Shown here: positions 1 through 64,000 of the stretch, one piece after another
Layout: every line of letters starts with the position of its first letter
How positions within the stretch are numbered: position 1 is the stretch's first letter
Source of the DNA: Candidatus Latescibacterota bacterium
GTDB taxonomy: Bacteria > Latescibacterota > UBA2968 > GCA-2709665
Length of the DNA stretch: 64,000 bases
Reading direction: 5' to 3'
Assembly (NCBI GenBank): GCA_965208835.1
Contig: OZ242358.1
Location: 992,001-1,056,000, forward strand
Position numbers and translations under genes: made by a program
The notes under the pieces: generated by a model
Databases searched by the model: none
The model's input: only the letters and a program-made list of their open reading frames with translations
Told to the model about the DNA's origin: nothing

Positions 1-342
1 TTCCTTCCGGAACAACATACCGACTTTGTGTTTTCCGTAATCGGTGAGGAGTTTGGTTTCGTGGGCGCAATGCTCGTACTCGCCCTGTTTTTGCTGATCA
101 TCTGGCGTGCCATCCATATCGCCGGCCTTGTAAAGAGCCGGTTTTCGAGTCTGGTAGCCATTGGCCTGGCGACCGTGGTGACCTTTCACGTTTTTGTCAA
201 TATAGGGATGACCGTGGGCGTGGTACCGGTTACCGGCCTTCCGCTGCCGTATTTCAGCTACGGAGGTTCGCAACTCGTGGTCAATCTGATACTCGCCGGC
301 TTGCTGCTCAACATCTATGCCTACAGGCACGAATACTATTAG
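1..342 (+). CDS. rodA: Rod shape-determining protein RodA (SEDS family), 3' part only
   Basis: Frame 1 reads FLPEQHTDFVFSVIGEEFG...PVTGLPLPYFSYGGS, the SEDS C-terminal motifs. LPEQHTDF and PVTG favour RodA over FtsW. Truncated at the window start. Confidence 0.85.
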   Translation, partial: FLPEQHTDFVFSVIGEEFGFVGAMLVLALFLLIIWRAIHIAGLVKSRFSSLVAIGLATVVTFHVFVNIGMTVGVVPVTGLPLPYFSYGGSQLVVNLILAGLLLNIYAYRHEYY

Positions 343-364
343 TACGCACCGTCCTTATTCCGTT

Positions 365-408
365 ACGCAAAGAAAGAGGCGACCGGACGGTCGCCTCTTT
401 CTTTGCGT
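365..408. terminator. Bidirectional intrinsic terminator between convergent rodA and dnaE
   Basis: Long inverted repeat acgcaaagaaagaggcgacc...ggtcgcctctttctttgcgt with A and T tracts. Confidence 0.85.
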
Positions 409-481
409 TCTCGCGTGCGCGAAATCATGTGCCCGCGTGCCGAAATGCAGGGCGCTGAACGGGCCGCCGTGAGTAGCGTAA

Positions 482-3400
482 TCAGGATTTCTGGGATACC
501 CAGGCGCGCCGTTCTCCAAGAAATGCGCCGATTTCAGAGATCAACTCGTCAGAGGGGTTCACCGTCAGCGACCGGGAACGAATTATCTTCGTTTCCCCTT
601 CGCGCAGTTCAAGGTGCAAATAAACCGTACACCCGCCCCTGTGACCTTCAAGCATCGCTTTCAGGTGTTCAAGCGGTTCCGATTTCAGCATCTCCGACGT
701 AAGCTTGACGTTCAGCGCGTCCGCAAGCGTTTCCCTCGCGTGCTCCATCGCCAGGACCTTCTCTACTCGCAGCGATTGTCGACCATTCCGCCCGGAGAGC
801 CTGCCCTGGATCACCACCATTGCGTCTGTTACAAACGAAGCCCTGACCTTCTCGAACGTGTCGGGAAACACAACGAGGTCCATGGCGCCTTCCAGATCCT
901 CGATCGTGCCGAACGCCATTGGACGCCCGTTTCGGTCAGTATGCGACCTGGTTTCGGAAATCAGCCCTCCGAGTTTCACTTCCGCTCCCTCCGGGAGGGC
1001 GCCGACGTCCTGAGACGTACGGATTCCCAGCGCAGCCAGATCCGCCCGGAATCTTTCCAGCGGATGACCGGAGAGATAAAACCCGAGCATTTCCTTTTCG
1101 TGCGCAAGCCTTTCACGCTCCGTCCACTCCGGCTCCTCGGGAAGGACGTGGTTTTTGATGACCGCCGACTGGTCTGCAAGGCCTTCCATGTCGAACAGCG
1201 AAATCTGACGTCGCTGCCGGGTCGCCTGTGCGGACTGACCCGCGTCGAGTGCCCGGTCGAGCCCTTGTAGAAGCTGCGCACGATGCCCCTTCAGACGATC
1301 CATAGCTCCTGCGCGAATCAGGCTCTCGATAGCCCTGCGGTTCACCGCGCGCAAATCCACGCGCTCACAGAACTCGAACAGGGAATTGAACGGTCCGTCG
1401 GTCTCCCGCGCGCTGACAATGGCCTCTACCGCGCCGCGACCCACGTTTCGTACGGCCGCCATTCCCATCAGAATCGCCGTTTCTGAAGCCACGAAGTCCA
1501 CGTAAGAGGTATTCAAGTCAGGGGGCAGGACCTCCAGTTTCATTCGCCGGCACTCTTCAATCAGGACCACCATGCGCTCGATGTTGCCGATTTCACCGTT
1601 GAGGCTGGCGGCCATGTATTCCTGGGGATAATTCGCCTTGAGGTAGGCGTTCCGGTATGCGACAACCGCATACGCCGCCGCGTGTGCTTTGGGGAAAGCA
1701 TAGCCGGCGAATACTTCTATATCTGCGAAGATCTTTCGGGCGAGATTCAGATCCACGCCGTGGGCCTTGCACCCCACGATAAACGCGTCCTTCTGACGGG
1801 CCATTTCTTCGGGCTTTTTCTTGCCAATGGCGTCTCGAAGGATGTCGGCCTGGCCGAGGCTGAATCCCGCCAGAACCTGAACAATCTGCATCACCTGCTC
1901 CTGGTACACCATGATCCCGTATGTATCCTTCAGGATGGGCTCCATCCCGGGATGGTCGTAGACCACCTCTTCTTCTCCGTGTTTGCGTGCGACAAAGTTC
2001 GGAATGTACTGCATCGGTCCCGGTCGATAGAGGGCGTTCATCGCTATGATGTCCTCGATGCGGTCGGGCTTCAGTTGCATCAGGTATTCCCGCATTCCCG
2101 GACTCTCGAACTGGAATACGCCCACAGTTTCGCCGCGTCCGAAGAGTTCCAGCGTTTTCTTGTCGTCTTCAGGAATTCTTGTCAGGTCAAATGCCGGATC
2201 CTCTTTCTTAATCAGATCCACAGTCTCGTCGGCAAGCGAAAGCTCCTTGAGGCCCAGGAAGTCCATCTTCAAAAGGCCGATATCCTCACAAGTCGGCCCG
2301 TCGAACTGGGTTGTCAACTTGCCGTCCTTCGGTGCTTTGTACAAGGGTACGAAATTCGTCAACTCATCCGGTGCGATAATGACCGCGGCCGCGTGAACGG
2401 ACGCGTGGCGGGCCAAACCCTCAAGCCCCCGCGCATGTCGGATCAACTGCGCTTCCGGGCCATCGCCCTCGGCCATTTTCTTCAACTCCGGCACCTGTTG
2501 AATTGCCGTGTCGAGCGTCATCTTCAAGTCGTTGGGCACAAGATTCGCAATCCGGTCGACCTCGCCGAATGACATATCGTGCACGCGGCCTACGTCCCGG
2601 ATTACCGCCTTCGCCTTCAGTGTGCCGAACGTGATGATCTGACACACATTGCGCTCGCCGTACTTCTCAGATACGTACCTGATGACCTGATCTCGCTTCT
2701 TGTCCGAAAAATCGATGTCGATGTCGGGCAGGCTCACGCGTTCGGGGTTAAGGAATCTCTCAAACAGCAGATTGTACTTTATCGGGTCCAGGTCGGTTAT
2801 CCGCAGCGCATACGCCACCAGGCTCCCGGCGCAGGATCCACGTCCCGGACCTACCGAGATTCCGTGCTCCTTCGCGTAGTTGACGTAATCCCACACGATG
2901 AGGAAATATCCCGCAAGTCCCTTGCTTACAATCAGGTCAAGTTCAAATTCCAGCCGTTTGTGCAAGTCCTGCGAGATTGAATCGAATCGTTTCTCCAGCC
3001 CCTCCCGTGCGAGATGTTTGAGGTATTCGTCGGCCGACTCAAATCCCCCCGGCAATGGAAACTCAGGCGCAAGGTAGTCTCCGAACGTGAGTTCCAAGTT
3101 GCTCTTTTCGGCTATCTCCAGCGTCTTCTCCAAAGCTTGGGGAATGTCCGAAAAAAGCGTGTGCATCTCGTCCGCGGATTTGAAATAGACGTCTTCCGGA
3201 TAACACATTCTGCCAGGATCGTTCAGGGTTTTACCGGTCTGTAGAGCCACGAGAACGGCGTGAGCTTCGTGATCGTCGGCGCCTAGAAAATGGGAGTCGT
3301 TCGTCGCCACGAGCGGCACGCCCATTTCACCGTGAATCCTTATGAGGCCGTCGTTGATTCTTGGTTCTCTTTCGATGCCGTGCCGCTGGATTTCCAGGTA

Positions 3401-3916
3401 GTAGTCTTTACCGAAAATGTCGAGATACTCTTCCACGGCGGCCATCGCGACTTTCACGCCCTCGCGCTCGATCAGATGCGGCACCTCGCCGCTCACGCAT
3501 CCCGATAGACAGACCAGCCCCTCGGAGTGTTTTCGTAACAGTTCCTTGTCGATTCTGGGATGGTAATAAAACCCTTCCATGTAGCCGGCCGAGACGAGCT
3601 TTACCAGGTTCTTATACCCGCGCGTGTCTTTCGCAAGCAGCACAAGATGGTTCGCTCCACTGGGCACGCCGCGCGAGGGTTTCCTTTCGAACCGGCTTTC
3701 GATGGCGCAATAGACCTCGCATCCGATTATGGGCTTAACGCCCACCTCTTTCATCGACCTGTAAAAATCCACGGCGCCGAAGAGATTCCCGTGGTCCGTA
3801 ATGGCTGCAGCGGGCATCCCCCACTCGGCGGCCCTTGCGGCAAGGCTGTCAATCTTGCAGGTGCCGTCCAGCAGGCTGTACATACTGTGGCTATGGAGAT
3901 GCACGAATTCGGCCAT
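482..3916 (-). CDS. dnaE: DNA polymerase III alpha subunit
   Basis: Starts MAEFVHLHSHSMYSLLDG (PHP domain). Contains GPGRGS, LPDIDIDF and LLKMDFLGL and a C-terminal OB fold. Start moved from 4084 to ATG 3916. No intein seen. Confidence 0.97.
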   Translation of the reverse strand: MAEFVHLHSHSMYSLLDGTCKIDSLAARAAEWGMPAAAITDHGNLFGAVDFYRSMKEVGVKPIIGCEVYCAIESRFERKPSRGVPSGANHLVLLAKDTRGYKNLVKLVSAGYMEGFYYHPRIDKELLRKHSEGLVCLSGCVSGEVPHLIEREGVKVAMAAVEEYLDIFGKDYYLEIQRHGIEREPRINDGLIRIHGEMGVPLVATNDSHFLGADDHEAHAVLVALQTGKTLNDPGRMCYPEDVYFKSADEMHTLFSDIPQALEKTLEIAEKSNLELTFGDYLAPEFPLPGGFESADEYLKHLAREGLEKRFDSISQDLHKRLEFELDLIVSKGLAGYFLIVWDYVNYAKEHGISVGPGRGSCAGSLVAYALRITDLDPIKYNLLFERFLNPERVSLPDIDIDFSDKKRDQVIRYVSEKYGERNVCQIITFGTLKAKAVIRDVGRVHDMSFGEVDRIANLVPNDLKMTLDTAIQQVPELKKMAEGDGPEAQLIRHARGLEGLARHASVHAAAVIIAPDELTNFVPLYKAPKDGKLTTQFDGPTCEDIGLLKMDFLGLKELSLADETVDLIKKEDPAFDLTRIPEDDKKTLELFGRGETVGVFQFESPGMREYLMQLKPDRIEDIIAMNALYRPGPMQYIPNFVARKHGEEEVVYDHPGMEPILKDTYGIMVYQEQVMQIVQVLAGFSLGQADILRDAIGKKKPEEMARQKDAFIVGCKAHGVDLNLARKIFADIEVFAGYAFPKAHAAAYAVVAYRNAYLKANYPQEYMAASLNGEIGNIERMVVLIEECRRMKLEVLPPDLNTSYVDFVASETAILMGMAAVRNVGRGAVEAIVSARETDGPFNSLFEFCERVDLRAVNRRAIESLIRAGAMDRLKGHRAQLLQGLDRALDAGQSAQATRQRRQISLFDMEGLADQSAVIKNHVLPEEPEWTERERLAHEKEMLGFYLSGHPLERFRADLAALGIRTSQDVGALPEGAEVKLGGLISETRSHTDRNGRPMAFGTIEDLEGAMDLVVFPDTFEKVRASFVTDAMVVIQGRLSGRNGRQSLRVEKVLAMEHARETLADALNVKLTSEMLKSEPLEHLKAMLEGHRGGCTVYLHLELREGETKIIRSRSLTVNPSDELISEIGAFLGERRAWVSQKS

Positions 3917-4055
3917 CGTGAGTTTCTCCGAATGTGCCGGATTGGAAAGGTATTGTCGGGGAGAAGAGGGCTGTCTGGAATGCGGGGCCGTGCCGGGGGA
4001 GGGGGAAAACCGTTGCGTCAGTCGTGGCGAGCACGGATATCCCGGCGATGTAATA

Positions 4056-4084
4056 ATCTTACTTCCGGTCGAACCAAAAGTCAA
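4056..4084 (-). promoter_or_regulatory. Putative sigma70 promoter of dnaE
   Basis: TTGACT-17 nt-TAAGAT on the minus strand. Confidence 0.55.
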
Positions 4085-4360
4085 GCGACAGATTGACAGG
4101 TTTGCTTCACTGAGACTCGCCGGAACAATCAGCTGGAATCACGGCCGTGGCGTTTTCACCCTGCGTACTGAACGGACTGTCACCAGCCGCGACACGTCGT
4201 CGCCGTTTGAGGGAAATCACCCGCAGCGCCGCGTCCGGATCTGCCCGGTGTTCGGGGTGTTTTGGCGGGCAAATGGCGTTTTTCAATTGGACTTCCCACG
4301 CCATTGCGTTACTTTAACGAGGTTGTGACGACACCCGCCCCTTAATCCGGTTTCCACACG

Positions 4361-5641
4361 ATGTCCGACATTCTTGAAGTCCATCCAATCCGGCGGCGCG
4401 TCGACGTCGACGTGTCAGTGCCGGGATCCAAGTCCTACACCAACCGGGCGCTGCTGATCGCGGCACTTGCCGACGGGCGGAGTCGCCTTCCGGGCGCACT
4501 CGAAAGCGACGACACCCGATATATGGCCCGCGCGCTTTCAGCCCTGGGCGTCCGTATTCGGATTGAAGGCGAGAGCATCCTCATTGTCGACGGCGCGGGG
4601 GGACGCGTTCCCGTACCGAGCGCCGAACTCTTCGTGGGCAACTCTGGCACTGCCGCCCGGTTTCTTACCGGTTATGTCTCGCTGGGAAATGGCACCTTTA
4701 CGCTGGACGGCGCTCCCCGCATGAGAGAGCGGCCGATCCAGGACCTGATCGACGGCCTGCGACCCCTGGGGGTTTGCGCGCGGAGCCTGGCGGGAAACGG
4801 GTGTCCGCCGGTCGTTGTCGACGGAGCCGGTCTCGAGGGAGGCCTGACGCAGATGCCGGGAGACCGTAGCAGCCAGTATCTTTCCGCCCTTCTCATGGTT
4901 TCGCCGTACGCGCGAAAGGACGTCGAGATCCGCGTTACCGGCAACCTGGTCTCCAGGCCCTACATCGACATGACCTTACATATTATGCGCGACTTTGGTG
5001 TGAATGTCGACACCTGCGACGCCGACATCTTCCACGTGAAAGCGGGACAGCGCTACACACCCGCGGAGTATCCCATCGAGCCGGACGCCTCCAACGCTTC
5101 GTACTTCTTTGCCGCCGCGGCGCTTACGGGCGGTCGGATCAAGGTGCGCAACCTCTCCCGGGCGTCCGCACAGGGCGACGTGGCATTCGTGGACGTTCTG
5201 GGCAGAATGGGCTGCGCCGTCAGTAACAGGCGGGACGGCATCGAAGTCCACGGCCCGGAACGGCTTTCCGGCATCGATGTGGACATGAACGCAATGCCTG
5301 ACGTGGTTCAGACCCTCTGCGCGCTCGCTCCATTTGCAACCGGGCCGGTAACGGTGCGCAACATCGCCAATCTGCGCATCAAGGAGACCGACCGCATCGC
5401 TGCTGTCGCGGCCGAACTGAACAAACTGGGGGTTCGTTCGGACGCCCGGCCTGACTCACTGACAGTTTATCCCTCTGCGCAAATTCGTCCGGCCGAACTC
5501 GACACGTACGAGGATCACCGCATGGCCATGAGCATGGCGCTGATCGGCCTTAAAGCGCCGGGCATCGCGATACGGAATCCGACCTGCGTCGATAAGTCCT
5601 TCCCGTCGTACTTTCAATGCCTCGACGCGTTGCGGAGATAG
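4361..5641 (+). CDS. aroA: 3-phosphoshikimate 1-carboxyvinyltransferase (EPSP synthase)
   Basis: VPGSKSYTNRAL, GNSGTAARFL, SSQYLSALL, LRIKETDRI and EDHRMAM motifs. Confidence 0.97.
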   Translation: MSDILEVHPIRRRVDVDVSVPGSKSYTNRALLIAALADGRSRLPGALESDDTRYMARALSALGVRIRIEGESILIVDGAGGRVPVPSAELFVGNSGTAARFLTGYVSLGNGTFTLDGAPRMRERPIQDLIDGLRPLGVCARSLAGNGCPPVVVDGAGLEGGLTQMPGDRSSQYLSALLMVSPYARKDVEIRVTGNLVSRPYIDMTLHIMRDFGVNVDTCDADIFHVKAGQRYTPAEYPIEPDASNASYFFAAAALTGGRIKVRNLSRASAQGDVAFVDVLGRMGCAVSNRRDGIEVHGPERLSGIDVDMNAMPDVVQTLCALAPFATGPVTVRNIANLRIKETDRIAAVAAELNKLGVRSDARPDSLTVYPSAQIRPAELDTYEDHRMAMSMALIGLKAPGIAIRNPTCVDKSFPSYFQCLDALRR

Positions 5642-5668
5642 ATGCGACGCAAGGCCCGGACCGCGTCG

Positions 5669-6532
5669 CTATCGTCGCCGCCTTTCTGTCGAGCGCGCTT
5701 TTTTCCCTCGGCGGACACGGTCTCGTTCGAGGATCCTCTTCTTGATTTCCTGAAACCGCCGGGAATCTGACGTCAAGCCGGCCTTGGCGGGCAGTTCCCC
5801 AATCTGAGCCCGCACATTCTCAACACGCTCCCTGCTGGGAGGGTGCGTGGAAAACATAACCTCCAGCCTACCTGGCTCGTTCTCCCGCAAGGCCACCAGC
5901 TTCTGGAAAAACGTAGCAGTCCCTCTCGGATCGATCCCTGACGCGTAAGTAGCATCCACGGCAAACCGGTCGGCTTCCCGTTCGGCGTCGCGCCCGTACT
6001 TCAATTGCCCCATACCCTTCCAGAGAGCGGCGATCTGCCTGAGCGCATGCCGCCGCACCGACGCGTTCTCTCCGCCCAGAGTCGCGTCCAGAATCACCGC
6101 CGCGCCAAACTCCCTGCTGATGGCTCTGGCGCCGTGTTTCCTATCCACATGACCGATTTCGTGTGCGATGACCGCTGCCAGCTCCGATTCGTTTTCCGCT
6201 GTTGTAATTAGCCCACGGTTGACGTACAGCCAGCCGCCCGGAAGCGCGAAAGCGTTTACTTCGTCAGTATCCACGACCTTGAAAAAGTACTTCAGACCGG
6301 AACGACGCGAGTACCGCGCGAGCATCTGGCCGAGGCTGTTGATGTACGCCGTTACGGCAGGGTCGTTGTAGAGCGTGAGATCACGTTCGATCACCCGTGC
6401 CGTTTCGCGGCCGATCTGGACTTCCTCCTCGGTGGTCAATATGTTGAACCGGCCAATCGTCGCGCACGACGCCATCGATCCGACCAGGCAGACCGTAATC
6501 AACCGACGCAGGCAAGTCATCCCTGACATCAC
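5669..6532 (-). CDS. M48 family zinc metallopeptidase, predicted lipoprotein
   Basis: VNAFALPGG, HEIGH (HExxH), EREAD and STHP motifs, with a lipobox-like LVGSMAS-C. Confidence 0.9.
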   Translation of the reverse strand: MMSGMTCLRRLITVCLVGSMASCATIGRFNILTTEEEVQIGRETARVIERDLTLYNDPAVTAYINSLGQMLARYSRRSGLKYFFKVVDTDEVNAFALPGGWLYVNRGLITTAENESELAAVIAHEIGHVDRKHGARAISREFGAAVILDATLGGENASVRRHALRQIAALWKGMGQLKYGRDAEREADRFAVDATYASGIDPRGTATFFQKLVALRENEPGRLEVMFSTHPPSRERVENVRAQIGELPAKAGLTSDSRRFQEIKKRILERDRVRRGKKARSTERRRR

Positions 6533-6544
6533 GAGTGCGGCCTT

Positions 6545-7447
6545 TCACTGAGTGTCGATTTGCAGCGTTCCCCGACTTCCGTCCACGGTCGCCCGGAGGC
6601 CGATCGGCAGCACGCGCCGTCCCTCGCCGTGCCCATAAGGCAGTCCCTGGAAAACCGGTACGGCAACGGACGATGAAAAACCGCGCAGGACGTCGTCCAC
6701 GGTACCCTCCTCTTCCCGTTCCGGCTCGCAACCCTCGAATCTTCCGAACACCACGCCGGCCACGCGATCGAACACGCCCGCCATTCGGAGCTGCGTCAAC
6801 AGGCGGTCGACCCGGTAGGGGGCTTCGTTCACGTCTTCCAGAAAGAGAAGTGCACCACTCGTATCCGGCATATATCCGGTACCCATGAGCGAGGCGATCA
6901 CCGAGAGGCAGCCGCCCAGCAGCTTCCCTTCCGCGAATCGTCCCCTCATTGCGGCGACACCGACCATCTCCTCGAACCGCCCGCACATGAGCGCATTCCA
7001 GAGAGACGTTTCCGTTGCCTCCGGCATTCCTGATGCCGCAACGTCACCGCAAAGTGTCACGCCGGAATAGCTCACCAAACCGGTGCGGCCGTAAATCCCC
7101 AACTGAATCGCGGTCGTATCGCTGAAACCCACCAGGGGCTTCGGGCATTTCCGGATTCCCTCGTAGTCCAGAAGCCCAAGTACCCGCGCTGCCCCGAATC
7201 CTCCGCGGGTCACAAAGACGGCCCGGACCTCCGGGTCGGCGAACATGACGTTCAGGTCCTTCGCACGGTCCGGATCCTGTCCCGCGAGGTACCGGTCCCG
7301 GTCGTAGACCGCCGATCCGACCCTCACCCGGAAGCCCCTGTTCCGGAGATACGAGAGGCCCGGACGCAATCGCTCCCGTTCGAATGATCCGGAAGGCGAC
7401 ACGATTCCGATGAGGTCGCCAGGTTGTATATACGGCGGAACAACCAA
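6545..7447 (-). CDS. ldcA: LD-carboxypeptidase (peptidase S66, LdcA-like)
   Basis: RGGFGA, GFSDTT (catalytic Ser), LFLEDVNE (Glu) and YGHG (His). Confidence 0.88.
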   Translation of the reverse strand: MVVPPYIQPGDLIGIVSPSGSFERERLRPGLSYLRNRGFRVRVGSAVYDRDRYLAGQDPDRAKDLNVMFADPEVRAVFVTRGGFGAARVLGLLDYEGIRKCPKPLVGFSDTTAIQLGIYGRTGLVSYSGVTLCGDVAASGMPEATETSLWNALMCGRFEEMVGVAAMRGRFAEGKLLGGCLSVIASLMGTGYMPDTSGALLFLEDVNEAPYRVDRLLTQLRMAGVFDRVAGVVFGRFEGCEPEREEEGTVDDVLRGFSSSVAVPVFQGLPYGHGEGRRVLPIGLRATVDGSRGTLQIDTQ

Positions 7448-7482
7448 ACAAACGCTCCCAAATTTAAATCAAGCGACTCCTG

Positions 7483-7557
7483 GTGTACTGTCCAGGAAAC
7501 AAGCTGCCTAAATTCGACTCGACGGTCGAATGGTGAGGAATTTTTGGGACAGGACAC
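7483..7557. mobile_element. MITE family C, internally deleted 75 bp copy
   Basis: Ends gtgtactgtccagg.../...tgggacaggacac are imperfect inverted repeats. Both halves match the ends of the 52699-52905 element in reverse orientation. Confidence 0.7.
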
Positions 7558-7574
7558 TCGTGGGCGAAGAAACG

Positions 7575-8939
7575 TCAGGACGCGATTGAGTTCAATATCC
7601 CATTGGCGAAATCAGTCAGCGTGTCGTCACGTGCGCCCATAATCACCACCCTGTCCCCGGGCCGCGCTTCTTCGGTGAACCGGCGCGCGATTTCTGCTCG
7701 CCCGTTGTAGAACGCCGCCTCGACACCCTGCCCCGAAATGGCTTCGACCAGGTCCCGAGACGAAATGTCGCGTACCGCGGTTCCGCCCGCGTAGAAAATT
7801 TCCGGCATGGCAAGCACGTCGCGACTTTCCAGTCCCTCCGCAAATGCGGCGATCAGTCCGTCCCTGAGGAACCGTGTGGGCTCAAATCCGGTTGGCTGGA
7901 ACATCACCAGCAACCGTCCGGGCTGTTCTCTCAGCGTTGATAGCGTGGCTGCAATCTTGTCAGGATTGTGCGCGAAGTCGTCGATCACCGTCACGCCGCA
8001 CGCGGTACCCAGCACCTGCAGGCGCCGCCGGATACCCGCGAAAGTCGCCAGCGCGGCGGCCGATTGCCGGACGGGAACGCCTAACGCCCAGCAGGCGGCC
8101 ACGGCCGCGACGGCGTTCGAAACATTGTGCCTGCCCGGCACCTTGAGGCGAAACCCGGTCCCGCCGACTTCAAACGCCACGCCATCCGCCATCGGCCGGA
8201 CATCTTCGGCGCGGACCTGCGCGCGGCAATTCTCCACGCCGAATCCGATACCCTCCACGTCGAGTTCCGCGGTTAGCTCGCAGTCCGTGTTGATGACGGC
8301 CCCCCGGCGGGCCTTTAGTACAAATTCCCGGAACATCTCACGCAGTTCCTCAAGCGGCTTGTGGTCCAGCGAAATATTGGTCAGAACCGAAATTGAAGGC
8401 TCGTACAAGACAATCGTGCCGTCGCTCTCATCCGCCTCGATCACCTGCAGACCGGGGTCGCCGCAGATGGCGTTACCCGTCGGAGTCGGCGAGTCGTTCA
8501 GGAGCGAACCCCCAAGAATCGCTGTTGGGTTTCGGCCCGCCTGCTGCAGGATGTGACCGATCATGCCCGCAACCGTTGTCTTTCCACTCGTACCGCCAAC
8601 GGCCACGCCCTCCACCCGGTTGAATAGTTCGGCCAGCACCTCCGCGCGCTTTCGCACCGGGATCGCCCGCCGCAACGCGGCGCGAACGTCGGGGACGTGT
8701 TCCTCCACCGCGGCTGACACGATCATTTCGTCCACGGAATCGTCAACGCCCGACCCATCCTGGGGAAACAACACGATGCCATGGGCGCGGAGCATCTCGA
8801 AGAGTTCCGCACTCTTGCCGTGATCCCGGCGCCGGTCGGACCCGCGCACCGCATGCCCGTGGTGGCGCAGCACCTGCGCCAGCGCGCTCATTCCACTTCC
8901 CCCGATACCGCAGAAAAAAAACGTCTTGATGGCCGCCAC
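7575..8939 (-). CDS. MurC/Mpl-like UDP-MurNAc peptide ligase (probable recycling paralog)
   Basis: GIGGSGMSALA, GTSGKTT, EADESDG and DDFAHNP motifs. FQPTGF replaces the canonical MurC FQPHRY. Lies next to ldcA, not in a dcw cluster. Confidence 0.85.
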   Translation of the reverse strand: MAAIKTFFFCGIGGSGMSALAQVLRHHGHAVRGSDRRRDHGKSAELFEMLRAHGIVLFPQDGSGVDDSVDEMIVSAAVEEHVPDVRAALRRAIPVRKRAEVLAELFNRVEGVAVGGTSGKTTVAGMIGHILQQAGRNPTAILGGSLLNDSPTPTGNAICGDPGLQVIEADESDGTIVLYEPSISVLTNISLDHKPLEELREMFREFVLKARRGAVINTDCELTAELDVEGIGFGVENCRAQVRAEDVRPMADGVAFEVGGTGFRLKVPGRHNVSNAVAAVAACWALGVPVRQSAAALATFAGIRRRLQVLGTACGVTVIDDFAHNPDKIAATLSTLREQPGRLLVMFQPTGFEPTRFLRDGLIAAFAEGLESRDVLAMPEIFYAGGTAVRDISSRDLVEAISGQGVEAAFYNGRAEIARRFTEEARPGDRVVIMGARDDTLTDFANGILNSIAS

Positions 8940-8981
8940 TTCCTCTCCTTTCGCCGTTCAGCCGAAACGCGATGTGACTCC

Positions 8982-9010
8982 ATACTAAAGACCTACGCAG
9001 GGATTGTCAA
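8982..9010 (-). promoter_or_regulatory. Putative sigma70 promoter of the mur ligase-ldcA-M48 operon
   Basis: TTGACA-17 nt-TAGTAT on the minus strand. Confidence 0.6.
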
Positions 9011-9150
9011 GTGTACCGGAAAATCGACGGGAATCCGATACTCGAAGATCGACCGTCGCCTTGCGCGGCGGTAGCGGCGGCACAAGGGCGTCCGCTGGGC
9101 GGAGGAGGCCATGAGTCCGTTTCCGGACGGTTTTCGCGGGGCTTCTGTCA

Positions 9151-9179
9151 TTGACACACCGCCGGGTGTACAGTATATT
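9151..9179 (+). promoter_or_regulatory. Putative sigma70 promoter
   Basis: TTGACA-17 nt-TATATT upstream of 9241. Confidence 0.65.
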
Positions 9180-9240
9180 TGCACCTCTGGTCTTCAAGCA
9201 CGTCTCGTATTACAACCTCCTATTATACAAGGAGTTCGAC

Positions 9241-10443
9241 ATGGGCGGCGTGTTTCGTCACGTGCTAACCGACGCGGATCGCGGCCACTGGGTCGAGTCC
9301 GGATGCGTGGATGAGGAAACCCTTTCCCTGGGTACCGGATATGGGTGGAGGGTAGAAAAGAAAACCCTTCACGGCGGGCTGCAGGCGGGCATCGACCTCG
9401 TTGAAGTGGACAACGGCGCCTTCTCATTCACGATTGTGCCGACTCGCGGCATGGGCATCTGGAAGGGCGCCTACCGGGAAATTCCTCTCGGCTGGGAATC
9501 CCCCGTTCGGGACCTGGTTCACCCGGCACACGTCGACGCCAACGACCGGGGGGGCCTGGGCTGGCTGAAAGGCTTCAATGAGTGGATCGTTCGCTGCGGC
9601 ATGGAAAGCAACGGCGCGCCGACGAACGACGTGGTCATCGACAACAACGGCAACGAAGCCACGGTATTCCTTCCACTACATGGAAAAATCGCAAACATCC
9701 CCGCACGTCAGGTCGAGGTTCGCATCGACCTGTCCCCGCCGCATCGCATCACCGTGGTTGGCGTTGTGGACGAAGCCATGATGTTCGGTCCCGCGCTGCG
9801 GTTGACCACGCGTATTTCCACGGTTCCAGGGGCCAACACCTTTACCATTTCAGACCGGATCACCAATCTCAACAACAAGCCCGCCGAAATGCAGATGTTG
9901 TACCACTGCAATTACGGCCCCCCGCTGCTGGAAGAGGGCAGCACCCTGGTGGCGCCGGTGAGATCCGTATCCCCGAGAGACGTCACGGCGCAGAAGGGGG
10001 CCGCCGCATATAGCAGGTTCGGGGCGCCGGAGTCCGGCTTTGTCGAACAGGTCTACTTTTACGAACTGGCGGGAAAGCGGGGCAGCGGACAGACGGCGGT
10101 CTTGCTCAAAAACGCCAAAGGAGACCTGGGTTCCAGTCTGCACTGTTCGCTCAACCAGTTGCCCTGCTTTACACTCTGGAAAAATACCGCGGCAACCGAT
10201 GACGGATACGTCACCGGCCTGGAACCCGCCACCAACTATCCGAATCCGAAGCCTTTCGAACGCGAACAGGGACGGGTAATCAGGCTCGACGCCGGCGAGA
10301 CCCGCCGGATGGACCTTACCGTTGCTGTCCATGACGGCAGAAAGAAGGTCCGGAACGTCGAGCGGTCCATCAAGCAGATTCAGAAGAACGTAAAAGCCAG
10401 AGTTTCCACAACGCCCATCAAGAGGATTTCCGGGGCGAAGTAG
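9241..10443 (+). CDS. Aldose 1-epimerase-like protein (DUF4432 type)
   Basis: AAGGAG RBS before ATG 9241. Motifs [23 protein letters not shown] and [13 protein letters not shown]. Confidence 0.8.
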
Positions 10444-10549
10444 CGCCGCTGCGCGCTCCGCACGCCTGTGTCTTTCCGGGGTCCTTCATTTTGTTTCCCC
10501 GGCAGCTAACCGGAAATCGCGTGACGGATATTGCGAAAGGACAACAATC

Positions 10550-13546
10550 GTGAGTTCCACACCATCCTTCCAGGAACTCATTCTGCGCCTTGAACGATTC
10601 TGGGCGGATCACGGGTGTATCATCTGGCAACCGCTCAGCGAAAAGGTCGGCGCGGGTACATGGAACCCGAGCACCGCGCTTCGCGTGCTGGGGCCGGAGC
10701 CCTGGAACGTGGCCTACGTTGAACCCAGTTTTCGACCCGACGACGGACGATTCGGGGAGAACCCGAACCGGATGCAGATGCACACGCAGTACCAGGTTGT
10801 ACTGAAGCCTGAGCCAGGCAACCCCCAGGAACTCTACCTGGATAGTCTGGAAGCATTGGGACTGAGCCGGAGGCGCCATGACATTCGCTTCGTGGAGGAC
10901 AACTGGGAATCGCCCGGGCTTGGCGCGTGGGGCCTGGGCTGGGAGGTCTGGCTCGACGGCCTGGAAATCACACAGTTCACCTATTTCCAACAGGCCGGAG
11001 GCCTGCAGCTCGACCCGGTGCCCGTGGAGATCACCTACGGCATGGAGCGGATCGCCATGTATGTACAGGACGTGCGTGAAGTCTGGCAACTCCGCTGGAA
11101 CGAGCAGGTCTCCTATGGCGACATTCTAAGGCAGCAGGAAGTGGAGTATTGCAATTACGAGTTTCACCACGCCGACGTCGGGCGACTGCAGTCCATGTTC
11201 GATCTCTTCTATGAGGAAGCGAGAGCCGCGATAGGCCGCGGACTGGTCATTCCCGCCTATGACTACGTATTGCGTTGCTCTCACACCTTCAACCTGCTGG
11301 ACACCCGCGGCGCCATAGGCGTAACCGAGCGTGCGCGGTACTTCGCCCGCATCCGCGACCTCGCGAGGCAGGTCGCCGAAGGATTTCTGGAACAGCGTGA
11401 AGCGTCAGGCCACCCCCTGATCAGAAAACCCGGGGAGGCCGGCGCCCCGAAGGCCGGTGGGGATACCTGGTCACCGGAGCGCGCCGACCTGCTTCTGGAG
11501 ATCGGATCCGAAGAGCTCCCGCCTAATGACGTGCGGTCCGGCATCGAGCAACTCGAGAGGTTCCTTCCCGAGCTTCTGCGGGAGCAGAGACTTGGCTACG
11601 ACAAAATCGAAATAACGGGCACGCCCAGACGGCTTGTGGCCAGCGTCAGGAATCTCGAGGGACGCCAGCCGGATCAGGAACGCGAGGTACGCGGTCCGGC
11701 CGTCAGGGCGGCTTACGGCGACGACGGACAGCCGACACGGGCGTTGGAAGGGTTCTGTCGCGGTCAAGGTATCTCTACAGGTTCGGTGGAACACAGGAAA
11801 GACGAGAAGGGCGTTGAATATGTCTATGCCCGGCGCCACGAGCCCGGTCTCGCAACGACGGAAGTCCTGACCGAACTCCTTCCCGGGCTGATCTCCGGAT
11901 TGAAGTTCCCGAAGACGATGCGCTGGGACTCCGGCGGTTTCGACTATCCCCGACCTCTTCGCTGGATTGTCGCACTTTTCGGAAACCGGGTTATTCCGTT
12001 TTCCCTCGCACGGATCCGGGGCGGACGAACCAGCTATGGTCTGAGGCCCGAGGGCGATCCGCCCGTCAAGCTGGCGTCCTCCGACGCCTATTGCCCGCAA
12101 ATGGAAGAACTCGGCCTGATCGTCGACCGCAATCGGCGAAAGGAAGCGATCCGGAATCAGGTCTGCGAACGGGCGCGTGAAGTAGGGGGCAGCGTACAGG
12201 AAGATCCCGAACTGCTTGACGAAGTTACCGACCTGGTCGAAGCGCCCTTCGCGCTGCGCGGTGGTTTCGACGAAGCTCATCTCGAACTGCCCGAGGAGGT
12301 CCTGGTTACCGTACTCAGGAAGTACCAGCGCTACTTCCCCGTGGTACACCCCGAATCAGGCCGGCTGCTGCCCTGGTTTGTGGCCGTGTCCAACGGCCGG
12401 CAGGCCGATCCGGGGCCTGTCGTTCGAGGGAACGAGAATGTCGTGCGCGCCAGATTTGCGGATGCCGCCTTCTTCTACAGGGAAGACGGTCGAAAGGCCC
12501 TGGAGAACCACCTGCCGCGTCTGGATACGCTCACCTTCCAGGACGATCTGGGCTCCGTGAGGGACAAGAGCGCGCGAATCGAGCAACTGCTCCCGGCCAT
12601 CGGACCCGATCTTGGCCTGTCGGAAGGAGATATGATCACGGCCAAGCGGGCGGCACGGCTATGCAAAGCCGATCTGGCCACCGGTATGGTCGTGGAAATG
12701 ACGTCCCTTCAGGGCGTGATGGGCCGGTACTACGCCCTGTTGTCCGGGGAGACCGACGCGGTGGCGACAGCCATCCAGGAACACTATCTTCCCCGGTTCC
12801 CCGGCGATATGCTGCCTTCAAGCGAATCCGGATCCGCAGTCTCCATCGCCGACCGGCTGGACAGCCTGGCCGGCCTGTTCTGCGCCGGAGTCAAGCCCCG
12901 GTCGACCGCCGACCCCTATGGGTTGCGTCGGGACGCGCTGGGCCTTTTGGCGCTGCTTATAGGCAATCGCAGACACTTTTCCCTGAAGAAGGGCCTGGAG
13001 GCCGCGGCTGCCGGGCTTCCTGTCCGGGTGCATACCGATCGATTGAACGACGCGCATGCGTTCATCCTGCGGCGCCTGGGCGTACAGCTGAAAGAGGAGG
13101 GTTTTCGTCACGACGTTGTCGAGGCCGCGCTCGGGGGCGGATGCGATGACCCCTTCGGGCTCCGGACCATTGTGGATGGCCTCGATCAGATGGTCCGTTC
13201 GGAAGGCTGGACCGAGACCCTGCATGCATACGCGCGCTGTAAGCGGATTGTGCGTGATCTGGATGAACCCTGTCCGCTGAACCCGGAGGCGGATCCGGAT
13301 CCTTCCTCGCGCGCCCTGCACCTGAAATGGGAAGGAGCCCGACGTGTGATGGACCGATCGAATGACAGGATCGGTACCCTTGAAATCGTGCTGACAGATC
13401 TTCGCGGCCCGATCAACCGCTTCTTCGAGGAAGTCCTGGTGATGGATAAGGATCCGGTGCTTCGACAGGCGCGCCTGGCTCTGGTTCAGCGCATCGCCTC
13501 TCTCGCCGACGGCATCGCGGACCTGAGCAGACTGGAGGGCTTTTAA
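10550..13546 (+). CDS. glyQS: Glycine--tRNA ligase, fused alpha+beta subunits
   Basis: Alpha part ([27 protein letters not shown]) continues in frame into the beta part ([35 protein letters not shown]). Confidence 0.95.
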
Positions 13547-13732
13547 GAAGCTGTCTTAAAATTCCCAGCGGTCTTCGCGCGGCTGCAAAAGCGCCGGTCA
13601 GCGTTGGTCAAACCCACCCGTCTTACCAGATCGAGGCTGCGCTTGCTCGCCTCTCATAGGTGGATTTTCCCGCCTTGAACGTCACTTTTTCGCTCGCGCT
13701 CTGGAACTCACCGGTAATTTTAAAACAGCTTC
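13547..13732. mobile_element. MITE family A copy 1
   Basis: TIRs GAAGCTGTcTTAAAATT / AATTTTAAAACAGCTTC flanked by TAA...TAA. The left TAA is the glyQS stop codon. Confidence 0.85.
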
Positions 13733-13812
13733 TAAAGCGGCAGGGAGCGGCACGAACCTCATTGATCACCCGCGGTGCCGCCTGCGTATGCCAACTCGTT
13801 CCTTTCATCCCT

Positions 13813-14394
13813 ATGCGTATAATCACGGGCAAACTGAAGGGCCGGATCATTCCGTTTGACGTCAGGAAACACGGCGACGCCCGCGTAACGCCGGCAAGGA
13901 TCAAGGAGGCCGCGTTTAACATTCTGGGCGCCAGGCTTGATCATATTCATTTCCTCGACCTGTTTTCCTGTTCGGGTCAGATCGGGCTGGAAGCGTACAG
14001 TCGTGGCGCCCGGGTGCTTCTGAACGAACCGGATCGTCGCAGGCACGGCTTTATTTCAAGGCTGCTGAAGGACTGGGGGGGGGAAAGACAGGTTCGCCTC
14101 ACGAATCAGCCCGTGGAACGACTCCTGCCGCTGCTGGAGTCGGAACAACAGGCATTTGACGTAATATATGCGGATCCGCCGTACCATCTGATGCATGACG
14201 ACGTCCCGTTCGCCCTTGCCATGCCCACCCGCCTGGGCGGATCGGTCCTCCTTGCTCCTTCCGCCCATATCCTCATTCAACATGCCGCAGACCTCGAGAT
14301 GCCCGTCACTTCCCGGCACCTTTCGCTATGCGTTCGGAAGACCTACGGGGGCACTTCGTTATCGATCTACCGTAACGTGTGCGGAGGAGAGTGA
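13813..14394 (+). CDS. rsmD: 16S rRNA m2G966 methyltransferase RsmD family
   Basis: MRIITGKLKGR start, LDLFSCSGQIGLEAYSRGA, YADPPY and KTYGGT. The longer ORF start lies inside the MITE. Confidence 0.85.
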   Translation: MRIITGKLKGRIIPFDVRKHGDARVTPARIKEAAFNILGARLDHIHFLDLFSCSGQIGLEAYSRGARVLLNEPDRRRHGFISRLLKDWGGERQVRLTNQPVERLLPLLESEQQAFDVIYADPPYHLMHDDVPFALAMPTRLGGSVLLAPSAHILIQHAADLEMPVTSRHLSLCVRKTYGGTSLSIYRNVCGGE

Positions 14395-14413
14395 GCTCCT
14401 GACGTTTTTCAAC

Positions 14414-14442
14414 TTGCCTTTGTACGATGTTGCCTGTATTCT
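14414..14442 (+). promoter_or_regulatory. Putative promoter of the DUF5069-like gene
   Basis: TTGCCT-17 nt-TATTCT. Confidence 0.45.
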
Positions 14443-14461
14443 TTGAATTGTCCAACTCTAT

Positions 14462-14644
14462 CAGCCCGTTGAAAAAGCCCATCCGGGCTACGGCCGGCCC
14501 TTGCGGTCGAAATACTGCGTTGCGCTCCCTCGCCGAATCCAGGGATGGGACTCAGTCGCGCGCCTTGTCTTCGGCCACAATGGCAATCTATTTCCGGGTC
14601 GGGACACCATACCTCGCCTGCAGAGCGACTTTATCAACGGACTG
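14462..14644. mobile_element. MITE family B copy 1
   Basis: TIRs CAGCCCGTTGAAAAA / TTTATCAACGGACTG. Closely similar to 41983-42139. Confidence 0.8.
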
Positions 14645-14667
14645 CTTTTCAGAAAGGAGCCGAACAG

Positions 14668-14946
14668 ATGGATACCATGCACGAATCCATCGAATTCCGC
14701 CCGCGGGGCAGAACACTTGCCATGGGCGGTATTCCCTGGCTGCCAAGGATTACAGACAAGGCCCGGGCGATGCTGCGGAACAACATCGGCGACTACGTCT
14801 ACCCCTGACCGGCCGACCAGAAGTTCCTGGAGGAACTCGGCTTGCCGGCAGAGGAATTCACGCAAATCGTGTCCGAATGCAAACTGGACGCGGAAGTCAT
14901 TGAACGCGTGCGTCCTTTTTACGAGAAGGCCCGCAGGGGAACTTAG
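14668..14946 (+). CDS. DUF5069-like small protein with in-frame TGA (candidate selenoprotein, 92 aa)
   Basis: AAAGGAG RBS and ATG 14668. Reads ...GGIPWLPRITDKARAMLRNNIGDYVYP-TGA(14806-14808)-PADQKFLEELGLPAEEF... and stays open to TAG 14944-14946, followed by a terminator. Confidence 0.75.
14809..14848 (+). promoter_or_regulatory. Putative bacterial SECIS element
   Basis: Hairpin directly 3' of the TGA: upper stem AGTTCC/GGAACT, loop TGGA starting 19 nt after the TGA, lower pairing GCCG/CGGC or CCGGC/GCCGG. Confidence 0.6.
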
Positions 14947-14950
14947 AATA

Positions 14951-14983
14951 CCGCTGCCGCCACGCAACGCGTGGCGGCAGCGG
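14951..14983. terminator. Hairpin terminator between convergent genes
   Basis: Perfect 15 bp stem ccgctgccgccacgc-aac-gcgtggcggcagcgg, 4 nt after TAG 14946. Confidence 0.8.
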
Positions 14984-15006
14984 ACATTCTTCTCTGAATC
15001 ACGACG

Positions 15007-15942
15007 CTAACGCCTTCCGCCCTCCGGAAGCGCTTTCTTGGCAAGCGCGCGGACCTCTCCGGTTCCCATCTGCAGCAATCCGTCGATCCCGATTACATCC
15101 GCCGCGAAGAGCTGCGGACACTCCTGCGCCGCCAGGTCATATGCTTCCAGGACGTCGTAATTTACCCCCCGGTACCGGTAGAGTTGTCCCAAGCTCTCCA
15201 GCTGTCCGCTTCGTCTCAGGGAGTTCGTTACGCCCATCTTGAAATAATACAACTGTCGATCTCTCCTGTCGCCCCACCTCAACGTATCCGGCTCGGGGAT
15301 GTACGCCATCGACCTTTCCAGTTCCTCCTGGAAGGCATTGATCCGGGCGTCGACCATCTCCAGCAAACCCCGAAGGACTTCCCTTCGCGCGTCCTCCGTT
15401 TCATCCTGTAGCATATCCTGCAGAACCAGCGCAGCCTTCCCGTAGAATACGTAGCGGTCGCGCTTCCCGTCTCCGAACAGATCCATTTCAATGGCTTCGG
15501 CTTTGCGTACCAGCGCTTCCAGGTCCAGGTGGTCATCGCCCACGCCGGCGTAGTCATCGTCGGCGCGCGCCAACTGAATCCCCACGAGCAATGCCCGTTC
15601 TACAATCTGCATCATGTCTTCAGCAGGATCAAACAACCTCAGTTTCCGGGTGCTTTCGTCATCCGTCCTAATCGCTCCCGGGCCGTGCGCAAAGCCACGA
15701 TTGACCAGTACCTGCTCTGCATCTATCCCCAGGCGGTCCAGCAATTCGCGAAGCGCACCGCCCAATACCGGATGGCTTGCGGCGGGCAGGAATTCCGTGC
15801 GGCCTTCGACCACCAGGTCCGCCATGTCTGCGGCCAGTGCATCGTCTCCTTCCGAAACCTCTCTGCTTTGTGTCCCGCGTTCACGCGTCAGTGTGAAGAT
15901 AACCGCGAGCATTAAAAGGACAACGACAGCGATGTAGACCAT
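15007..15942 (-). CDS. Hypothetical membrane-anchored protein
   Basis: GAGGGAG RBS, N-terminal hydrophobic helix (MVYIAVVVLLMLAVIF) and an acidic helical body. No family recognised. Confidence 0.7.
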   Translation of the reverse strand: MVYIAVVVLLMLAVIFTLTRERGTQSREVSEGDDALAADMADLVVEGRTEFLPAASHPVLGGALRELLDRLGIDAEQVLVNRGFAHGPGAIRTDDESTRKLRLFDPAEDMMQIVERALLVGIQLARADDDYAGVGDDHLDLEALVRKAEAIEMDLFGDGKRDRYVFYGKAALVLQDMLQDETEDARREVLRGLLEMVDARINAFQEELERSMAYIPEPDTLRWGDRRDRQLYYFKMGVTNSLRRSGQLESLGQLYRYRGVNYDVLEAYDLAAQECPQLFAADVIGIDGLLQMGTGEVRALAKKALPEGGRR

Positions 15943-16140
15943 CTTCGATGTTCTCCCTCTTATTGTTCAACCTGACCGTCTGACGACTCCTGGCAGGAGC
16001 ATTGATGCGTTGACAAGAGTCGGTTAGAGTGGAGACGTGAGACAGTAGAGGGCCGCACCGTTCCCCGTAAGTCTTTCGCGCTTTGCCTCTTCCAGGATCT
16101 CCCGACTCGCGTCTTCGCTCTTCCATTTCCTGACGTGATC

Positions 16141-17838
16141 CTACGCGCGGAACAGTTCCCCCATTCGCCTTCCCAGGAACCGTCCGGCCAGAAAGAGGCT
16201 GAACATGAGAAGCAGCATGCCCAGCATTCCCATTGCGCTGGCGATATATGGACCGTCCGCAATCCTGCCCATTAACGCGTAGATGGCCTTGGTAATGGGG
16301 AAATATTGTGCCTTCAGAGCAAGTATCAGGCTGTCGCTGACTTCCAGCATGGCAAAGGAAAAGCAGAGAATGGCGCCGGCGAACAGATTGGCGAGGATGA
16401 GCGGAAAGGTAATCTGCAGGGTGGCGCGCAGGGGCGAAGCACCCATATTCCTGGCCGCTTCTTCAAGGGAGACGCTCGTCTGCTGGAATCCGGCGTAGGC
16501 CGATCTGACCATATATGGCAGCCGCCTCACCGCGTACGCGATCACCAGCAGGGGGACGGGATTGTGCCTCGCGTCCAGAAAGGTGCCGGAATACCCGGCC
16601 AGATATCCGAAAGCCAGTACCGGGCCCGGCAGGGCCAGGGGCAGCATAGCGACCGCATCCAGCGCGCCTCTGAACGGGACCCGGGTGCGGGCAAGCAGAT
16701 AGGCAATGGATATGCCAAGTACCACGTCGCAAACCGTACTTAAAGAACTCAGCATCAGGCTCATTGTTATGCTGGGGCCCGCGATCGGATGCCGATAGAC
16801 GAGCGGGTAGTACTTGCCCGTGACTTCCTGCGGCCAGATCGCCATGAACCAACGCTCGGAGATCGATGTCAGGAATACGCTCAAGTGAGGGATCAGCGCG
16901 ATGGCTGTCAGTGAAATCATAACCGAATAGATAAACGCGGTCATCCCTGGCGACGCCCGGCGGGTAGCGGATCCGACGTGTCCCCGCGCGACCGTTTCAT
17001 ACCGCCGTTTACCCAGCATCAGCTTGGACAGGTAGAAAAACAACACGGTGAGCAATAGCAGAAAGACCACGAGCGCATACGCCATGGGATTTTCGTTGAT
17101 ATCTGAAATTGCATTGAAAATCTCGACCATCACCACCTGGCGATAGTTGAAAATCAGTGGAGTTCCCAGGTCCGTAAACGCCCAGATGAAGACGATGATC
17201 GCACCCGCGAAATAACCCGGCAACATCAGCGGAAAGGTTACGCTTCGAAACAGCCTGAATCCGCGGGCCCCCATATTGCGGGCGGCCTCTTCGAGGCTGG
17301 GGTCGATATTCGACAGCGCCGCTGCCACGTTAAGGAACATAATGGGATAGAGGTGCAACACCTGCAGAATGACCACGCCGGTAAACCCGCCGCCGAACCA
17401 ATCGATCGGTTGGTCGACGATTCCCAACTCCAGCAGCAGAAGGTTAATGGATCCGAAGCGGGCGAACATCTGTTTCATCCCGATGGCGCCCACGAATGGC
17501 GGGAGGACCATGGGTACCAGGATCAGACCGTTGAGGACGTTCTTGCCCTTGAAGTCATACCGTACCAGCAGGAACGCGATGGGCAGGCTCAGGAGCGTCG
17601 TTGCGATCGTGGTGAACATGCCAAGGCGGAAGCTGTTCAGAATCATCTCTTTGTAGACCGGATTGCTTGCCATCAGCTCGAAGAATACGAGCGAGATTTC
17701 GCCGTTCACCCACAGTGCACGCACAACGGCGTACCAGAGCGGATAGAACAGAAAAAAGACAAAAAAGGCAGACAATCCCGCCAGAAAGAGGATCCTGGAC
17801 CAGGTCAGGTCGTAACGATCAAGCAGAGTCTTCACCAT
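16141..17838 (-). CDS. ABC transporter permease, Fe3+/thiamine type (FbpB-like, duplicated domain)
   Basis: About 12 hydrophobic segments and two EAA loops (SLEEAARNMGA twice). Start at MVKTLL overlaps the ATPase stop. Confidence 0.9.
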   Translation of the reverse strand: MVKTLLDRYDLTWSRILFLAGLSAFFVFFLFYPLWYAVVRALWVNGEISLVFFELMASNPVYKEMILNSFRLGMFTTIATTLLSLPIAFLLVRYDFKGKNVLNGLILVPMVLPPFVGAIGMKQMFARFGSINLLLLELGIVDQPIDWFGGGFTGVVILQVLHLYPIMFLNVAAALSNIDPSLEEAARNMGARGFRLFRSVTFPLMLPGYFAGAIIVFIWAFTDLGTPLIFNYRQVVMVEIFNAISDINENPMAYALVVFLLLLTVLFFYLSKLMLGKRRYETVARGHVGSATRRASPGMTAFIYSVMISLTAIALIPHLSVFLTSISERWFMAIWPQEVTGKYYPLVYRHPIAGPSITMSLMLSSLSTVCDVVLGISIAYLLARTRVPFRGALDAVAMLPLALPGPVLAFGYLAGYSGTFLDARHNPVPLLVIAYAVRRLPYMVRSAYAGFQQTSVSLEEAARNMGASPLRATLQITFPLILANLFAGAILCFSFAMLEVSDSLILALKAQYFPITKAIYALMGRIADGPYIASAMGMLGMLLLMFSLFLAGRFLGRRMGELFRA

Positions 17839-18907
17839 CGTCCCGTAGTATGGAAATCGCGTCCCGGGCGAACCGGATACGCACGCGGTCGCCCCCAATG
17901 GCTTTCTGAGTCACCGGATTACTGTCCACGAGTTTCACCTGTGTTCCGTCCGGAAGGTCCACAACATACTGTTCCATCTCGCCCAGGTATATCGCGTTCC
18001 GGACCGTCCCCGTTACGACATGGTCGGCCTCGCCCGGCGTGCCCGCGACGAATTCCATGGCTTCGGGGCGAATGGCGCACAATACGCGGTCGTCTTTCCG
18101 GATGCCGTCGTAGCCCGGGCGGCCGTACAGAATCCCAACCGGCGTCTCCACCCCGATTCTCTCGTCCAGCGCGATGACCTTGCCCGAAATCAGGTTAATT
18201 TCACCGATGAAGTCCGCGACAAACCGGTTGGCCGGCTGCGTATACAAGGTCCTGGGGGAACCGGACTGCACGACCCGCCCCGCCCGCATCACGGCGACGC
18301 GGCTGGCCATCGCCAGCGCCTCTTTCTGGTCGTGCGTGACATAGATCATGGTGATCCCGAGGCTTCGGTGCAGGGCCTGGATCTGTTCCCGCATCTCCAG
18401 CCGCAGTCTGGCGTCGAGATTGGAGAGCGGTTCATCCAGCAACACCACATCGGGTTCGATCACCAGGGCCCGAGCGAGCGCCACCCGCTGCTGCTGTCCG
18501 CCTGACAGCTGGTTGGGAGACCGGTCCCGGTAGGCTTCCATTCTCACCATCTGCAATGCCCGCCGGACACGATCAGTGCGGTTGCCGTGCGCTATGTCGC
18601 GCATCGAAAGGCCGTACTCCACGTTCTGCCAGACGGTCATATGGGGCCATAGCGCGTAGTTCTGGAAGACCATTCCCGTGTTCCGCTTTTCGGGCGGTAC
18701 TTCGGTAACGTCCCGGTCGTCAAAAAACACGCGGCCTCGTTCCGGCCTGTAGAACCCGGCGACCGTTCTCAACAACGTGGTCTTGCCGCATCCGGACGGT
18801 CCGAGCAGAAAGAAGAATTCGCCGTTCTCGATTTCGAGATCGACGGATTCTACCGCGACGACACTGCCGAATCGTTTTGTAACATCCTTCAGACGAACGC
18901 GAACCAT
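17819..18907 (-). CDS. ABC transporter ATP-binding protein (FbpC/PotA-like, TOBE domain)
   Basis: GPSGCGKT, VFQNYALWPH, LSGGQQQR, LLDEPLSNLD and VTHDQ. Confidence 0.93.
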   Translation of the reverse strand: MVRVRLKDVTKRFGSVVAVESVDLEIENGEFFFLLGPSGCGKTTLLRTVAGFYRPERGRVFFDDRDVTEVPPEKRNTGMVFQNYALWPHMTVWQNVEYGLSMRDIAHGNRTDRVRRALQMVRMEAYRDRSPNQLSGGQQQRVALARALVIEPDVVLLDEPLSNLDARLRLEMREQIQALHRSLGITMIYVTHDQKEALAMASRVAVMRAGRVVQSGSPRTLYTQPANRFVADFIGEINLISGKVIALDERIGVETPVGILYGRPGYDGIRKDDRVLCAIRPEAMEFVAGTPGEADHVVTGTVRNAIYLGEMEQYVVDLPDGTQVKLVDSNPVTQKAIGGDRVRIRFARDAISILRDDGEDSA

Positions 18908-18994
18908 GTAACGACCTCATGTCCCTTGGATGCTGTTTTTAGCCTCAATTCGAAGAAAGACGACAGTTAAATTGGCCACAAAGAGCCTGAATGC

Positions 18995-19119
18995 GGGGAG
19001 ACGGTAGAGGTGAGACGGGAGAAGAAGCCATGCCCGGTATGTTCTTTCTCCTCGCCTTCGGCACGATAAGAATCCTCACAAGGCAGGTAATCTCTACCCT
19101 CTCCCGTCTTACGTCTCAC
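18995..19119. repeat. Inverted clusters of degenerate GAGACG-type heptamer repeats
   Basis: ggggagacggtagaggtgagacgggagaag at 18995-19024 faces ctctaccctctcccgtcttacgtctcac at 19092-19119. A similar pair occurs at 16031-16116. Confidence 0.5.
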
Positions 19120-19261
19120 CCGGTGGTCAGGCGGCCTGGGGGAGAGGTCCCGTTCACGTTCAGCGACCTGACATGTATCCTAGAAATTTTTCGTCTTATC
19201 GCCTTTATTAACAATCATATAATTGAATTAACATTCACGAGAAATCACGAATCAGATTTGG

Positions 19262-20680
19262 TTACCGTCGAAACCACGGAAGTGATATTTTCGCGAGGTA
19301 GATCACCATGGCGCCTGCAAGGCCCAACGGGAACAGGAATGTCAGCCTGTCCAGAAGACGCGTTCGAAACGGAGGCTGCACAGACCCGTATTTGTTCCGC
19401 GCGAATTCCGTCCAGGACGCCAGGGTCCTGTTGCGCAGCTCTGCATCCCGCCAACGGGCGCCCAGGCGGCCGCAGGCTTCTTCGCTGACGGGTACTCTCG
19501 AGAGGCGTCGAACACGTTCAGGTGTTACGCCTTTTGCAATCGCCGTTTTCCAGGCGTCTTGAAGCTGCTGGTGTGAATCGATCACCATGACGCCGATCAG
19601 ATCGTTTAACACGCGCCATCGGGTTGACGCCTTTTCGGAGTCATAGACGAGCTCCGATTTCCACTCGAACGGGTTCAACGAAACGGCGGCCTGATCGCGG
19701 AACCGCCGATAGAGGTCGGGCAATACCGTAAACCGGTTCAGCGCGGTTTCCACGGGGCCGCCCGTCGCGCCTCTTTTCAGAAACCAGAGTTTCTGGCCTG
19801 AATCCGACATGACGAAATCGACGAAACTCCGTGCCGCCTGCAGGTTGGATGCGCCTTTCAGGATGGCCACCCCGTCAGGATTGACGATGGTCAGGTTGTC
19901 GGGCATCGTGAATCCGATATAGTCTCCTCCAACCCGGCCGACCTGGGCCCAGGCGTAAAAGTCAATGGACAGACCGTAGGCCACCTCGCCGGCCGCGACG
20001 TCCTTGGGCGCCTGGGAGCCGCCTGAGGTGAAATCGCGGACATTGGCCCCCATTGTCGTGATGACCTCCCAGCCCCGCTCCCAGCCATATGCCTGCAGGA
20101 TCAACTCATAGGCCATGTGCACGCTTCCGCTGCTTCTGGGATCTCCCGACCCAACCCACGAATACAACACCGGATCTCCCAGGTCAGCCCACGTCCGTGG
20201 GACCGGCAGATTCACGAGGTCGAGGACGGCCCTGTTGTACACGATTCCGAAACCGGCCAGGGTGGCGCCGTACCAGCGATAGTCCGGATCGTACAGCGGT
20301 ATGCCTCCGATTTTTGGTGGCAATCGATCCAGCACGGCCTCTGGCAGGCGATGAGCCGAACAGAGGCCCATATCGGCGATTTCCATAAACGGGTCCATGC
20401 CTCCGCCGAAAAAGACATCGATACCAATCCCGCCCGGCGCGCGGCGGAATTCCGATTTGATATATCTCAGAATCGAGCTGGTGCCGCCCCCGACGTCAAG
20501 CCATTCCAGGACGACCTCCCTGCCGGTCAGGCTGGAATAGTGGGACCTGAAAGCCGCCTCAAACTCATTCTGTACGCCGTCCGGATGCGGTGAGATCAGG
20601 ACCAGCCGATCTGTCGCGGCCGGTGTTGCGGCGGGAATGAGCGTACAGAAGCAGAACAACGGTAGAATGCGGATCTTCAC
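19262..20680 (-). CDS. ABC transporter substrate-binding protein (Fe3+/SBP_bac_6-like) with C-terminal hydrophobic tail
   Basis: Signal peptide, LISPH, DVFFGGG, GIVYN, DPRSSGS and NPDGVAILKGA. Upstream of the cognate ATPase and permease. Confidence 0.87.
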   Translation of the reverse strand: MKIRILPLFCFCTLIPAATPAATDRLVLISPHPDGVQNEFEAAFRSHYSSLTGREVVLEWLDVGGGTSSILRYIKSEFRRAPGGIGIDVFFGGGMDPFMEIADMGLCSAHRLPEAVLDRLPPKIGGIPLYDPDYRWYGATLAGFGIVYNRAVLDLVNLPVPRTWADLGDPVLYSWVGSGDPRSSGSVHMAYELILQAYGWERGWEVITTMGANVRDFTSGGSQAPKDVAAGEVAYGLSIDFYAWAQVGRVGGDYIGFTMPDNLTIVNPDGVAILKGASNLQAARSFVDFVMSDSGQKLWFLKRGATGGPVETALNRFTVLPDLYRRFRDQAAVSLNPFEWKSELVYDSEKASTRWRVLNDLIGVMVIDSHQQLQDAWKTAIAKGVTPERVRRLSRVPVSEEACGRLGARWRDAELRNRTLASWTEFARNKYGSVQPPFRTRLLDRLTFLFPLGLAGAMVIYLAKISLPWFRR

Positions 20681-20820
20681 GGCTGGTTGACTCGCCTTGA
20701 TTCAGGTGTTAACTTCGCGCGCGCGGCGTCGGCCGGAATGGTACCGAAGCTACCCCACCGTGTCAATTTCTTTCCATGGTCATCGGGATTTGCGAGCAAA
20801 AAAAACGCCGCAATCCGTAG

Positions 20821-20982
20821 GAAGTTGATTTAAAATTACCGGCGAGTTCCCGAGCGCGAGCGAAAAAGTGGCGGTCAAGGCGGGAAAACCCGCCCATATT
20901 TGTCTATACGGGTGGATTTGACCAACGCCGACCGGCGCTTTTGCAGCCGCGCGAAGACCGCTGGGAATTTTAAGACAGCTTC
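20821..20982. mobile_element. MITE family A copy 2 (reverse orientation)
   Basis: GAAGTTGATTTAAAATT...AATTTTAAGACAGCTTC flanked by TAG/TAA. Confidence 0.85.
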
Positions 20983-21022
20983 TAAGATTGAGACGTATAC
21001 GTCGGGCAATGAGACGGACGAT

Positions 21023-22213
21023 TCAAGGACCGATGTCCTCCACGCTTCCGATCCTGTTGCCGGAAGGATCAGCAAACCAGATCTTTCCCAGCCGGTCCAC
21101 AGTCAGCCGCCCCACTCCCGATACCGCAACGGGAAGTTCAAGAATCCTGATGCTGGAAGCCTCCGGATCGAATCTGGCGAAATACCTGGACTGATCGGCC
21201 GCGTACCAGATTCGCCCGTTAAGGTCAACGGACAGCGAGGATGGATCCGGGCCTACTTCGGGCAGGATGTAACTCGCGAAATTCCCCGTCGCCAGAAGGT
21301 CCCACATGTGCAATTGGTACGAATTCGCGGCAAACCAGATCTGATCTCCGTCATCCAACACGAACTGCTTTATCGTCAGATCCTGGATGGGTATCTCGAT
21401 CTCCGCAATCTCTTTTGTTTCCGGATTCATCCGACCGAACTTTCCGACGGCGCGTTCCGAAAACACGAGAATGCCTTCGCTATCGATCAGTATCTCGTCC
21501 AGACCAGCGGATGGCGTGAACACGGGATACTCTTCGAACGTGCCGCGATCGGGATCGAGCCGGCCGATCTGGTTGCCGGATTCCTGTGTGAACCAGAGAT
21601 AACCCTTGCGGTCGAAAACCAGGCCGCTGGGCCGGCTTCCCGGGGTAGGAACGGAATACATCCTGACTTCCTCGGAAATCGGGTCGAGCCGGCCAATCGC
21701 ATTCGCAACAATATCCGTAAACCAGACGACCCCGCGGCCGTCAACGGCAAGACGGGCCGGTTGACCACCGGGGGTCGGCAACGGATATTCGACAAATGTC
21801 CCGGTTGAGGGATCGAAACGACCGATCTGGTTTGCACCCGTTTCTGCGAACCAGACGCGGCCAAGAACGTCGACCACGATATCCCGGGGCTGGCTTCCAA
21901 GTGTTGGTACGGAAAAGACATCGACGGAACCGACAGCGACATCCTCATCTACGTGAGAGTGCATCACCGAAACGTGGGCTCTGTCGTAAAGGCGCGCGAA
22001 GATCAGAAAATCCTGCAGATCAACGGCGCCGTCTCCGTTGAGGTCAAACTGCGTGTCTCCGGTTCCGAATGCCTGCGCCAGGAGGACGAAATCCCCGAAA
22101 TCGATCACGTCGTTGCCGTCGAAATCGATATCCGGAGTGGTCTGCGCCAATACCGTCGATATCAGGATACAGACCCCAAACAACCAGACCGGTATTTTGG
22201 AATGTATACGCAT
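21023..22213 (-). CDS. Secreted Vgb (virginiamycin B lyase)-like beta-propeller with N-terminal dockerin-like EF-hand pair
   Basis: Signal peptide, DFDGNDVIDFGDF and DLNGDGAVDLQDF loops, then about 7 repeats of E(Y/F)PxPT...P..l.vD..G.vWF. Confidence 0.82.
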   Translation of the reverse strand: MRIHSKIPVWLFGVCILISTVLAQTTPDIDFDGNDVIDFGDFVLLAQAFGTGDTQFDLNGDGAVDLQDFLIFARLYDRAHVSVMHSHVDEDVAVGSVDVFSVPTLGSQPRDIVVDVLGRVWFAETGANQIGRFDPSTGTFVEYPLPTPGGQPARLAVDGRGVVWFTDIVANAIGRLDPISEEVRMYSVPTPGSRPSGLVFDRKGYLWFTQESGNQIGRLDPDRGTFEEYPVFTPSAGLDEILIDSEGILVFSERAVGKFGRMNPETKEIAEIEIPIQDLTIKQFVLDDGDQIWFAANSYQLHMWDLLATGNFASYILPEVGPDPSSLSVDLNGRIWYAADQSRYFARFDPEASSIRILELPVAVSGVGRLTVDRLGKIWFADPSGNRIGSVEDIGP

Positions 22214-22266
22214 CTGTCCTTCGCAACGGGAAAACCGCAGAATGTGTGCATTGAATGACGCCCGGT

Positions 22267-23748
22267 TCAACCGCGCTGAATTTCCGTTCGGGCGAGGTCA
22301 AAGATTCCCCTGGCGGCTTCCAGGCGCAAGCCCGGTTCGGCGTTCGTCAGAAAGGTGCGAAGCGTCTTCAACTGCTTCAGGTCGCCGGACTGCGCCAATC
22401 CCCTCAAAGCCGCCGCCTGCAGGCTCGCTTCTTCGTTCTGTGCAAGTATGTCGTTCAATGCTTCAGTCGCCTCTTTCAGCCCGAACTTCCCAAGTGCATC
22501 AATTATGGATTCCCTGATTTCCAGCGACGTGTCCTGATGAAAGGCCCGGACAAGTGCTTCAATCGACTCGGCCGTGCTGATTTTACCCAGAGCCTGCACA
22601 ACCGCCAGCCGAACGGAAAACTCCCTGTTTTGGGAAAACGCGTCCCTTAATGCAGGGATCCGTCGTTCATCAGCGATGATACCCAGGATCTCCGCGGCAC
22701 GCCTTCGAAACGGACGGTGCGTACTCTTCAGGTCTTTTTCCAGTTCCTCCGAAATGTCGAACCCGTGACCGAGCCTGGCCAGGGACCACGCCGCGCTGAG
22801 CCGAAGCGGTTGATTTTCGGGCCCGTAAAAGGCCGACCGCAGGAGTTCCACCGCCGTTGAATCCTGAATCCACCCCAATCCGTCCACAGCCAGCAACCGG
22901 TTCATCGGGTGTCCTTCTTCGAGCAACTGCTCTTTGAGGTACACTCCGATCGTCCTGGCGGACAGTCCTCCCAGCGCTTCCAGGCAGCGGATTCGCAGGG
23001 AATGTTGCCACGTTGTCTGTATCGCTACCGTTTCAAGATGGTCGATCGCCTCGGAGGTTCCAAATTCTTCCAGAGCCTCAACCATGACCAGCGAGGTGGA
23101 AAGCTGACTGGTTTTCAACAGGGTGTCGGCAATGGCGGGCAGACTCTGCAGATCCGCCAGCCTGGCGAGCGCCAATGCCGCGGAAGATCTGACAACAGGG
23201 TCCGGATCCTCTCCAAACGCCCGCCTGAGCACTGGGACAGCTGACGCGTTCCCCAGTTGACCGAATGCGGCGGCGGCCTTGGAACGAACCATGCTCATCC
23301 GGCCATTCCCGAGTGTTTCCGCCAACCAGGGACTCATCGTCTCCGGATTCAGACGTTCCAGCGCAGCCGCAACCTCCACTTTCACGAAAGCGCTCCCGGT
23401 ATTCTCGAAAACGCCCCTGAGTGCGTCGACGGCGCCGGGACCATTGTGTCTTCCAAGCGCTTCGACCGCACGCAGAACCACGATTTCGTCGGGATGGCCC
23501 AACAGGGTCAGGAATGCCGATTGAACATTCGCGCCATCCAACCCGCCCAGAACCGTTACAGCCTCCGCAACCAGGGCGCCGTCCAGCTCGCCGTCCTGAA
23601 CGAGACCCAGCACCGTGTTCAGCGCGTCTTTTTTGGCAAGATCCATTTCCTGACGACTGACGCCGCAACTCCAGGCCCCGACGCAGAACAAAATGAACCA
23701 GGTATACCGCCAGACCGCCCGCGTCCGCGGACGTTTTGAGTTACGCAT
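22267..23748 (-). CDS. HEAT/PBS-lyase repeat lipoprotein
   Basis: Lipobox-like GAWS-C and many vR..Aa.ALg.lg repeats. Confidence 0.85.
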   Translation of the reverse strand: MRNSKRPRTRAVWRYTWFILFCVGAWSCGVSRQEMDLAKKDALNTVLGLVQDGELDGALVAEAVTVLGGLDGANVQSAFLTLLGHPDEIVVLRAVEALGRHNGPGAVDALRGVFENTGSAFVKVEVAAALERLNPETMSPWLAETLGNGRMSMVRSKAAAAFGQLGNASAVPVLRRAFGEDPDPVVRSSAALALARLADLQSLPAIADTLLKTSQLSTSLVMVEALEEFGTSEAIDHLETVAIQTTWQHSLRIRCLEALGGLSARTIGVYLKEQLLEEGHPMNRLLAVDGLGWIQDSTAVELLRSAFYGPENQPLRLSAAWSLARLGHGFDISEELEKDLKSTHRPFRRRAAEILGIIADERRIPALRDAFSQNREFSVRLAVVQALGKISTAESIEALVRAFHQDTSLEIRESIIDALGKFGLKEATEALNDILAQNEEASLQAAALRGLAQSGDLKQLKTLRTFLTNAEPGLRLEAARGIFDLARTEIQRG

Positions 23749-23750
23749 CC

Positions 23751-25127
23751 CTATTCGGCTCCCACCACACAGCGAAACCCGACGTCCGACCGTCGATCAT
23801 CGGGTTCTGCCCAACCTGCCCCAGTGCATTTCGCCCGCTTTTCGTCATCGAGCCACGAGCCACCGTATATTGCACGGAGTTCCCTGTTGTTTCCATACCA
23901 TCCGTCCACCCACTCCCAGACATTGCCCACCATGTCCTTAACGCCATAGACGTTGGGCTCCCCCCGGGCCACTTCCTCGGCCCCGGCGTACCAGGCATGA
24001 CCGGTCCGGGCCCGGGTAGGATCGTAGCGCTTGCCGTAGGAATAGATGTTGCCCGTATCACCCAGACATGCCGTAACCCATTCCTCCGACGTAGGCAGTC
24101 TCCTGCCGAGAGAGCCGCAGTATTCCTGCGCCTGTTCGTGCGTTATTCCGGTGGCCGGCATTCGAAGACCGTTGGAGAATTCATCCGGGTTGTAAGTCGG
24201 GTCGAACGCACGATACGCCGCGACGCTGACTTCGTGCGGATCGATGTAAAAGGTCTTGAAAGCGGAGGTCTCGATTTTAACCATGCCTTCGACCTTGCTG
24301 GCAAAAGCCTCCGCTCTTCGCGCCGCCTCTGCCGCCCGAGCCTGTTCTTCGGCAAGTTCGGCCTCCCGGGCCGTCTTTGCCTTTGCGTCGACTTTGGCCT
24401 TCCGGGCTGCTTCCGCGGCTTTGACCGCGGCCTTCCGCCGGGCGGCTTCCCTGCGGACCCGCGCCTGAATTCTGCGTCGCGCCTCCGCCTCCGCCCTGGC
24501 CAGGCGAGCCCGGTCGGCTTCCGTTAGCGAGCGGGCGCATCGAAAGCCATAGTTCAGCGACTTCAGATCGATTTTCGCCCGCCTCGCGGAACCGCACCGC
24601 GTCAACCTGGGACCGTCGGTCCATGATCCGCCGTACACCTTTTGCATCCCGCCTTCGCCGCCGCCGTCATCAACCCACTCCCACACGTTTCCGGACATGT
24701 CGTACAGTCCTGCCCTGTTTTTTTCGTAGTTCATCACTGCCTTGGGGCCGTCGGTCCAGTTTTTTCGGCCGACCCGCGCGTGGTTTGGGTCGTAGTTGTT
24801 TCCATACGCGTAGGCCGTCCCCTCCAGTCCGCCGCACGCACCGACCCATTCTTCGGACGTTGGCAACCGCTTGCCCTGGGCTTCGCAGTACGCTCTCGCC
24901 TGTGTGAATGTGATTGCGGTGGCAGGCATCCTGGCATCATCGAAATAGGTGTACGCCGGATGATAGTCCGGGTCGAACGCCTTCATCTGTTCGACTGTCA
25001 CTTCATGCCTGCTCATGTAGTAACGATCCTGGCCGGTCTGTACCAGAACCATTTCATCCCCGGGGGGCTGGGCAGGAACCGCCGCCGGAGTGAATGCGAC
25101 CAGAACCGCGATCCATAATCGTTGCAC
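23751..25127 (-). CDS. Secreted protein with two FGE-sulfatase (SUMF1)-type domains and an Ala/Arg/Lys-rich linker
   Basis: Two copies of HEV...YC...GkRLPTSEEW...DMxGNVWEWV...GGSW...GFRC. The GTG start at 25127 is inferred from the signal peptide. Confidence 0.85.
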   Translation of the reverse strand: MQRLWIAVLVAFTPAAVPAQPPGDEMVLVQTGQDRYYMSRHEVTVEQMKAFDPDYHPAYTYFDDARMPATAITFTQARAYCEAQGKRLPTSEEWVGACGGLEGTAYAYGNNYDPNHARVGRKNWTDGPKAVMNYEKNRAGLYDMSGNVWEWVDDGGGEGGMQKVYGGSWTDGPRLTRCGSARRAKIDLKSLNYGFRCARSLTEADRARLARAEAEARRRIQARVRREAARRKAAVKAAEAARKAKVDAKAKTAREAELAEEQARAAEAARRAEAFASKVEGMVKIETSAFKTFYIDPHEVSVAAYRAFDPTYNPDEFSNGLRMPATGITHEQAQEYCGSLGRRLPTSEEWVTACLGDTGNIYSYGKRYDPTRARTGHAWYAGAEEVARGEPNVYGVKDMVGNVWEWVDGWYGNNRELRAIYGGSWLDDEKRAKCTGAGWAEPDDRRSDVGFRCVVGAE

Positions 25128-25128
25128 C

Positions 25129-26124
25129 TCAAAATTCCCCGAGCAATTCCTGGCGTTCTTCACCTTCGCCCAGAATCAGGCTGATATCCCACTCGTACTG
25201 GCCGTTGGCCGGCACGACCCCGCACGCTTTCAGTCCCCACGCGGTATCCAGGCGGTCGACCTGCGACGTGGAGGGCTCCAGCGCCGCGTGGTGGAGGTTG
25301 TTCCATCCCCCCTCGTTTATCCATAAGCCCAGGTGGGGGAGCTTTTTGGCGGGAAACAGAAAACCGATAAACTCCCCGTTCGGGTAGACCAGCGCACAGC
25401 GGCCCTGCTCCAGACGCGTGGAGAAAATCTTCTCGGCTTCCTTCGTACGGCTGGACCGGATTGAAGATCGGTTATAGGCCTTGTCGAGCGTAACGTCCGT
25501 AACCTTGGGCCAGGTGTGTCTTGTCATCGGCGGTCCCAGGCGGTCGTCCGTACTCATGTAGGAAACCACGTCCGTTCCGGAAGGCATCAGGATGCGCGCG
25601 CGAGTTTCCACTTTAAACAGCGGGTGGAACGCGTACACGAACGGCATTTCGAACGGACTTTCATTCCGAACGATGTAAGAAAACCGGACATACGGCTTTT
25701 CACCGCGCGCCAACGTTTCAAAGCGGATGTCCCGCTGAAACACATATGGAAGCCGCACACCTTTCACCCACATCTGCAGGCGTCCCTGTTTGACTTCGTA
25801 CTGCCACGGCAACGTCCAGACCTCTCCGTGGTCCGGAACCGCTACCCCTTCCCAGGGAAAGGCGGGATACGGACAGTCCTCGACCGTGGGAAAACACTCG
25901 TCCGCGCCATCACGTTCGTAATTCTCAAACCTGTCCGCGTAGGTTCGCCTCCGGTGAGGAATATTGGTACGTGAAAGAAACTCCCGCCCGGTTGCCTTAT
26001 TTACAAGGGAGATTATCTTGCCGCCCAATTCGGGCGCGACAACGATCGAGAAATTATCGGTGTCCAGCTTGATTCCCGGTATTTCCGGCGCCAGTTCCAA
26101 CTCTTCCAGTTTGAATTTATCCAT
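25129..26124 (-). CDS. Galactose mutarotase-like protein
   Basis: VAPELGGKIISL, GADECFPT, PDHGEVW, YAFHPLF and ALEPS. Confidence 0.75.
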   Translation of the reverse strand: MDKFKLEELELAPEIPGIKLDTDNFSIVVAPELGGKIISLVNKATGREFLSRTNIPHRRRTYADRFENYERDGADECFPTVEDCPYPAFPWEGVAVPDHGEVWTLPWQYEVKQGRLQMWVKGVRLPYVFQRDIRFETLARGEKPYVRFSYIVRNESPFEMPFVYAFHPLFKVETRARILMPSGTDVVSYMSTDDRLGPPMTRHTWPKVTDVTLDKAYNRSSIRSSRTKEAEKIFSTRLEQGRCALVYPNGEFIGFLFPAKKLPHLGLWINEGGWNNLHHAALEPSTSQVDRLDTAWGLKACGVVPANGQYEWDISLILGEGEERQELLGEF

Positions 26125-26186
26125 GGATCCGTATCCTGTTCTTCGGAAAAAGGACCGAACGGCCGGACGTAACGCCCGCGATCGTC

Positions 26187-26230
26187 CTTTGCAGCCGCGC
26201 TAAGACCGCTGGGAATTTTAAGACAGCTTC
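26187..26230. mobile_element. MITE family A remnant (single end)
   Basis: ctttgcagccgcgctaagaccgctgggaattttaagacagcttc matches the end of copies 2 and 5 and abuts the stop codon at 26231. Confidence 0.75.
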
Positions 26231-27223
26231 TCACGGACGTCGGTCGGGAATTCTCTGTTGAACGATACGGCCAATTTTCGTGACGCCCAGCAGATCGAAA
26301 TATTCCCGATCGTCGTTTCCTGGGCGGAATGATACGTATTCGAGCATCCGTGCGAGTACGCTGTTCTGTTTGGCTACTTCCTCCGGGATGGGAATATTGA
26401 GACGCCCCATCACGTTTTTCAATCGCACCTTTCCCTTACGTATCCACCCGCCGTCGAATGTAATGTCGAGGGATCCCTGCGCCGTACGTATCACCGGGAC
26501 CGAATGCTCGGCCAGTTTCAAATCCCGCAGCGAGGTCCGGTAAACCGCGATCTTGTAGGCATTGGGGCTTCCATGGTCGTCGTAACCGTCCGGATAAAGC
26601 GGTTCCTCGGCCACGATCTCTCCGAGATTGGCATAGAGTTCCTCGGTCCCCAGCGCGGCGGCCTCAAAACTGTAAAGCGACGTGCGGCTCTCGACGTCGA
26701 AGAATTCCGCCCGTACATTCAGATGCATACCCTCGAACGGAGACGACCAGCTGAAGCCGTCGAAATCGCCGATCGTGTGGTTACGCTTTATATAGTAATG
26801 CGCGGCGCACACCACATCCACGTCGGCTGACTGGTCGATCACCTCTCCCAGACGCAATCCTTTCCAGTTGCCCAGATGTCTGACCACGTATCCCCTGGCC
26901 TGCAGCGCCGCACGGATGGCTTCGTATAAGCGGAGTTCGTACCTGCGCGGCATCCGAAACGGGTCTCCCTGCAACTGGCGCGAGAATCCCAGTACAACGC
27001 GACCCGCGTATTGGAGTCCGGGATCGGGGTTCCGGTCCGACGCCAAAACCATGAGCCCGATCCGTTTAGGGCGATATCTCGCAAACGCCTCCTCTGCAGA
27101 ATTCGTCCCTTCGGCGAACGACTCTTTTTTTATGCTCGCACCTTCGCACGGAATCGCGCCGACCCACAACAACCCGCACAAAAGCAGTACGCGCATTAAC
27201 GTGTCCCGTATCAGTCGTCGCAT
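26231..27223 (-). CDS. Hypothetical secreted protein
   Basis: 330 aa ORF overlapping the upstream stop, with a signal-peptide-like N-terminus. No family recognised. Confidence 0.65.
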   Translation of the reverse strand: MRRLIRDTLMRVLLLCGLLWVGAIPCEGASIKKESFAEGTNSAEEAFARYRPKRIGLMVLASDRNPDPGLQYAGRVVLGFSRQLQGDPFRMPRRYELRLYEAIRAALQARGYVVRHLGNWKGLRLGEVIDQSADVDVVCAAHYYIKRNHTIGDFDGFSWSSPFEGMHLNVRAEFFDVESRTSLYSFEAAALGTEELYANLGEIVAEEPLYPDGYDDHGSPNAYKIAVYRTSLRDLKLAEHSVPVIRTAQGSLDITFDGGWIRKGKVRLKNVMGRLNIPIPEEVAKQNSVLARMLEYVSFRPGNDDREYFDLLGVTKIGRIVQQRIPDRRP

Positions 27224-28527
27224 TTCAACCCTTCCAGCAATTCGAGGGTCGCGGATTTGATCATACGTTCACAGGCCGACGTAATCATCAACGTCCCGTA
27301 ATATCGGAATGCGTGGTCAACTTCGTATCCCCCCTCAGGAAACGCCTTCGCCGTTGGCACATATCCTATGCATCCGTTGCTGTACGCCAGAGTGAACGTC
27401 TTTCTAAATGGTGACCCGTGATCCAGCTCCAGTTGATAATCCACGAACATTTCGCCCGGATACGCCACCAGCGCGACCTCTCCAATTCTCATCACCTGAA
27501 TCTCGAACGCCTCAGGCAGCGGCCGGCGGTTTCGAGCCGCACGCAGGTAATCTTCCGCCCATCTGATCTGACCACGGTACTGGCAGATCAGATATTCCGT
27601 GGCTTCGGGGTCCTGCTCTGCCTCCCTCACCCGCGCTTTCTGGTCCTCAAGGGCGCGTTCCGCCTCATCCACGGAAGGGATTCTCGTCGGAAGAAAGATG
27701 ACCTGGCGCGCCACCCCCAGCCCGTTCGACTGCAACGGCTCCGCGTGCCGGGCGGCGTTCACCGCAGCCCCTCCCAGCAGTTCACCCTGCCGAATGGTTG
27801 TCCGCAAGGCGCCGTCCATCGGGGTGCAGTTGATGTCGCCGCAGCAGCCCTGCGCAAACATCGGCAGCGCACCGTCGAGTTCTCGCCGGATCGTCCGCGC
27901 CGCATATCCGGGGAATTCCGCGCTGAACGCCAGACCCCGCAGATTCACGGGGTGGGCCGCCGTCATATACAGAAGCCCGAGCGGGGAACCTGACCGGGCG
28001 TCGACGCGCATGACGTCCACCCAGGGGGCTTCGGCGCCGTCCGGGTTGTGGCCGATCGTCATCCGTCCGTTACGGCGGGCGCGACGGTTTTGGGCGATCC
28101 TGACGGGAGCCCGGCCGACCCGGAGCGAAACCGGCTCCAGCCGGTCCGCCGCCATCCGGACGGCGCCGGCGACCTGCCGGCAAAGCACGTCCTCGTATGC
28201 GACGTCGCGCGATCCCATGCTGCGAAACGACATCACGGTGGGACCGGAATGGGAGTGCGATCCGTTCAGCAGCAGACCATCGCCCGGCACGTCCGCAGCG
28301 CGTTCGACCAGTCCCCGTATCCGATGAACCAGGTCCGGCGCGAATGAAACTAGATCCGACGTTACGATTGCCAGACGCGTCCGACCGTCGTCCAATACCA
28401 GCGCGCGTGCGAACAGGTCGTCGTCAACCGTTTCGGCCGGTCCCTTCCGGTTTCCGAATCCGCAAAGGGAAATGCCGATTGGCGGGGTAATATTGACCTC
28501 GGCAACGCCGGCCTTCAGTTCGCCCAT
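27211..28527 (-). CDS. Neutral/alkaline ceramidase-like hydrolase
   Basis: LKAGVAEVNITPP, DDLFARALVL, SHSHSGP, AAHP, QGCCGDIN, PGEMF and GYVPT..AF.EGGYE. Confidence 0.82.
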   Translation of the reverse strand: MGELKAGVAEVNITPPIGISLCGFGNRKGPAETVDDDLFARALVLDDGRTRLAIVTSDLVSFAPDLVHRIRGLVERAADVPGDGLLLNGSHSHSGPTVMSFRSMGSRDVAYEDVLCRQVAGAVRMAADRLEPVSLRVGRAPVRIAQNRRARRNGRMTIGHNPDGAEAPWVDVMRVDARSGSPLGLLYMTAAHPVNLRGLAFSAEFPGYAARTIRRELDGALPMFAQGCCGDINCTPMDGALRTTIRQGELLGGAAVNAARHAEPLQSNGLGVARQVIFLPTRIPSVDEAERALEDQKARVREAEQDPEATEYLICQYRGQIRWAEDYLRAARNRRPLPEAFEIQVMRIGEVALVAYPGEMFVDYQLELDHGSPFRKTFTLAYSNGCIGYVPTAKAFPEGGYEVDHAFRYYGTLMITSACERMIKSATLELLEGLKCDD

Positions 28528-28568
28528 CAACGGGATCTCCCAGCCCGCTCGCGCAGACCGCTGAACCA

Positions 28569-29594
28569 CTAGAATTGCCCGTTCCGGGACTCGTACTTGG
28601 TGGGCTTGCCCAGCGTCGGGCCTCCATTCATCACCCAGGCGGCCACCCATTCCATCATCTCCCCGGACGTGACCCGGGGCAGGCCCATGAGATCGAACAG
28701 CTCACTCGCATTGCCCAGCAGGGCCGTCTGGCTCTCTTCGCCCTCAAAAACAGGTGTCCGCCCCATCAATACGCCCAGCTTCAATGCGACGTCGCGGATT
28801 CCCAGCTGATCGGACCCGGTCATATTGAGAACCCGGGCGGGGCTCTCGCACAGAGGAAAGCTCCGGGCAAGATACGCGTTTGCGTCTCCCTGCCAGATCT
28901 GGTTTACGTATCCCATGGTCAGGTCGATGGGTTGTCCGGTCCAGACCCGCTGGGCAATATCAAGAAATACGCCGTACCGCAACTCCGTCGCGTAGAACAA
29001 CCGGATAATCGCGAGCGGAGTACCGTTCCGTTCCGCGTAGTAGGCCGCCAGTCGCTCGCCTCCCAGGCGGGACTGCGCGTATTCTCCGATCGGATCCAGA
29101 GTCGACGACTCCACCGAGCCGCCCGAATTCGGTGGAACAAACCGGTAGACGTTTCCCGACGAGACGTAAACAACCCGGGCATCCGGAAACCGCTGCATCA
29201 CCTTGCCGGGAAGCAGCGCGTTCATGGCCCACGTCAGGGGTTCATTCCCGGTTGAACCGAATTTGTGCCCTGCCAGCAGGACAATGTGGCCGACCTCCGG
29301 CAGGCCGCGCAACGCATCGTCGTCGATCAGGTCGCACCGCACGGTCCGTATGCCCCTGGCTTCAAGGTATTCCCGATCACCCGGACTGGAGAACCGCGAG
29401 ACCCCGATGACGCCCCGGGCGCCGGAACGCACCAGGAGCTCGCCCAGCGTCAACCCCATTTTGCCGGCGATGCCCAGTATCATCACCTCGCCGTCGATTC
29501 TGGATACCGCATCCGTGACCTCGGGAACCGGTTCGGTCATCCGATCGACCAGGTCGGTTTCGGTCTCTATAGGATCAATGGTAAACTTCGACAT
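28569..29594 (-). CDS. NAD-dependent epimerase/dehydratase family protein
   Basis: LGIAGKMG, AGHKFG, SSGNVY, GEYAQSRLG, IRLFYA and NQIWQGDAN. Confidence 0.85.
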   Translation of the reverse strand: MSKFTIDPIETETDLVDRMTEPVPEVTDAVSRIDGEVMILGIAGKMGLTLGELLVRSGARGVIGVSRFSSPGDREYLEARGIRTVRCDLIDDDALRGLPEVGHIVLLAGHKFGSTGNEPLTWAMNALLPGKVMQRFPDARVVYVSSGNVYRFVPPNSGGSVESSTLDPIGEYAQSRLGGERLAAYYAERNGTPLAIIRLFYATELRYGVFLDIAQRVWTGQPIDLTMGYVNQIWQGDANAYLARSFPLCESPARVLNMTGSDQLGIRDVALKLGVLMGRTPVFEGEESQTALLGNASELFDLMGLPRVTSGEMMEWVAAWVMNGGPTLGKPTKYESRNGQF

Positions 29595-29754
29595 CTCCGC
29601 TCCCTTGATTGGTGGACCCATTACGCACCGCGTTCGGCAGACGGGTTGACCATTGTGGCCGATCTGTGCCAGGTGACGCCGATGCTTCCGGCCGGTGGAG
29701 GCCGTAACGTCCAAGTACCGGGTACGAAGTGCCTTGCTTTTGCGACCGGAATTC

Positions 29755-29920
29755 CATAAGCATATATTTTAAATTAGCGCACTTAGATATTAAAGTTACT
29801 AAATTCATGAGTACTGGACAACAATATAAAATGTAAGTTCTTCTTACACAAACGAAAATTCGAGCGCATACGCCCCCGCAGCCAAAGGATTTGACTTTAC
29901 TTAAGTGGAAACCTAGGTTT
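29755..29920. promoter_or_regulatory. AT-rich divergent promoter region with palindromes
   Basis: TTGACT-17-TAGGTT (29891-29919), TGTAAG-N5-CTTACA (29832-29848) and AAACCTAGGTTT (29909-29920). Confidence 0.55.
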
Positions 29921-30018
29921 AGGAACTCACGCATCGGTTCCTGAAGTACCAGAACGAACCGACATCCGGAGCGGCAAGTAGAAAGGTTCGCCTTTTCTAA
30001 CAGGAATTGTCCCTGACC

Positions 30019-31782
30019 ATGAAGTTTTTCGCGCAACTCTACAGCATTCTCGAGGGCAAACGCCTGCTCATCGCCCTCACCGTCGCCTGCGGGCTCCTCT
30101 TTGCCGCCGCGAACCTCCTGCCGCCGTTACTGATCAGAGAACTCATCCGATGGTTGACTGAGGGTGCACACGGCGCCGACCTGATTCGAATCAGTCTGCT
30201 GCTGGTCGGGGTCTACCTGTTTCGGGGCGTAACCCGGTACGGTTACGGTTACTTTTCCCATATTGCCGCCTATCGCGTGATGCACGACCTGATGGTGAGG
30301 ATCTATCGACACCTTCAGAGCCTGCCCCATCGCTTTTTCAACAAACAGCGGACCGGCAACCTCATTTCCCGTTCGATCAACGACGTTGAAGCCCTGGAGG
30401 ACTTTGTCGCTCACGGCATCCCGGAGACGGCGCTGGCCGCGATCATTCCCGTCTCGATGATTGTCGTTCTGTTCACGCTGAACCCGGAACTCGCACTCAT
30501 TACGCTGATCCCGATTCCGCTGACCACCCTGCTGATTTACCGTTACGTCTCAAAGGTACGCGCACTCTGGAGCGCCGTGCGCGCGCATCTGGCCGATCTC
30601 ATCGCCCTGGTCCAGGACAGCTTCTCCGGCATCCCGGTAATCAAGTCCTTCGTACAGGAAACCCGGCGCGTCCGCCTGATCGAAGCCCGGAGCCGGAGGT
30701 TCAGAGACAGCAGCGTAACCGCCAACCGCGTTTCCCTTCTTCCAGCCGGAATCATTGAGGCCGCGGGCGGCATCGGCATCGTTCTGGTCATCTGGAGTGG
30801 CGGCAATATGGCGCTGGAAGGCGTCATTTCAGTTGCGGACCTTTTTGTTTTCATCGTCTACATGGGCCACATCTACCAGCCTTTTCTTCAACTCGCCTCG
30901 TTCAACGACATCCTGCAGAAGGCCGTGGCCAGCACGGACCGTGTTTTCGAACTCCTGGCCGTCGAGTCGGACATTGTTGACGCCCCCGATGCCATTACGC
31001 CGAAAGCCATGAATCCGGACGTCAGGTTCCGAGACGTCACGTTCGGTTACGATCCCGAAAACCCTGTGCTCCACGGGGTCGAATTCGACGCCGAGGCCGG
31101 AGAAATCATCGCCCTTGTCGGCCCCACCGGGGCTGGCAAAACCACCGTCGCCAGTCTGATTCCTCGCTTTTACGATCCTCAGCAGGGTGGGGTCTTCATT
31201 GGCGGGCACGACGTACGCGCCCTTCGGCTGGTCTATCTGCGCTCGCAGATCGCAACCGTGTTCCAGGATGTTTTTCTCTTCCACGCCACGGTTCGCGAGA
31301 ACCTGCTCGTCGGCCGTCCCGATGCGACGGACGGTGAGGTCATGGAAGCCGCCCGTGCCGCGAACGCGGAGGACTTCATCCTGGATCTGCCCGAAGGCTA
31401 CGACACGCTGGTCGGAGAACGGGGCATCCGGCTTTCCGGCGGCCAGAAGCAGCGGCTGTCCATCGCACGAGCGGTGTTGAAAGACGCCCCGATCCTGATT
31501 CTGGACGAAGCCACCTCGTCCGTGGACGCGGAAACGGAGATCCTCATCCAGGAAGCCATCGCGCGCCTTACACGCCATCGCACAACGGTTGTGATCGCGC
31601 ACCGGCTGTCCACCGTACGCAATGCCGACAAGATTCTCGTTTGCGATGGCGGACGTATTGTCGAATCAGGCGCTCACGGGAACCTGATGGTTCAGGATGG
31701 TCTCTATGCCCGCATGGTGCGTACCCAGGAGATTTCGCGCGGCTGGCGCATCCCGCAGGCCCGCGAAAACGCCGCCGACTAA
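30019..31782 (+). CDS. ABC exporter, fused permease/ATPase (MsbA/MdlB-like)
   Basis: Six-TM domain, then GPTGAGKT, LSGGQKQR, LDEATS and IAHRLST. Confidence 0.93.
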   Translation: MKFFAQLYSILEGKRLLIALTVACGLLFAAANLLPPLLIRELIRWLTEGAHGADLIRISLLLVGVYLFRGVTRYGYGYFSHIAAYRVMHDLMVRIYRHLQSLPHRFFNKQRTGNLISRSINDVEALEDFVAHGIPETALAAIIPVSMIVVLFTLNPELALITLIPIPLTTLLIYRYVSKVRALWSAVRAHLADLIALVQDSFSGIPVIKSFVQETRRVRLIEARSRRFRDSSVTANRVSLLPAGIIEAAGGIGIVLVIWSGGNMALEGVISVADLFVFIVYMGHIYQPFLQLASFNDILQKAVASTDRVFELLAVESDIVDAPDAITPKAMNPDVRFRDVTFGYDPENPVLHGVEFDAEAGEIIALVGPTGAGKTTVASLIPRFYDPQQGGVFIGGHDVRALRLVYLRSQIATVFQDVFLFHATVRENLLVGRPDATDGEVMEAARAANAEDFILDLPEGYDTLVGERGIRLSGGQKQRLSIARAVLKDAPILILDEATSSVDAETEILIQEAIARLTRHRTTVVIAHRLSTVRNADKILVCDGGRIVESGAHGNLMVQDGLYARMVRTQEISRGWRIPQARENAAD

Positions 31783-31783
31783 A

Positions 31784-31816
31784 CCAAAGGGGCGATCCAT
31801 CGGATCGCCCCTTTGG
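31784..31816. terminator. Bidirectional terminator
   Basis: ccaaaggggcgatcc-atc-ggatcgcccctttgg. Confidence 0.85.
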
Positions 31817-31864
31817 CTGCCGCGCTTAATCTGGCGCCGTGCGCCGCTGCCTGCCGGTTCACGT

Positions 31865-32863
31865 TCACTTCTCCCACACCGTCACGTCGACGTATGCCGT
31901 TCGCGCTCTGTTCCGGGCGACGCGACGTCCGTACGTGACGGAAGGGCGGAATCCTGCCTGTGAAAGCGCCGCTTCTTTCGGTTCGAATCCCGCGTCGCAA
32001 TAGGCCAGGTACCGATCCGCTTCCGGGAGCGACAGCGTGCCCAACAGGTCGTGTGAGCGGTACCAGAAATGGGGATGACAATACACGTCCACGACACAGC
32101 TTCGCGGCCATAGACTGTCGAATGACCACATTGCCAGGCCCGCCACGGCCGTGGTTTCCCGCTGCCGCAGCACCATCACCCGTGCGCTTTTGCCGTCCGT
32201 TCTGCGCGTAGACGCGTCCCGAATGAACGGCAGGAGCGGGCCTTCGGTAGACTGCCGACCGAAGATCCGCATACCGGCACACCGCGTCACACCGGGAAAA
32301 CCTCCTGCGAACAGCGCCGTCGACGCAGGCCAGTCCCGCCAGTCCAGTGCGGCCACCTCCGCCGGTCCTCTCGCGAAATAGCCCGTTTCGAATGCATCCC
32401 TTGAAGTCGAGTAGTAATCCATATAGCCACTGTGAGGTTCCAGGCCTTCAAATCCGTGCGCCCGGTATATGTGATAGGGATGTGAGTCGTAACCCGTTCC
32501 GAGGTAGAGCGCCTGTCCGCCCCGCCGTCTGAAATGATCCATCATCACGCGCATCAGTTCCATCGCCGCTCGCTTCCGCCGGTCCTCCGGCTTTGTGAAC
32601 ACGTGCCCGAATATGCCCACCCCTCGCGTTTCGACCGTGCTCATATTGGCAAAGGGAATCCCGCCTCGATGCAGAATATAAAAGTACGCCTCGACGTCCA
32701 GACGTTCTCGAAGCACCATCGTGTTTCCCCAGCGCCAGGTCTCCCCCTTGTGCTCCAGAAGCGCCTCGATCCGTTCCGCCCAATCCGGGTCCGGCCCTTT
32801 CACAACTCCGACTTCCACTCGTTCGCCTGACTTCAGCGTAATCGTGTCAACCGGTTCGTACAT
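31865..32863 (-). CDS. GNAT family N-acetyltransferase
   Basis: GHVFTKPEDRRKRAA (motif A), LYLGT and IYRAHGF. GAGGA RBS before ATG 32863. Confidence 0.75.
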   Translation of the reverse strand: MYEPVDTITLKSGERVEVGVVKGPDPDWAERIEALLEHKGETWRWGNTMVLRERLDVEAYFYILHRGGIPFANMSTVETRGVGIFGHVFTKPEDRRKRAAMELMRVMMDHFRRRGGQALYLGTGYDSHPYHIYRAHGFEGLEPHSGYMDYYSTSRDAFETGYFARGPAEVAALDWRDWPASTALFAGGFPGVTRCAGMRIFGRQSTEGPLLPFIRDASTRRTDGKSARVMVLRQRETTAVAGLAMWSFDSLWPRSCVVDVYCHPHFWYRSHDLLGTLSLPEADRYLAYCDAGFEPKEAALSQAGFRPSVTYGRRVARNRARTAYVDVTVWEK

Positions 32864-32935
32864 GGCATTCCTCATTCCCGAAACCGGATACGGAAACCCC
32901 GCCGGCCCGCCCGGTCTCACGTTTCCGCAGAGACA

Positions 32936-34450
32936 CTATTTCGCCCACTCGGGTACGCCCGTGAGCTCAATTCCCAAAGCAGACCCGCCCAGCAGATAGA
33001 TGGCGCCGGCGACGATGGCGACCCCCGTCAGATTCAGAATCAGCCCCACGCGGACCATATCCGTCATCCGGACGCGGTCCGTTCCGAACACGATCGCGTT
33101 CGGCGGCGTGGCGACGGGCAGCATGAACGCAAATGAACAGGAGAGCGTGGCCGGAACCATCAGGAGAAGCGGATTCACCTGTATCGCGACACCCAACGCC
33201 GCCAGGATGGGCAGGAACATCTCTGCCGTGGCTGTATTCGACGTCAATTCGGTCAGAAACGTAATCATCAGGCAGAGGATGGCCACCAGAAGCAGGGGAT
33301 GTACCGCACTGAGACCTGAGAGGCGATGCCCGAACCACATGGACAAACCCGATTCGATAAACCCTGTCGCCAGGGCGAACCCTCCGCCGAAAAGCAGTAT
33401 GATATGCCAGGGCAGCTTCGCCACGGTCTGCCGGTCCAGTATCTTCCTCGCGGACGGGCCGCGCGCCGGGATCAGAAAAAGCAGGAGCGCCATTCCCATT
33501 GCGACCGAGCCGTCATTCAAGAACGCTCCGCCGGGAAACAGCCCCGACCACCCCGGGATCACCGAATCGCCAATCCGGATCTCGTTCCGGAAGAGCCAGA
33601 GAAACGCCAGCAGAACGAAATCCGCCAGAACCACCGCCTCCTCGTACGAGAGGCGCCCCAGCGCTCTGTACTGATCCCGAAGAACGCTCTGGTCAAAGGT
33701 TTTCTCGTGCCGGCCGCCAGCGTGGAAGAAACTCAACAGCAGCCATGCCACAACCAGAAACAGCATGGAAATGGGGAATGCAAACAGCAACCAGCTTGCG
33801 AACGAGATCTCCGGCGCGTCAGGGAAGTGAATGTTCAGAATCCGGGCGAACGAGAGATTCGGCGGCGTGCCCACAAGCGTTGCCACGCCACCGATGGAAG
33901 CGCCGTACGCCACACCCAGAAACAAACCGGTAGCAAGTCTGTCATGCGCCGTTCCTTCCTCCAGCTTCATCACCACCGCCAATACGATCGGCACCATCAT
34001 CATCGTGGTGGCCGTATTGGAGATCCACATCGACAAAAACGCGGTTGAAACCATGAATCCCAGCAGAATCCAGCGCGGGCGAACGCCGCACCACAGGAGT
34101 ACGCGCAATGCGATCCGCCGGTGCAGATTCCAGCGCTGCATGGCCAGGGCCACCATAAAGCCGCCAATAAAGAGAAAGATGACGTGGTTGAAATAGATGG
34201 GCGCGACTTTCCTGCCGTCCATAATCCCCAACAGCGGGAACAGCACGACCGGGAGCAGCGCGGTTGCCGCGAGCGGCACCGCTTCCGTCATCCACCACAC
34301 GGCCATCAGCAGAGCCACGGCTGCCGTCCTGGTCACGGCCGGCCGGCCGGGCTCCAGATCGAAGAACAGGAGAAGTGCCAGCGCCAGAACGGGACCCGCG
34401 AACAGACCGATTCTCTGCATGCTCGTGCCGGATGTTTTCCTCTTGTCCAT
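32936..34450 (-). CDS. SLC13/DASS sodium:dicarboxylate (or sulfate) symporter
   Basis: WWMTEAVP, SMWISNTAT, TLVGTPPN, TELTSNTAT and MLPVATPPNAI. Confidence 0.93.
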   Translation of the reverse strand: MDKRKTSGTSMQRIGLFAGPVLALALLLFFDLEPGRPAVTRTAAVALLMAVWWMTEAVPLAATALLPVVLFPLLGIMDGRKVAPIYFNHVIFLFIGGFMVALAMQRWNLHRRIALRVLLWCGVRPRWILLGFMVSTAFLSMWISNTATTMMMVPIVLAVVMKLEEGTAHDRLATGLFLGVAYGASIGGVATLVGTPPNLSFARILNIHFPDAPEISFASWLLFAFPISMLFLVVAWLLLSFFHAGGRHEKTFDQSVLRDQYRALGRLSYEEAVVLADFVLLAFLWLFRNEIRIGDSVIPGWSGLFPGGAFLNDGSVAMGMALLLFLIPARGPSARKILDRQTVAKLPWHIILLFGGGFALATGFIESGLSMWFGHRLSGLSAVHPLLLVAILCLMITFLTELTSNTATAEMFLPILAALGVAIQVNPLLLMVPATLSCSFAFMLPVATPPNAIVFGTDRVRMTDMVRVGLILNLTGVAIVAGAIYLLGGSALGIELTGVPEWAK

Positions 34451-34530
34451 ATCTGAGCCCCCGACGGACGGCGATTCGCCAACCGCCTAATATATGCACG
34501 GCCCGATTGCTGAAAAGCGTAAAATGCCCG

Positions 34531-34559
34531 TTGACATCCTGATGGGCATATCCTACATT
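34531..34559 (+). promoter_or_regulatory. Putative sigma70 promoter of the tandem Gfo/Idh/MocA pair
   Basis: TTGACA-17 nt-TACATT. Confidence 0.65.
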
Positions 34560-34646
34560 GCACTCTGCTCGAAATTGTCCTGGCACGGCCCGGTGTCGCA
34601 ACTTTCCATTGCGTCCGCCGGGATTCCGAGAGAACGGAGTCAGTGA

Positions 34647-35720
34647 ATGAAAGACGGCAAATTCGGTTTCGGCATCATCGGCTGCGGCGTTATCGCGCCC
34701 ACCCATCGCCTGGCGATCGATGCCTGCGACGAGGCCGAACTGGTGGCTGTCTGCGATACCGACGAGAAACAGATCCGGTCATTCCTCGCCGGTATGGATG
34801 GCGGTGCGGCCGGCGTTCGCACGTATTCAGATTACAGAGAGCTTGTTCGGGACCCACAGGTCGACATCGTCAGCGTCTGCACGCCCTCCGGCCTTCACTG
34901 CGAAGGCGTGACCGCGGCCGCGAGGGCCGGCAAGCACGTGCTGTGCGAGAAGCCCCTTGAGATCGACGCCGGCCGGATGACTGAAATGACGGCGGCATGT
35001 CGCGATGCGGGGGTAAAACTCGGCTGCGTCTTCCAGAGCCGCACCAGTCCGGACATGATAAGAGCCCGCCAGGCCATTCAGGACGGCATGTTGGGCCGGA
35101 TGGTTCTGGCAGACGCCTATCTCAAGGACTACCGCTCCCAGGCCTATTACCGGAGCGCGGGCTGGCGCGGCACCTGGGCGCTGGACGGCGGCGGCGCCCT
35201 CATGAACCAGGGCGTACACGGCGTGGACCTTCTCCTGTGGCTTATGGGCAGTCCCGTCGTCTCCGTGTTCGCTCGCGCCGAACACAAGGTGCGCGAAATC
35301 GAAGTCGAAGACACGGCCGTGGCCAATCTGAAATTCAAAAACGGCGCGTACGGCGCGCTTATCGGCACCACTTCCTGCAACCCGGGCGAAGCCCGTCGCA
35401 TCGAACTGCACGGAGACCGAGGTACCATCACGGTCAGCGGCAGTTCGATAACTCGTTGGGCAAACACCATCGAAGATGACGGCCGCGCCGAAGACAGCGA
35501 ACCACCGAGAGAAATCGAGATTGAAGGCGCGGTGGCCGACCCCAGCGACATCGGAAGTTCGGGGCACGTATTCCTGGTCGATGACCTTGTCCGGGCAATC
35601 GGAGAAGACGGTGAACCTTACGTTACCGGCGAGTCCGCTCGTGGCGCGGTCGATCTCATTCTGGCGATCTACGAGTCCGCGCGTTCCGGCCGGGAAGTCG
35701 AAGTGCGGCACACAGGCTGA
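34647..35720 (+). CDS. Gfo/Idh/MocA family oxidoreductase
   Basis: GIIGCGVIA, CTPSGLH, CEKP and GGGALMNQGVHGVD. Confidence 0.92.
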   Translation: MKDGKFGFGIIGCGVIAPTHRLAIDACDEAELVAVCDTDEKQIRSFLAGMDGGAAGVRTYSDYRELVRDPQVDIVSVCTPSGLHCEGVTAAARAGKHVLCEKPLEIDAGRMTEMTAACRDAGVKLGCVFQSRTSPDMIRARQAIQDGMLGRMVLADAYLKDYRSQAYYRSAGWRGTWALDGGGALMNQGVHGVDLLLWLMGSPVVSVFARAEHKVREIEVEDTAVANLKFKNGAYGALIGTTSCNPGEARRIELHGDRGTITVSGSSITRWANTIEDDGRAEDSEPPREIEIEGAVADPSDIGSSGHVFLVDDLVRAIGEDGEPYVTGESARGAVDLILAIYESARSGREVEVRHTG

Positions 35721-35780
35721 CCCCATGCGGCGACTGCACGGTGTGCCGCTCTCCAACACATAATCAGGGACAATGAGAAA

Positions 35781-36839
35781 ATGGCGAAAAACAACAAACT
35801 CGGCTGGGGCATCATCGGCGCCGGCATGATCGCAGGCCATTTCCGGTCCGGCATCGAAGCCTGCCCCGACGCGGAACTGGTTGCCGTATGCAATTACAAC
35901 GAGGAGAAGGGAAGGAAATTCGCCGCTGAGTCCGGTGGGATCAGATATTACAAGAACTATCAGGACCTCGTCGCGGATCCCGAAGTGCACATCGCGGGCA
36001 TCTGTACACCGTCAGGCATGCACGCTGACAATGTGATTGCGGCCGCCCGGGCGGGCGTACACTCCCTGTGTGAGAAGCCGCTGGACGTCACACGTGAGAA
36101 AATGAGCCTGATGATCAACACCTGCCGCGATGCCGGCGTCAAGCTCGGCTGTATTTTTCAGAGTCGAACCAGCGATGAAGCCATAAAAGTTCGAAACGCC
36201 ATCAAGGACGGAGAACTCGGCAAACTGGTGCTGGCAGATGCCCTGATGAAGAATTACCGCTCTCAGGCGTACTACAACAGCGCCGGCTGGCGCGGTACGT
36301 GGAAGGACGATGGCGGCGGCGCGCTGATGAACCAGGGGGTACACGGGGTGGACCTTCTGCTGTGGCTGATCGATGACGACGTCGAATCCGTGTTCGCGCG
36401 CGCGGAACACAAGGTGCGCGACATCGAAGTGGAAGACACCGCCGTCGCCACGATCAAATACCGGAGCGGTGCCTTCGGGACGCTCATCGGCACCACGTCC
36501 TGCAACCCGGGAGAGGCGTCTCGTATCGAACTCCACGGCAATTGCGGGACCATCACCATGAGCGGCACCCAGATCACGCGCTGGGCGACCACGACCGAGG
36601 AAGACGGACGCGCTGCCGACGCGTTTCCCCCGAGGCAGATCGCCGCGGCAGGCAACGTGGGCGCCGCCAGCGCGGTCGCGCCCGGCCATGGCTTTCTTGT
36701 AAACGATATTACCCGCGCCGTACTGGAAGACCGCGATCCCCACATCCCGGGCGAGTCCGCGCGGAAGTCCGTGGACCTGATCCTGGCCATCTACGAATCC
36801 GCCCGGACCGGACGGGAGATTGTCATGGACGCGTGGTAG
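35781..36839 (+). CDS. Gfo/Idh/MocA family oxidoreductase (tandem paralog)
   Basis: GIIGAGMIA, CTPSGMH, CEKP and GGGALMNQGVHGVD. Confidence 0.92.
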   Translation: MAKNNKLGWGIIGAGMIAGHFRSGIEACPDAELVAVCNYNEEKGRKFAAESGGIRYYKNYQDLVADPEVHIAGICTPSGMHADNVIAAARAGVHSLCEKPLDVTREKMSLMINTCRDAGVKLGCIFQSRTSDEAIKVRNAIKDGELGKLVLADALMKNYRSQAYYNSAGWRGTWKDDGGGALMNQGVHGVDLLLWLIDDDVESVFARAEHKVRDIEVEDTAVATIKYRSGAFGTLIGTTSCNPGEASRIELHGNCGTITMSGTQITRWATTTEEDGRAADAFPPRQIAAAGNVGAASAVAPGHGFLVNDITRAVLEDRDPHIPGESARKSVDLILAIYESARTGREIVMDAW

Positions 36840-36871
36840 TCTCCGGATCGGGCGCGAACGTGTCGGGACAG

Positions 36872-36920
36872 CAAAAAAGGAACAGCCGGTTGCGAAACCA
36901 GAAACCCGCTGTTCCTTTTG
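36872..36920. terminator. Bidirectional terminator
   Basis: caaaaaaggaacagc...gctgttccttttg between convergent genes. Confidence 0.7.
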
Positions 36921-36942
36921 ATTTTTACGATGTCCTGCGTAT

Positions 36943-38016
36943 TCAGGCGCCGCCGTTTTTCAAATTCACGACCTTTCCATGCTCTGCGGAGGCGTAAATC
37001 GCTTCCACGACCTCTACGGCCTTCAGCCCATCGTTGCCCGAAATCCCGGGAGGTCTCCCATGCAGAATGGCGTCGACCGTCTCGCTCAGATACACCCGGC
37101 CGGAAACACCGCCGTAACCGTCTGCCGCTTCGGAAGCGATCTTCAACGTCGTCCGGGGTCCGTCTGGAAAGTCGGGATCGTCGCTGACCACAAAGACTTC
37201 GTCGGCGGTTCCCCCCCACGCCGGGCTCCACGACACCGTGCCCAGGCTGCCTCGAAGGCCAATGAAGAGATCCCTGCCGGCGGGATAGGCTTTCGGTACG
37301 GAATAACTGATATCCAGCGTGGCTGTGGCGCCGCTTCTGAATCTTACGATACCGAAGCTGTTGTCTTCAATATCCAGCCGGTGTTGCAGGTGGCTCACCA
37401 TGCCTGTCGCCTGCCGAACCTCGTCCTTCAGGAACCACCGGAACAGATCGATCCAGTGCGTACCCAGATTGTGCATCGGGCCGCCGCCCGCGATCGCCTT
37501 CTGGTTCAGCCAGGGTGATATCCCGTCATCCAGATATCGCAGGGGCGAACCCGCCGCGCACCGGCCCTCGAGCGCGACAATCTGCCCCAGTATGCCGCGA
37601 TCAACAAGCTCCTTGATCTTTCTGGATGCCGGATGCGCGCGCCAGCAGTAGGGCGAGGACAATGTCACACCCGCCGATTCAGTGGCCGCGATCATGCGCC
37701 GGATACCCTCGGACGTATCCGCCATCGGCTTCTCCACAATCACATGCTTACCGGAGGACGCGGCCCGTTCCACCGCGTCCGGGCACTCCGCGTGCGGCAG
37801 CAGGATCACCACCAGGCCGATATCCTCCCGCGCGAGAAGCGTATTGTAGTCCTCATACCCATCGATCCCGGTCTGCCGGCACACCCGCTCCAGATACGCC
37901 GGGTCCGCTTCCGCGACGGCGCGCACCTCCGACCTGGCGATGGCATCGAAATGTGGAAGATAATCCAGCGAATGAAGGTGATGAAATCCGACTATCCCAA
38001 CCCCGAGCCTGTTCAT
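36943..38016 (-). CDS. Gfo/Idh/MocA family oxidoreductase
   Basis: MNRLGVGIVG after an AAGGAG RBS, VEKPMA and GGGPMHNLGTHWID. The longer ORF start lies in the MITE. Confidence 0.9.
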   Translation of the reverse strand: MNRLGVGIVGFHHLHSLDYLPHFDAIARSEVRAVAEADPAYLERVCRQTGIDGYEDYNTLLAREDIGLVVILLPHAECPDAVERAASSGKHVIVEKPMADTSEGIRRMIAATESAGVTLSSPYCWRAHPASRKIKELVDRGILGQIVALEGRCAAGSPLRYLDDGISPWLNQKAIAGGGPMHNLGTHWIDLFRWFLKDEVRQATGMVSHLQHRLDIEDNSFGIVRFRSGATATLDISYSVPKAYPAGRDLFIGLRGSLGTVSWSPAWGGTADEVFVVSDDPDFPDGPRTTLKIASEAADGYGGVSGRVYLSETVDAILHGRPPGISGNDGLKAVEVVEAIYASAEHGKVVNLKNGGA

Positions 38017-38035
38017 CGAATCGCATTCTCCTTTA

Positions 38036-38245
38036 GAAGCTGTTTTAAAATTTCCAGCGGTCTTCGCGCGGCTGCAAAAGCGCCGGTCGGCGTTGGTCAA
38101 ATCCACCCGTCCTATGAGATCGAGGCTGCGCTTGCTCGCCTCTCATAGGCGGATTTTCCCGTCGGCGCTGCACGCCCCTCGCGCCTCATAACCGCCACTT
38201 TTTCGCTCGCGCTCGGGAACTCACCGGTAATTTTAAAACAACTTC
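38036..38245. mobile_element. MITE family A copy 4
   Basis: GAAGCTGTTTTAAAATT...AATTTTAAAACAACTTC flanked by TTA...TTA. Confidence 0.88.
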
Positions 38246-38292
38246 TTACGGCCGGACGCGAATACCTGTCCTCGGTATCCGGCTGTGTGCAT

Positions 38293-39528
38293 TCAGCCGC
38301 ACCAATCGACGATGGCGCGTGCGAGGACTTCCGCACCGGCTGCCAGACTTTGAACGGGGATCTGTTCCTGGCTTGAGTGCGCCACGCCCAGCGTTCCCGC
38401 GCCGATCACCACGGCGGGGACGCCGATCAGATTGGAATAGAACCACGCATCGCAGGACGCCGGCATCGCCGCCACCTCGGCGGCTTGTCCGCTTGCAAGG
38501 CAAGCCTGTTCCAATGTCCTGACGATGGGATGATCCACGGGTACCTCGTTGCAGTCGTGACGGTACATGAACTCCATATCGAAATGGTCCGGGAGCCAGT
38601 CTCCTCCCTCGGCCTTCAGCGCTTCCTCCATCTCGCGCATCACATCTTCTTTGTTCCTGTTCGGCAGGAATCCGAGAACGCCCTTGAACGTCGCCTTTCT
38701 CGGAGCCATCGCGGGCCAGTCACCGGCCTCCAGCGTTCCGAACGTAATGGGCATCGGGTTGTCATATGAATCGTAAAGCGGGTGTCCTTTGGATTCAGCC
38801 AACAGTCTCCCGTGATATCTTTCCAGAATCTCGATGGCGCGTATGGCCTCCTTCAGCGCGCTCACCGTGCGTCCGGCCTGTCCGCTGTGGCCCGCCCGCC
38901 CGTAAACATCCACCGTAAACCATACCGCGCCGCGTATCGACGGGAGGATCTTCAGTTCGGAGGGCTCCAGAACCAGGGCCACGTCGGCCCGGTCGTTTCC
39001 ACGTACGAACGCGAGCGTTCCGTTGCCGCCGCACTCCTCCTCGACCACAAGGTGCCCGATCAGGTCTCCCTTAAGTTCCACGCCCATCTCTCTCAGGGCG
39101 GCGAGCGCAAGGTACAACATGGCCGCCTGACCCTTGCAATCGCACGCTCCACGGCCGAATACGACCCCGTCTTCCACGCGCCCGTCGAACGGACGGTCCT
39201 GGTCCGATGAGGCGGGAACGACGTCCAGGTGGGTATTCACGATCAACGAACGTCCGCCGCCGACTCCCTTTTTGATCACCCTCAGATTCGGTCGATCCGC
39301 ATAACTGAGATCCGGAAGCCTGAACGAATAGTCGGGATCCTCCTGAATCGTGTCCGCAATGGGCACAAGTTCACGTTCGTCGACCACCTCCTGCATCCGG
39401 GCGTGCAACACGCGAATCGCCTGACCTTCATTTCCGCGCACGGACGGGATGCGGATCAGATCGCAAAGCAGCGCTACCGCATCTTCCTTGTGAGACTCGA
39501 CTGCGGACTTCAATAACCGGTTATCCAA
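38293..39528 (-). CDS. M20 family deacylase (ArgE/DapE-like)
   Basis: NTHLDVV, GRGACDCKG, VEEECGGNG, EPS and AHSSQE. A TTG start at 39528 after GGGAG is inferred. Confidence 0.9.
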   Translation of the reverse strand: MDNRLLKSAVESHKEDAVALLCDLIRIPSVRGNEGQAIRVLHARMQEVVDERELVPIADTIQEDPDYSFRLPDLSYADRPNLRVIKKGVGGGRSLIVNTHLDVVPASSDQDRPFDGRVEDGVVFGRGACDCKGQAAMLYLALAALREMGVELKGDLIGHLVVEEECGGNGTLAFVRGNDRADVALVLEPSELKILPSIRGAVWFTVDVYGRAGHSGQAGRTVSALKEAIRAIEILERYHGRLLAESKGHPLYDSYDNPMPITFGTLEAGDWPAMAPRKATFKGVLGFLPNRNKEDVMREMEEALKAEGGDWLPDHFDMEFMYRHDCNEVPVDHPIVRTLEQACLASGQAAEVAAMPASCDAWFYSNLIGVPAVVIGAGTLGVAHSSQEQIPVQSLAAGAEVLARAIVDWCG

Positions 39529-39598
39529 GAGCGCACTCCCGGGATCCGGCGCGTGTGATTCCGGATCCTCAGCTACAGGTACTGCATGACCGTCCGGG

Positions 39599-40936
39599 TC
39601 ATCCGGCGAGTTCTTCCAGGGCACGGTCGAGGATGTCGATGCCCAGTCCCGCTTCCTCCTCGGAAATAACCAGCGGCGGAGCGATCCGTACGACATTTCC
39701 GTATAATCCGACCTTGCCGAGCAGAAGACCGTACTCCCCGGCCCTCAGAAGCAGATTCGACGTCAGTTCCGGCGCGGGTGTCTTGTCCTCGGGGTCCAGT
39801 ACGAACTCGAGACCGATCACGAGGCCCTGCCCGCGTACGTCGCCCAGCACCGGGTACTTCGCCTTCATTGCCTGAAACCGTGCTATCATATAGGCGCCAA
39901 CGCGTCGCGAGTTTTCCGGCAACCGCTCGTCTTCCATTGCGTCCAGTACAGCGTGGGACGCGGCGCTGGCCAGCGGATTTCCGCCGCAGGTGCTGGACAT
40001 TTCGCCGGTTCCCATGCATTCGAAAATCCGACTTTCGCCGGCAAGCGCGGAAGCCGGCATTCCGCTGCCGATACCCTTGCCAAGACAGACCATATTCGGC
40101 TGCAGGTGCTCCCAATCCAGCGCGAACAGCTTTCCGGTCCGCCCGAACGACGACTGCACTTCGTCCAGAATGAAGACCAGTCCGCGCTTCCTCGCCCACG
40201 CTTCGAGACCCTTCAGCCAGCCTGCTGGCGGGAAAATGAAACCCGCGCCTCCCTGGTAGGGTTCGGTGATCACGGCGCCCAGGTCGCCCGTGGACGTCGA
40301 ATCGATAATCCTGTCCAGGTTTTCGAGACAGCGCTGCGCGCATTCTTCTTCGGTTTCGCTCCTGTAGAAGTCCCGATAGAAATAGGGAAACGGCGCCAGA
40401 ATTCCGCCTGGCAACTGAGGTCCGAACGCGCGCCTGGTATTCTTGCTTCCTGCCACGCTCATCGGTCCGTAAGTGCGACCGTGGAATCCCCCGTAAAACG
40501 AGAGCACCTCGTGCTTGCCCGTGAACCGTTTTGCAATGCGGATCGCCGCCTCCGTGGCCTCGGCGCCCGTTGTCAGCAGGAACGTCTGATCGATATTGTC
40601 AGGCAGCAGATCGGTCAGGCGCTTTGACAGCGTAACCCGCTCCGGCGTGGGGAAGGAGTAACAGTTCATCAGCCTCCCGGCCTGTTCCCGGATACGCTCC
40701 ACGTGGCGCGGGTGCGAGTGGCCGAGATTCGTCACCAGCACACCGGAGGTAAAATCCAGAAACCGGTTGCCGTCCACGTCCCACACCCAGACCCCCTCAC
40801 CATGGTCCCACACCACCGGCACCTGATCGGCCATACAAGGCGGCTCGTATTCCCTGGAAACCTCGAGCAGTTCGGCGGAACCGGGTCCCGGTATCTTGCG
40901 TTTCTCCAATGTCATCGAGTTCGCCACCTGCGCCAT
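39599..40936 (-). CDS. Class III PLP aminotransferase (GabT-like)
   Basis: DVDGNRFLDF, TGAEATE, GGFHGRT, ILDEVQSSFGRTG and LGKGIGSG. Confidence 0.92.
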   Translation of the reverse strand: MAQVANSMTLEKRKIPGPGSAELLEVSREYEPPCMADQVPVVWDHGEGVWVWDVDGNRFLDFTSGVLVTNLGHSHPRHVERIREQAGRLMNCYSFPTPERVTLSKRLTDLLPDNIDQTFLLTTGAEATEAAIRIAKRFTGKHEVLSFYGGFHGRTYGPMSVAGSKNTRRAFGPQLPGGILAPFPYFYRDFYRSETEEECAQRCLENLDRIIDSTSTGDLGAVITEPYQGGAGFIFPPAGWLKGLEAWARKRGLVFILDEVQSSFGRTGKLFALDWEHLQPNMVCLGKGIGSGMPASALAGESRIFECMGTGEMSSTCGGNPLASAASHAVLDAMEDERLPENSRRVGAYMIARFQAMKAKYPVLGDVRGQGLVIGLEFVLDPEDKTPAPELTSNLLLRAGEYGLLLGKVGLYGNVVRIAPPLVISEEEAGLGIDILDRALEELAG

Positions 40937-40961
40937 TTCAGATCTCCCGACAGGTTGATGT

Positions 40962-41951
40962 TCAAGCGAGTTCCTTGTTGATCAGGAACCGTGGCGGACG
41001 CCCTTCTATGAATCGCACAAAGTCCTCCATCACCTTTTCGCGCATGCTCCAGTTCGCCTCTTCCGAATACCACGCCAGATGGGGCGCCAGGAGCGCATTC
41101 TCCAGGTTGAACAGATCCATCTCCGGATCGGGCGGCTCCTGTTCGTACACGTCGACGGCCGCGCCGGCGATCCAGCCGTCCCTCAAGGCACGCGCAAGGG
41201 CATCCGCGTCGACCAGACCGCCGCGCGCCGTATTTACGAGATAGGCGTGGGATTTCATCGCCCGGAGTTCTCTTTCGCCGATGAGATGATACGATTCCTC
41301 GTCGAGCGATGCGTGAACCGTAATCATATCCGCTTCATTCAGTACCGTGTCCAGATCCACCGTCCGAACACCCAGCTCCTCCTGGCGTTCTTCGGACAAG
41401 TACGGATCGCAGACCAGGATATCCACCTCAAAACCGGCCAGCTTCTGAAGCGTCAGGCTCCCGATGCGTCCGCAACCGATAATGCCCACGGTCTTTCCCT
41501 TGACGGAATAGACCGGATAGACCTCGGTGAAATCCCAGATCCCGTTCCGGCTCGACGCCTCCAGAATCTTCCTTCCCACATTCAACTTCCGCCAGCCGGA
41601 CAACATCAGCGTAATGGCGTGTTCCGCCACCTCATCCGAACAGTAGTCCGGCTCGTAGGCGACGCGAATTCCCTTCTTCGTCGCGGCGCTCACGTCCACG
41701 TTGTCGTATCCGACGCCGTGCCTCAAAATCAGCTTGCACCTTTCCAGCTGATCGATCACGCCCGCGGTCATCTTGACCATATTTACGAGAATCATATCCG
41801 CGTCGACGATCTTTTCGACCAGCTCTGACTCCGGCATGAACTTGAGCTGATGATATTCGAAGGTGACGTGCCCGTACTTACCGAGTTCCTCCTCTTCCCA
41901 TTTCAGGTCGGGCTCGATATAGTCGGTCACGACAATCTTGATCGGTTCCAT
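40962..41951 (-). CDS. D-2-hydroxyacid dehydrogenase (CtBP-like)
   Basis: RHGVGYDNVD, GIIGCGRIG, NTARGGLVD, DVYEQEP and PHLAWYS. Confidence 0.92.
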   Translation of the reverse strand: MEPIKIVVTDYIEPDLKWEEEELGKYGHVTFEYHQLKFMPESELVEKIVDADMILVNMVKMTAGVIDQLERCKLILRHGVGYDNVDVSAATKKGIRVAYEPDYCSDEVAEHAITLMLSGWRKLNVGRKILEASSRNGIWDFTEVYPVYSVKGKTVGIIGCGRIGSLTLQKLAGFEVDILVCDPYLSEERQEELGVRTVDLDTVLNEADMITVHASLDEESYHLIGERELRAMKSHAYLVNTARGGLVDADALARALRDGWIAGAAVDVYEQEPPDPEMDLFNLENALLAPHLAWYSEEANWSMREKVMEDFVRFIEGRPPRFLINKELA

Positions 41952-41982
41952 AAAAAGCTCCCGGTAGAATAGAAAATCCTAG

Positions 41983-42139
41983 CAGCCCGTTGAAAGAGTC
42001 CATCTGGTCTGCGGCCGGCCATTGCGGTCGAAATTCTGCGTTGCGCTCCCTCGCCGAATCGCAGGATGGGACTCGGTTGCGCGCCTTGTCTTCGGCCACA
42101 ATACCCCGGCCTCTGCAGAGCGACTTTATCAACGGACTG
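41983..42139. mobile_element. MITE family B copy 2
   Basis: CTAG|CAGCCCGTTGAAAG...TTTATCAACGGACTG|CTCG. Matches 14462-14644 apart from an internal indel. Confidence 0.8.
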
Positions 42140-42144
42140 CTCGT

Positions 42145-43188
42145 TCACCCGCTGAGAGGCAGCGCCACGGGGTCGCCCGATCTTGCGGATTCGTAAATCG
42201 CCAGAATGACTTCGATCGCCCGCTTCGATTCCGGACCGTCGATTGTCGGCTCACCGCCTTCGTTCAGAATACGAACCATCTCGGTTATCTGCGCCTTGTG
42301 TCCCTCCGTTCCGAAAGTTTTCGAATCCGATGCCGCCCTGGCCACGTCCGTCGTGTCCGCCGCCGTCTCCTCCACGCTCTCGCCGTCGACGTCCCATTTC
42401 GTTATCTGGTCGGCTTCCACAACAATCGTCCCCCGGTCTCCTGAAAACTCCATCCGTGCCGGCAACCCGGGATACGCCGCGGAAGACGCTTCGATCACAC
42501 CCAACGCTCCGTTTTCGTATTCCAGTGTGGCGACCACGGTATCTTCCACTTCGATGTCGTGGATCAACGTGCCCATCCTCGCATAGACGCGTTTTACGGG
42601 TCCCATAATCCACTGGAGCAGGTCCACCGTGTGGCTGCCCTGCGTCATCAGCGCCCCGCCGCCCTCCATCGCCCAGTTGCCACGCCAGTCGTCCGCATCG
42701 TAGTAATCCTGGGGTCGGAACCACTTGATATAGGCGTCAGCAAGCACCATTCTACCGAGAGCGCCGGCCTGGACGGCGTCACGCACCCTGTTGACAGCCT
42801 GTCCATACCGCAACTGGAACACCCCCATCAGCTTCACCCCCGCGTCCCCGGCGGCCCGGATGATGCGGTCCATATTCCGTATGGATACATCCAGAGGCTT
42901 TTCGACGATCAGGTGCTTTCCCGCCTCCGCCGCGTCCGTCACGATTGGAATCCGGACACCGCTGGGCGTGCAGATGCAAACCACATCCACTTCCTGACGG
43001 CGCAGGATGGCTTCGTGATCGGTAAACCAGGGCACGCCGTGCGCCTCTCCGGTGGTTCTGGCGCGTGTTTCGCTTCGACTGTAAACGGCGACCAGTTCCG
43101 CCCCGTCGGATTCCTGCACCGCGCCGATGTGATAATCCGCGACCACGCCGCATCCGATTATTGCAAAACCGATGGTCCGATGGCCCAT
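42145..43188 (-). CDS. Gfo/Idh/MocA family oxidoreductase
   Basis: AIIGCGVVA, VEKP, WFRPQDYY and GGGALMTQGSHTVD. Confidence 0.92.
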   Translation of the reverse strand: MGHRTIGFAIIGCGVVADYHIGAVQESDGAELVAVYSRSETRARTTGEAHGVPWFTDHEAILRRQEVDVVCICTPSGVRIPIVTDAAEAGKHLIVEKPLDVSIRNMDRIIRAAGDAGVKLMGVFQLRYGQAVNRVRDAVQAGALGRMVLADAYIKWFRPQDYYDADDWRGNWAMEGGGALMTQGSHTVDLLQWIMGPVKRVYARMGTLIHDIEVEDTVVATLEYENGALGVIEASSAAYPGLPARMEFSGDRGTIVVEADQITKWDVDGESVEETAADTTDVARAASDSKTFGTEGHKAQITEMVRILNEGGEPTIDGPESKRAIEVILAIYESARSGDPVALPLSG

Positions 43189-43402
43189 AGACGAATCCTC
43201 CAGGAACTTATTCCAAACTGTTGTGAGATTCCCGCGGCGCTGTCGCCGGCCCGAAGGCGATGCGTCGCCACCGGTTCATCCAGGCTTGCCCGAATTCCTT
43301 TGGCGGTGTATCTTTTTCCGACTTTCCGCTACCTGCCATACCGGAACGCATCTCCGGAAAATGACAAAATCAACCTGCTTTGCGAGACACGCTGTCAACT
43401 AA

Positions 43403-43563
43403 GAAGCTGTTTTAAAAATACCGGCGAGTTCCCGAGCGCGAGCGAAAATGTGGCGGCCAAGGCGGGTGAAGCCGCCCATATCCAAAGATACGGGTGGCTT
43501 CACCCGCCTTGGCCGGCGCTTTTGCAGCCGCGCGAAGACCGCTGGGAGTTTTAAAACAGCTTC
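43403..43563. mobile_element. MITE family A copy 5
   Basis: TAA|GAAGCTGTTTTAAAA...TTTTAAAACAGCTTC|TAT with a central long hairpin ggccaaggcgggtgaagcc...ggcttcacccgccttggcc. Confidence 0.85.
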
Positions 43564-43581
43564 TATGGAGGTCATGACCAG

Positions 43582-44409
43582 ATGGATTACGTACATCCTG
43601 AACTCCTGGCCGGCAAGGTCGTCTGGGTCACGGCTTCAGCTCGCGGCCTTGGCCGTGCGATCGCGGAACGTCTTTCACGTTGCGGGGCTTCCATTGCTGT
43701 TCATGCGAGATCCGACCGGACGGCGGCCGAATTCAATGAATCACCTTCCACGACTCACGCGGCGCGCGAAATCGCGGAAACGGGCAACGCGGTGATCACC
43801 GTATTTGCTGACGTATCGGATCCCGAACAGGTCAAAGCGGCGGTCGAACACATCGAAACCGAACTCGGACCGATCGACATTCTGGTCAACAACGCCGGGG
43901 GCGACATCGCCGCGGCGGGCGGCAAACCGAAACCCAACGACACTCTGGGTATCCCGCTGGATGACGTTGAAGCCGTGTTCAAGAGGAATTTTGACACAAC
44001 CATGCACTGCTGCCGCGCTGTCGTTCCGGGCATGATTCAACGCGGAGAAGGCAGAATCGTAAACATCGGCTCGGTGGACAGCTTTACCGGAGAGCCCGGG
44101 GGAGGCCCCGTTTACGCCACGGCCAAAGCGGCACAGACCCAATATACCCGCTGTCTGGCAGCCCAACTCCGACAACACAACATCACCGTGAATATGGTGG
44201 CGCCAGGCGACTCTCCGAGCGGCCGTTTTCTTGCCACGGGTCAGGCCGACCCGGAGTTTATGGACGCAATGAACCGGCCCACGTTGATCCGTTACGCGTA
44301 TCCCGACGAGATCGCGCGGGCCGTGCAGTTCTTCGTCTCGCCCCTCGCAAGCTTTGTCAGCGGACAGATCCTGCGTGTGGACGGCGGAGCGCAGCTTTCG
44401 CCCGCGTAG
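43582..44409 (+). CDS. SDR family NAD(P)-dependent oxidoreductase
   Basis: TASARGLG, DILVNNAG, YATAK (YxxxK) and VDGG. Confidence 0.92.
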   Translation: MDYVHPELLAGKVVWVTASARGLGRAIAERLSRCGASIAVHARSDRTAAEFNESPSTTHAAREIAETGNAVITVFADVSDPEQVKAAVEHIETELGPIDILVNNAGGDIAAAGGKPKPNDTLGIPLDDVEAVFKRNFDTTMHCCRAVVPGMIQRGEGRIVNIGSVDSFTGEPGGGPVYATAKAAQTQYTRCLAAQLRQHNITVNMVAPGDSPSGRFLATGQADPEFMDAMNRPTLIRYAYPDEIARAVQFFVSPLASFVSGQILRVDGGAQLSPA

Positions 44410-44439
44410 ATTGGTACCGGGCAGAATAGAACACCCCAC

Positions 44440-45039
44440 CTATCGGATCCTGTCCAGTTCCGCCCGGTATTCCTCCGGTGTATCGATGTCCCTCAATACG
44501 CCCTCGTCCGCCACCTCCACCTCCAGCGTGTCGTCCGGGTTTCCCCGCATTACGGGTTTCAGCCCGTCCTCTCCGGTCAGAGACCGGATCTCCGAGAGAT
44601 AACGACCCAGATCCACCAGGGCCGGATGCCCTCGTTTGCCACGGTAAATCGGAACGACGATACCTTTATTGCCCTTCCGATACGCCGCAGCCACCTTCCT
44701 GACCACGCTCGCGCGGACGTTCGGTTGATCCCCCAGGGCGATCAGCGCGGCATCGGCTGACTTCTCCAGGGCGGCAAGCCCGGACAGGACACTCGTAAAC
44801 ATCCCGTTGCGATAATCGCGATTCAGGTGAAACAACACCGGTCGCTCCGCGAGACTGTCCCGCACGGAATCGGCACGGTGACCCAGTACGACCAGGATAC
44901 CGTCCAGATCGGCTTCCAGCAGCGTATCGACCACGGTTTGGAGTACCGTCTTTTCGCCAAAGGGCAATAACTGTTTGGGAGACCCCATACGAGTCGACAT
45001 CCCGGCTGCCGGCACAAGCGCACAGATGCGTTTTTTCAT
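44440..45039 (-). CDS. MobA/MocA-like nucleotidyltransferase
   Basis: VPAAGMSTRMGSPKQLL, ALGDQP, GHP and DIDTPEEY. Confidence 0.88.
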   Translation of the reverse strand: MKKRICALVPAAGMSTRMGSPKQLLPFGEKTVLQTVVDTLLEADLDGILVVLGHRADSVRDSLAERPVLFHLNRDYRNGMFTSVLSGLAALEKSADAALIALGDQPNVRASVVRKVAAAYRKGNKGIVVPIYRGKRGHPALVDLGRYLSEIRSLTGEDGLKPVMRGNPDDTLEVEVADEGVLRDIDTPEEYRAELDRIR

Positions 45040-45294
45040 TTGGATGCCAAGTATAATAAAAAAAAGCCGGTGATACCACAACTTCTGAACCGCGACTGCA
45101 AATGCCTGCGCATGCGGCTGATCCGCGTTTAAAAACAAACACTTAATCGTCAACGGTCAAGGCATTTCAATGGAAGGGGGACAATGTGAGTGCACCGGCG
45201 GCGGCAACGCGGGGGAAGGACAGCGACAGCGACGCTAGATTATTCATAAAAAATTAAAAAACAGTAAATTAAACCAATCCCTTTGCGCTTTGAC

Positions 45295-45322
45295 TTGACT
45301 TTTTCCCATTAAATAGTACATT
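45295..45322 (+). promoter_or_regulatory. Putative promoter with A-rich upstream element
   Basis: TTGACT-16-TACATT preceded by A-tracts at about 45245-45275. Confidence 0.5.
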
Positions 45323-45389
45323 ACATTTCTTTAAAATATCGAGGGGGTCGATTTTCGCGCAGTGTCAGCTTCCGGAGAAGCCATTTCAG

Positions 45390-45635
45390 GTGCTCTGTGA
45401 AACGTGTGAAACGCGTCCCGCCACACGGATCTCCACCCGGGTTTTGAACGGTGAGAAACAGGTCACTTACCGTTGCGAAGTCTGCGAAGCGTTGCCTGAA
45501 CCCGGTTCGAAACCCCGCCTGGAGCGCCCGTGCGAGCGTTGCGGAGAGAATGAGGGACGGATCAAACTCACCCGCCTCGCGGAACGTTATCGAACCGTAA
45601 CGTATCTGTGTGAAACCTGTGCGACGCGCAGGTAG
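45390..45635 (+). CDS. Small protein with four CxxC motifs (tandem McsA/ClpE-like zinc-binding modules)
   Basis: CETC...CEVC and CERC...CETC form two similar halves. It has its own putative promoter. Confidence 0.7.
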   Translation: MLCETCETRPATRISTRVLNGEKQVTYRCEVCEALPEPGSKPRLERPCERCGENEGRIKLTRLAERYRTVTYLCETCATRR

Positions 45636-45778
45636 CACGACGGCGTCAGCGGGTTCTCCGGCCTCACGGGCGAGTGTAGACATAGTTTCGATAACGGGTA
45701 CCCGGAAACGGAATCACGCCCGTTCTCGTGCGCGGGCGACACCCGCTTCCTGCGCGCTTCAGCAACCGGACAGCCTGC

Positions 45779-48700
45779 ATGATGGATACAAGCACATTCC
45801 TGAATCCTCCGGCGCCATACCGGATCCTGCCTTCCTGGGCGTGGAACAGCACGATCGAGGAGGGCGAGATCGTGCGCCAGATCCGGGAGATGAGCGAAAA
45901 GGGTCTTGGGGGTTTCTGCCTCTCCTCGGGTCCGGGGCTGAGAATTCCGTACCTCTCCAGAATCTGGTTCGATCGAGTCCGGCTTGCGGTCGAAACCGCC
46001 AGGGAGTGCGGACTTCAGGTCTGGCTGCACGACGAATTCCCGCACCCGCATGGCCTAAGCGGCGGGCAGGTATCGTTGGGCCATCCCCAGTATAGGGGCC
46101 AGCACCTTACTTTCGATGAAATCACGGTTCAGGGCGGCCAGCAGGTGGACATGGAATTGCCGTGGGGCACCGTTTTGCGAGCCCTCGCCGTGCCGCTCAA
46201 GCGGGACCGGTGTCTGTGGGAGAGTGTTGAGGACATCGGTGATTATATTGGCGCGAACCAGCGCCATGAGATTTACCGGGAACACGATGTCGATGGGGAG
46301 TACCACAACAAGAGATTTCTGGCCCGCCATCTCACCCATCGCCTTTTCTGGAAGGCGCCGCCCGGACGCTGGAGAGTGCTTGTCTTCATCCAGAGGGAAA
46401 GCGATGCGGAAGAACCCCATGGAATCCACTTCGATCCGTTCAACGCCGACGCCGTCGCCTGTTATCTCGAGACCACCCACGGAAGGTACGCCAGCGGGTT
46501 GGCAGACGGTTTCGGCGGCGCGATCCAGGGCATTCTGACCACGGAGGCGTTTTCCATTCCGGGCAGATGGCCCTGGTCTCCGACTTTGCCCGGGGTATTC
46601 CGGGAGCGCAACCAGTATGACCTGCTCAACTGTCTCCCTGCGCTGATGACCTATTTCGGTCCGAATACGGCCCGGATCCGGTACGATTACTTCCAGACCC
46701 TGAGTGAGATGCTCAGGGACAATTACCATAAGGCATTCGAGACGTGGTGCGCGAAACACAACGTGCTGCACGCGTCCGACGTGACGGTATTCAGGAACGC
46801 CCACAGGCGCAACGTCCACATTCCAGGTACCTGCGGAGGCGGCGAAAAGATTGGCGGATTCAGAGATCGGGACGCGAACGCCGCCGCTTACCGCCGCAAC
46901 CCCAGATTTTCAGTATCCGTCCACGACGGTGGCCGCGCGTTCAACACGTGTTTTCAGGATACGGGGTGGTCGCTGACGCTCCAGGATATGAAGTGGACGA
47001 TCGACCGGATGGGCGCACTTGGCGCCAATCTGTTTCATGCGCAGGGATTGTCCTACACCCTCGACGGGCTGCGCAAGCACCACTGCCCTCCCTCCATATT
47101 CCACCAGAACCCCTACTGGAAACACTTCCGGCTTCTGGCGGACTACACGGGCCGTCTCTCATACGCCCTCAGCCAGGGTCGCCGAAGGCCCAATCTGGCC
47201 CTGCTGGATCCGGTGACGAGCCTTTGGGCGCACCTCGGCAGCCCGGGTCTCGGATGGCAGTATATCGGTTACGATGAGGATGAAGCCAAGCTCACCCAGC
47301 GGCTCGCGACGGATTGGGCATATCTCATCGAGTCCCTTTGCCAGATGCAGAGGGATTTCGACACCGTGGATCCTGAAGTCCTGGCGGCTGCGCGGGTCAC
47401 CGGTAATCGGCTGCAGACAGAGGAAGGCAGCTACGATGTACTCATCCTGCCGCCCATTGCAAACCTGGAGCGAGACGCGTTTGAATGCATCCGGCAGTTT
47501 ATCAACGCCGGCGGCAAAGTCATCTGTCTCGGCCTGCTTCCGATCGAAGATATCCAGGAAGGCCCCTCGGTCGTGGAGGCGTTCTCCCGCCTGACCGACA
47601 TGGAACCCGGCCGAATGAGGCGCGACTATAGCGGCCACGAGCTGGGCGTACATCTCATCCAGAGAGGAGACCTCTATTTCATCCGTACGGGCGGATCCGT
47701 CGAAAAAAACCGCGGTGCGCGAATGCTGTCGGATTTGCTGCACCGAATTCTTCCTCCCGACGTGATCGTGGAGACCGACAAGAAGAACGGTTCGGCGATC
47801 ATGGCGCAAAGAAGAGAAACGCCGAACGGAGATCTGTTTTTCTTTGCGAATACCGACCGAAACGCCTTTACGTCCCGGGTCACGGTACAGGTGCCGTCTC
47901 ATCGGCGAAAGGTGGAACGGTGGGACCTCGAGACCGGCCGGCGATCTCCGATGGCGGCGGAGCGGGACGCCGATCGGATACAGTTCAACCTCAATTTCGA
48001 TCGCCTGCAATCCCACCTTATTGTCGTGTCGGAAGACAAACCCCAGCCGCTGACGGAGTCGGAAACGCCAGCCGTCTTGCGTCCCGACGCCAATGGCGCG
48101 TGGAAAGTCGATGCGGAAGAGGACAACTGTCTTCGAATGGACAGGTTCCAGATGCAACTCGATCCACAGAACAAGGGAATCGAGCAGGGCTGGCACAAGC
48201 CCGGCTACAGGGACAACCGCTGGACGTCCATAACGCCCAAACCCGTTATCGATCAGATCGGTGATCTGCCGTCCCTTTCCGGCCTGCCTTTCACGTTCAA
48301 CAGCGGCGGCGAGGGAGAGACTGCGGGTCCGGACATCAGGTTTCCGCTGGTCTGCTGGTTCAGAACGGCATTCTCAGCCGACGTCGTGCCGTCCAAGCTC
48401 TCCCTTGTGATGGACCGCAGCGCCATTCTGGGGAACTACCAGATCTACCTGAACGGCGTCCGCCTGCCCGGAAAGGCCTTCCGTCCGACGTTTCGTTATG
48501 ACCATAACAACGTTACCTGCGCGGTTGTACGCCGCGTGAACACCGGCAGGAACGTCCTCGCGATCCGCGTGGAGCTCGACAATCTCGATCAGGGCCTGGT
48601 CGATGCCTTCTATCTCTTCGGGAAGTTCGGCGTAAGGCGCTGGCTCAACCACTATCTGCGAATGGTCGCGCCGGTCGACCGGGGTTTCCCGGGCGAACTC

Positions 48701-49021
48701 GATGAACAGAAAATGCCCTATTATGCGGGCACGGTTGTATATACGAAGGATATGACGTTTGCCGAGCCTCCCGAGTCCGAGCAGTTCGTCTTCTCGCTCG
48801 AGGAGGAACTGAAGGACGTTACCGATATTGTCGAGGTGACCATCAATGGCCGCTCCCTGGGGACGAGAGCATGGGCGCCGTACAAGTGGACGGCCAGGTC
48901 CGAATGGCTCAAAACCGGGAAAAACCGTATTGTCGTCCGGATGACCAACACGCTTTCCAGGTTGCTCACCGGATGTGAGTTTGAAAGCCGCACCCATTCC
49001 CTGAAACCCGTCGAGCTGTAG
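45779..49021 (+). CDS. Large glycoside hydrolase (GH106 alpha-L-rhamnosidase-like)
   Basis: F.NPP..YR..PSWAWN, VWLHDE, RYDYF, PPSIFHQNPYW and a C-terminal beta-sandwich PYYAG...NG...WAPY. Confidence 0.8.
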   Translation: MMDTSTFLNPPAPYRILPSWAWNSTIEEGEIVRQIREMSEKGLGGFCLSSGPGLRIPYLSRIWFDRVRLAVETARECGLQVWLHDEFPHPHGLSGGQVSLGHPQYRGQHLTFDEITVQGGQQVDMELPWGTVLRALAVPLKRDRCLWESVEDIGDYIGANQRHEIYREHDVDGEYHNKRFLARHLTHRLFWKAPPGRWRVLVFIQRESDAEEPHGIHFDPFNADAVACYLETTHGRYASGLADGFGGAIQGILTTEAFSIPGRWPWSPTLPGVFRERNQYDLLNCLPALMTYFGPNTARIRYDYFQTLSEMLRDNYHKAFETWCAKHNVLHASDVTVFRNAHRRNVHIPGTCGGGEKIGGFRDRDANAAAYRRNPRFSVSVHDGGRAFNTCFQDTGWSLTLQDMKWTIDRMGALGANLFHAQGLSYTLDGLRKHHCPPSIFHQNPYWKHFRLLADYTGRLSYALSQGRRRPNLALLDPVTSLWAHLGSPGLGWQYIGYDEDEAKLTQRLATDWAYLIESLCQMQRDFDTVDPEVLAAARVTGNRLQTEEGSYDVLILPPIANLERDAFECIRQFINAGGKVICLGLLPIEDIQEGPSVVEAFSRLTDMEPGRMRRDYSGHELGVHLIQRGDLYFIRTGGSVEKNRGARMLSDLLHRILPPDVIVETDKKNGSAIMAQRRETPNGDLFFFANTDRNAFTSRVTVQVPSHRRKVERWDLETGRRSPMAAERDADRIQFNLNFDRLQSHLIVVSEDKPQPLTESETPAVLRPDANGAWKVDAEEDNCLRMDRFQMQLDPQNKGIEQGWHKPGYRDNRWTSITPKPVIDQIGDLPSLSGLPFTFNSGGEGETAGPDIRFPLVCWFRTAFSADVVPSKLSLVMDRSAILGNYQIYLNGVRLPGKAFRPTFRYDHNNVTCAVVRRVNTGRNVLAIRVELDNLDQGLVDAFYLFGKFGVRRWLNHYLRMVAPVDRGFPGELDEQKMPYYAGTVVYTKDMTFAEPPESEQFVFSLEEELKDVTDIVEVTINGRSLGTRAWAPYKWTARSEWLKTGKNRIVVRMTNTLSRLLTGCEFESRTHSLKPVEL

Positions 49022-49123
49022 GTGACTCGCCGCAGGCGGCGCGGATCGACTACGTAAACAGGGTAACCGGATGAGCCGTTTGGCCCGATCTCCAGGGTCG
49101 GATATACCGGATTGCGAAAAGAC

Positions 49124-49151
49124 AGAGCGGCCTCAATTAGAGGTCGCTTTT
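49124..49151 (+). terminator. Intrinsic terminator
   Basis: agagcggcctc-aatta-gaggtcgctttt. Confidence 0.6.
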
Positions 49152-49213
49152 GTGTTGAAATCACGAGCGGAAATCGCCAATCCCGACGGAGTACCTTTCA
49201 AACGGAGACGAAT

Positions 49214-49483
49214 ATGAAAAAAGGATGGATCGCGGCAGGCGTGATGGCAGCGCTTCAGGGATTTCTCTTGCTGGCGGCAGGGCTCATCTTCGCGGCCCTG
49301 TTCCTCATCAAGATCCTCTGGGCGTGGACGATTCCCGATCTCTTTCCCGGCGCGGTGGAACAGGGACTCATCGCGGGTGAAATTTCGTGGTTTGCATCCC
49401 TGAAGCTGGCCCTGTTCCTCGGCATCCTGTCGGCGATTGTCGGTAACAGAAGCGTGTCCACGTCGTACTCCAGCTCCAGATAG
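49214..49483 (+). CDS. Small membrane protein
   Basis: GGAG RBS and two or three hydrophobic helices (IKILWAWTIPDLFPGAV). Confidence 0.7.
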   Translation: MKKGWIAAGVMAALQGFLLLAAGLIFAALFLIKILWAWTIPDLFPGAVEQGLIAGEISWFASLKLALFLGILSAIVGNRSVSTSYSSSR

Positions 49484-49533
49484 AAAAAGCCCTGCGTTTT
49501 CAGACGATTGTCTTCTGGAGACAGGAAAGTCAA

Positions 49534-50292
49534 TTGAACTTCGACGACAGCACCTACTTCAAGGCATACGATCACAATTATCGTGTCGCGTATGAAGAAG
49601 GCCTGGCGTTCCTTGGTGAAGGTGGATCGCAGGGGGTACTTCGGCGTCTGGAGGGAATGCTCCGAAAAGTCACGCACTCGCCGCCGGAAACCCGGATACT
49701 GGACGTGGGATGCGGGGACGGCACTGTCGGACTCTTTCTGGTCGGACTGGGATATCGATACCTGGGTATCGACATCTCGGAGGCAGCCATCGTACGCGCA
49801 AGACAGCGGTGTGCGGAAGCCGGTGCAGGCGCGAAATTCGAGGTTGCGAATGCGCTGGTTCCGGATACCTTGCCGGCACACGGGTTCGACATCGTCCTGG
49901 ACTGCTTTTGCTTCAATATGCTGGTTGTCGACGCGCACAGGAAAGACTACCTTGGAAACGTGAGACGGGCCATGCGGGACGGAGGATATTTCATCCTGTT
50001 CGGTTCGCATGACACGAACGCCTGCGAGGGTCCGGTGGATTCGTTCGCAGGGTTCTGCAGGAAGACGGGCGCCAATACGTCCGGCGTCCCTCTCCAGAAG
50101 CGCCAGGGAGACCGTTGGGTGGCCGTGAATGGCAAGATTGTATTCCTGATAGGCCGCTCACAGAGTTTGAAGGGATATCGCGAGGAAGTGACCGCGGCGG
50201 GTTTCAGGATCCTGTACCGTACGACCTATCGTCGTGACCGCCGTGACGCGGGATTCCTGATGCGGAAGGAAATGGATGCGCCTGAATCGTAA
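49534..50292 (+). CDS. Class I SAM-dependent methyltransferase
   Basis: ILDVGCGDG, GIDISEAAI and FDIVLD. Confidence 0.85.
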   Translation: MNFDDSTYFKAYDHNYRVAYEEGLAFLGEGGSQGVLRRLEGMLRKVTHSPPETRILDVGCGDGTVGLFLVGLGYRYLGIDISEAAIVRARQRCAEAGAGAKFEVANALVPDTLPAHGFDIVLDCFCFNMLVVDAHRKDYLGNVRRAMRDGGYFILFGSHDTNACEGPVDSFAGFCRKTGANTSGVPLQKRQGDRWVAVNGKIVFLIGRSQSLKGYREEVTAAGFRILYRTTYRRDRRDAGFLMRKEMDAPES

Positions 50293-50302
50293 AGGAAGCA
50301 TT

Positions 50303-50995
50303 ATGCCGACTCTCCCGCGTGGAGACGTCGTACAATCCGGCGCTCACGACGCCTTGCCACGAAAGACGGACTACAACGGCAAGTTTGTTACCCTGTCGCC
50401 GGTCAGCCCGAAAGCCGACGCCGGGGAACTCTTCGAGGGCTCCCACGGGTCCGAAATGTATGAGCAGATATGGACTTACATGGGTTACGGCCCATTTGAC
50501 AACGTGCAAGCCATGCGAGCGTGGCTCGAGGATTGGGTGGGGTCGAACGATCCGCTCTTCTTTACCGTCCACCATCGTGAGTCTGGCCGGCGGGTCGGGA
50601 TGGCGAGTTTCCTGAACATCGCTTCGGATATGAGACGCCTGGAGCTGGGCCACATCTGGTATTCGCCGGATTCTCAGCAGTCGAACGTCAATACCGAGGC
50701 TGTGTACCTGATGCTTTGCGAGGCCTTCGACACGCTCAAATACCGGCGGGTCGAATGGAAATGCGATTCGCTGAACGAGCGATCCCGATTGGCGGCCCTG
50801 CGTCTAGGCTTCCGGTTCGACGGGATTTTCAGACAACACATGATCATTAAGGGACGAAACCGGGACACAGCCTGGTACGCGCTCATGGACAGCGAGTGGC
50901 CCGAGGCCAGGAAGAACATGCGGAAGTGGTTGTATCAGAACCCGGGTGGGCGGTTGTCACTGAGGAAACTCAATGGTGCTGAGCCCGTAGTCTGA
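50303..50995 (+). CDS. GNAT (RimJ/RimL-like) acetyltransferase
   Basis: LELGHIWYS, YRRVEWKCDSLN and KGRNRDTAWY. Confidence 0.9.
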   Translation: MPTLPRGDVVQSGAHDALPRKTDYNGKFVTLSPVSPKADAGELFEGSHGSEMYEQIWTYMGYGPFDNVQAMRAWLEDWVGSNDPLFFTVHHRESGRRVGMASFLNIASDMRRLELGHIWYSPDSQQSNVNTEAVYLMLCEAFDTLKYRRVEWKCDSLNERSRLAALRLGFRFDGIFRQHMIIKGRNRDTAWYALMDSEWPEARKNMRKWLYQNPGGRLSLRKLNGAEPVV

Positions 50996-51088
50996 CCAGC
51001 GGTTTGAATCGTTCTGCCCCCTCGGAATATCCGACGCCAGACCTGCGCTCAGTGATAGACATTTTCGCTACAAACCATACCTGGAGGT

Positions 51089-51505
51089 ATGCGACCTATG
51101 ACGCCGTGGAAGATCAATCTGGACGACGTGCCTGAAGAACATCAGAAGTGGTCGTGGAGCACTGGAAACTACGAACGCTATCGTCGCCATGTCTCGGTTG
51201 CTCTGGGAAACTCCCCGGAAACGCCACATCCGTTCGACGTTGAACTGACGCGCCTGCCCCCGGGCGCGCGCCCGTGTCCCGTGCATTCGCACGACCGGAT
51301 GTGGGAGTTCTTCATCGTCGTATCGGGCCGCGCCGTGGTGGACCGCGAAGGGGAATCCACCGAAGCCGTCGCCGGAGACTGCTTCATGCAGCCGGCCTGC
51401 ACACGGCACCGGATCCGGAACGCCAGCGACACCGAAGACCTGGTCTTCTACGTGATCGCCAACGACCCCGGCGTTCCCATTGTGAGCCGCAAATACGAGG
51501 TCTGA
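51089..51505 (+). CDS. Cupin domain protein
   Basis: PVHSH...EFFIVVSG...H motif with a GGAGG RBS. Confidence 0.85.
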   Translation: MRPMTPWKINLDDVPEEHQKWSWSTGNYERYRRHVSVALGNSPETPHPFDVELTRLPPGARPCPVHSHDRMWEFFIVVSGRAVVDREGESTEAVAGDCFMQPACTRHRIRNASDTEDLVFYVIANDPGVPIVSRKYEV

Positions 51506-51685
51506 TCGGGGCCAGCGAAGCGCACAGCCCGCCCGCCCGCCGTAGTCATCCAACGCGAACGCTCGTACCCGCGGGTTCCCCGTTGACGCCATGCCGGGCG
51601 AACTTCCGGTGCCTGTCATCGGATCGCCGAATCACCTCCACCGACAGTCACGTATTGATATACTCAACGCGCTTGGGGAGTCAAT

Positions 51686-52573
51686 TTGGGGTTCTCGATC
51701 TCCGCAGGTGAGATCTTTGGACTGTCTTGCTCGCTGGTCTGGGCGGTGAACAGCCTGATGGTCCGCACGCAGTCGCAGGCCATCCCGCCGGCGATGATGA
51801 ACGGCATCCGGTGCGCCGTGGCCACGGTCTTCTTCTGGGCGATGCTTCCGTTCGAACCGCCGCTTTCCAGCTATTCACTGGTAACCGGAACAGAATGGGC
51901 GCTTCTGGTGGGCGGCCTGCTGATCGGGATGGCCGTTGGCGAAACGATGTACCTCGCGGCGATCAAGGAGATCGGCGTATCCCGCGCGATGGCGATGTCG
52001 GGGACCTTCCCGCTGTCCACGTTTTTCTTCGAGTGGGCCCTGCTGCAGAATCCGTTCAGCCGGCGCTTCTTCCTGGGAATCTGCCTCGTGGCCGTGGGGG
52101 TCATCTTTCTTTCAAGCCGGTCTCGACAGCCTGCCCGTGAGCGGCCCGACCGGCTCGTGCTTGGCACCTTTCTCGCGCTGTTCGCCTGCCTGCTTTGGGG
52201 CCTGAGTACGGTAATGCTCAAACCGGCGATCGCAAATATGACGTCGGTACAGGCCAACAGCGTCCGCGTGCCGCTCACGGCCGCCGTTCTCTTTCTCGCC
52301 CGCGCATGGGCGGGACCGGTGATGCGCATCCGGGATATCGACAGGCGGGCGCTGTTTATTGTCGCCGCGAGCGGGATTGTGGGCGTGGGCGGCGGATCGT
52401 TGCTGTATGTGATGGCGATCGCCCGGATCGGCCCCGCGAAGATGGCCACGCTTGCGTCTGTGTCTCCGGTCCTGGGGATGTTGATGTCGGTGTTCTTGCT
52501 CAAGGAGAAGCTGACGCTGCCGCTGCTGGCGGGCGTGATACTCTGTGTGAGCGGCGTGTGGATGGTACTGTGA
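51686..52573 (+). CDS. DMT/EamA family transporter
   Basis: About 10 hydrophobic helices in two repeats and an LKEK motif. Confidence 0.88.
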   Translation: MGFSISAGEIFGLSCSLVWAVNSLMVRTQSQAIPPAMMNGIRCAVATVFFWAMLPFEPPLSSYSLVTGTEWALLVGGLLIGMAVGETMYLAAIKEIGVSRAMAMSGTFPLSTFFFEWALLQNPFSRRFFLGICLVAVGVIFLSSRSRQPARERPDRLVLGTFLALFACLLWGLSTVMLKPAIANMTSVQANSVRVPLTAAVLFLARAWAGPVMRIRDIDRRALFIVAASGIVGVGGGSLLYVMAIARIGPAKMATLASVSPVLGMLMSVFLLKEKLTLPLLAGVILCVSGVWMVL

Positions 52574-52698
52574 CGAGAGTGGACTATCGAGACCACACAC
52601 ACTCGTGTGTGTAGGCCGTGTGTCTATGGTTCGTCGGTTGGGGTTCAGTTCAGTACCCGGGCTGCGGCAGATGGACCGGGAAAACACTGGGCGAGCTA

Positions 52699-52905
52699 GT
52701 GCCCTGTCCCTAAAATTCCTCACCATTCAACCGCCGATTCATCCCGCCTCGCTACGTTGCTTGTGCTGAGCCTGTCGAAGTGCCCTCGCTCGTCGACCTT
52801 TCGCAGGTCGCCTGCGCTCCGTCACTGGTTCCTGAGCCTGTCGAAGGATGCGAGCCGGGCGACTCGTCAGTCCAATATTGGCAACTTATTTCAGGGACAG
52901 AACAC
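52699..52905. mobile_element. MITE family C, long copy with nested CTGAGCCTGTCGAAG repeats
   Basis: TIRs GTGCCCTGTCCCTAAAAT / ATTTCAGGGACAGAACAC with TA on the left. Identical 15-mers at 52766 and 52832. Confidence 0.75.
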
Positions 52906-52907
52906 CT

Positions 52908-53627
52908 GTGATTCGAGAAATCCTGGATGACCTGTTCGGCAGGGAACTGCTCGACGCCCACGCGGATGAATGGGGAATTGCAGATCATTGCGGACATCCG
53001 TCCGCGGTGGGTTATGCGACCACGATTACGCAGGAGACGATTCGGGCGGCCGTCGATTTGAATGTGGACCTCATCGTCACGCACCACGACGCCTGGGATT
53101 TCATGTTCGAGCAGCGGGACGAGGTCCAAACCCTGTTGAAGGAAAACGGTCTCACGCACGTGTGGGCGCACCTCCCTCTGGATCTTGCGGATTTCGGGAC
53201 CTCTGCAACGCTGCTGTCGGAGCTGGGTTGTTCTCAGGTGGCGGTATTGCCTCATGCGGAAGCGAGAGTGGGCGAATTCTCCGAGCCTGGCAGCCTGGCT
53301 ACGGTGCAAGCGAGCCTCACATCACTGTTGTCCGAAGCGCCGTGCAGAGTGCACGACGCCGGCCGACCTGTGCTGAGGGTGGCAGCGGCAACCGGTGCGG
53401 GAATCTATACCACGCTTGTAAGAGATGCGCTGAGTTACGATATCGACCTCTACATCACCGGGGAGACGAATCTCTACCTGCTGGAGTACGCGAAATATAA
53501 AGACGTCAACGTATTGGTGTATTCGCACAACTATACCGAACTGCCCGGTGTACGCGCCTTCGCGGATAGAATCGCCGGCGCGCTCAGTCTCGATATGAAG
53601 GGACATCTCGGGGATTCACACTGGTAG
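52908..53627 (+). CDS. Nif3-like dinuclear metal centre protein
   Basis: LIVTHH, AHLPLD, TGAG, YITGE and HNYTE. Start codon uncertain. Confidence 0.82.
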   Translation: MIREILDDLFGRELLDAHADEWGIADHCGHPSAVGYATTITQETIRAAVDLNVDLIVTHHDAWDFMFEQRDEVQTLLKENGLTHVWAHLPLDLADFGTSATLLSELGCSQVAVLPHAEARVGEFSEPGSLATVQASLTSLLSEAPCRVHDAGRPVLRVAAATGAGIYTTLVRDALSYDIDLYITGETNLYLLEYAKYKDVNVLVYSHNYTELPGVRAFADRIAGALSLDMKGHLGDSHW

Positions 53628-53766
53628 CGGCACGTGCTTCGAGTGGACAACGGAATTCCGTTCGAATAATTGTCCTGGCCCCTTGTGTCTTAATTCGACG
53701 GGCGGTATATTTTCAGGGGCATTCAGACGTCTGACAATTGAGAAGACCAAAATCGGAGACTTCGCA

Positions 53767-54027
53767 ATGGCGGATCGAGAACGAAACACGATAGATCTGC
53801 AAAGGGTTGTTTCACGTGATCCTGAAATTCACAGTGGAGATCTCGTATTCGCCGGCACTCGGGTTCCGGTAGACAGCCTTGTGTGTTATCTCAAAGGGGG
53901 GTATTCGATCGAGGAGTATCTCAAGGAATTTCCTTCGGTGCAGCGATGGCAGATCGAATCGTATCTCGAACTCTCCACTGAGGGATTGGATCACTTGAGG
54001 ATGCAGAATGCGGGTGCTTCTCGATGA
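53767..54027 (+). CDS. DUF433 family antitoxin
   Basis: RDPEIHSG..VFAGTRVPV...EYLKEFPSV. Confidence 0.88.
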   Translation: MADRERNTIDLQRVVSRDPEIHSGDLVFAGTRVPVDSLVCYLKGGYSIEEYLKEFPSVQRWQIESYLELSTEGLDHLRMQNAGASR

Positions 54028-54337
54028 GGATATTCCCGTAGGCTTACGGCTCTACTTTCGTTCGGAAGTAGAGGTCGAAACAGTGGAGTACCGGGGCTGG
54101 AAGGGACTGAAAAACGGCGAATTGCTTCGTGTAGCTCAACGACATTTCGATGTTCTGGTTACGATGGACGACAACTTACCGCATCAACAGCCCGTTCGAC
54201 AATTCGACCTGGCGGTGGCGGTCTTGCGTGCATCCAGTGAAGCGCTTGACGACCTGATTGCGGTCGTACCGGAACTCGAACGATTGCTTCCAAGAATTCG
54301 ACCAGGTCAGGCAGTGCGGATCTTTCCCGTGAGGTAG
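54008..54337 (+). CDS. DUF5615 PIN-like toxin
   Basis: MRVLLDEDIP, GWKGLKNGELL and FDVLVTMD. Overlaps the DUF433 stop. Confidence 0.86.
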   Translation: MRVLLDEDIPVGLRLYFRSEVEVETVEYRGWKGLKNGELLRVAQRHFDVLVTMDDNLPHQQPVRQFDLAVAVLRASSEALDDLIAVVPELERLLPRIRPGQAVRIFPVR

Positions 54338-54504
54338 ATTCGCTATTGTGCCGGCCCGCTAACCGCGGAGTCATCCGTGCGATGCTCGTTTCGTGCGCTC
54401 TTTCTCTTCCGCTGGGATGGATAGCAGGTAGCTCGTGGCTCCTCGCCCCAATTTCAGATTCCTACCTCGCACAGCCCCTGCCGACAAGATTCGGAGCACC
54501 TCGA

Positions 54505-55224
54505 ATGGCAGGCATTCCCCGTAAACCGATTCTTACTTCGGAAGAAGCAGCGTTATTCGATCGTGACCTGCCTGAAGTCGTAGAATGGGAGTCCTTCTAC
54601 GCAGAGGGTACGCGGACGCCGCCGTTTCTAAGGAACGTCCCGGACGAGAATCTGGTCGGATTCGTAGAGAAGGGGCGCCTCGAGTCCGGAAGCGCAATCG
54701 ATCTGGGATGCGGGATCGGTCGGAACGCGATCTATCTGGCGAAAACAGGCTTCCGGGTTGACGCCATCGATCTGTCGCGGACCGCGATCAGTCGAGGTCG
54801 TCTGTTTGCAGAGGAAGGGCGGGTTCGCGTCAATTTCGTCATCGGGTCGGTCTTTGACGTGCCATTGCGTGAAAACCGCTACGACGTTGCGTACGACTCC
54901 GGTCTGTTCCATCATTTACCGCCGCATCGAAGGCCAACCTATCTCGACCTGGTTCGAAGGGCGCTGAAGCCGGATGGATTCTTCGGCATGACCTGTTTCG
55001 ACGCGACTGGCGGGCAACCTGTGGAAGACCGGGAAATATACGAACGTGGAAAGATGCCGCCGGGCATCGGCTACTCTGAAGATCGATTGAGAGGCATTTT
55101 GCAGCGCTTTTTCGAGATCGTCGAGCTTCGGCCGATGAAGGTCTGTCCCGAGGACGCCGAAGTACTCGGCATGCCGGGTCTTTGGACCGTTCTGATGAAG
55201 CCGAACAGATCCGCCTCACTGTAG
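54505..55224 (+). CDS. Class I SAM-dependent methyltransferase
   Basis: PDENL, IDLGCGIGRNA and YDSGLFHH. Confidence 0.85.
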   Translation: MAGIPRKPILTSEEAALFDRDLPEVVEWESFYAEGTRTPPFLRNVPDENLVGFVEKGRLESGSAIDLGCGIGRNAIYLAKTGFRVDAIDLSRTAISRGRLFAEEGRVRVNFVIGSVFDVPLRENRYDVAYDSGLFHHLPPHRRPTYLDLVRRALKPDGFFGMTCFDATGGQPVEDREIYERGKMPPGIGYSEDRLRGILQRFFEIVELRPMKVCPEDAEVLGMPGLWTVLMKPNRSASL

Positions 55225-55524
55225 CGCAGTTTGTAATTTACGACAGCGTCTGTGAGAAACGGTTTGGCTGCGACTACGGTAAATTGCTATCTTTAGCTTG
55301 ATTCTGTGGATTCGCGAAAACACCTTTCTTCCGACGCGGACAAGACCAAGACTACTGTAAAGCACTGCTAATGAGCGATTTGTGCCGTTTATTCCCATCA
55401 GTCCTGCGACAGGCCAGACTGAACCACCTTACATTGTTTGATTGCAGAATGCAGTTCGTTTCGTTTTGGCATTCTTGTCCTGTGTCTCAGCGAATCTGAA
55501 GAGATCCCGAGTTTGGAGGTCCCA

Positions 55525-55743
55525 ATGGAAGGCATTTACGTCAGTCGCGACTCGGAAATCATGAGTGGGGCACTGTGTTTCAAGGGAACCCGGGTACCCG
55601 TACAAAACCTATTTGACTACCTTGAGGGAGCCTCTTCCCTCAATGACTTTCTGGATGACTTTCCCTCCGTTTCCCGAGAGGCGGCCGTAGCTGTGCTCGA
55701 GACCGCTAAAGCACGCCTCTTCGCCGATGCGTCTACTTCTTGA
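55525..55743 (+). CDS. DUF433 family antitoxin
   Basis: GGAGG RBS and EIMSGALCFKGTRVPV...FLDDFPSV. Confidence 0.88.
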   Translation: MEGIYVSRDSEIMSGALCFKGTRVPVQNLFDYLEGASSLNDFLDDFPSVSREAAVAVLETAKARLFADASTS

Positions 55744-56047
55744 TGAATCTGTTCCCCGTCCCGTCAGACGATTCCTGCCCGGCCATACCGTACTGACAGT
55801 AGTTGAGATGGGATGGGGCGGCGTCACGAACGGTGAGGTACTCCAGCTCGCTGCATCGGAATTTGACGCTTTCATCACGGTCGACAAGAGTCTTCGGTAC
55901 CAACGGAACCTGTCCGGCCTTCCCATCGCGGTTGTGGTCCTGCATGCTCATTCAAACGAACTTCAGGTCCTGATACCGCTCCTGCCCAGGCTTGAAGAAG
56001 TCCTTGCTTCGCTGCAACCACGTTCCTTCGTTCAAGTCGGGGCATGA
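55727..56047 (+). CDS. DUF5615 PIN-like toxin
   Basis: MRLLLDESVP, MGWGGVTNGEVL and FDAFITVD. Confidence 0.86.
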   Translation: MRLLLDESVPRPVRRFLPGHTVLTVVEMGWGGVTNGEVLQLAASEFDAFITVDKSLRYQRNLSGLPIAVVVLHAHSNELQVLIPLLPRLEEVLASLQPRSFVQVGA

Positions 56048-56211
56048 CAAGCCGCTTCCTTCGACGTCTTTTTCTCTCGATGTTCCACGATGCTTAGACA
56101 AAACTCGCAGTGACGTCAGCTATTGCGAAAGGGAGCGATTACGACCTCTGACGCAATGCGTACAATGTCGGCGTGTAACTTTCCTATTCTTCATGCCTCG
56201 GAAAATAGACA

Positions 56212-56694
56212 ATGAGACCTGCAATCACAACCCGCCGTGCGGTTAAGGCGGACGTCCCGGCGCTCATCGACCTGGCGCAGCGGTCCTGGCTTTCCGGAAA
56301 CTGCGAACTGGCGCCGATTCAGGCTGTGCGGGATTGGATCGAAGCTGATTCCGAGAGCGAGAGGTTTTCGGATATCTGGCCGAAGGTCACGGTCGCGGAG
56401 CAGGGATCCCGAATTCTCGGCCTGACGAGCACCGACGGCCGGGATGTCGCCGATCTGTGGGTCCATTCCTCCTTTCAAAGGCAAGGGATCGGGAGTTTGC
56501 TGTTGCAGGTGGCCGAGGAGGAGATTCAGCGCGCCGGCCATCACACCGCCCGGCTGTGTTATACGGAATACAACGTCGCGGCGCCCCGCTTCTACCACGC
56601 CCACGGGTACACGGAGGCAGGCCGGTCTCCGGAAACGCTTCCTTGCGGGATTGTGCGCGACGTCATTGTGATGGAGAAAAAGCTGAAGAACTGA
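56212..56694 (+). CDS. GNAT family N-acetyltransferase
   Basis: LWVHSSFQRQGIGSLL and N..A.RFY..HG. Confidence 0.88.
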   Translation: MRPAITTRRAVKADVPALIDLAQRSWLSGNCELAPIQAVRDWIEADSESERFSDIWPKVTVAEQGSRILGLTSTDGRDVADLWVHSSFQRQGIGSLLLQVAEEEIQRAGHHTARLCYTEYNVAAPRFYHAHGYTEAGRSPETLPCGIVRDVIVMEKKLKN

Positions 56695-56742
56695 GGAATG
56701 CCAGGGCGATGTGCGACCCGACAGCCGAGGAGGGTGCGATCC

Positions 56743-57126
56743 GTGAGAGTCAAGGCGATCGACTTCGTGATTTCCCACGTGACCGATACGAGGGAGGCGG
56801 TTCGTTTCTATCGCGAAGTGTTGGGGCTGGATCAGGATTTCATCGACGACGGGGTGATCAACGGTGACGGAAGCCGGGACACTTGGACGGAATTCGACAC
56901 GCGTCCAGTCAGCCTGGCGCTGGTGCGCTGGGACGCTGAGGCGGGACGACCGGGGATCGCGCTTGCGGTGGACGACGTGGACGAGGCCGTGGAGGAGCTG
57001 CGCGGGAAGGGCGTCGAAATCGTGATGGAGCCCGCCGATAGCGGTTGCTGCCGCATGGCATGGATCAAGGACCCGTGGGGGAACCTGTTCTGTATCCATC
57101 GGCGAGACGACGGTACCGCGGGTTAG
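56743..57126 (+). CDS. VOC (glyoxalase/bleomycin resistance) family protein
   Basis: AVRFYREVLGL, AVDDVDEA and DPWGN. GAGGAGG RBS before GTG. Confidence 0.88.
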   Translation: MRVKAIDFVISHVTDTREAVRFYREVLGLDQDFIDDGVINGDGSRDTWTEFDTRPVSLALVRWDAEAGRPGIALAVDDVDEAVEELRGKGVEIVMEPADSGCCRMAWIKDPWGNLFCIHRRDDGTAG

Positions 57127-57163
57127 TTATTGTGCGCAAGAACAGGAAGAACCAAGTAGGGGA

Positions 57164-58039
57164 ATGGAAAAGATGGCGAATCGAAAGTTGCAGAATCGGA
57201 CCGCAGCACGTAATGGCGACGCATCTCTACGAGTAGGCGATGTCACGACGCTGGGCGACGAGATCACCCGCGGACTGGGCGAGATCACGCTCGTGCATCC
57301 GCCGGGTACGACACCCATCACGCCGGCCAGCATGATTTCCGTTGAGGCGATAGCCGGCCATGGAGATCTGCTCGAGGGAGTCGGCATCGACTGGGGAAGC
57401 GGTGGAGGATGCCTGTCCGTGATGGCCGCGCGGACGTCCGGGGTAACCCGCGTTGTCGGGCTTGAAATCGACGAAACCAACGTGTCCGTCGCCCGGAGGA
57501 ACGCCAGGTTGAACGGCGTCGAAGAGAAGGTAGAGTTCCTGCGGTCGGACTCATATTCGCCGTTCGCGGATGGCGACAGGCGTACTCTCGAATCGCTCAA
57601 AGGCCGCGCGGATTTCCTGATCGCCAACCCGATTTCGAGCGAAGATGATGACGGATTCGGATATAGACGGACGGTCCTGGGGGGCGCCAGGGAGTTTCTG
57701 CGCGACGGCGGCCGGGTCTTCCTGAGCATTTCGTATCAATACGGCAGACGGAGGATTGCGGGGCTGGAACGCGACGTCCCCGGGTTTTTCCACGAGGGAA
57801 TCCTGGCCAGAAGCGCGTGCGTTCCATTCGATCTCCGGCGATCCGATCTTCTGAACTGTCTGAAGGTGTACGCGAGAGAGGAATCAAGGGGAGGACTGGG
57901 ATACGAATTCTGCAATCCTTTACGACGCGCTCAGGCCATGGATGCGCGTGATTCCCTTGCGTTCTACGAAAGGACCGGCAGGAGCCCCCTGTCGCAATGG
58001 CAGACGCATCTCTTCCGGTACCTTCCACATCGCCTTTGA
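57164..58039 (+). CDS. Class I SAM-dependent methyltransferase (HemK-like fold)
   Basis: IDWGSGGGCL, GLEID, ARRNARLNG and IANP. Confidence 0.78.
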   Translation: MEKMANRKLQNRTAARNGDASLRVGDVTTLGDEITRGLGEITLVHPPGTTPITPASMISVEAIAGHGDLLEGVGIDWGSGGGCLSVMAARTSGVTRVVGLEIDETNVSVARRNARLNGVEEKVEFLRSDSYSPFADGDRRTLESLKGRADFLIANPISSEDDDGFGYRRTVLGGAREFLRDGGRVFLSISYQYGRRRIAGLERDVPGFFHEGILARSACVPFDLRRSDLLNCLKVYAREESRGGLGYEFCNPLRRAQAMDARDSLAFYERTGRSPLSQWQTHLFRYLPHRL

Positions 58040-58064
58040 TTCCTATGTGACAGGGAATCCGCCA

Positions 58065-58559
58065 ATGGAACCGATCGTCACGCCGATGACGCCGGCCGAC
58101 TGGGAAACCGTGCGTCGGATTCTCCAGGACGGCATCGCCACAGGACACGCTTCCTTCGACACGGAAGTCCCCGATTGGGACGCCTGGGACAGAAGCCATC
58201 TTGAGGCATGCCGGCTTGTCGCCCGGGTAGAGGGACAGATTGCAGGTTGGGCCGCCCTGAGTCCGGTCTCCACCCGGTGCGCCCAATCGGGAGTCGCAGA
58301 AGTCAGCGTATACGTCGGATCCGGGTTCAGGGGACGAGGGGTCGGCACGGCCCTGATGACGGAACTCGTCGACGCGTCTGAACGCGAGGGAATCTGGACC
58401 CTACAGGGCGGGGTGTTTCCGGAGAACGCCGCCAGTATTGCACTCCAGAAGGCGTTCGGGTTCCGGGAGGTCGGCAGGCAAGTGCGACTGGGGAAGCTGA
58501 ACGGTGTCTGGCGGGACGTCGTACTGATGGAACGGCGCAGCAGAATTGTGGGGAAATAG
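58065..58559 (+). CDS. GNAT acetyltransferase (phosphinothricin/methionine sulfoximine type)
   Basis: GIATGHASF, GWAALSPVS, AEVSVYV, RGRGVG, ENAASI and WRDV. Confidence 0.9.
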   Translation: MEPIVTPMTPADWETVRRILQDGIATGHASFDTEVPDWDAWDRSHLEACRLVARVEGQIAGWAALSPVSTRCAQSGVAEVSVYVGSGFRGRGVGTALMTELVDASEREGIWTLQGGVFPENAASIALQKAFGFREVGRQVRLGKLNGVWRDVVLMERRSRIVGK

Positions 58560-58650
58560 TGGCAATTAGGGTACCTGGGAGACGGAGCAGCGTCGCCCGG
58601 ATGCCAAACACAACCCGGAGCACGCGGGGAGCACATATTGGGACGCGGGA

Positions 58651-59412
58651 TCATCCTGACTCCGCGTCCGATTTGTGTACGGCGACGAATTTGTCGATCT
58701 GGCGGAAGATTCTGTGCATGGTGGCAACGTCCCGACGATCCATGGAGATGCGGCCGAAGAGACGCCGGATGGAACGGGGGAAGGCCTTGGGCATGTAGTC
58801 GGCGGGAAAGCCCAGCTTGTCCAGCGCGGAATCGAGATGGGCGTAGAGCGACTCCATCTCTTCAAAGGTAGGCAGGTCCAGTTCCGGTTGCTCGCCTGGA
58901 TCCGCCGCCGCGCGGTAGAGTTCATAGCCGAAGATGAGGACGGCCTGCGAGAGGTTCAGCGAGGGGTATCGGTGTGCGGTGGGGATATTGGCGATCAGGC
59001 TGCACAGGCCCAGTTCGTTATTGGTCAGGCCGTTCTCCTCCCGACCGAAAACGAGGGCGGCTTCCTTGTCCCGGGGCAGGGAGACCAGCTTCTCCGCCAC
59101 GTGCCGCGGTCCGTACATGACGTCGAAGTGCTCCCGTTTCCGGTGGGTCGTCCCCACCGAGAGTACCGTGCCGGACAGGGCTTCTTCAAGCGATTTGCAA
59201 ACGGTTGCGCCGTAGAGTACCTCGCCGGAGCCGTGAGCCATCTTTCGGGCATCTCCGCACGTATGGTCGGGTGGGTCCACAAGGTAGAGCCTCGAAAGTC
59301 CCATGTTCTTCATGGCGCGCGCCACCGACCCGATGTTGCCGGGCTCCTTGGTGCCCGCCAGGACAACGCGGATGCGGTTCAGCGCTTCCGGTGCGGTGGT
59401 ATGTTGCCGCAT
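58651..59412 (-). CDS. trmJ: SPOUT tRNA methyltransferase, TrmJ family
   Basis: PGNIGSVARAMKNMG, VFGREENGL and SLNLSQAV. Confidence 0.88.
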   Translation of the reverse strand: MRQHTTAPEALNRIRVVLAGTKEPGNIGSVARAMKNMGLSRLYLVDPPDHTCGDARKMAHGSGEVLYGATVCKSLEEALSGTVLSVGTTHRKREHFDVMYGPRHVAEKLVSLPRDKEAALVFGREENGLTNNELGLCSLIANIPTAHRYPSLNLSQAVLIFGYELYRAAADPGEQPELDLPTFEEMESLYAHLDSALDKLGFPADYMPKAFPRSIRRLFGRISMDRRDVATMHRIFRQIDKFVAVHKSDAESG

Positions 59413-59511
59413 CTGTTGCTCCTTGTCTGGTCTCGGTCGGGCACTGTCCCTGGAAGCCCGATCCGAAAGCCGTCTCCGGATACCCGGCGCGCCGCCCGCC
59501 CCGCCGACCCG

Positions 59512-60726
59512 CTATTGACTCAACAGTCGTTTCCACCCATGGGGAACCGTATTGGTTTCGAGCAGCGTCTGCACCGCCTGCCGCTGCGCGGTCTCCAGGC
59601 TGTCTTCCCGGGCTTTCCAGTAGGCGGCGCCGCGCCGGGTGGCATCCGGACGCATCGAAAAGGGGTCCCGATTGACCAGGGAGTCGTGGAGTACGGGGTT
59701 CAGGGAATAGCTGCCGATGCGCGTGGTCTGTTCGGCCAGGGCGCCGGAGTCGGTCGTAATGCGCACGGTTTGAAGAACGGGCAGCCAGTAGCGGTCGTAG
59801 TACAGCGCGTTTTGCTGATAGGTGCGCAGTTCCTTGACGCCGAGCGGTTTTCGGCCCCTTTTGTTCAGGCGCAGGTCGTAGCCCACCAGGGAGAAGTCGT
59901 TTGCGGAAATCCAGATGGCCCCTTCCAGACCGGGGCGTCTTTTTTTGCGGGGTTCGACTTGAATCTTGTGTACCGCCACGTCGCCCATCTGTACGGTACT
60001 GACCAGACGATAGCGATAATCCCTCCTGGCGTCGGACTCCAGCGGCAGAGGACCCAAGTTGAAATCGTGTCCGTTGAGGCGGCCGCTCCGGATATTGACG
60101 ATGACGCCGGGGTGCATGCCGAATTGCTGCGCCGGTGCGTGGCGCGACCGGTACGCCGTGATGTCCTGGGCGATCTGGCCGGGATTCCGATAATATCCAC
60201 GACCGTCGAATTCGATCTGCGCCAGGACGTGAGCGCCTGGCCGGTCATCGGCGTACAGGGTCTGCGTCCCGCCTAATACGAACTGATATGACCTGAGATC
60301 CCTGTAACGCGTGTGGAAGACGTTTTCTCGTGGTTCCCGACCGATTCCTTCGAGAACGTCTTCCAGGGAAGGGCGCGGCATGCCCGCGACGGATTTGAAG
60401 GTTAATGGAGACGGGGAGAGCAGGATGTCCGGACGTCGATCCGCGACGTCGGGCACGATGATCTCGCGCGATACGGTCCGGTAACCCACATACGAGACCC
60501 GGATGCGAATGGGGCCGGCAGGAAGGTCGGAAACCGCGAAGCGTCCATAGAGGTCGGTAAGGTCCCCGCGCCTGAGTTCCGGCAGGATAACTGTGGCGTA
60601 CGGCAATGGCGCGCGCGATGCACTGTCCCGTACCGTGCCGCTAAGGGTCGCCGGGTTCGAGGGCGCGGGAACGAGGTGCAGCGCGAAGATGCCGGCGATT
60701 ATCTTAAAAAAAGGCCGCACGGACAT
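59512..60726 (-). CDS. Secreted protein with carboxypeptidase regulatory-like domain (DUF5686-like C-terminal part)
   Basis: Signal peptide, LSGTVRD...PLPYATV...TD..GRF...SYVGY, then Y.Y.L...G.IWI...YWLP...YW. Confidence 0.72.
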   Translation of the reverse strand: MSVRPFFKIIAGIFALHLVPAPSNPATLSGTVRDSASRAPLPYATVILPELRRGDLTDLYGRFAVSDLPAGPIRIRVSYVGYRTVSREIIVPDVADRRPDILLSPSPLTFKSVAGMPRPSLEDVLEGIGREPRENVFHTRYRDLRSYQFVLGGTQTLYADDRPGAHVLAQIEFDGRGYYRNPGQIAQDITAYRSRHAPAQQFGMHPGVIVNIRSGRLNGHDFNLGPLPLESDARRDYRYRLVSTVQMGDVAVHKIQVEPRKKRRPGLEGAIWISANDFSLVGYDLRLNKRGRKPLGVKELRTYQQNALYYDRYWLPVLQTVRITTDSGALAEQTTRIGSYSLNPVLHDSLVNRDPFSMRPDATRRGAAYWKAREDSLETAQRQAVQTLLETNTVPHGWKRLLSQ

Positions 60727-61867
60727 CTGCCATCGCCTGGATGAGACGGTTGATATGAACCTCGCTGTGGTTGGCCATGAGCGTGAGCCGGAGGCGGCTC
60801 TCGCCATCGGGAACGGTTGGCGGCCGGATGCCGCTGAGGTAGATGCCCTCCTCAAAGAGATGGTTCGAAATCGCCATGGTACGCGCCGCGTCGCCGATAA
60901 GGACCGGAACAATCTGGGATTGCGAGTCCATGATATCGAAGCCCAGGTCATTCAGGGCGTTTTGGACCGTATGGACGTTACGCCAGAGGTCTTCCCGAAG
61001 GTCAGGACGTGTTTCGATTAGCTCCAGGGCAGCCGTGGCTGCCGCGCAGGCGTCGGGCGGCAGGGCCGAGGTGTAGATGAAGGCCTGCGCCCGATTGATC
61101 AGCAGGTCGACGAGTTCCGCGTTTCCGGCGACGAATCCGCCGTACGCGCCGAGGGCCTTGCTGCCGGAGGTCGTCAGAATGTCGATGCCTTGCGTGATGC
61201 CGAAGTGTTCGTGTGTGCCCCGGCCGGAAGCACCCAGGACCCCGGTCCCGTGGGCGTCGTCAACCATCAGGATGGCGTTGTGCCGGTCCGCTGCATCCGC
61301 GAGGTCGGGGAGGGGCGCAAGGTCTCCGTCCATGCTGAACAGCCCGTCGGTGACGATCAGCCGTCGCCGGTACTCGCGTTCGGTCAGGAGCAGATGATCC
61401 AGATGGTCCACGTCCCGGTGGCGATAGACGAAGGTCTTCGCCCGGGACAGCCGACACGCGTCGATGATGCTGCGATGGTTCAGGCGGTCGCTGAAAATCG
61501 CATCGGCCTCGCCGACAAGCGCGCTCACAGCGCCCAGGTTCGCCATATAGCCCGTGGGAAAGCAGAGTCCGGATTCGGTTCCCAGGAAACGGGCGATCCT
61601 GTGTTCCAGTGTCCGATGCGGTTCCATGTTTCCTGAAATCAGCCGGGATGCCGCCGCGCTCGACCCATACGCACGGAGTGCGGCGAACGCGCTCTCTCTG
61701 AGGACAGGGTGGTTTGCTAGCCCGAGGTAGTTGTTGGAACAGAAGAGGAGACGCTCTCTGCCGTCTATGCAAACTCTGGGATCCTGCGCACCTCCCACGA
61801 GATGGAGGCTGCGATAGAGCCCGCGGGACTTGAGATTGTCCAGCTCCGTGGAAAGATGAGGAAGCAT
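60704..61867 (-). CDS. bioF: 8-amino-7-oxononanoate synthase
   Basis: FCSNNYLGL, SRLISG, TGYMAN, NHRSI, FSMDGD, DDAHG, SKA(L)G and IRPPTVP. Confidence 0.93.
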   Translation of the reverse strand: MLPHLSTELDNLKSRGLYRSLHLVGGAQDPRVCIDGRERLLFCSNNYLGLANHPVLRESAFAALRAYGSSAAASRLISGNMEPHRTLEHRIARFLGTESGLCFPTGYMANLGAVSALVGEADAIFSDRLNHRSIIDACRLSRAKTFVYRHRDVDHLDHLLLTEREYRRRLIVTDGLFSMDGDLAPLPDLADAADRHNAILMVDDAHGTGVLGASGRGTHEHFGITQGIDILTTSGSKALGAYGGFVAGNAELVDLLINRAQAFIYTSALPPDACAAATAALELIETRPDLREDLWRNVHTVQNALNDLGFDIMDSQSQIVPVLIGDAARTMAISNHLFEEGIYLSGIRPPTVPDGESRLRLTLMANHSEVHINRLIQAMADVRAAFF

Positions 61868-61970
61868 TGGAAGGAGACCGTTTCAAAGGGGTTGAAGACA
61901 AGCGAAAGGTGGACGGAAATTATGGAAATCACGCTGGCTTGTCAAGCGAGGGGGAGGCCATGGTACCGGT

Positions 61971-62000
61971 TTGACAAAAGGGTCCGTTCGTTTATATTCT
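61971..62000 (+). promoter_or_regulatory. Putative sigma70 promoter of lnt-tatC
   Basis: TTGACA followed after 16 or 18 nt by TATATT or TATTCT. Confidence 0.55.
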
Positions 62001-62142
62001 AACGTATTTTTGAGGTTGGGTTCAACCATACCGGTTGGCGGGACTCACTGCTTGCGGCCAACCGGTTTTTCTTTGATCCAGCCTGAATCCTTTAATTGCC
62101 GCCGGCGACGTTCCGGCGGGCGGGTTCGGAGGACGCGGCACG

Positions 62143-64000
62143 ATGACCGAGGCGCGACAGGGCACGGACTGGAGATGGATGGTGTTGTTTCCGGCGGTCT
62201 CGGGCCTTGTCCTTGGCGCGGCATTTCCACCCCTGCCGTTTGGTTTTCTGTCTTACGTCGCGCTGATTCCGCTTCTGCTTTCGGCGGAACGGCTGCGCGG
62301 CAGGGCGGCTTTTAGCGCCGGGTTCGTCCAGGGGATATTTTTCTACGGTACGACACTCTATTGGATCGGATCGATCACGCCGCCCGGCATGGCCGGGGCG
62401 GCGATTTACATGTCCCTGTTCCGCGGTCTGTTCCTGTGGACGTTCGCCCGCGCAGTCAGGCGGTACGGTATTGCGGGGATGTGGAGCGCGCCCTTCCTGT
62501 GGGTCGCGTTCGAGTATTTCAACTCACTGGGAGACATGGGTTTTCCCTGGGTGGTTCTGGGAAACTCGCAGACGGCCTATCTGTGGCTGATCCAGTACGC
62601 GGAAGTGACGGGCGTGTACGGGGTGTCGTTCTGGATTGTGCTTGTCAATCTGAGCATAATGATGCTCTGGAGGAACCGGTCGCGCCGACGGGTGTGGGCA
62701 GCCGCGTTGGCCGTGCTTTTCGCGGGACCGGCGGCGAACGGGTATCTGGCGCTGAAGGACGATCCGGACGAACAGGCCGTGGCGGTGGGCCTGGTCCAGC
62801 CGGATATGCCGCCGGTGGCCAAGGAATACCGGGGATTCGACTACAATTTCGGCAAACTGAAGCCGATGACCGCGGAGGCGGCAGGGCAGGGTGCGAAGCT
62901 TGTAGTGTGGCCGGAAACGGCGGTCGGCTATCTGAAAGGGGAACTGTACCGGCACCATCGCGAGCGGGTGCAGGCGATGGTGGACTCGCTCGGGATTTAC
63001 TTGTACACGGGCGCATACAGACTGGAAGCTGGCGACCCGGTGAAGGTGTTCAACTCGTCTTTTCTGTTCGTGCCCGAAAAAGGGATCTCCGGATACTACG
63101 ACAAGACCCGCCTGGTGCCGTTCGGCGAACGGGCGCCGTTCCCGGAGATACTTCCTTTCTTGCGAAAGATCCGGTTCACCGGCGGCGGATTCGTGGGGGG
63201 CAACTGGGATTCCGGTGAGACCCGTACCGTCTTCGACGGCCCCGACGTCCGATTCTCCGCGTTGATCTGTTACGATTCGGTCTTTCCGGGATTCGCAAGG
63301 TCATTTGTGGACCTGGGCGCTGAATTCCTGGTGATCATCACCAACGATGGCTGGTTCGGCCGGACCTCCGGACCCTATCAGCATGCCGAGGCCGCGGTGT
63401 TTCGCGCCATCGAGAACCGGCGTGACGTGGTACGCTGCGCGAACACGGGCGTTTCCACGTTCATCGACGCCTATGGACGGAAATCGGGCACGACGGGAAT
63501 CTTCCATCCGGCGGTATTGACGCAGGGGGTGACTCCGCGAACCGCGAAGACGTTCTATACGAAGCACGGAGACCTGTTCGCGCAACTCTGCATGGTACTG
63601 GGCGCGATTCTGGTTTTGATGGCCTTCCGAGGCTACGCTGTGGATGCAGAGCATTCCATTCTGCCCCCCGGCACAGACACGCCTTCCGAGAGCGCGCCTG
63701 TACCGGCTCCGGCGGCCGACGACAGACCGATGCCTTTTCTGGACCATCTGGAGGAACTCCGCTGGCGTCTGCTGAAGGGGCTGGCGGCCCTGGTTGTCGG
63801 CGCCGTGATCTGCGGGATTTTTGGCGACACGATTCTGGGATGGCTGGTGTTGCCGGTCAGGGAAGCGACCCCGGTCATGAAGCTGTTGGGCGTGGCGCCG
63901 GTTGAGCCGCCGGTCAAGCTGATATATTTGAAACCGATGGGGATGTTTCTCGTTAAACTTCAGATTGCCCTTGTCGGCGGCGCGGTGCTGGCGCTGCCGG
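62143..64000 (+). CDS. lnt: Apolipoprotein N-acyltransferase fused in frame to TatC (runs off the window end)
   Basis: GGAGG RBS and ATG 62143. Manual frame-1 translation gives GFPW, GVYGVSF, VVWPETA, YDKTRLVPFGE, LICYD, TNDGWFG and RCANTGVS with no stop through 64000. Absent from the ORF track because no stop lies in the window. Confidence 0.9.
   Translation, partial: MTEARQGTDWRWMVLFPAVSGLVLGAAFPPLPFGFLSYVALIPLLLSAERLRGRAAFSAGFVQGIFFYGTTLYWIGSITPPGMAGAAIYMSLFRGLFLWTFARAVRRYGIAGMWSAPFLWVAFEYFNSLGDMGFPWVVLGNSQTAYLWLIQYAEVTGVYGVSFWIVLVNLSIMMLWRNRSRRRVWAAALAVLFAGPAANGYLALKDDPDEQAVAVGLVQPDMPPVAKEYRGFDYNFGKLKPMTAEAAGQGAKLVVWPETAVGYLKGELYRHHRERVQAMVDSLGIYLYTGAYRLEAGDPVKVFNSSFLFVPEKGISGYYDKTRLVPFGERAPFPEILPFLRKIRFTGGGFVGGNWDSGETRTVFDGPDVRFSALICYDSVFPGFARSFVDLGAEFLVIITNDGWFGRTSGPYQHAEAAVFRAIENRRDVVRCANTGVSTFIDAYGRKSGTTGIFHPAVLTQGVTPRTAKTFYTKHGDLFAQLCMVLGAILVLMAFRGYAVDAEHSILPPGTDTPSESAPVPAPAADDRPMPFLDHLEELRWRLLKGLAALVVGAVICGIFGDTILGWLVLPVREATPVMKLLGVAPVEPPVKLIYLKPMGMFLVKLQIALVGGAVLALP
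63730..64000 (+). CDS. tatC: TatC domain (N-terminal part) of the Lnt-TatC frame
   Basis: MPFLDHLEELRWRLL, then TM1, then P.G.F.VKL.IAL..G..LALP, the TatC N-terminal signature. Confidence 0.88.
   Translation, partial: MPFLDHLEELRWRLLKGLAALVVGAVICGIFGDTILGWLVLPVREATPVMKLLGVAPVEPPVKLIYLKPMGMFLVKLQIALVGGAVLALP

Follow-up and report, generated by a model that had tools for sequence, protein, structure and literature searches.

A short gene on the forward strand of a Candidatus Latescibacterota genome contains an in-frame TGA at its 47th codon, and the frame stays open beyond it, with 45 more sense codons before a TAG stop at 14944–14946 (from the translation). This raises the question of whether the TGA marks a damaged gene, ends a very short one, or is read as selenocysteine (Sec), as an earlier note on this DNA had proposed from its letters alone. 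The window analyzed here is a 64,000-nt stretch of contig OZ242358.1 (assembly GCA_965208835.1, positions 992,001 to 1,056,000), and all coordinates count from its first letter. We conclude that 14668–14946 is very probably a functional selenoprotein gene and that, judging from the comparative sequence data below, UGA47 is in all likelihood decoded as Sec. In the mechanism that we propose, a SECIS hairpin inside the coding sequence would recruit SelB and Sec-tRNA(Sec), allowing UGA47 to be read as Sec, and the product would be a 92-residue, single-domain DUF5069 protein in which Sec47 replaces the Cys of most family members.

The interrupted frame and the DUF5069 family

The anatomy of the gene is collected in Table 1. 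The ribosome-binding site, the ATG at 14668, the TGA at codon 47, the 45 codons that follow, the TAG and the 15-bp terminator had all been read correctly in the earlier note, exact to the base. The terminator-like hairpin separates the gene from a convergent gene at 15007–15942, and the rsmD-like gene upstream also ends in TGA. Within 14300–15100 no sigma-70-like promoter was found, and a search of the same interval against Rfam at a permissive threshold gave nothing near a gathering score, with chance matches on the terminator only. The other long frames over the gene matched no Pfam family.

Table 1. Features of the DUF5069 gene and its surroundings, in window coordinates
Feature	Position	Strand	Basis
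Shine-Dalgarno-like AAAGGAG	14653–14659	+	Read from sequence; 8 nt before ATG 14668–14670
CDS, putative 92-aa Sec-containing DUF5069 protein	14668–14946	+	Translation; Pfam match across TGA; orthologs share start Met
In-frame TGA, codon 47 (U47)	14806–14808	+	At the family's Cys in YPCPAD; homolog alignment
Extended lower stem CCGGC...GCCGG around core	14809–14850	+	Minimum-free-energy folds; present in this genus
Candidate SECIS core hairpin, stem AGUUCC/GGAACU, loop UGGA	14822–14837	+	Sequence, RNAalifold, pair counts, synonymous silence of codons 52–56
Core 5′ arm AGTTCC	14822–14827	+	Read from sequence
Core loop TGGA	14828–14831	+	Read from sequence
Core 3′ arm GGAACT	14832–14837	+	Read from sequence
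Terminator-like hairpin, perfect 15-bp stem, 3-nt loop	14951–14983	+	Arms 14951–14965/14969–14983

When translated through the TGA, the product scored 51.5 bits with Pfam PF16798 (DUF5069, the family named in the earlier note), for which the cut-off is 27 (E=1.5e-13), over residues 12–82 and thus across the TGA. The match covers profile positions 4–74 of 133, making this a short form without the C-terminal third of the model. The family motif given in the earlier note was likewise correct, since both the alignment of homologs and the structure 3OMD put the TGA at the Cys of YPCPAD. Among the 28 aligned database homologs, 24 have Cys at the TGA column, three gene calls stop there and one has Trp. 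In the wider DUF5069 family, Cys occupies 111 of the 157 filled cells of the U47 column (71%, a count that includes the query's own C-for-U) and Ser 18%, so the residue at this column is not universally required. Alignments of homologs and orthologs contain no second conserved Cys, and the Sec context is YPU(P/G/A/S)AD. The earlier description of a P-U-P redox or metal-binding protein stands in part: P-U-P is found here, many orthologs have P-U-G, P-U-A or P-U-S instead, and the functional half of the description keeps the standing of a suggestion.

Sec and Cys orthologs and selection beyond the TGA

One alternative is that the TGA is a nonsense mutation or a sequencing or assembly error and the gene a pseudogene, a reading in line with the truncated gene calls in the databases. 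Truncation by gene callers had been predicted and is seen: three of the 28 aligned hits end exactly at the TGA, among the 150 representative clusters listed 11 likewise end exactly after YP, and public protein sets hold the gene as 45- to 90-residue fragments ending in ...YP. A pseudogene is nevertheless extremely improbable: of 119 DUF5069 orthologs drawn from independent assemblies in a phylum sample, 104 share this TGA and the other 15 have Cys (TGC/TGT), and of 78 named MAG loci, which come from several phyla, 59 share it and the remaining 19 are TGC/TGT. Together with its occurrence in 50 of 53 orthologs from relatives, these counts dispose of the concern that the TGA might be confined to this assembly, and the TGA/Cys alternation that had been suggested as a check is also seen, since Cys forms exist. 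The TGA lies at the same alignment column in 49 of 52 orthologs and in the 59 of 78 loci, and record titles of family members name Candidatus Latescibacterota, Poribacteria, Gemmatimonadota and Planctomycetota. Contigs from other sequencing runs span 14806–14808 with no difference listed there, again at odds with a sequencing error; the runs containing the gene sequence are labeled sponge metagenome. In RNA-library runs parts of the gene are without cover, and this read evidence consists of assembled Logan contigs only, from which transcription, its level, its strand and the transcript end are not readable.

Purifying selection also speaks against a pseudogene. Judging from patterns of codon change, the codons downstream of the UGA are under purifying selection, with a dN/dS of 0.265 for codons 57–85 and 0.145 for codons 12–46, although with dS close to saturation (about 1.2) both values are rough. 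The 66 distinct Sec genes are all collinear, and each has just one internal stop. Synonymous variation across this set is normal over most of the gene, with L25, R27 and R33 using 6/6 codons, and F64 and D74 are invariant as residues yet use both of their codons. The stretch that encodes the hairpin (K52-F-L-E-E-L57) behaves differently from the rest: among modal-residue sequences K52, L54, E55 and E56 use one codon each, L54 being CTG in 66/66 genes out of six possible codons, and the only varying codon of 52–56 is that of F53, which is TTC plus rare TTT (entropy 0.20 bits).

These data also bear on the possibility that translation simply stops at UGA47, giving a 46-residue peptide with the hairpin as a regulatory or pausing element. 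The upstream half does contain most of the family's invariant residues, which is in favor of such a peptide. However, the 45 downstream codons remain in frame with no other stop in 66/66 distinct Sec genes, and both their dN/dS and the free synonymous choice at invariant F64 and D74 are those of translated codons. In addition, the Pfam match and the confident AlphaFold2 model (pLDDT 89.6; one short beta-hairpin and four helices) require helices 2–4, and the Cys forms encode the same full length. We therefore regard termination at UGA47 as highly improbable, and full-length translation with Sec at position 47 as the better account.

Cys forms occur mostly in Sec users, as both selA and selB are present in two Cys-form genomes (G022 and G034) and a SelB match was found in 15 of 17 others. 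In one further Cys-form genome (G059, 86% complete), selA and selB matches over the cut-off are absent. A tree of 80 distinct DUF5069 proteins (60 Sec, 20 Cys) has at least seven label changes, three of them forced by starred branches; it was built from only 80 columns and has numerous open forks as well as long branches, so we do not draw the direction of Sec/Cys change from it.

The hairpin downstream of UGA47 and the decoding machinery

Among bacterial SECIS elements, that of E. coli fdhF is the textbook example. At the DUF5069 locus, the hairpin AGTTCC-TGGA-GGAACT is present as the earlier note described it, directly 3′ of the TGA, with its loop beginning 19 nt after the UGA. A 71-nt segment folded on its own to −25.3 kcal/mol (z=−1.78, 17 of 200 shuffles as good), and the 63 nt from the TGA, lower stem included, folded to −19.2 kcal/mol. 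The single-sequence fold is only weakly better than chance and not significant, and the evidence beyond chance is comparative. The lower stem is different or missing in other genera, and its sequence is unconserved across lineages.

The core of the hairpin is kept throughout the Sec forms. All 58 distinct TGA forms keep UUCC-UGGA-GGAA at 19 nt after the UGA (22 nt in one form), and the 58th, which has one extra codon, keeps GUAUUCC-UGGA-GGAAUAC; the concern that the hairpin might be unconserved does not apply to any TGA-bearing ortholog examined. The loop UGGA does not vary in 57 distinct regions of TGA plus 45 nt, and the 12-nt core UUCCUGGAGGAA hardly changes from phylum to phylum, with one substitution in 3 of the 57 aligned forms, so that the protein sequence F-L-E-E is fixed in Sec forms. 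Cells of the 7-bp helix are paired in 92.7% of cases over the 57 regions compared to 84.1% in shuffles, a level reached by 0 of 500, and pairing falls to 13–60% when the partners are slid. At least five of the six core pairs are retained in 57/57 aligned TGA forms, and RNAalifold returned the same 6-bp hairpin as the consensus. At the level of single pairs, 18–31 is intact in every region (GC in 44, CG in 13), 17–32 is AU in 38, GU in 14, GC in 4 and other in 1, and the flanking pair shows G-C/C-G/A-U exchange among TGA forms. Compensatory changes are few and clustered by clade, and the number of pairs changed on both sides (3) is close to that in shuffles (2.8, with 382 of 500 reaching it).

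Over the 57 Sec forms the mean energy of the 24-nt core by itself is −7.55 kcal/mol, and the 6-bp core energy is −5.8 kcal/mol in Sec forms versus +1.7 kcal/mol in Cys forms. Pairing in the Cys forms still reaches 72.1% of cells, and one of these forms (L062) keeps 7/7 pairs with the loop UACA; part of the hairpin's pairing potential comes from the coding for F-L-x-E. In the 20 Cys forms, four Leu codons are in use and residues 55–56 vary.

Published constraints on bacterial SECIS elements, as given in a review (PMC13188914), are a loop of 3–9 nt, a stem of 4–16 bp, a G in the first two loop positions, a distance of 16–37 nt from the UGA and an MFE of ≤ −7.5 kcal/mol. The hairpin described here has a 4-nt loop with G at position 2 followed by another G, a stem of 6–7 bp, the 19-nt spacing and, for this gene, an MFE of −19.2 to −25.3 kcal/mol, and so fits the consensus of Zhang and Gladyshev (via the same review, PMC13188914) in place, loop, stem, spacing and MFE. 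It also resembles the genome's own selD and fdhA-like SECIS elements: the selD, fdhA-like and SelW-like Sec sites have hairpin loops GGUC, GGUCU and GUU, 17–22 nt after the UGA. According to the same source (PMC13188914), the SECIS elements of different bacterial genes are as a rule dissimilar, whereas the core of the DUF5069 element is nearly invariant across phyla, which would make it a clean natural example of RNA structure constraining protein sequence.

The machinery needed for Sec insertion was also found, which answers the objection that the genome might lack selABCD. Profile searches of the 5.18-Mb genome gave selA at 483 bits, the SelB wing at 75 bits and selD at 359 bits, the last carrying one in-frame TGA itself (Sec-type selD). 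tRNA-SeC(tca) adjoins selB, and selA, selB and tRNA-SeC are clustered at C1:3.5364–3.5397 Mb. UGA47 could instead be read as Trp, Cys or Gly, through near-cognate or suppressor decoding or a reassigned code, and one database protein (P0006) does have W at the U47 column, which probably reflects gene calling under a TGA=Trp code. Yet 570 of the genome's 1114 long open frames end in TGA, which makes it the commonest stop, and no tRNA with a UCA anticodon was found in it besides tRNA-SeC. SelB was found in 17/17 further genomes with the TGA form, in addition to G000, G023 and G060, and decoding as another residue would leave a conserved hairpin with a G-containing loop at SECIS distance unexplained. 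For these reasons we consider it very unlikely, and take decoding as Sec as the basis for what follows.

Fold, possible role and place among known selenoproteins

A residue at which Sec has taken the place of Cys is usually redox-active or nucleophilic, which makes Cys/Sec47 a starting place for mutagenesis and assays. For the DUF5069 protein, we put the chance that Sec47 has a redox or nucleophilic function at about even; it would then be a catalytic residue working with an external partner. The residue is predicted to lie immediately before helix 2. R13, R27, D30, K31, R33 and D50 are invariant, and because of these Arg, Lys and Asp residues the substrate is perhaps small and anionic.

The predicted fold leads to a single known structure. 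Foldseek matched the model to 3OMD_A (E=4.8e-4, TM 0.77, rmsd 1.6 Å over 78 columns) and to no other PDB relative at E≤0.001. 3OMD, a structural genomics entry from Leptospirillum rubarum, has the same domain, fold and conserved residues as the Sec protein; the Cys of its YNCPLDQ aligns with U47, where the Sec protein has Sec instead, and the Sec form is ∼90 aa long versus 145 aa for 3OMD and 133 positions for the Pfam model. For DUF5069, whose structure has been solved, the Sec form would provide a first handle on function. There was no thioredoxin-like chain among the 28 Foldseek matches. A thioredoxin-fold UxxC/CxxU selenoprotein, which we also considered, does not fit the predicted helical fold or the lack of a Cys or Sec two residues away.

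Other searches were made with relatives of the protein. Homodimer prediction with two copies of a natural Cys homolog scored 0.00 against a mark of 0.42, a result that counts neither for nor against a dimer. An ESM Atlas search with a natural homolog (P0002) gave no functional lead, since it returned DUF5069 clusters only (scores 0.87–0.89). The fusion partners of DUF5069 (10 longer proteins) are an AI-2E transporter, a methyltransferase, cupin (2 proteins), DLH and DUF2249, and are too diverse to name a function; three further proteins have a single DUF5069 match with nothing fused to it, and another contains the DUF5069 domain as three repeats.

Taken jointly, these observations allow a tentative reading, which we hold to be possible but doubtful as a whole. 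Short-form DUF5069 may be an unrecorded class of selenoenzyme whose fold is mainly helical and unlike thioredoxin, and in which one catalytic Sec stands among invariant Arg, Lys and Asp residues, possibly handling oxyanions or chalcogens rather than acting as a thiol-disulfide oxidoreductase. Within the clade, Sec would perhaps be ancestral and have given way to Cys repeatedly, and the SECIS would dictate F-L-E-E across several phyla.

The family has much in common with the DUF166, DUF1573, DUF3179, DUF1858 and DUF523 selenoproteins, as these are presented in Table 1 of PMC13188914: the UGA lies at the Cys of homologs, other Sec users have TGA orthologs, and directly downstream lies a bSECIS-type hairpin. 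Unlike them, it has the PF16798 domain and a lone Sec with no UxxC/CxxU, in a fold that is not thioredoxin-like. It could still be a true selenoprotein family that was described before under another name, such as GOS_A of 2008, which had two Sec sequences, 155 Cys homologs and no conserved domain (PMC2398784; compared by description). We think this unlikely, as a full-text literature search, with supplements and BSepDB outside it, found 'DUF5069', PF16798 and IPR031849 in no paper. As the earlier note had supposed of a family it did not know as a selenoprotein, 'PF16798' and 'DUF5069' are absent from the available text of the May 2026 catalogue, the review PMC13188914, whose Table 1 has 119 families. 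The family had no NCBIfam model at E≤1, whereas GOS_B, GOS_C and most newer families do have NF accessions in that table, and it is unnamed in the available parts of the deep-Sep and BSepDB papers (PMC12013277, PMC13326102). On the basis of sequence comparisons, DUF5069 is very probably a selenoprotein family missing from the current catalogue (the available text of the May 2026 review, and NCBIfam). The prokaryotic selenoproteome would thereby gain a well-supported family, common in little-studied, mostly uncultured lineages, and a systematic annotation error would be corrected.

Finally, the neighborhoods of the 78 loci were compared with crude ORF calls and blastp clusters, in which high-GC shadow ORFs contaminate the clusters, and no consistent functional theme emerged among them. 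Upstream of the DUF5069 gene lies an rsmD-like gene in 33 of the 78 loci and a gene for an uncharacterised 197-aa protein in 24, and in 14 loci (4 Sec, 10 Cys) the gene immediately downstream encodes an FNR-like NAD_binding_1 oxidoreductase. GT2 and ArgC genes are found further along at DUF5069 loci.

Gene structure and the residue at the in-frame TGA

Bacterial recoding of UGA as selenocysteine (Sec), with a SECIS hairpin inside the coding sequence, is a textbook mechanism, and the stretch 14668–14946 is very probably a real selenoprotein gene. Each element listed in an earlier note (ribosome-binding site, ATG, TGA at codon 47, 45 further codons, hairpin and terminator repeat) is present in the sequence, and translation with TGA read as U reproduces exactly the 92-residue read-through protein it described. 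Its selenoprotein reading is supported by the Cys alignment, the Sec machinery, the orthologs, the hairpin and the downstream constraint. A Pfam search of the other long frames over this stretch gave no family.

Coordinates of the Sec-DUF5069 gene, its surroundings and further candidate Sec genes (window positions unless marked C1, the contig of the source genome G000)
Feature	Position	Strand	Remark
Repeat, ~185 nt	14459-14646		fills most of the gap from the rsmD-like gene to Sec-DUF5069; ends ~20 nt before ATG
Shine-Dalgarno-like AAAGGAG	14653-14659	+	read from sequence
Start codon ATG	14668	+	read from sequence
In-frame TGA, codon 47	14806-14808	+	read from sequence
SECIS hairpin AGTTCC / TGGA / GGAACT	14822-14837	+	loop starts 19 nt past UGA; read from sequence
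Stop TAG	14944-14946	+	after 45 more sense codons in the same frame; read from sequence
Perfect 15-bp inverted repeat	14951-14983	+	3′ of TAG; read from sequence
Convergent downstream gene, 311 aa	15007-15942	-	no Pfam family found
Further candidate Sec genes, one TGA each at known Sec positions	G000:C1:2632877-2633617, 433241-433627, 2175427-2175765, 1297536-1297754, 4003183-4003395, 4401300-4402223

As the earlier note had expected, the 92-residue product matches Pfam DUF5069 (PF16798) above cut-off (E = 1.5e-13; 51.5 bits, cut-off 27), and since the match covers residues 12–82, it spans the TGA; no NCBIfam model was found at E ≤ 1. A protein search returned 29 relatives, 28 of which were aligned (P0017 was left out). 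At the TGA column, 24 of the 28 homologs carry Cys, in the motif YPCPADQ, three are gene calls ending exactly after ...YP, and one (P0006) has Trp, most simply a call in which the TGA was read as Trp. The sole solved relative, PDB 3OMD, also has Cys there, in YNCPLDQ, so that the proposed placement of the TGA on a conserved Cys holds. For the wider family, 1.84 billion representatives were searched with a profile, which matched 727 proteins at E ≤ 0.001. In the domain instances of the best 150 of these, 111 have Cys at the column (counting the C-for-U of the query itself), 29 have Ser and 17 another residue; 11 more gene calls end exactly after YP. Judging from both sets of column counts, Cys is strongly conserved in the short-form clade, though not universal in the wider family. 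Near-invariant positions in the wider family, among the matches listed, are P12, R13, G21, L25, R27, D30, K31, R33, A34, G41, Y43, D50, F64 and D74.

The gene is represented in public protein sets by fragments that break off exactly at ...YP, many of them with a spurious N-terminal addition (P0022, P0026, P0029, P0047, P0051, P0052, P0054, P0058, P0061, P0067, P0077, P0080), bearing out the expectation that standard gene callers truncate it. The same genomes also encode ~430–445-residue proteins of three DUF5069 repeats without an in-frame stop (G000:C1:277016-277165 and equivalents in nearly every relative; P0032, P0035, P0042, P0046), with three DUF5069 stretches counted in P0032.

Selenocysteine machinery and Sec/Cys orthologs

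The single-contig, 5.18-Mb source genome holding the window contains all four of selA, selB, selC and selD, on which the earlier note had made its reading depend: selA (483 bits), the SelB C-terminal wing domain (75 bits), a tRNA-SeC (anticodon tca) directly adjoining selB, and selD (359 bits), in which a single TGA lies in frame at the canonical position. A search of this genome for another UGA-reading tRNA found none. TGA closes 570 of the 1114 stop-to-stop frames of at least 1500 nt, and the rsmD-like gene upstream of Sec-DUF5069 ends in TGA; this organism therefore uses TGA as a normal stop codon. The further candidate Sec genes comprise selD (CGUAAK), an fdhA-like gene (SRAUHAP), two SelW-like genes (CAAUG, CARUG) and Prx-like genes (one with NUPTC, another less clear); in most of them a G-containing hairpin loop lies 17–22 nt downstream of the TGA.

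Across 61 related genomes, an ortholog was found in 53 (E ≤ 1e-20), with the in-frame TGA in 50 and without it in 3. A species-level scan (one genome per species) gave 80 loci, named mostly Candidatus Latescibacterota but also Poribacteria, Gemmatimonadota, Planctomycetota, Opitutales and Handelsmanbacteria; a motif search placed the gene in 78 and failed in 2, and the codon is TGA in 59 of the 78 and TGC or TGT in 19. In a phylum sample of 168 genomes, 119 have an ortholog (E ≤ 1e-18), 104 with TGA and 15 without, confined to the four families f1–f4, the listed members ranging from the source genome itself to the same class. The predicted alternation is thus seen, TGA recurring widely and TGC/TGT forms occurring too. 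The three sets overlap; counted without duplicates, they contain 66 gene sequences of the Sec form and 20 regions of the Cys form. Both forms occur within one genus (g6), with Cys in G022 and G034 and Sec in the rest; SelB is present in 17/17 further genomes with the TGA form and 15/17 with the Cys form.

All 66 distinct Sec genes are in frame with a single internal stop. Past it, dN/dS is 0.265 for codons 57–85, and 0.145 for codons 12–46, rough values because dS is ~1.2, near saturation; F64 and D74 are invariant in the Sec genes, with both codons of each in use. In RNA-library runs that carry the label sponge metagenome, contigs cover 14774–14925 and 14798–14928 with no difference listed at the TGA, and contigs of a relative's ortholog match only 14784–14840, the TGA and SECIS core; being assembled contigs, they show presence in the library, not transcription.

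The hairpin as a probable SECIS element

Local folding of this one sequence is only weakly better than shuffled (z = −1.78; 17/200 shuffles as good); the argument is therefore a comparative one. We aligned 57 distinct regions, each the TGA plus 45 nt. The loop UGGA is invariant in all 57, and pairing in the 7-bp helix reaches 92.7% of cells, versus 84.1% with partners shuffled (0/500 shuffles reach the observed value) and 13–60% with partners slid. The pair flanking the UUCC/GGAA core is G–C in 44 regions and C–G in 13, never broken, and the next pair outward is A–U in 38, G–U in 14 and G–C in 4, with 1 region unpaired there. A further, 58th Sec form, with an extra codon, keeps the hairpin (GUAUUCC-UGGA-GGAAUAC) 22 nt from the UGA, and RNAalifold, unprompted, gave the same 6-bp hairpin. 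Conservation in TGA-bearing orthologs, a point raised in the earlier note, is thus seen in both the invariant loop and the kept stem. Compensatory changes are few and follow clades; in the 57 regions, pairs altered on both sides are no more numerous than in shuffles.

The synonymous-site profile is the strongest single result for a SECIS. Among modal-residue sequences of the 66 Sec genes, only one codon occurs at each of K52, L54, E55 and E56; Leu54, for which six codons are possible, is CTG in 66/66. Phe53 is nearly fixed (codon entropy 0.20 bits; TTC, few TTT). The invariant L25, R27 and R33 use all six codons in these genes. In the 20 Cys forms, Leu is encoded by four codons and Phe by both TTC and TTT, and residues 55 (E/Q/D/R/A) and 56 (E/Q/K/N/R) vary. 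The mean energy of the 6-bp core is +1.7 kcal/mol in Cys forms versus −5.8 in Sec forms; the Cys forms are still paired in 72.1% of cells because sequence coding for F-L-x-E can in part pair with itself. In one Cys form (L062, G059:C79), a fully paired 7-bp hairpin with loop UACA occupies the SECIS position and may be the remnant of a SECIS from before Sec was replaced by Cys; a search of G059 (86% complete) for selA and selB gave no match over the cut-off.

The Sec-DUF5069 hairpin resembles the elements of the selD, fdhA-like and SelW-like genes in the source genome, in which the loops (GGUC, GGUCU, GUU) start 17–22 nt past the UGA. It also agrees with every constraint of the bacterial SECIS model as set out in PMC13188914, section 5 of which summarises the published constraints.

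Predicted fold, novelty and neighbouring genes

An AlphaFold2 model built on the 28-homolog alignment (mean pLDDT 89.6) predicts a short beta-hairpin and four helices (25–36, 48–57, 61–70, 74–91); as helix 2 starts at 48, U47 directly precedes it. The sole PDB match at E ≤ 0.001 is 3OMD (TM 0.77), a structural-genomics entry without assigned function. No thioredoxin fold is present in the model or PDB matches, nor a second conserved Cys in the homolog alignments. Residues at which Sec replaces Cys are typically redox-active or nucleophilic; by that analogy we infer that the single Sec may act in catalysis or redox chemistry, perhaps with an anionic substrate, and our best guess at function is that it serves as a nucleophile or redox centre.

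New selenoprotein families are found regularly by such Sec/Cys comparison, and this one would extend the selenoproteome by a well-founded and widely conserved family and offer an entry point to the uncharacterised DUF5069 proteins. A literature search for DUF5069, PF16798 and IPR031849 found no mention. A May 2026 review (PMC13188914) tabulates 119 prokaryotic selenoprotein families with a domain accession each, and PF16798 and DUF5069 are absent from the parts covered; the deep-Sep and BSepDB papers, in the portions covered, do not name DUF5069. A 2008 GOS family, 'hypothetical protein GOS_A', carries no domain label in the covered part of PMC2398784. Within the literature covered, where we found no record, the earlier note's view of a family not known as a selenoprotein stands, and DUF5069 is likely unrecorded in print as such, the less probable alternative being an earlier description under another name, for which GOS_A is a candidate.

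Neither gene neighbourhoods nor domain fusions point to one role for Sec-DUF5069. One clade has an FNR-like oxidoreductase (Pfam NAD_binding_1, E = 8.6e-13) directly 3′ of the DUF5069 stop on the same strand, at ~+130 to +1030 from the Sec/Cys codon; it adjoins in 14/78 loci (4 Sec, 10 Cys; among them L119, L122, L124, L127, L128, L140, L142, L144 and L145) and is a possible redox partner. An uncharacterised 197-aa protein is encoded ~1.5 kb upstream in 24/78 loci, and 14 loci of the genus share the convergent gene at the same place (cluster c9).

The repeat upstream of the gene occurs at ~140 places in the genome (213 HSPs, 82–97% identity, both orientations) and matches no Rfam family. It folds as a long imperfect hairpin with paired ends and so looks like a MITE or REP element. 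In one run carrying the sponge metagenome label, its summed contig depth is ~6000 versus ~8 on the flanks, and that run's contigs show many internal-deletion joints. One copy lies directly after selD (C1:4402329-4402491).

Follow-up and report, generated by a model that had tools for sequence, protein, structure and literature searches.

A gene at the downstream edge of the window, the 64,000-nucleotide stretch of Candidatus Latescibacterota DNA analysed here, raises the question of whether the lipoprotein N-acyltransferase Lnt and the twin-arginine translocase (Tat) receptor TatC, both textbook proteins of envelope biogenesis, can be made as one polypeptide and, if so, what the link does. An uninterrupted + strand frame from the ATG at 62143, reported in the preliminary description of the locus, is still without a stop at the window end (64000); on the genome contig the frame ends with a TGA at window-equivalent 64462-64464, after 773 codons for a protein of 773 aa. 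The host genome is a single contig of 5,180,620 bases (5.18 Mb) and is 97.8% complete. Pfam searches matched LNT_N, CN_hydrolase and TatC in this one frame, confirming that the gene encodes a complete Lnt, a disordered linker and a complete TatC. The protein is predicted to contain 14 membrane helices, eight of them in the Lnt half, and its AF2 model has a mean pLDDT of 82.2. The features of the locus are as follows.

61971..61998, + strand: promoter-like site TTGACA-16-TATATT, about 145 nt upstream of the start codon (consensus match only, 11/12)
62128..62133, + strand: Shine-Dalgarno-like GGAGGA, 9 nt before ATG 62143 (read directly from the sequence)
62143..63633, + strand: Lnt module, residues 1-497 (Pfam, E. 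coli Lnt alignment, fold matches)
62914-62916, 63103-63105 and 63268-63270, + strand: E258, K321 and C376, catalytic triad of the Lnt half (alignment to E. coli Lnt)
63634..63729, + strand: cytoplasmic linker, residues 498-529, disordered and Pro/Ala/acidic (AF2 pLDDT, homologue comparison)
63730..64000 and on to the stop at 64462-64464 (G000:C1:1055730-1056464), + strand: TatC module, residues 530-773 (Pfam, alignment, Foldseek)

The consensus scan that yielded the promoter-like site returned four sites in the region, against 0.6 expected from shuffles.

The Lnt half has the hallmarks of an intact enzyme. LNT_N (PF20154) matches residues 20-170 over profile positions 1-158 of 159 (E 1.7e-32; 113.2 bits versus a cut-off of 27.1), CN_hydrolase (PF00795) matches residues 216-446 (E 2.8e-28; 99.4 bits versus 23.2), and the last transmembrane helix spans residues 478-495. 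The half aligns with residues 24-510 of 516 of the solved E. coli Lnt 5XHQ (E 8.9e-34), and the motifs named at first inspection, WPET, YDKTRLVPFGE and LICYD, pair with WPES, YNKNHLVPFGE and AICYE of the E. coli enzyme. The E. coli triad is E267/K335/C387; its counterparts E258/K321/C376 are invariant in 61 of 61 fused homologues. Foldseek matched the AF2 model to Lnt chains with E values of 5.9e-24 to 3.1e-21 and TM-scores on the target of 0.77-0.84. The half thus shares both Pfam domains, the Glu-Lys-Cys contexts and the fold (TM-score 0.80-0.84) with stand-alone Lnt proteins (E. coli 5N6H/5XHQ/8AQ4; P. aeruginosa 5N6M), and differs from them in a C-terminus that runs on into the linker and TatC.

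The TatC half is equally complete. Within the window the Pfam match begins at residue 534 (E 2.9e-14), and on the genome PF00902 is covered over profile positions 1-208 of 208 (E 9.4e-68; 229.3 bits versus a cut-off of 25.1). The TatC N-terminus had been placed at residue 530, and indeed MPFLDHLEELRW pairs with residue 1 of the Aquifex TatC crystal chain: residues 530-772 align with residues 1-231 of 4B4A (E 1e-38), and HLEELR and TTERR align with HLRELR and SHEKR. Foldseek TM-scores of 0.90 (4B4A) and 0.88 (4HTS) indicate the six-helix, glove-like TatC fold. M530, F532, L533, H535, L536 and E637 are invariant in 61 fused homologues, and E537/E538 are conserved in at least 90%; in E. coli TatC, E15 and E103 are the cytoplasmic Glu residues of the twin-arginine binding site. 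In full-length match, fold and the Glu residues of HLxELR/ERR the half is the same as stand-alone TatC (Aquifex aeolicus 4B4A/4HTS; E. coli TatBC 9DZZ/9E01), but its N-terminus bears about 530 extra residues, including eight membrane helices. The accessible part of PMC6098224 implicates the TatC N-terminal region in signal-peptide binding. A free cytoplasmic N-terminus, so far as is known a feature of every characterised TatC, is here replaced by the join to Lnt; it is no strict criterion of the family, because many related free TatCs bear long N-terminal tails.

Between the halves lies a stretch described earlier as a Pro/Ala/acidic linker of about 30 aa and now delimited to about 32 residues (498-529), of which residues 498-525 have an AF2 pLDDT below 50 and are thus disordered. 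In the 114 fused homologues that reach 700 aa or more, linker length ranges over 18-98 aa with 42 distinct values, always in frame, and the composition is 16% P, 14% E, 14% A and 13% D. The sequence has no stop in the linker, as had been claimed. Across 20 fused loci, the linkers carry no stops in their own frame, five in the +1 frame (in four loci) and 20 in the +2 frame (in 10 loci). This is modest support for selection on the frame, since anchoring succeeded for 20 of the 28 fused loci, many of these belong to one genus and the linkers are short. Because the window comes from a metagenome-type assembly and the linker holds a C6 homopolymer (63664-63669), the frame might be suspected of being an assembly or sequencing mistake, or a pseudogene-like read-through of recent date in a single genome. 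The whole junction, including that homopolymer, is nevertheless supported, and no indel is listed for any of the four runs compared. The 26,112-base X1 contig, possibly from the source sample, covers 63300-64000 with 0 differences; the X5 contig (641 bases, a different study) matches 63318-63958 apart from 14 substitutions, also gap-free; and two X7 contigs of 130 bases each cover 63636-63765 with 0 gaps. These are assembled contigs and as such uninformative on transcripts or starts; no RNA run holding the stretch was found among the 24 runs listed. Gap-free contigs from other studies, key residues invariant in both halves, and a frame common to all 53 related species genomes and to 114 database proteins (700 aa or longer) rule out artefact or decay, which we consider extremely improbable.

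The fusion extends far beyond this genome. tatC is in frame with lnt in all 53 species genomes of the window's order (families f1 and f2, the host included), where the fused open frames span 764-841 aa, two of them ended by contig ends. Family f4 contributes at least 31 fused genomes out of 76, and in the phylum as a whole the fusion occurs in at least 84 of 168 species genomes, including every sampled genome of three fused clades. A search of related genomes, proposed at the outset, thus bears the architecture out, and close relatives are by no means all equipped with separate genes. Together the fused lineages make up a large set of uncultured bacteria from the sea and from sponges, and the NCBI titles of records with a full-length fused match are mostly Candidatus Latescibacterota. 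In sister lineages lnt and tatC are adjacent but separate, and outside the clade none of 32 lnt loci had tatC nearby within the flanks examined. A 653-aa frame around tatC in another genome (G042) was considered as a further fusion and rejected, its upstream 418 codons being Arg/Gly-rich nonsense.

One class of the phylum ancestrally had lnt and tatC as an adjacent pair, and the trees indicate that the fusion arose from this pair three separate times. A FastTree phylogeny built from 99 Lnt domains, with 29 loci labelled as other phyla providing the root, contains three fused clades with support of 100 each and requires three state changes, a number as low as which was reached in 0 of 500 shuffles; an IQ-TREE analysis of 44 rows also required three. 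A single fused clade was rejected by the AU test (delta lnL 334, p 8.6e-6), with the fused group defined after a tree had been seen, and parsimony on a tree cannot strictly separate three gains from one gain followed by many losses. None of the fused clades shows a reversal to the unfused state. In relatives without the fusion, lnt terminates 40-220 nt upstream of the conserved MPFL, and at L035, L078, L037/L061, L068 and L083 the MPFL frame contains an ATG at or just after the lnt stop. There are also free TatCs whose acidic N-terminal tails are coding. The fusion probably arose when the stop codon separating lnt from tatC, neighbours in the same orientation and probably translationally coupled, was lost; a disordered acidic N-terminal tail already present on TatC in this class would have become the linker. 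The topological soundness claimed for the fusion is supported: the join would carry no topological cost, because the Lnt C-terminus and the TatC N-terminus are both cytoplasmic.

The two halves might be fused at the level of the gene only, with TatC also or mainly produced separately, by initiation at ATG 63730 or by cleavage of the linker, to give free Lnt and TatC. All 114 fused proteins have Met at position 530, while positions 524-529 vary freely, a pattern that fits an internal start still in use; the codon of this Met is ATG in all 34 loci examined, and where unfused relatives have one in-frame stop 15-38 codons further upstream, their TatC must begin thereabouts. This conservation needs no initiation, however, because the Met is also kept inside long-tailed free TatCs: it is internal in 13 of 14 examined free TatCs with long coding acidic tails, and these tails are conserved at the protein level. 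The Shine-Dalgarno sequence reported as lacking before ATG 63730 is indeed missing, and no core was found there in the host genome or its genus, but little follows from this: such a core precedes only 377 of 981 unambiguous gene starts in the host genome (38%, versus 602 of 4846 internal ATGs), so that 62% of genuine starts lack one. A search before the internal ATG at 34 loci does not discriminate either, since neither fused nor unfused loci show a consistent motif. Nor did the consensus scan find a promoter-like site before ATG 63730. If a start of its own yielded TatC in sufficient amount, stops and frameshifts in the linker should be tolerable, yet the genomes of the order hold one frame without exception despite many length changes. 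Cleavage would be eased by a linker that is disordered and exposed. On this evidence we regard separate production of TatC as unlikely.

We favour a bifunctional gene, one chain with both halves active, evolved three times from the adjacent pair and operating without an obligatory hand-over, and give this reading a probability of roughly 60%. From these comparisons we infer that the protein is translated and persists as one chain, retains both activities and does not depend on channelling. A full Lnt with a periplasmic acyltransferase domain would be tethered, on the cytoplasmic side, to a full TatC by a floppy acidic stretch. Most likely, the Lnt half keeps its usual job of adding the third acyl chain to all lipoproteins, and the TatC half, with the one unlinked TatA as partner, acts as receptor for twin-arginine signal peptides. 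Covalent joining would mainly secure equal synthesis and co-location rather than an obligatory transfer of substrates.

In the host genome, profile searches found one TatC, one LNT_N and one TatA-family match; neither a stand-alone tatC nor a stand-alone lnt, both of which had been proposed as checks, is present besides the fusion. The TatA_B_E gene (C1:2954543) is unlinked to the fusion, and lgt and lspA lie megabases away. Five TIGR01409 matches exceed the cut-off for Tat signals, and seven signals are credible on reading. The three that score highest lead into lipoboxes and belong to a DctP-type binding protein, a molybdopterin oxidoreductase and a heparinase-like protein; the Oxidored_molyb protein with its Tat-lipobox signal also passes the TAT_signal cut-off. 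The count of Tat-signal lipoproteins suggested earlier comes to 3 to 7 with a twin-arginine among about 250 ORFs that match a general lipoprotein-signal pattern, the pattern being crude (15 RR matches versus 2 KK and 4 RK/KR in controls, many of them evident noise).

The link could instead be one of function: the tether may keep Lnt close to TatC, where the signal peptides of Tat-exported, folded lipoproteins are bound, and these lipoproteins would be matured and N-acylated there, or the Lnt membrane domain may act as a structural partner of TatC in a translocase with one TatA. That the three top Tat signals carry lipoboxes, one of them on a classic cofactor enzyme (Oxidored_molyb), is consistent with such coupling, as are the presence of only one TatA/B-family gene and an lnt-tatC linkage that a whole class retains, that led to fusion on three occasions and for which no reversion was observed. 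Tat signals with a lipobox occur more often in genomes with linked genes (13/28 where fused, 5/19 where adjacent, 2/21 where unlinked), but this gradient is not independent, because the compared groups are clades in which the same few orthologues recur. Lnt must mostly serve non-Tat lipoproteins, because only 3 to 7 of the roughly 250 predicted carry a twin-arginine signal. Moreover, Lnt performs the last of three steps, after Lgt and Lsp, according to the accessible part of PMC8048626, and Lgt and LspA, needed earlier, are unlinked. A disordered linker varying freely between 18 and 98 residues is unlike a fixed interface, and sister lineages are unfused. A mycobacterial Lnt does bind its fused or neighbouring partner, as described in the available text of PMC3460810. 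Taken together, coupling is a doubtful reading. The fusion reported in the preliminary description stands as genuine, complete and topologically sound, and it is conserved; the further proposal that Tat export is coupled to N-acylation is possible only, in view of the third-step position of Lnt, the unlinked lgt and lspA and the few Tat lipoproteins.

A bolder form of the idea, equally tentative, would make the Tat receptor and the last lipoprotein-maturation enzyme one machine that acylates folded cofactor lipoproteins at the Tat exit, or would have the Lnt membrane domain stand in for an absent TatB-like scaffold; the acidic tail, which adjoins the twin-arginine binding site and is also found on related free TatCs, may capture or gate basic signal peptides. 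Some points run counter to the bifunctional reading preferred here. The lipobox-Tat gradient, together with three independent fusions and no observed reversal, suggests something beyond neutral convenience. TatC also works as an oligomer with TatA/B, an assembly with which an eight-helix domain on its N-terminus may or may not be compatible.

Under the bifunctional reading, TatC would function with a large N-terminal membrane domain, which bears on models of TatC assembly. A covalent link evolved three times and retained is a natural 'Rosetta stone' hint that the halves may work side by side, at least where lipoproteins make up much of the Tat substrate set. Should the link serve mere co-expression, the gene would be a well-documented instance of the repeated fusion of translationally coupled neighbours. 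Fused sequences in public databases are labelled 'apolipoprotein N-acyltransferase' only, and annotation pipelines would thus report such genomes as lacking tatC. The fusion had been thought undescribed, and the literature searched held no paper on it, nor any description of a link between the Tat translocase and lipoprotein modification enzymes.

Among the closest known parallels is the Lnt-Ppm1 protein of M. tuberculosis (Rv2051c). As far as the accessible part of PMC3460810 goes, M. tuberculosis joins Lnt to Ppm1, its neighbour in the operon; in M. smegmatis the two are separate proteins that interact. In both fusions Lnt is N-terminal, the downstream neighbour is joined to its cytoplasmic C-terminus, and in relatives the two genes are separate neighbours; on the mycobacterial side these form the ppm2(lnt)-ppm1 operon, known from M. 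smegmatis and from Corynebacterium glutamicum. The same text describes an interaction of the separate Lnt and Ppm1 in a two-hybrid assay. The partners differ: Ppm1, in that account, is a soluble cytoplasmic glycosyltransferase anchored by Lnt, whereas TatC is a six-helix membrane protein of an export machine, attached through a long disordered linker. Other natural TatC fusions, namely TatA/B-TatC (P0202), TatC-NadA (P0135) and TatC-LptD_2 (P0244), none of them with Lnt, indicate that TatC tolerates covalent partners at either end, typically genomic neighbours. Haloarchaea have a tandem TatC-TatC. In TatC-LptD the join is made at the TatC C-terminus through a signal peptide, and the chain is probably cut, whereas the Lnt-TatC join is cytoplasmic and has no evident processing site.

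The frame that opens at ATG 62143 on the + strand runs to the end of the window and, in the whole-genome contig, is closed by a TGA at window-equivalent positions 64462–64464, giving a product (P0001) of 773 residues. The single uninterrupted frame proposed in the preliminary description therefore continues past the window, and Pfam searches of its in-window part matched LNT_N, CN_hydrolase and TatC. The genome is one contig of 5,180,620 bases (G+C 59.5%), and no N occurs from 5 kb upstream to 8 kb downstream of the fusion gene.

Features of the fusion gene and its product
61971–61998: promoter-like site of near-consensus sigma-70 type, TTGACA-16 nt-TATATT (consensus match)
9 nt before ATG 62143, + strand: Shine-Dalgarno-like GGAGGA (read from the sequence)
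Residues 20–170: LNT_N (Pfam)
Residues 216–446: CN_hydrolase (Pfam)
From residue 534: TatC (Pfam, on the in-window part)

The promoter-like site lies in a 275-nt divergent intergenic region between the fusion gene and its upstream neighbour, a class I/II aminotransferase-family gene on the opposite strand. Two genes lie downstream, one of the Na/Ca exchanger family and one GDP-mannose dehydratase-like, and no flanking gene is evidently connected with envelope biogenesis.

Both halves are complete and are predicted to be active. Residues 24–510 (of 516) of E. coli Lnt (5XHQ) align to residues 21–498 of P0001, with the catalytic contexts WPE, (D/N)K..LVPFGE and ICY(D/E) in register, while residues 1–231 of Aquifex TatC (4B4A) align to residues 530–772, the start of the TatC module thus coinciding exactly with the first Met of the crystallised protein. 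The TatC profile was covered over 208/208 positions in the genome search (E 9.4e-68). Among 61 fused homologues with 41–97% identity to P0001, Lnt residues E258, K321 and C376 and TatC-half residues M530, F532, L533, H535, L536 and E637 were invariant in 61/61, and E537 and E538 were at least 90% conserved. The complete Lnt with catalytic Glu, Lys and Cys motifs and the TatC N-terminus at residue 530, both read initially from the window alone, are thus confirmed. An AlphaFold2 model from the same alignment had a mean pLDDT of 82.2 and a pTM of 0.66, with pLDDT below 50 at residues 498–525; Foldseek gave TM-scores of 0.77–0.84 (on target) with solved Lnt chains and 0.88–0.90 with Aquifex TatC. 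Solved structures place both termini of Lnt and of TatC in the cytoplasm. The last Lnt helix is directly followed by basic residues in homologues (FRG, FRR, RFRKPRP, WWRSRRP), which fits a linker that begins on the cytoplasmic side.

The fusion is not an artefact and is the only copy in the genome. Genome-wide profile searches returned one match each for TatC, LNT_N and the TatA/B family, and a check for stand-alone lnt or tatC genes found none, the fusion being the sole match of each. lgt and lspA are also single genes, and TatA, lgt and lspA all lie 1.9–3.7 Mb from the fusion gene. The junction, including its C6 run, is supported by gap-free contigs from public sequencing runs: a 26-kb contig of run X1, which may be the source sample, is identical over 63300–64000; a 641-base contig of X5, from another study, spans 63318–63958 with 14 substitutions and 0 gaps; and two 130-base contigs of X7 span 63636–63765 without gaps. 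No insertion or deletion was listed at the junction in four public runs, and the C6 run differed by just a C>T substitution.

The whole protein matched all of the 40 related genomes searched (nine genera, two families, one order) at 55–97% identity with no internal stop, as a single full-length piece in 38; one of the two exceptions was split over two contigs and the other had the lnt 5' end in two frames. In a fused relative (G029:C1:5245440–5247709), the first ~95 Lnt residues match in another frame than the rest, perhaps because of a frameshift or misassembly there, at the 5' end and away from the junction. Open-frame lengths around the TatC and Lnt matches were then compared across 168 species genomes of the phylum, and the architecture sought in related genomes was present throughout the window's order.

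Arrangement of lnt and tatC by family (f) of the phylum
f1 and f2 (window's order, 53 genomes with the window's own): tatC in frame with lnt in 53/53; frames 764–841 aa, two cut by contig ends
f3: lnt and tatC adjacent, separate
f4 (76 genomes): mixed; at least 31 fused, frames 801–983 aa
Ten families from other classes: frames of ~500–650 aa for lnt and ~250–430 aa for tatC; the genes mostly lie far from each other or on separate contigs

A 653-aa open frame around tatC in another genome (G042:C452:3700–5900, L187) was rejected as a fusion: the 418 codons before MPFL are Arg/Gly-rich and featureless, and the lack of stops is probably a chance effect of the G+C-rich DNA.

A protein search restricted to 425–1353 aa and scored on residues 500–773 alone gave 325 matches. 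Among the 120 matches listed, nearly all have PF20154, PF00795 and PF00902 together, and the fused proteins, where named, are just 'apolipoprotein N-acyltransferase' or 'hypothetical protein'. By record label, full-length fused matches come mostly from MAGs of 'Candidatus Latescibacterota', with some older labels (Gemmatimonadetes, Gemmatimonadaceae, Handelsmanbacteria); these labels conflict, for the 'Gemmatimonadaceae' record of P0119 matches, at 96% identity, a chromosome whose label is Latescibacterota. When 1.84 billion representative proteins were searched with the TatC half, the Lnt-TatC layout was found in 2 of the best 150 (P0024 and P0108), both from the fusion's own clade, and none of the 18 longest other proteins had an Lnt domain. 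HMMs built from the two halves sorted 99 loci with a full Lnt domain into 44 fused, 17 adjacent in another frame, 7 in the same frame with one stop, 1 with tatC 1.7 kb away and 30 with no tatC in flanks of up to 4 kb; five further loci with partial Lnt were left out. Loci L086–L117, three of them among these partial ones, had tatC within flanks of up to 4 kb in 0/32 cases, and their labels include Gemmatimonadales, Fibrobacterota, Eisenbacteria, Fermentibacteria, Chitinispirillales, Deltaproteobacteria and others.

In a FastTree phylogeny of the Lnt domains from the 99 loci, with the 29 loci that bear labels of other phyla as the outgroup root (FastTree flagged long branches there), the 70 linked loci formed one clade (support 98) that contained three fused clades (support 100 each). 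The first (21 rows, the window's order) is sister to two unfused f3 loci, the second (3 rows) to two adjacent, other-frame loci, and the third (20 rows) is nearest to four loci in the same frame with one stop. At minimum, 3 fused/unfused changes are needed on this tree (label shuffles averaged 32.7 and were as low in 0/500) and also on an IQ-TREE phylogeny of 44 representative rows, although such counts alone cannot separate gains from losses. A tree grouping all 17 fused rows, a group named after a tree had been seen, was rejected by the AU test (delta lnL 334, p 8.6e-6). Three gains from an adjacent ancestor are favoured, since with the outgroup root they take far fewer steps than one gain and at least 8 losses. 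Several f4 relatives (L037/L061, L038, L042/L065, L054 and L083) have lnt and tatC in the same frame with a single stop 15–38 codons before MPFL, a TGA in L037/L061, L042, L065 and L083 and a TAG in G120, the genome of L038; L037/L061, L038 and L054 are the four nearest relatives of the largest f4 fused clade. The same-frame, one-stop loci are one mutation away from the fused state.

In relatives with unfused genes, lnt ends, mostly with TGA, 40–220 nt ahead of the conserved MPFL. L035, L078 (TGATATG), L037/L061, L068 and L083 have an ATG at the lnt stop or just past it that is in frame with MPFL, 16–73 codons upstream, which suggests translational coupling of lnt and tatC and a short acidic N-terminal tail on free TatC. 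Among the nearest TatC clusters of the global search, many have N-terminal tails of 150–440 aa without a Pfam domain, and the whole tail aligns between free TatCs P0101 (431 aa) and P0102 (428 aa), with conserved blocks and one in-frame 6-residue gap; long tails on free TatC are therefore real. The tails (P0101, P0102, P0128, P0136, P0142, P0165, P0177, P0197, P0210, P0215, P0216, P0235, P0241 and P0255) are net acidic (D+E 9–38%, K+R 2–11%), and four tail-bearing TatCs share the motif FPEDERS...DDHS. The acidic tail of free TatCs stands beside the twin-arginine binding site. Because free TatCs with coding acidic tails exist, the simplest reading of the fused linker is that it was once the tail of TatC; fusion would then take no more than a single lost stop or a one-base shift. 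Across the 114 fused proteins that reach 700 aa or more, linkers measure 18–98 residues, in 42 distinct lengths, and are rich in P (16%), E (14%), A (14%) and D (13%); in 20 fused loci, linker stops occur in none in the reading frame and in 4 and 10 in the other two frames.

M530 is Met in 114/114 fused proteins while positions 524–529 vary freely, and its codon is ATG in 34/34 loci examined, which could point to continued use of the old TatC start. However, 13/14 tail-bearing free TatCs keep the same Met, there internal, right before the conserved HLxELR helix and often after K/R-P. No promoter-like site precedes the M530 codon, and a Shine-Dalgarno core is absent before it in the window's genus, as the preliminary description had it for ATG 63730 together with the stop-free linker; this absence is weak evidence, since just 38% of 981 unambiguous starts in the genome have such a core (12% of 4846 internal ATGs). 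Moreover, all 53 genomes of the order keep one stop-free frame across a linker that changes fast and holds many codons a single step away from a stop; were a separate start to supply enough TatC, linker stops should be tolerated, as they are in f4. Given the internal Met of free TatCs, the missing start signals and the single frame, we think that TatC in the window's order is mainly produced within the fusion protein.

The curated Tat-signal profile TIGR01409 had 5 matches over cut-off in the window's genome and 10 at E up to 10; 7 Tat signals look credible on reading. The three best lead straight into lipoboxes (ERRDFLKK...LAGC, NRRKFLK...LAGC and TRREFLR...AAGC).

Predicted Tat lipoproteins, all outside the window
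G000:C1:19313–20431 (G000:C1, the window's contig): DctP-type TRAP solute-binding protein
G000:C1:4912985–4914040: molybdopterin oxidoreductase, also over the Pfam TAT_signal cut-off
G000:C1:3705900–3708953: heparinase II/III-like protein, 1018 aa

By a crude pattern, ~250 ORFs have a generic lipoprotein signal, and a lipobox follows RR in 15 ORFs vs KK in 2 and RK/KR in 4; of the 15, 3 are convincing and 2–4 more possible, which is the count of Tat-signal lipoproteins obtained for this genome. In 15 other genomes (up to five Tat signals over cut-off each, 63 in all), a lipobox followed the Tat signal in 10/23 cases in fused genomes (13/28 with the window's own), 5/19 in adjacent-unfused genomes and 2/21 in genomes with unlinked genes (3 with an atypical WTGC), a gradient that is not independent evidence because each group corresponds to clades in which orthologues come up repeatedly. 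One f10 genome (G051) had 98 TIGR01409 matches at E up to 0.3 vs 3–9 in each of the 14 others, pointing to a large expansion of Tat use in its lineage; f10 TatC open frames are 406–430 aa, with 179 open codons before MPFL in G051.

The order fused > adjacent > unlinked does run in the direction of the coupling of Tat export to N-acylation suggested earlier, and a functional hand-over of Tat lipoproteins is a live, minority reading that can be tested. Several points speak against obligatory coupling: the Lnt step comes after those of Lgt and Lsp (PMC8048626), whose genes are unlinked, nearly all Lnt substrates lack a twin-arginine signal, the linker is variable and disordered, and unfused sister lineages exist. 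The most likely meaning of the fusion is that two housekeeping envelope proteins are stably co-expressed and kept in one place.

No description of an Lnt-TatC fusion was found by full-text searches of the openly available literature, in which the fusion thus appears to be undescribed; the architecture is implicitly on record in precomputed Pfam lists of database proteins. Other natural TatC fusions join TatA_B_E and TatC in one chain (P0202, 506 aa), TatC and the quinolinate synthase NadA (P0135, 674 aa) or TatC and LptD_2 (P0244, 804 aa), and in P0201 (496 aa) a CarboxypepD_reg domain is inserted inside TatC. The closest precedent is mycobacterial Lnt-Ppm1: according to PMC3460810, lnt (ppm2) and the downstream ppm1 share an operon in M. 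smegmatis and the proteins interact, whereas in M. tuberculosis Lnt and Ppm1 are one bi-domain protein. Lnt-TatC has the same layout and evolutionary pattern, but Lnt's partner here is a membrane protein of the Tat translocase. Lnt-TatC is a real, conserved and thrice-evolved fusion of two known families; what is new is the domain architecture, not the kind of system.
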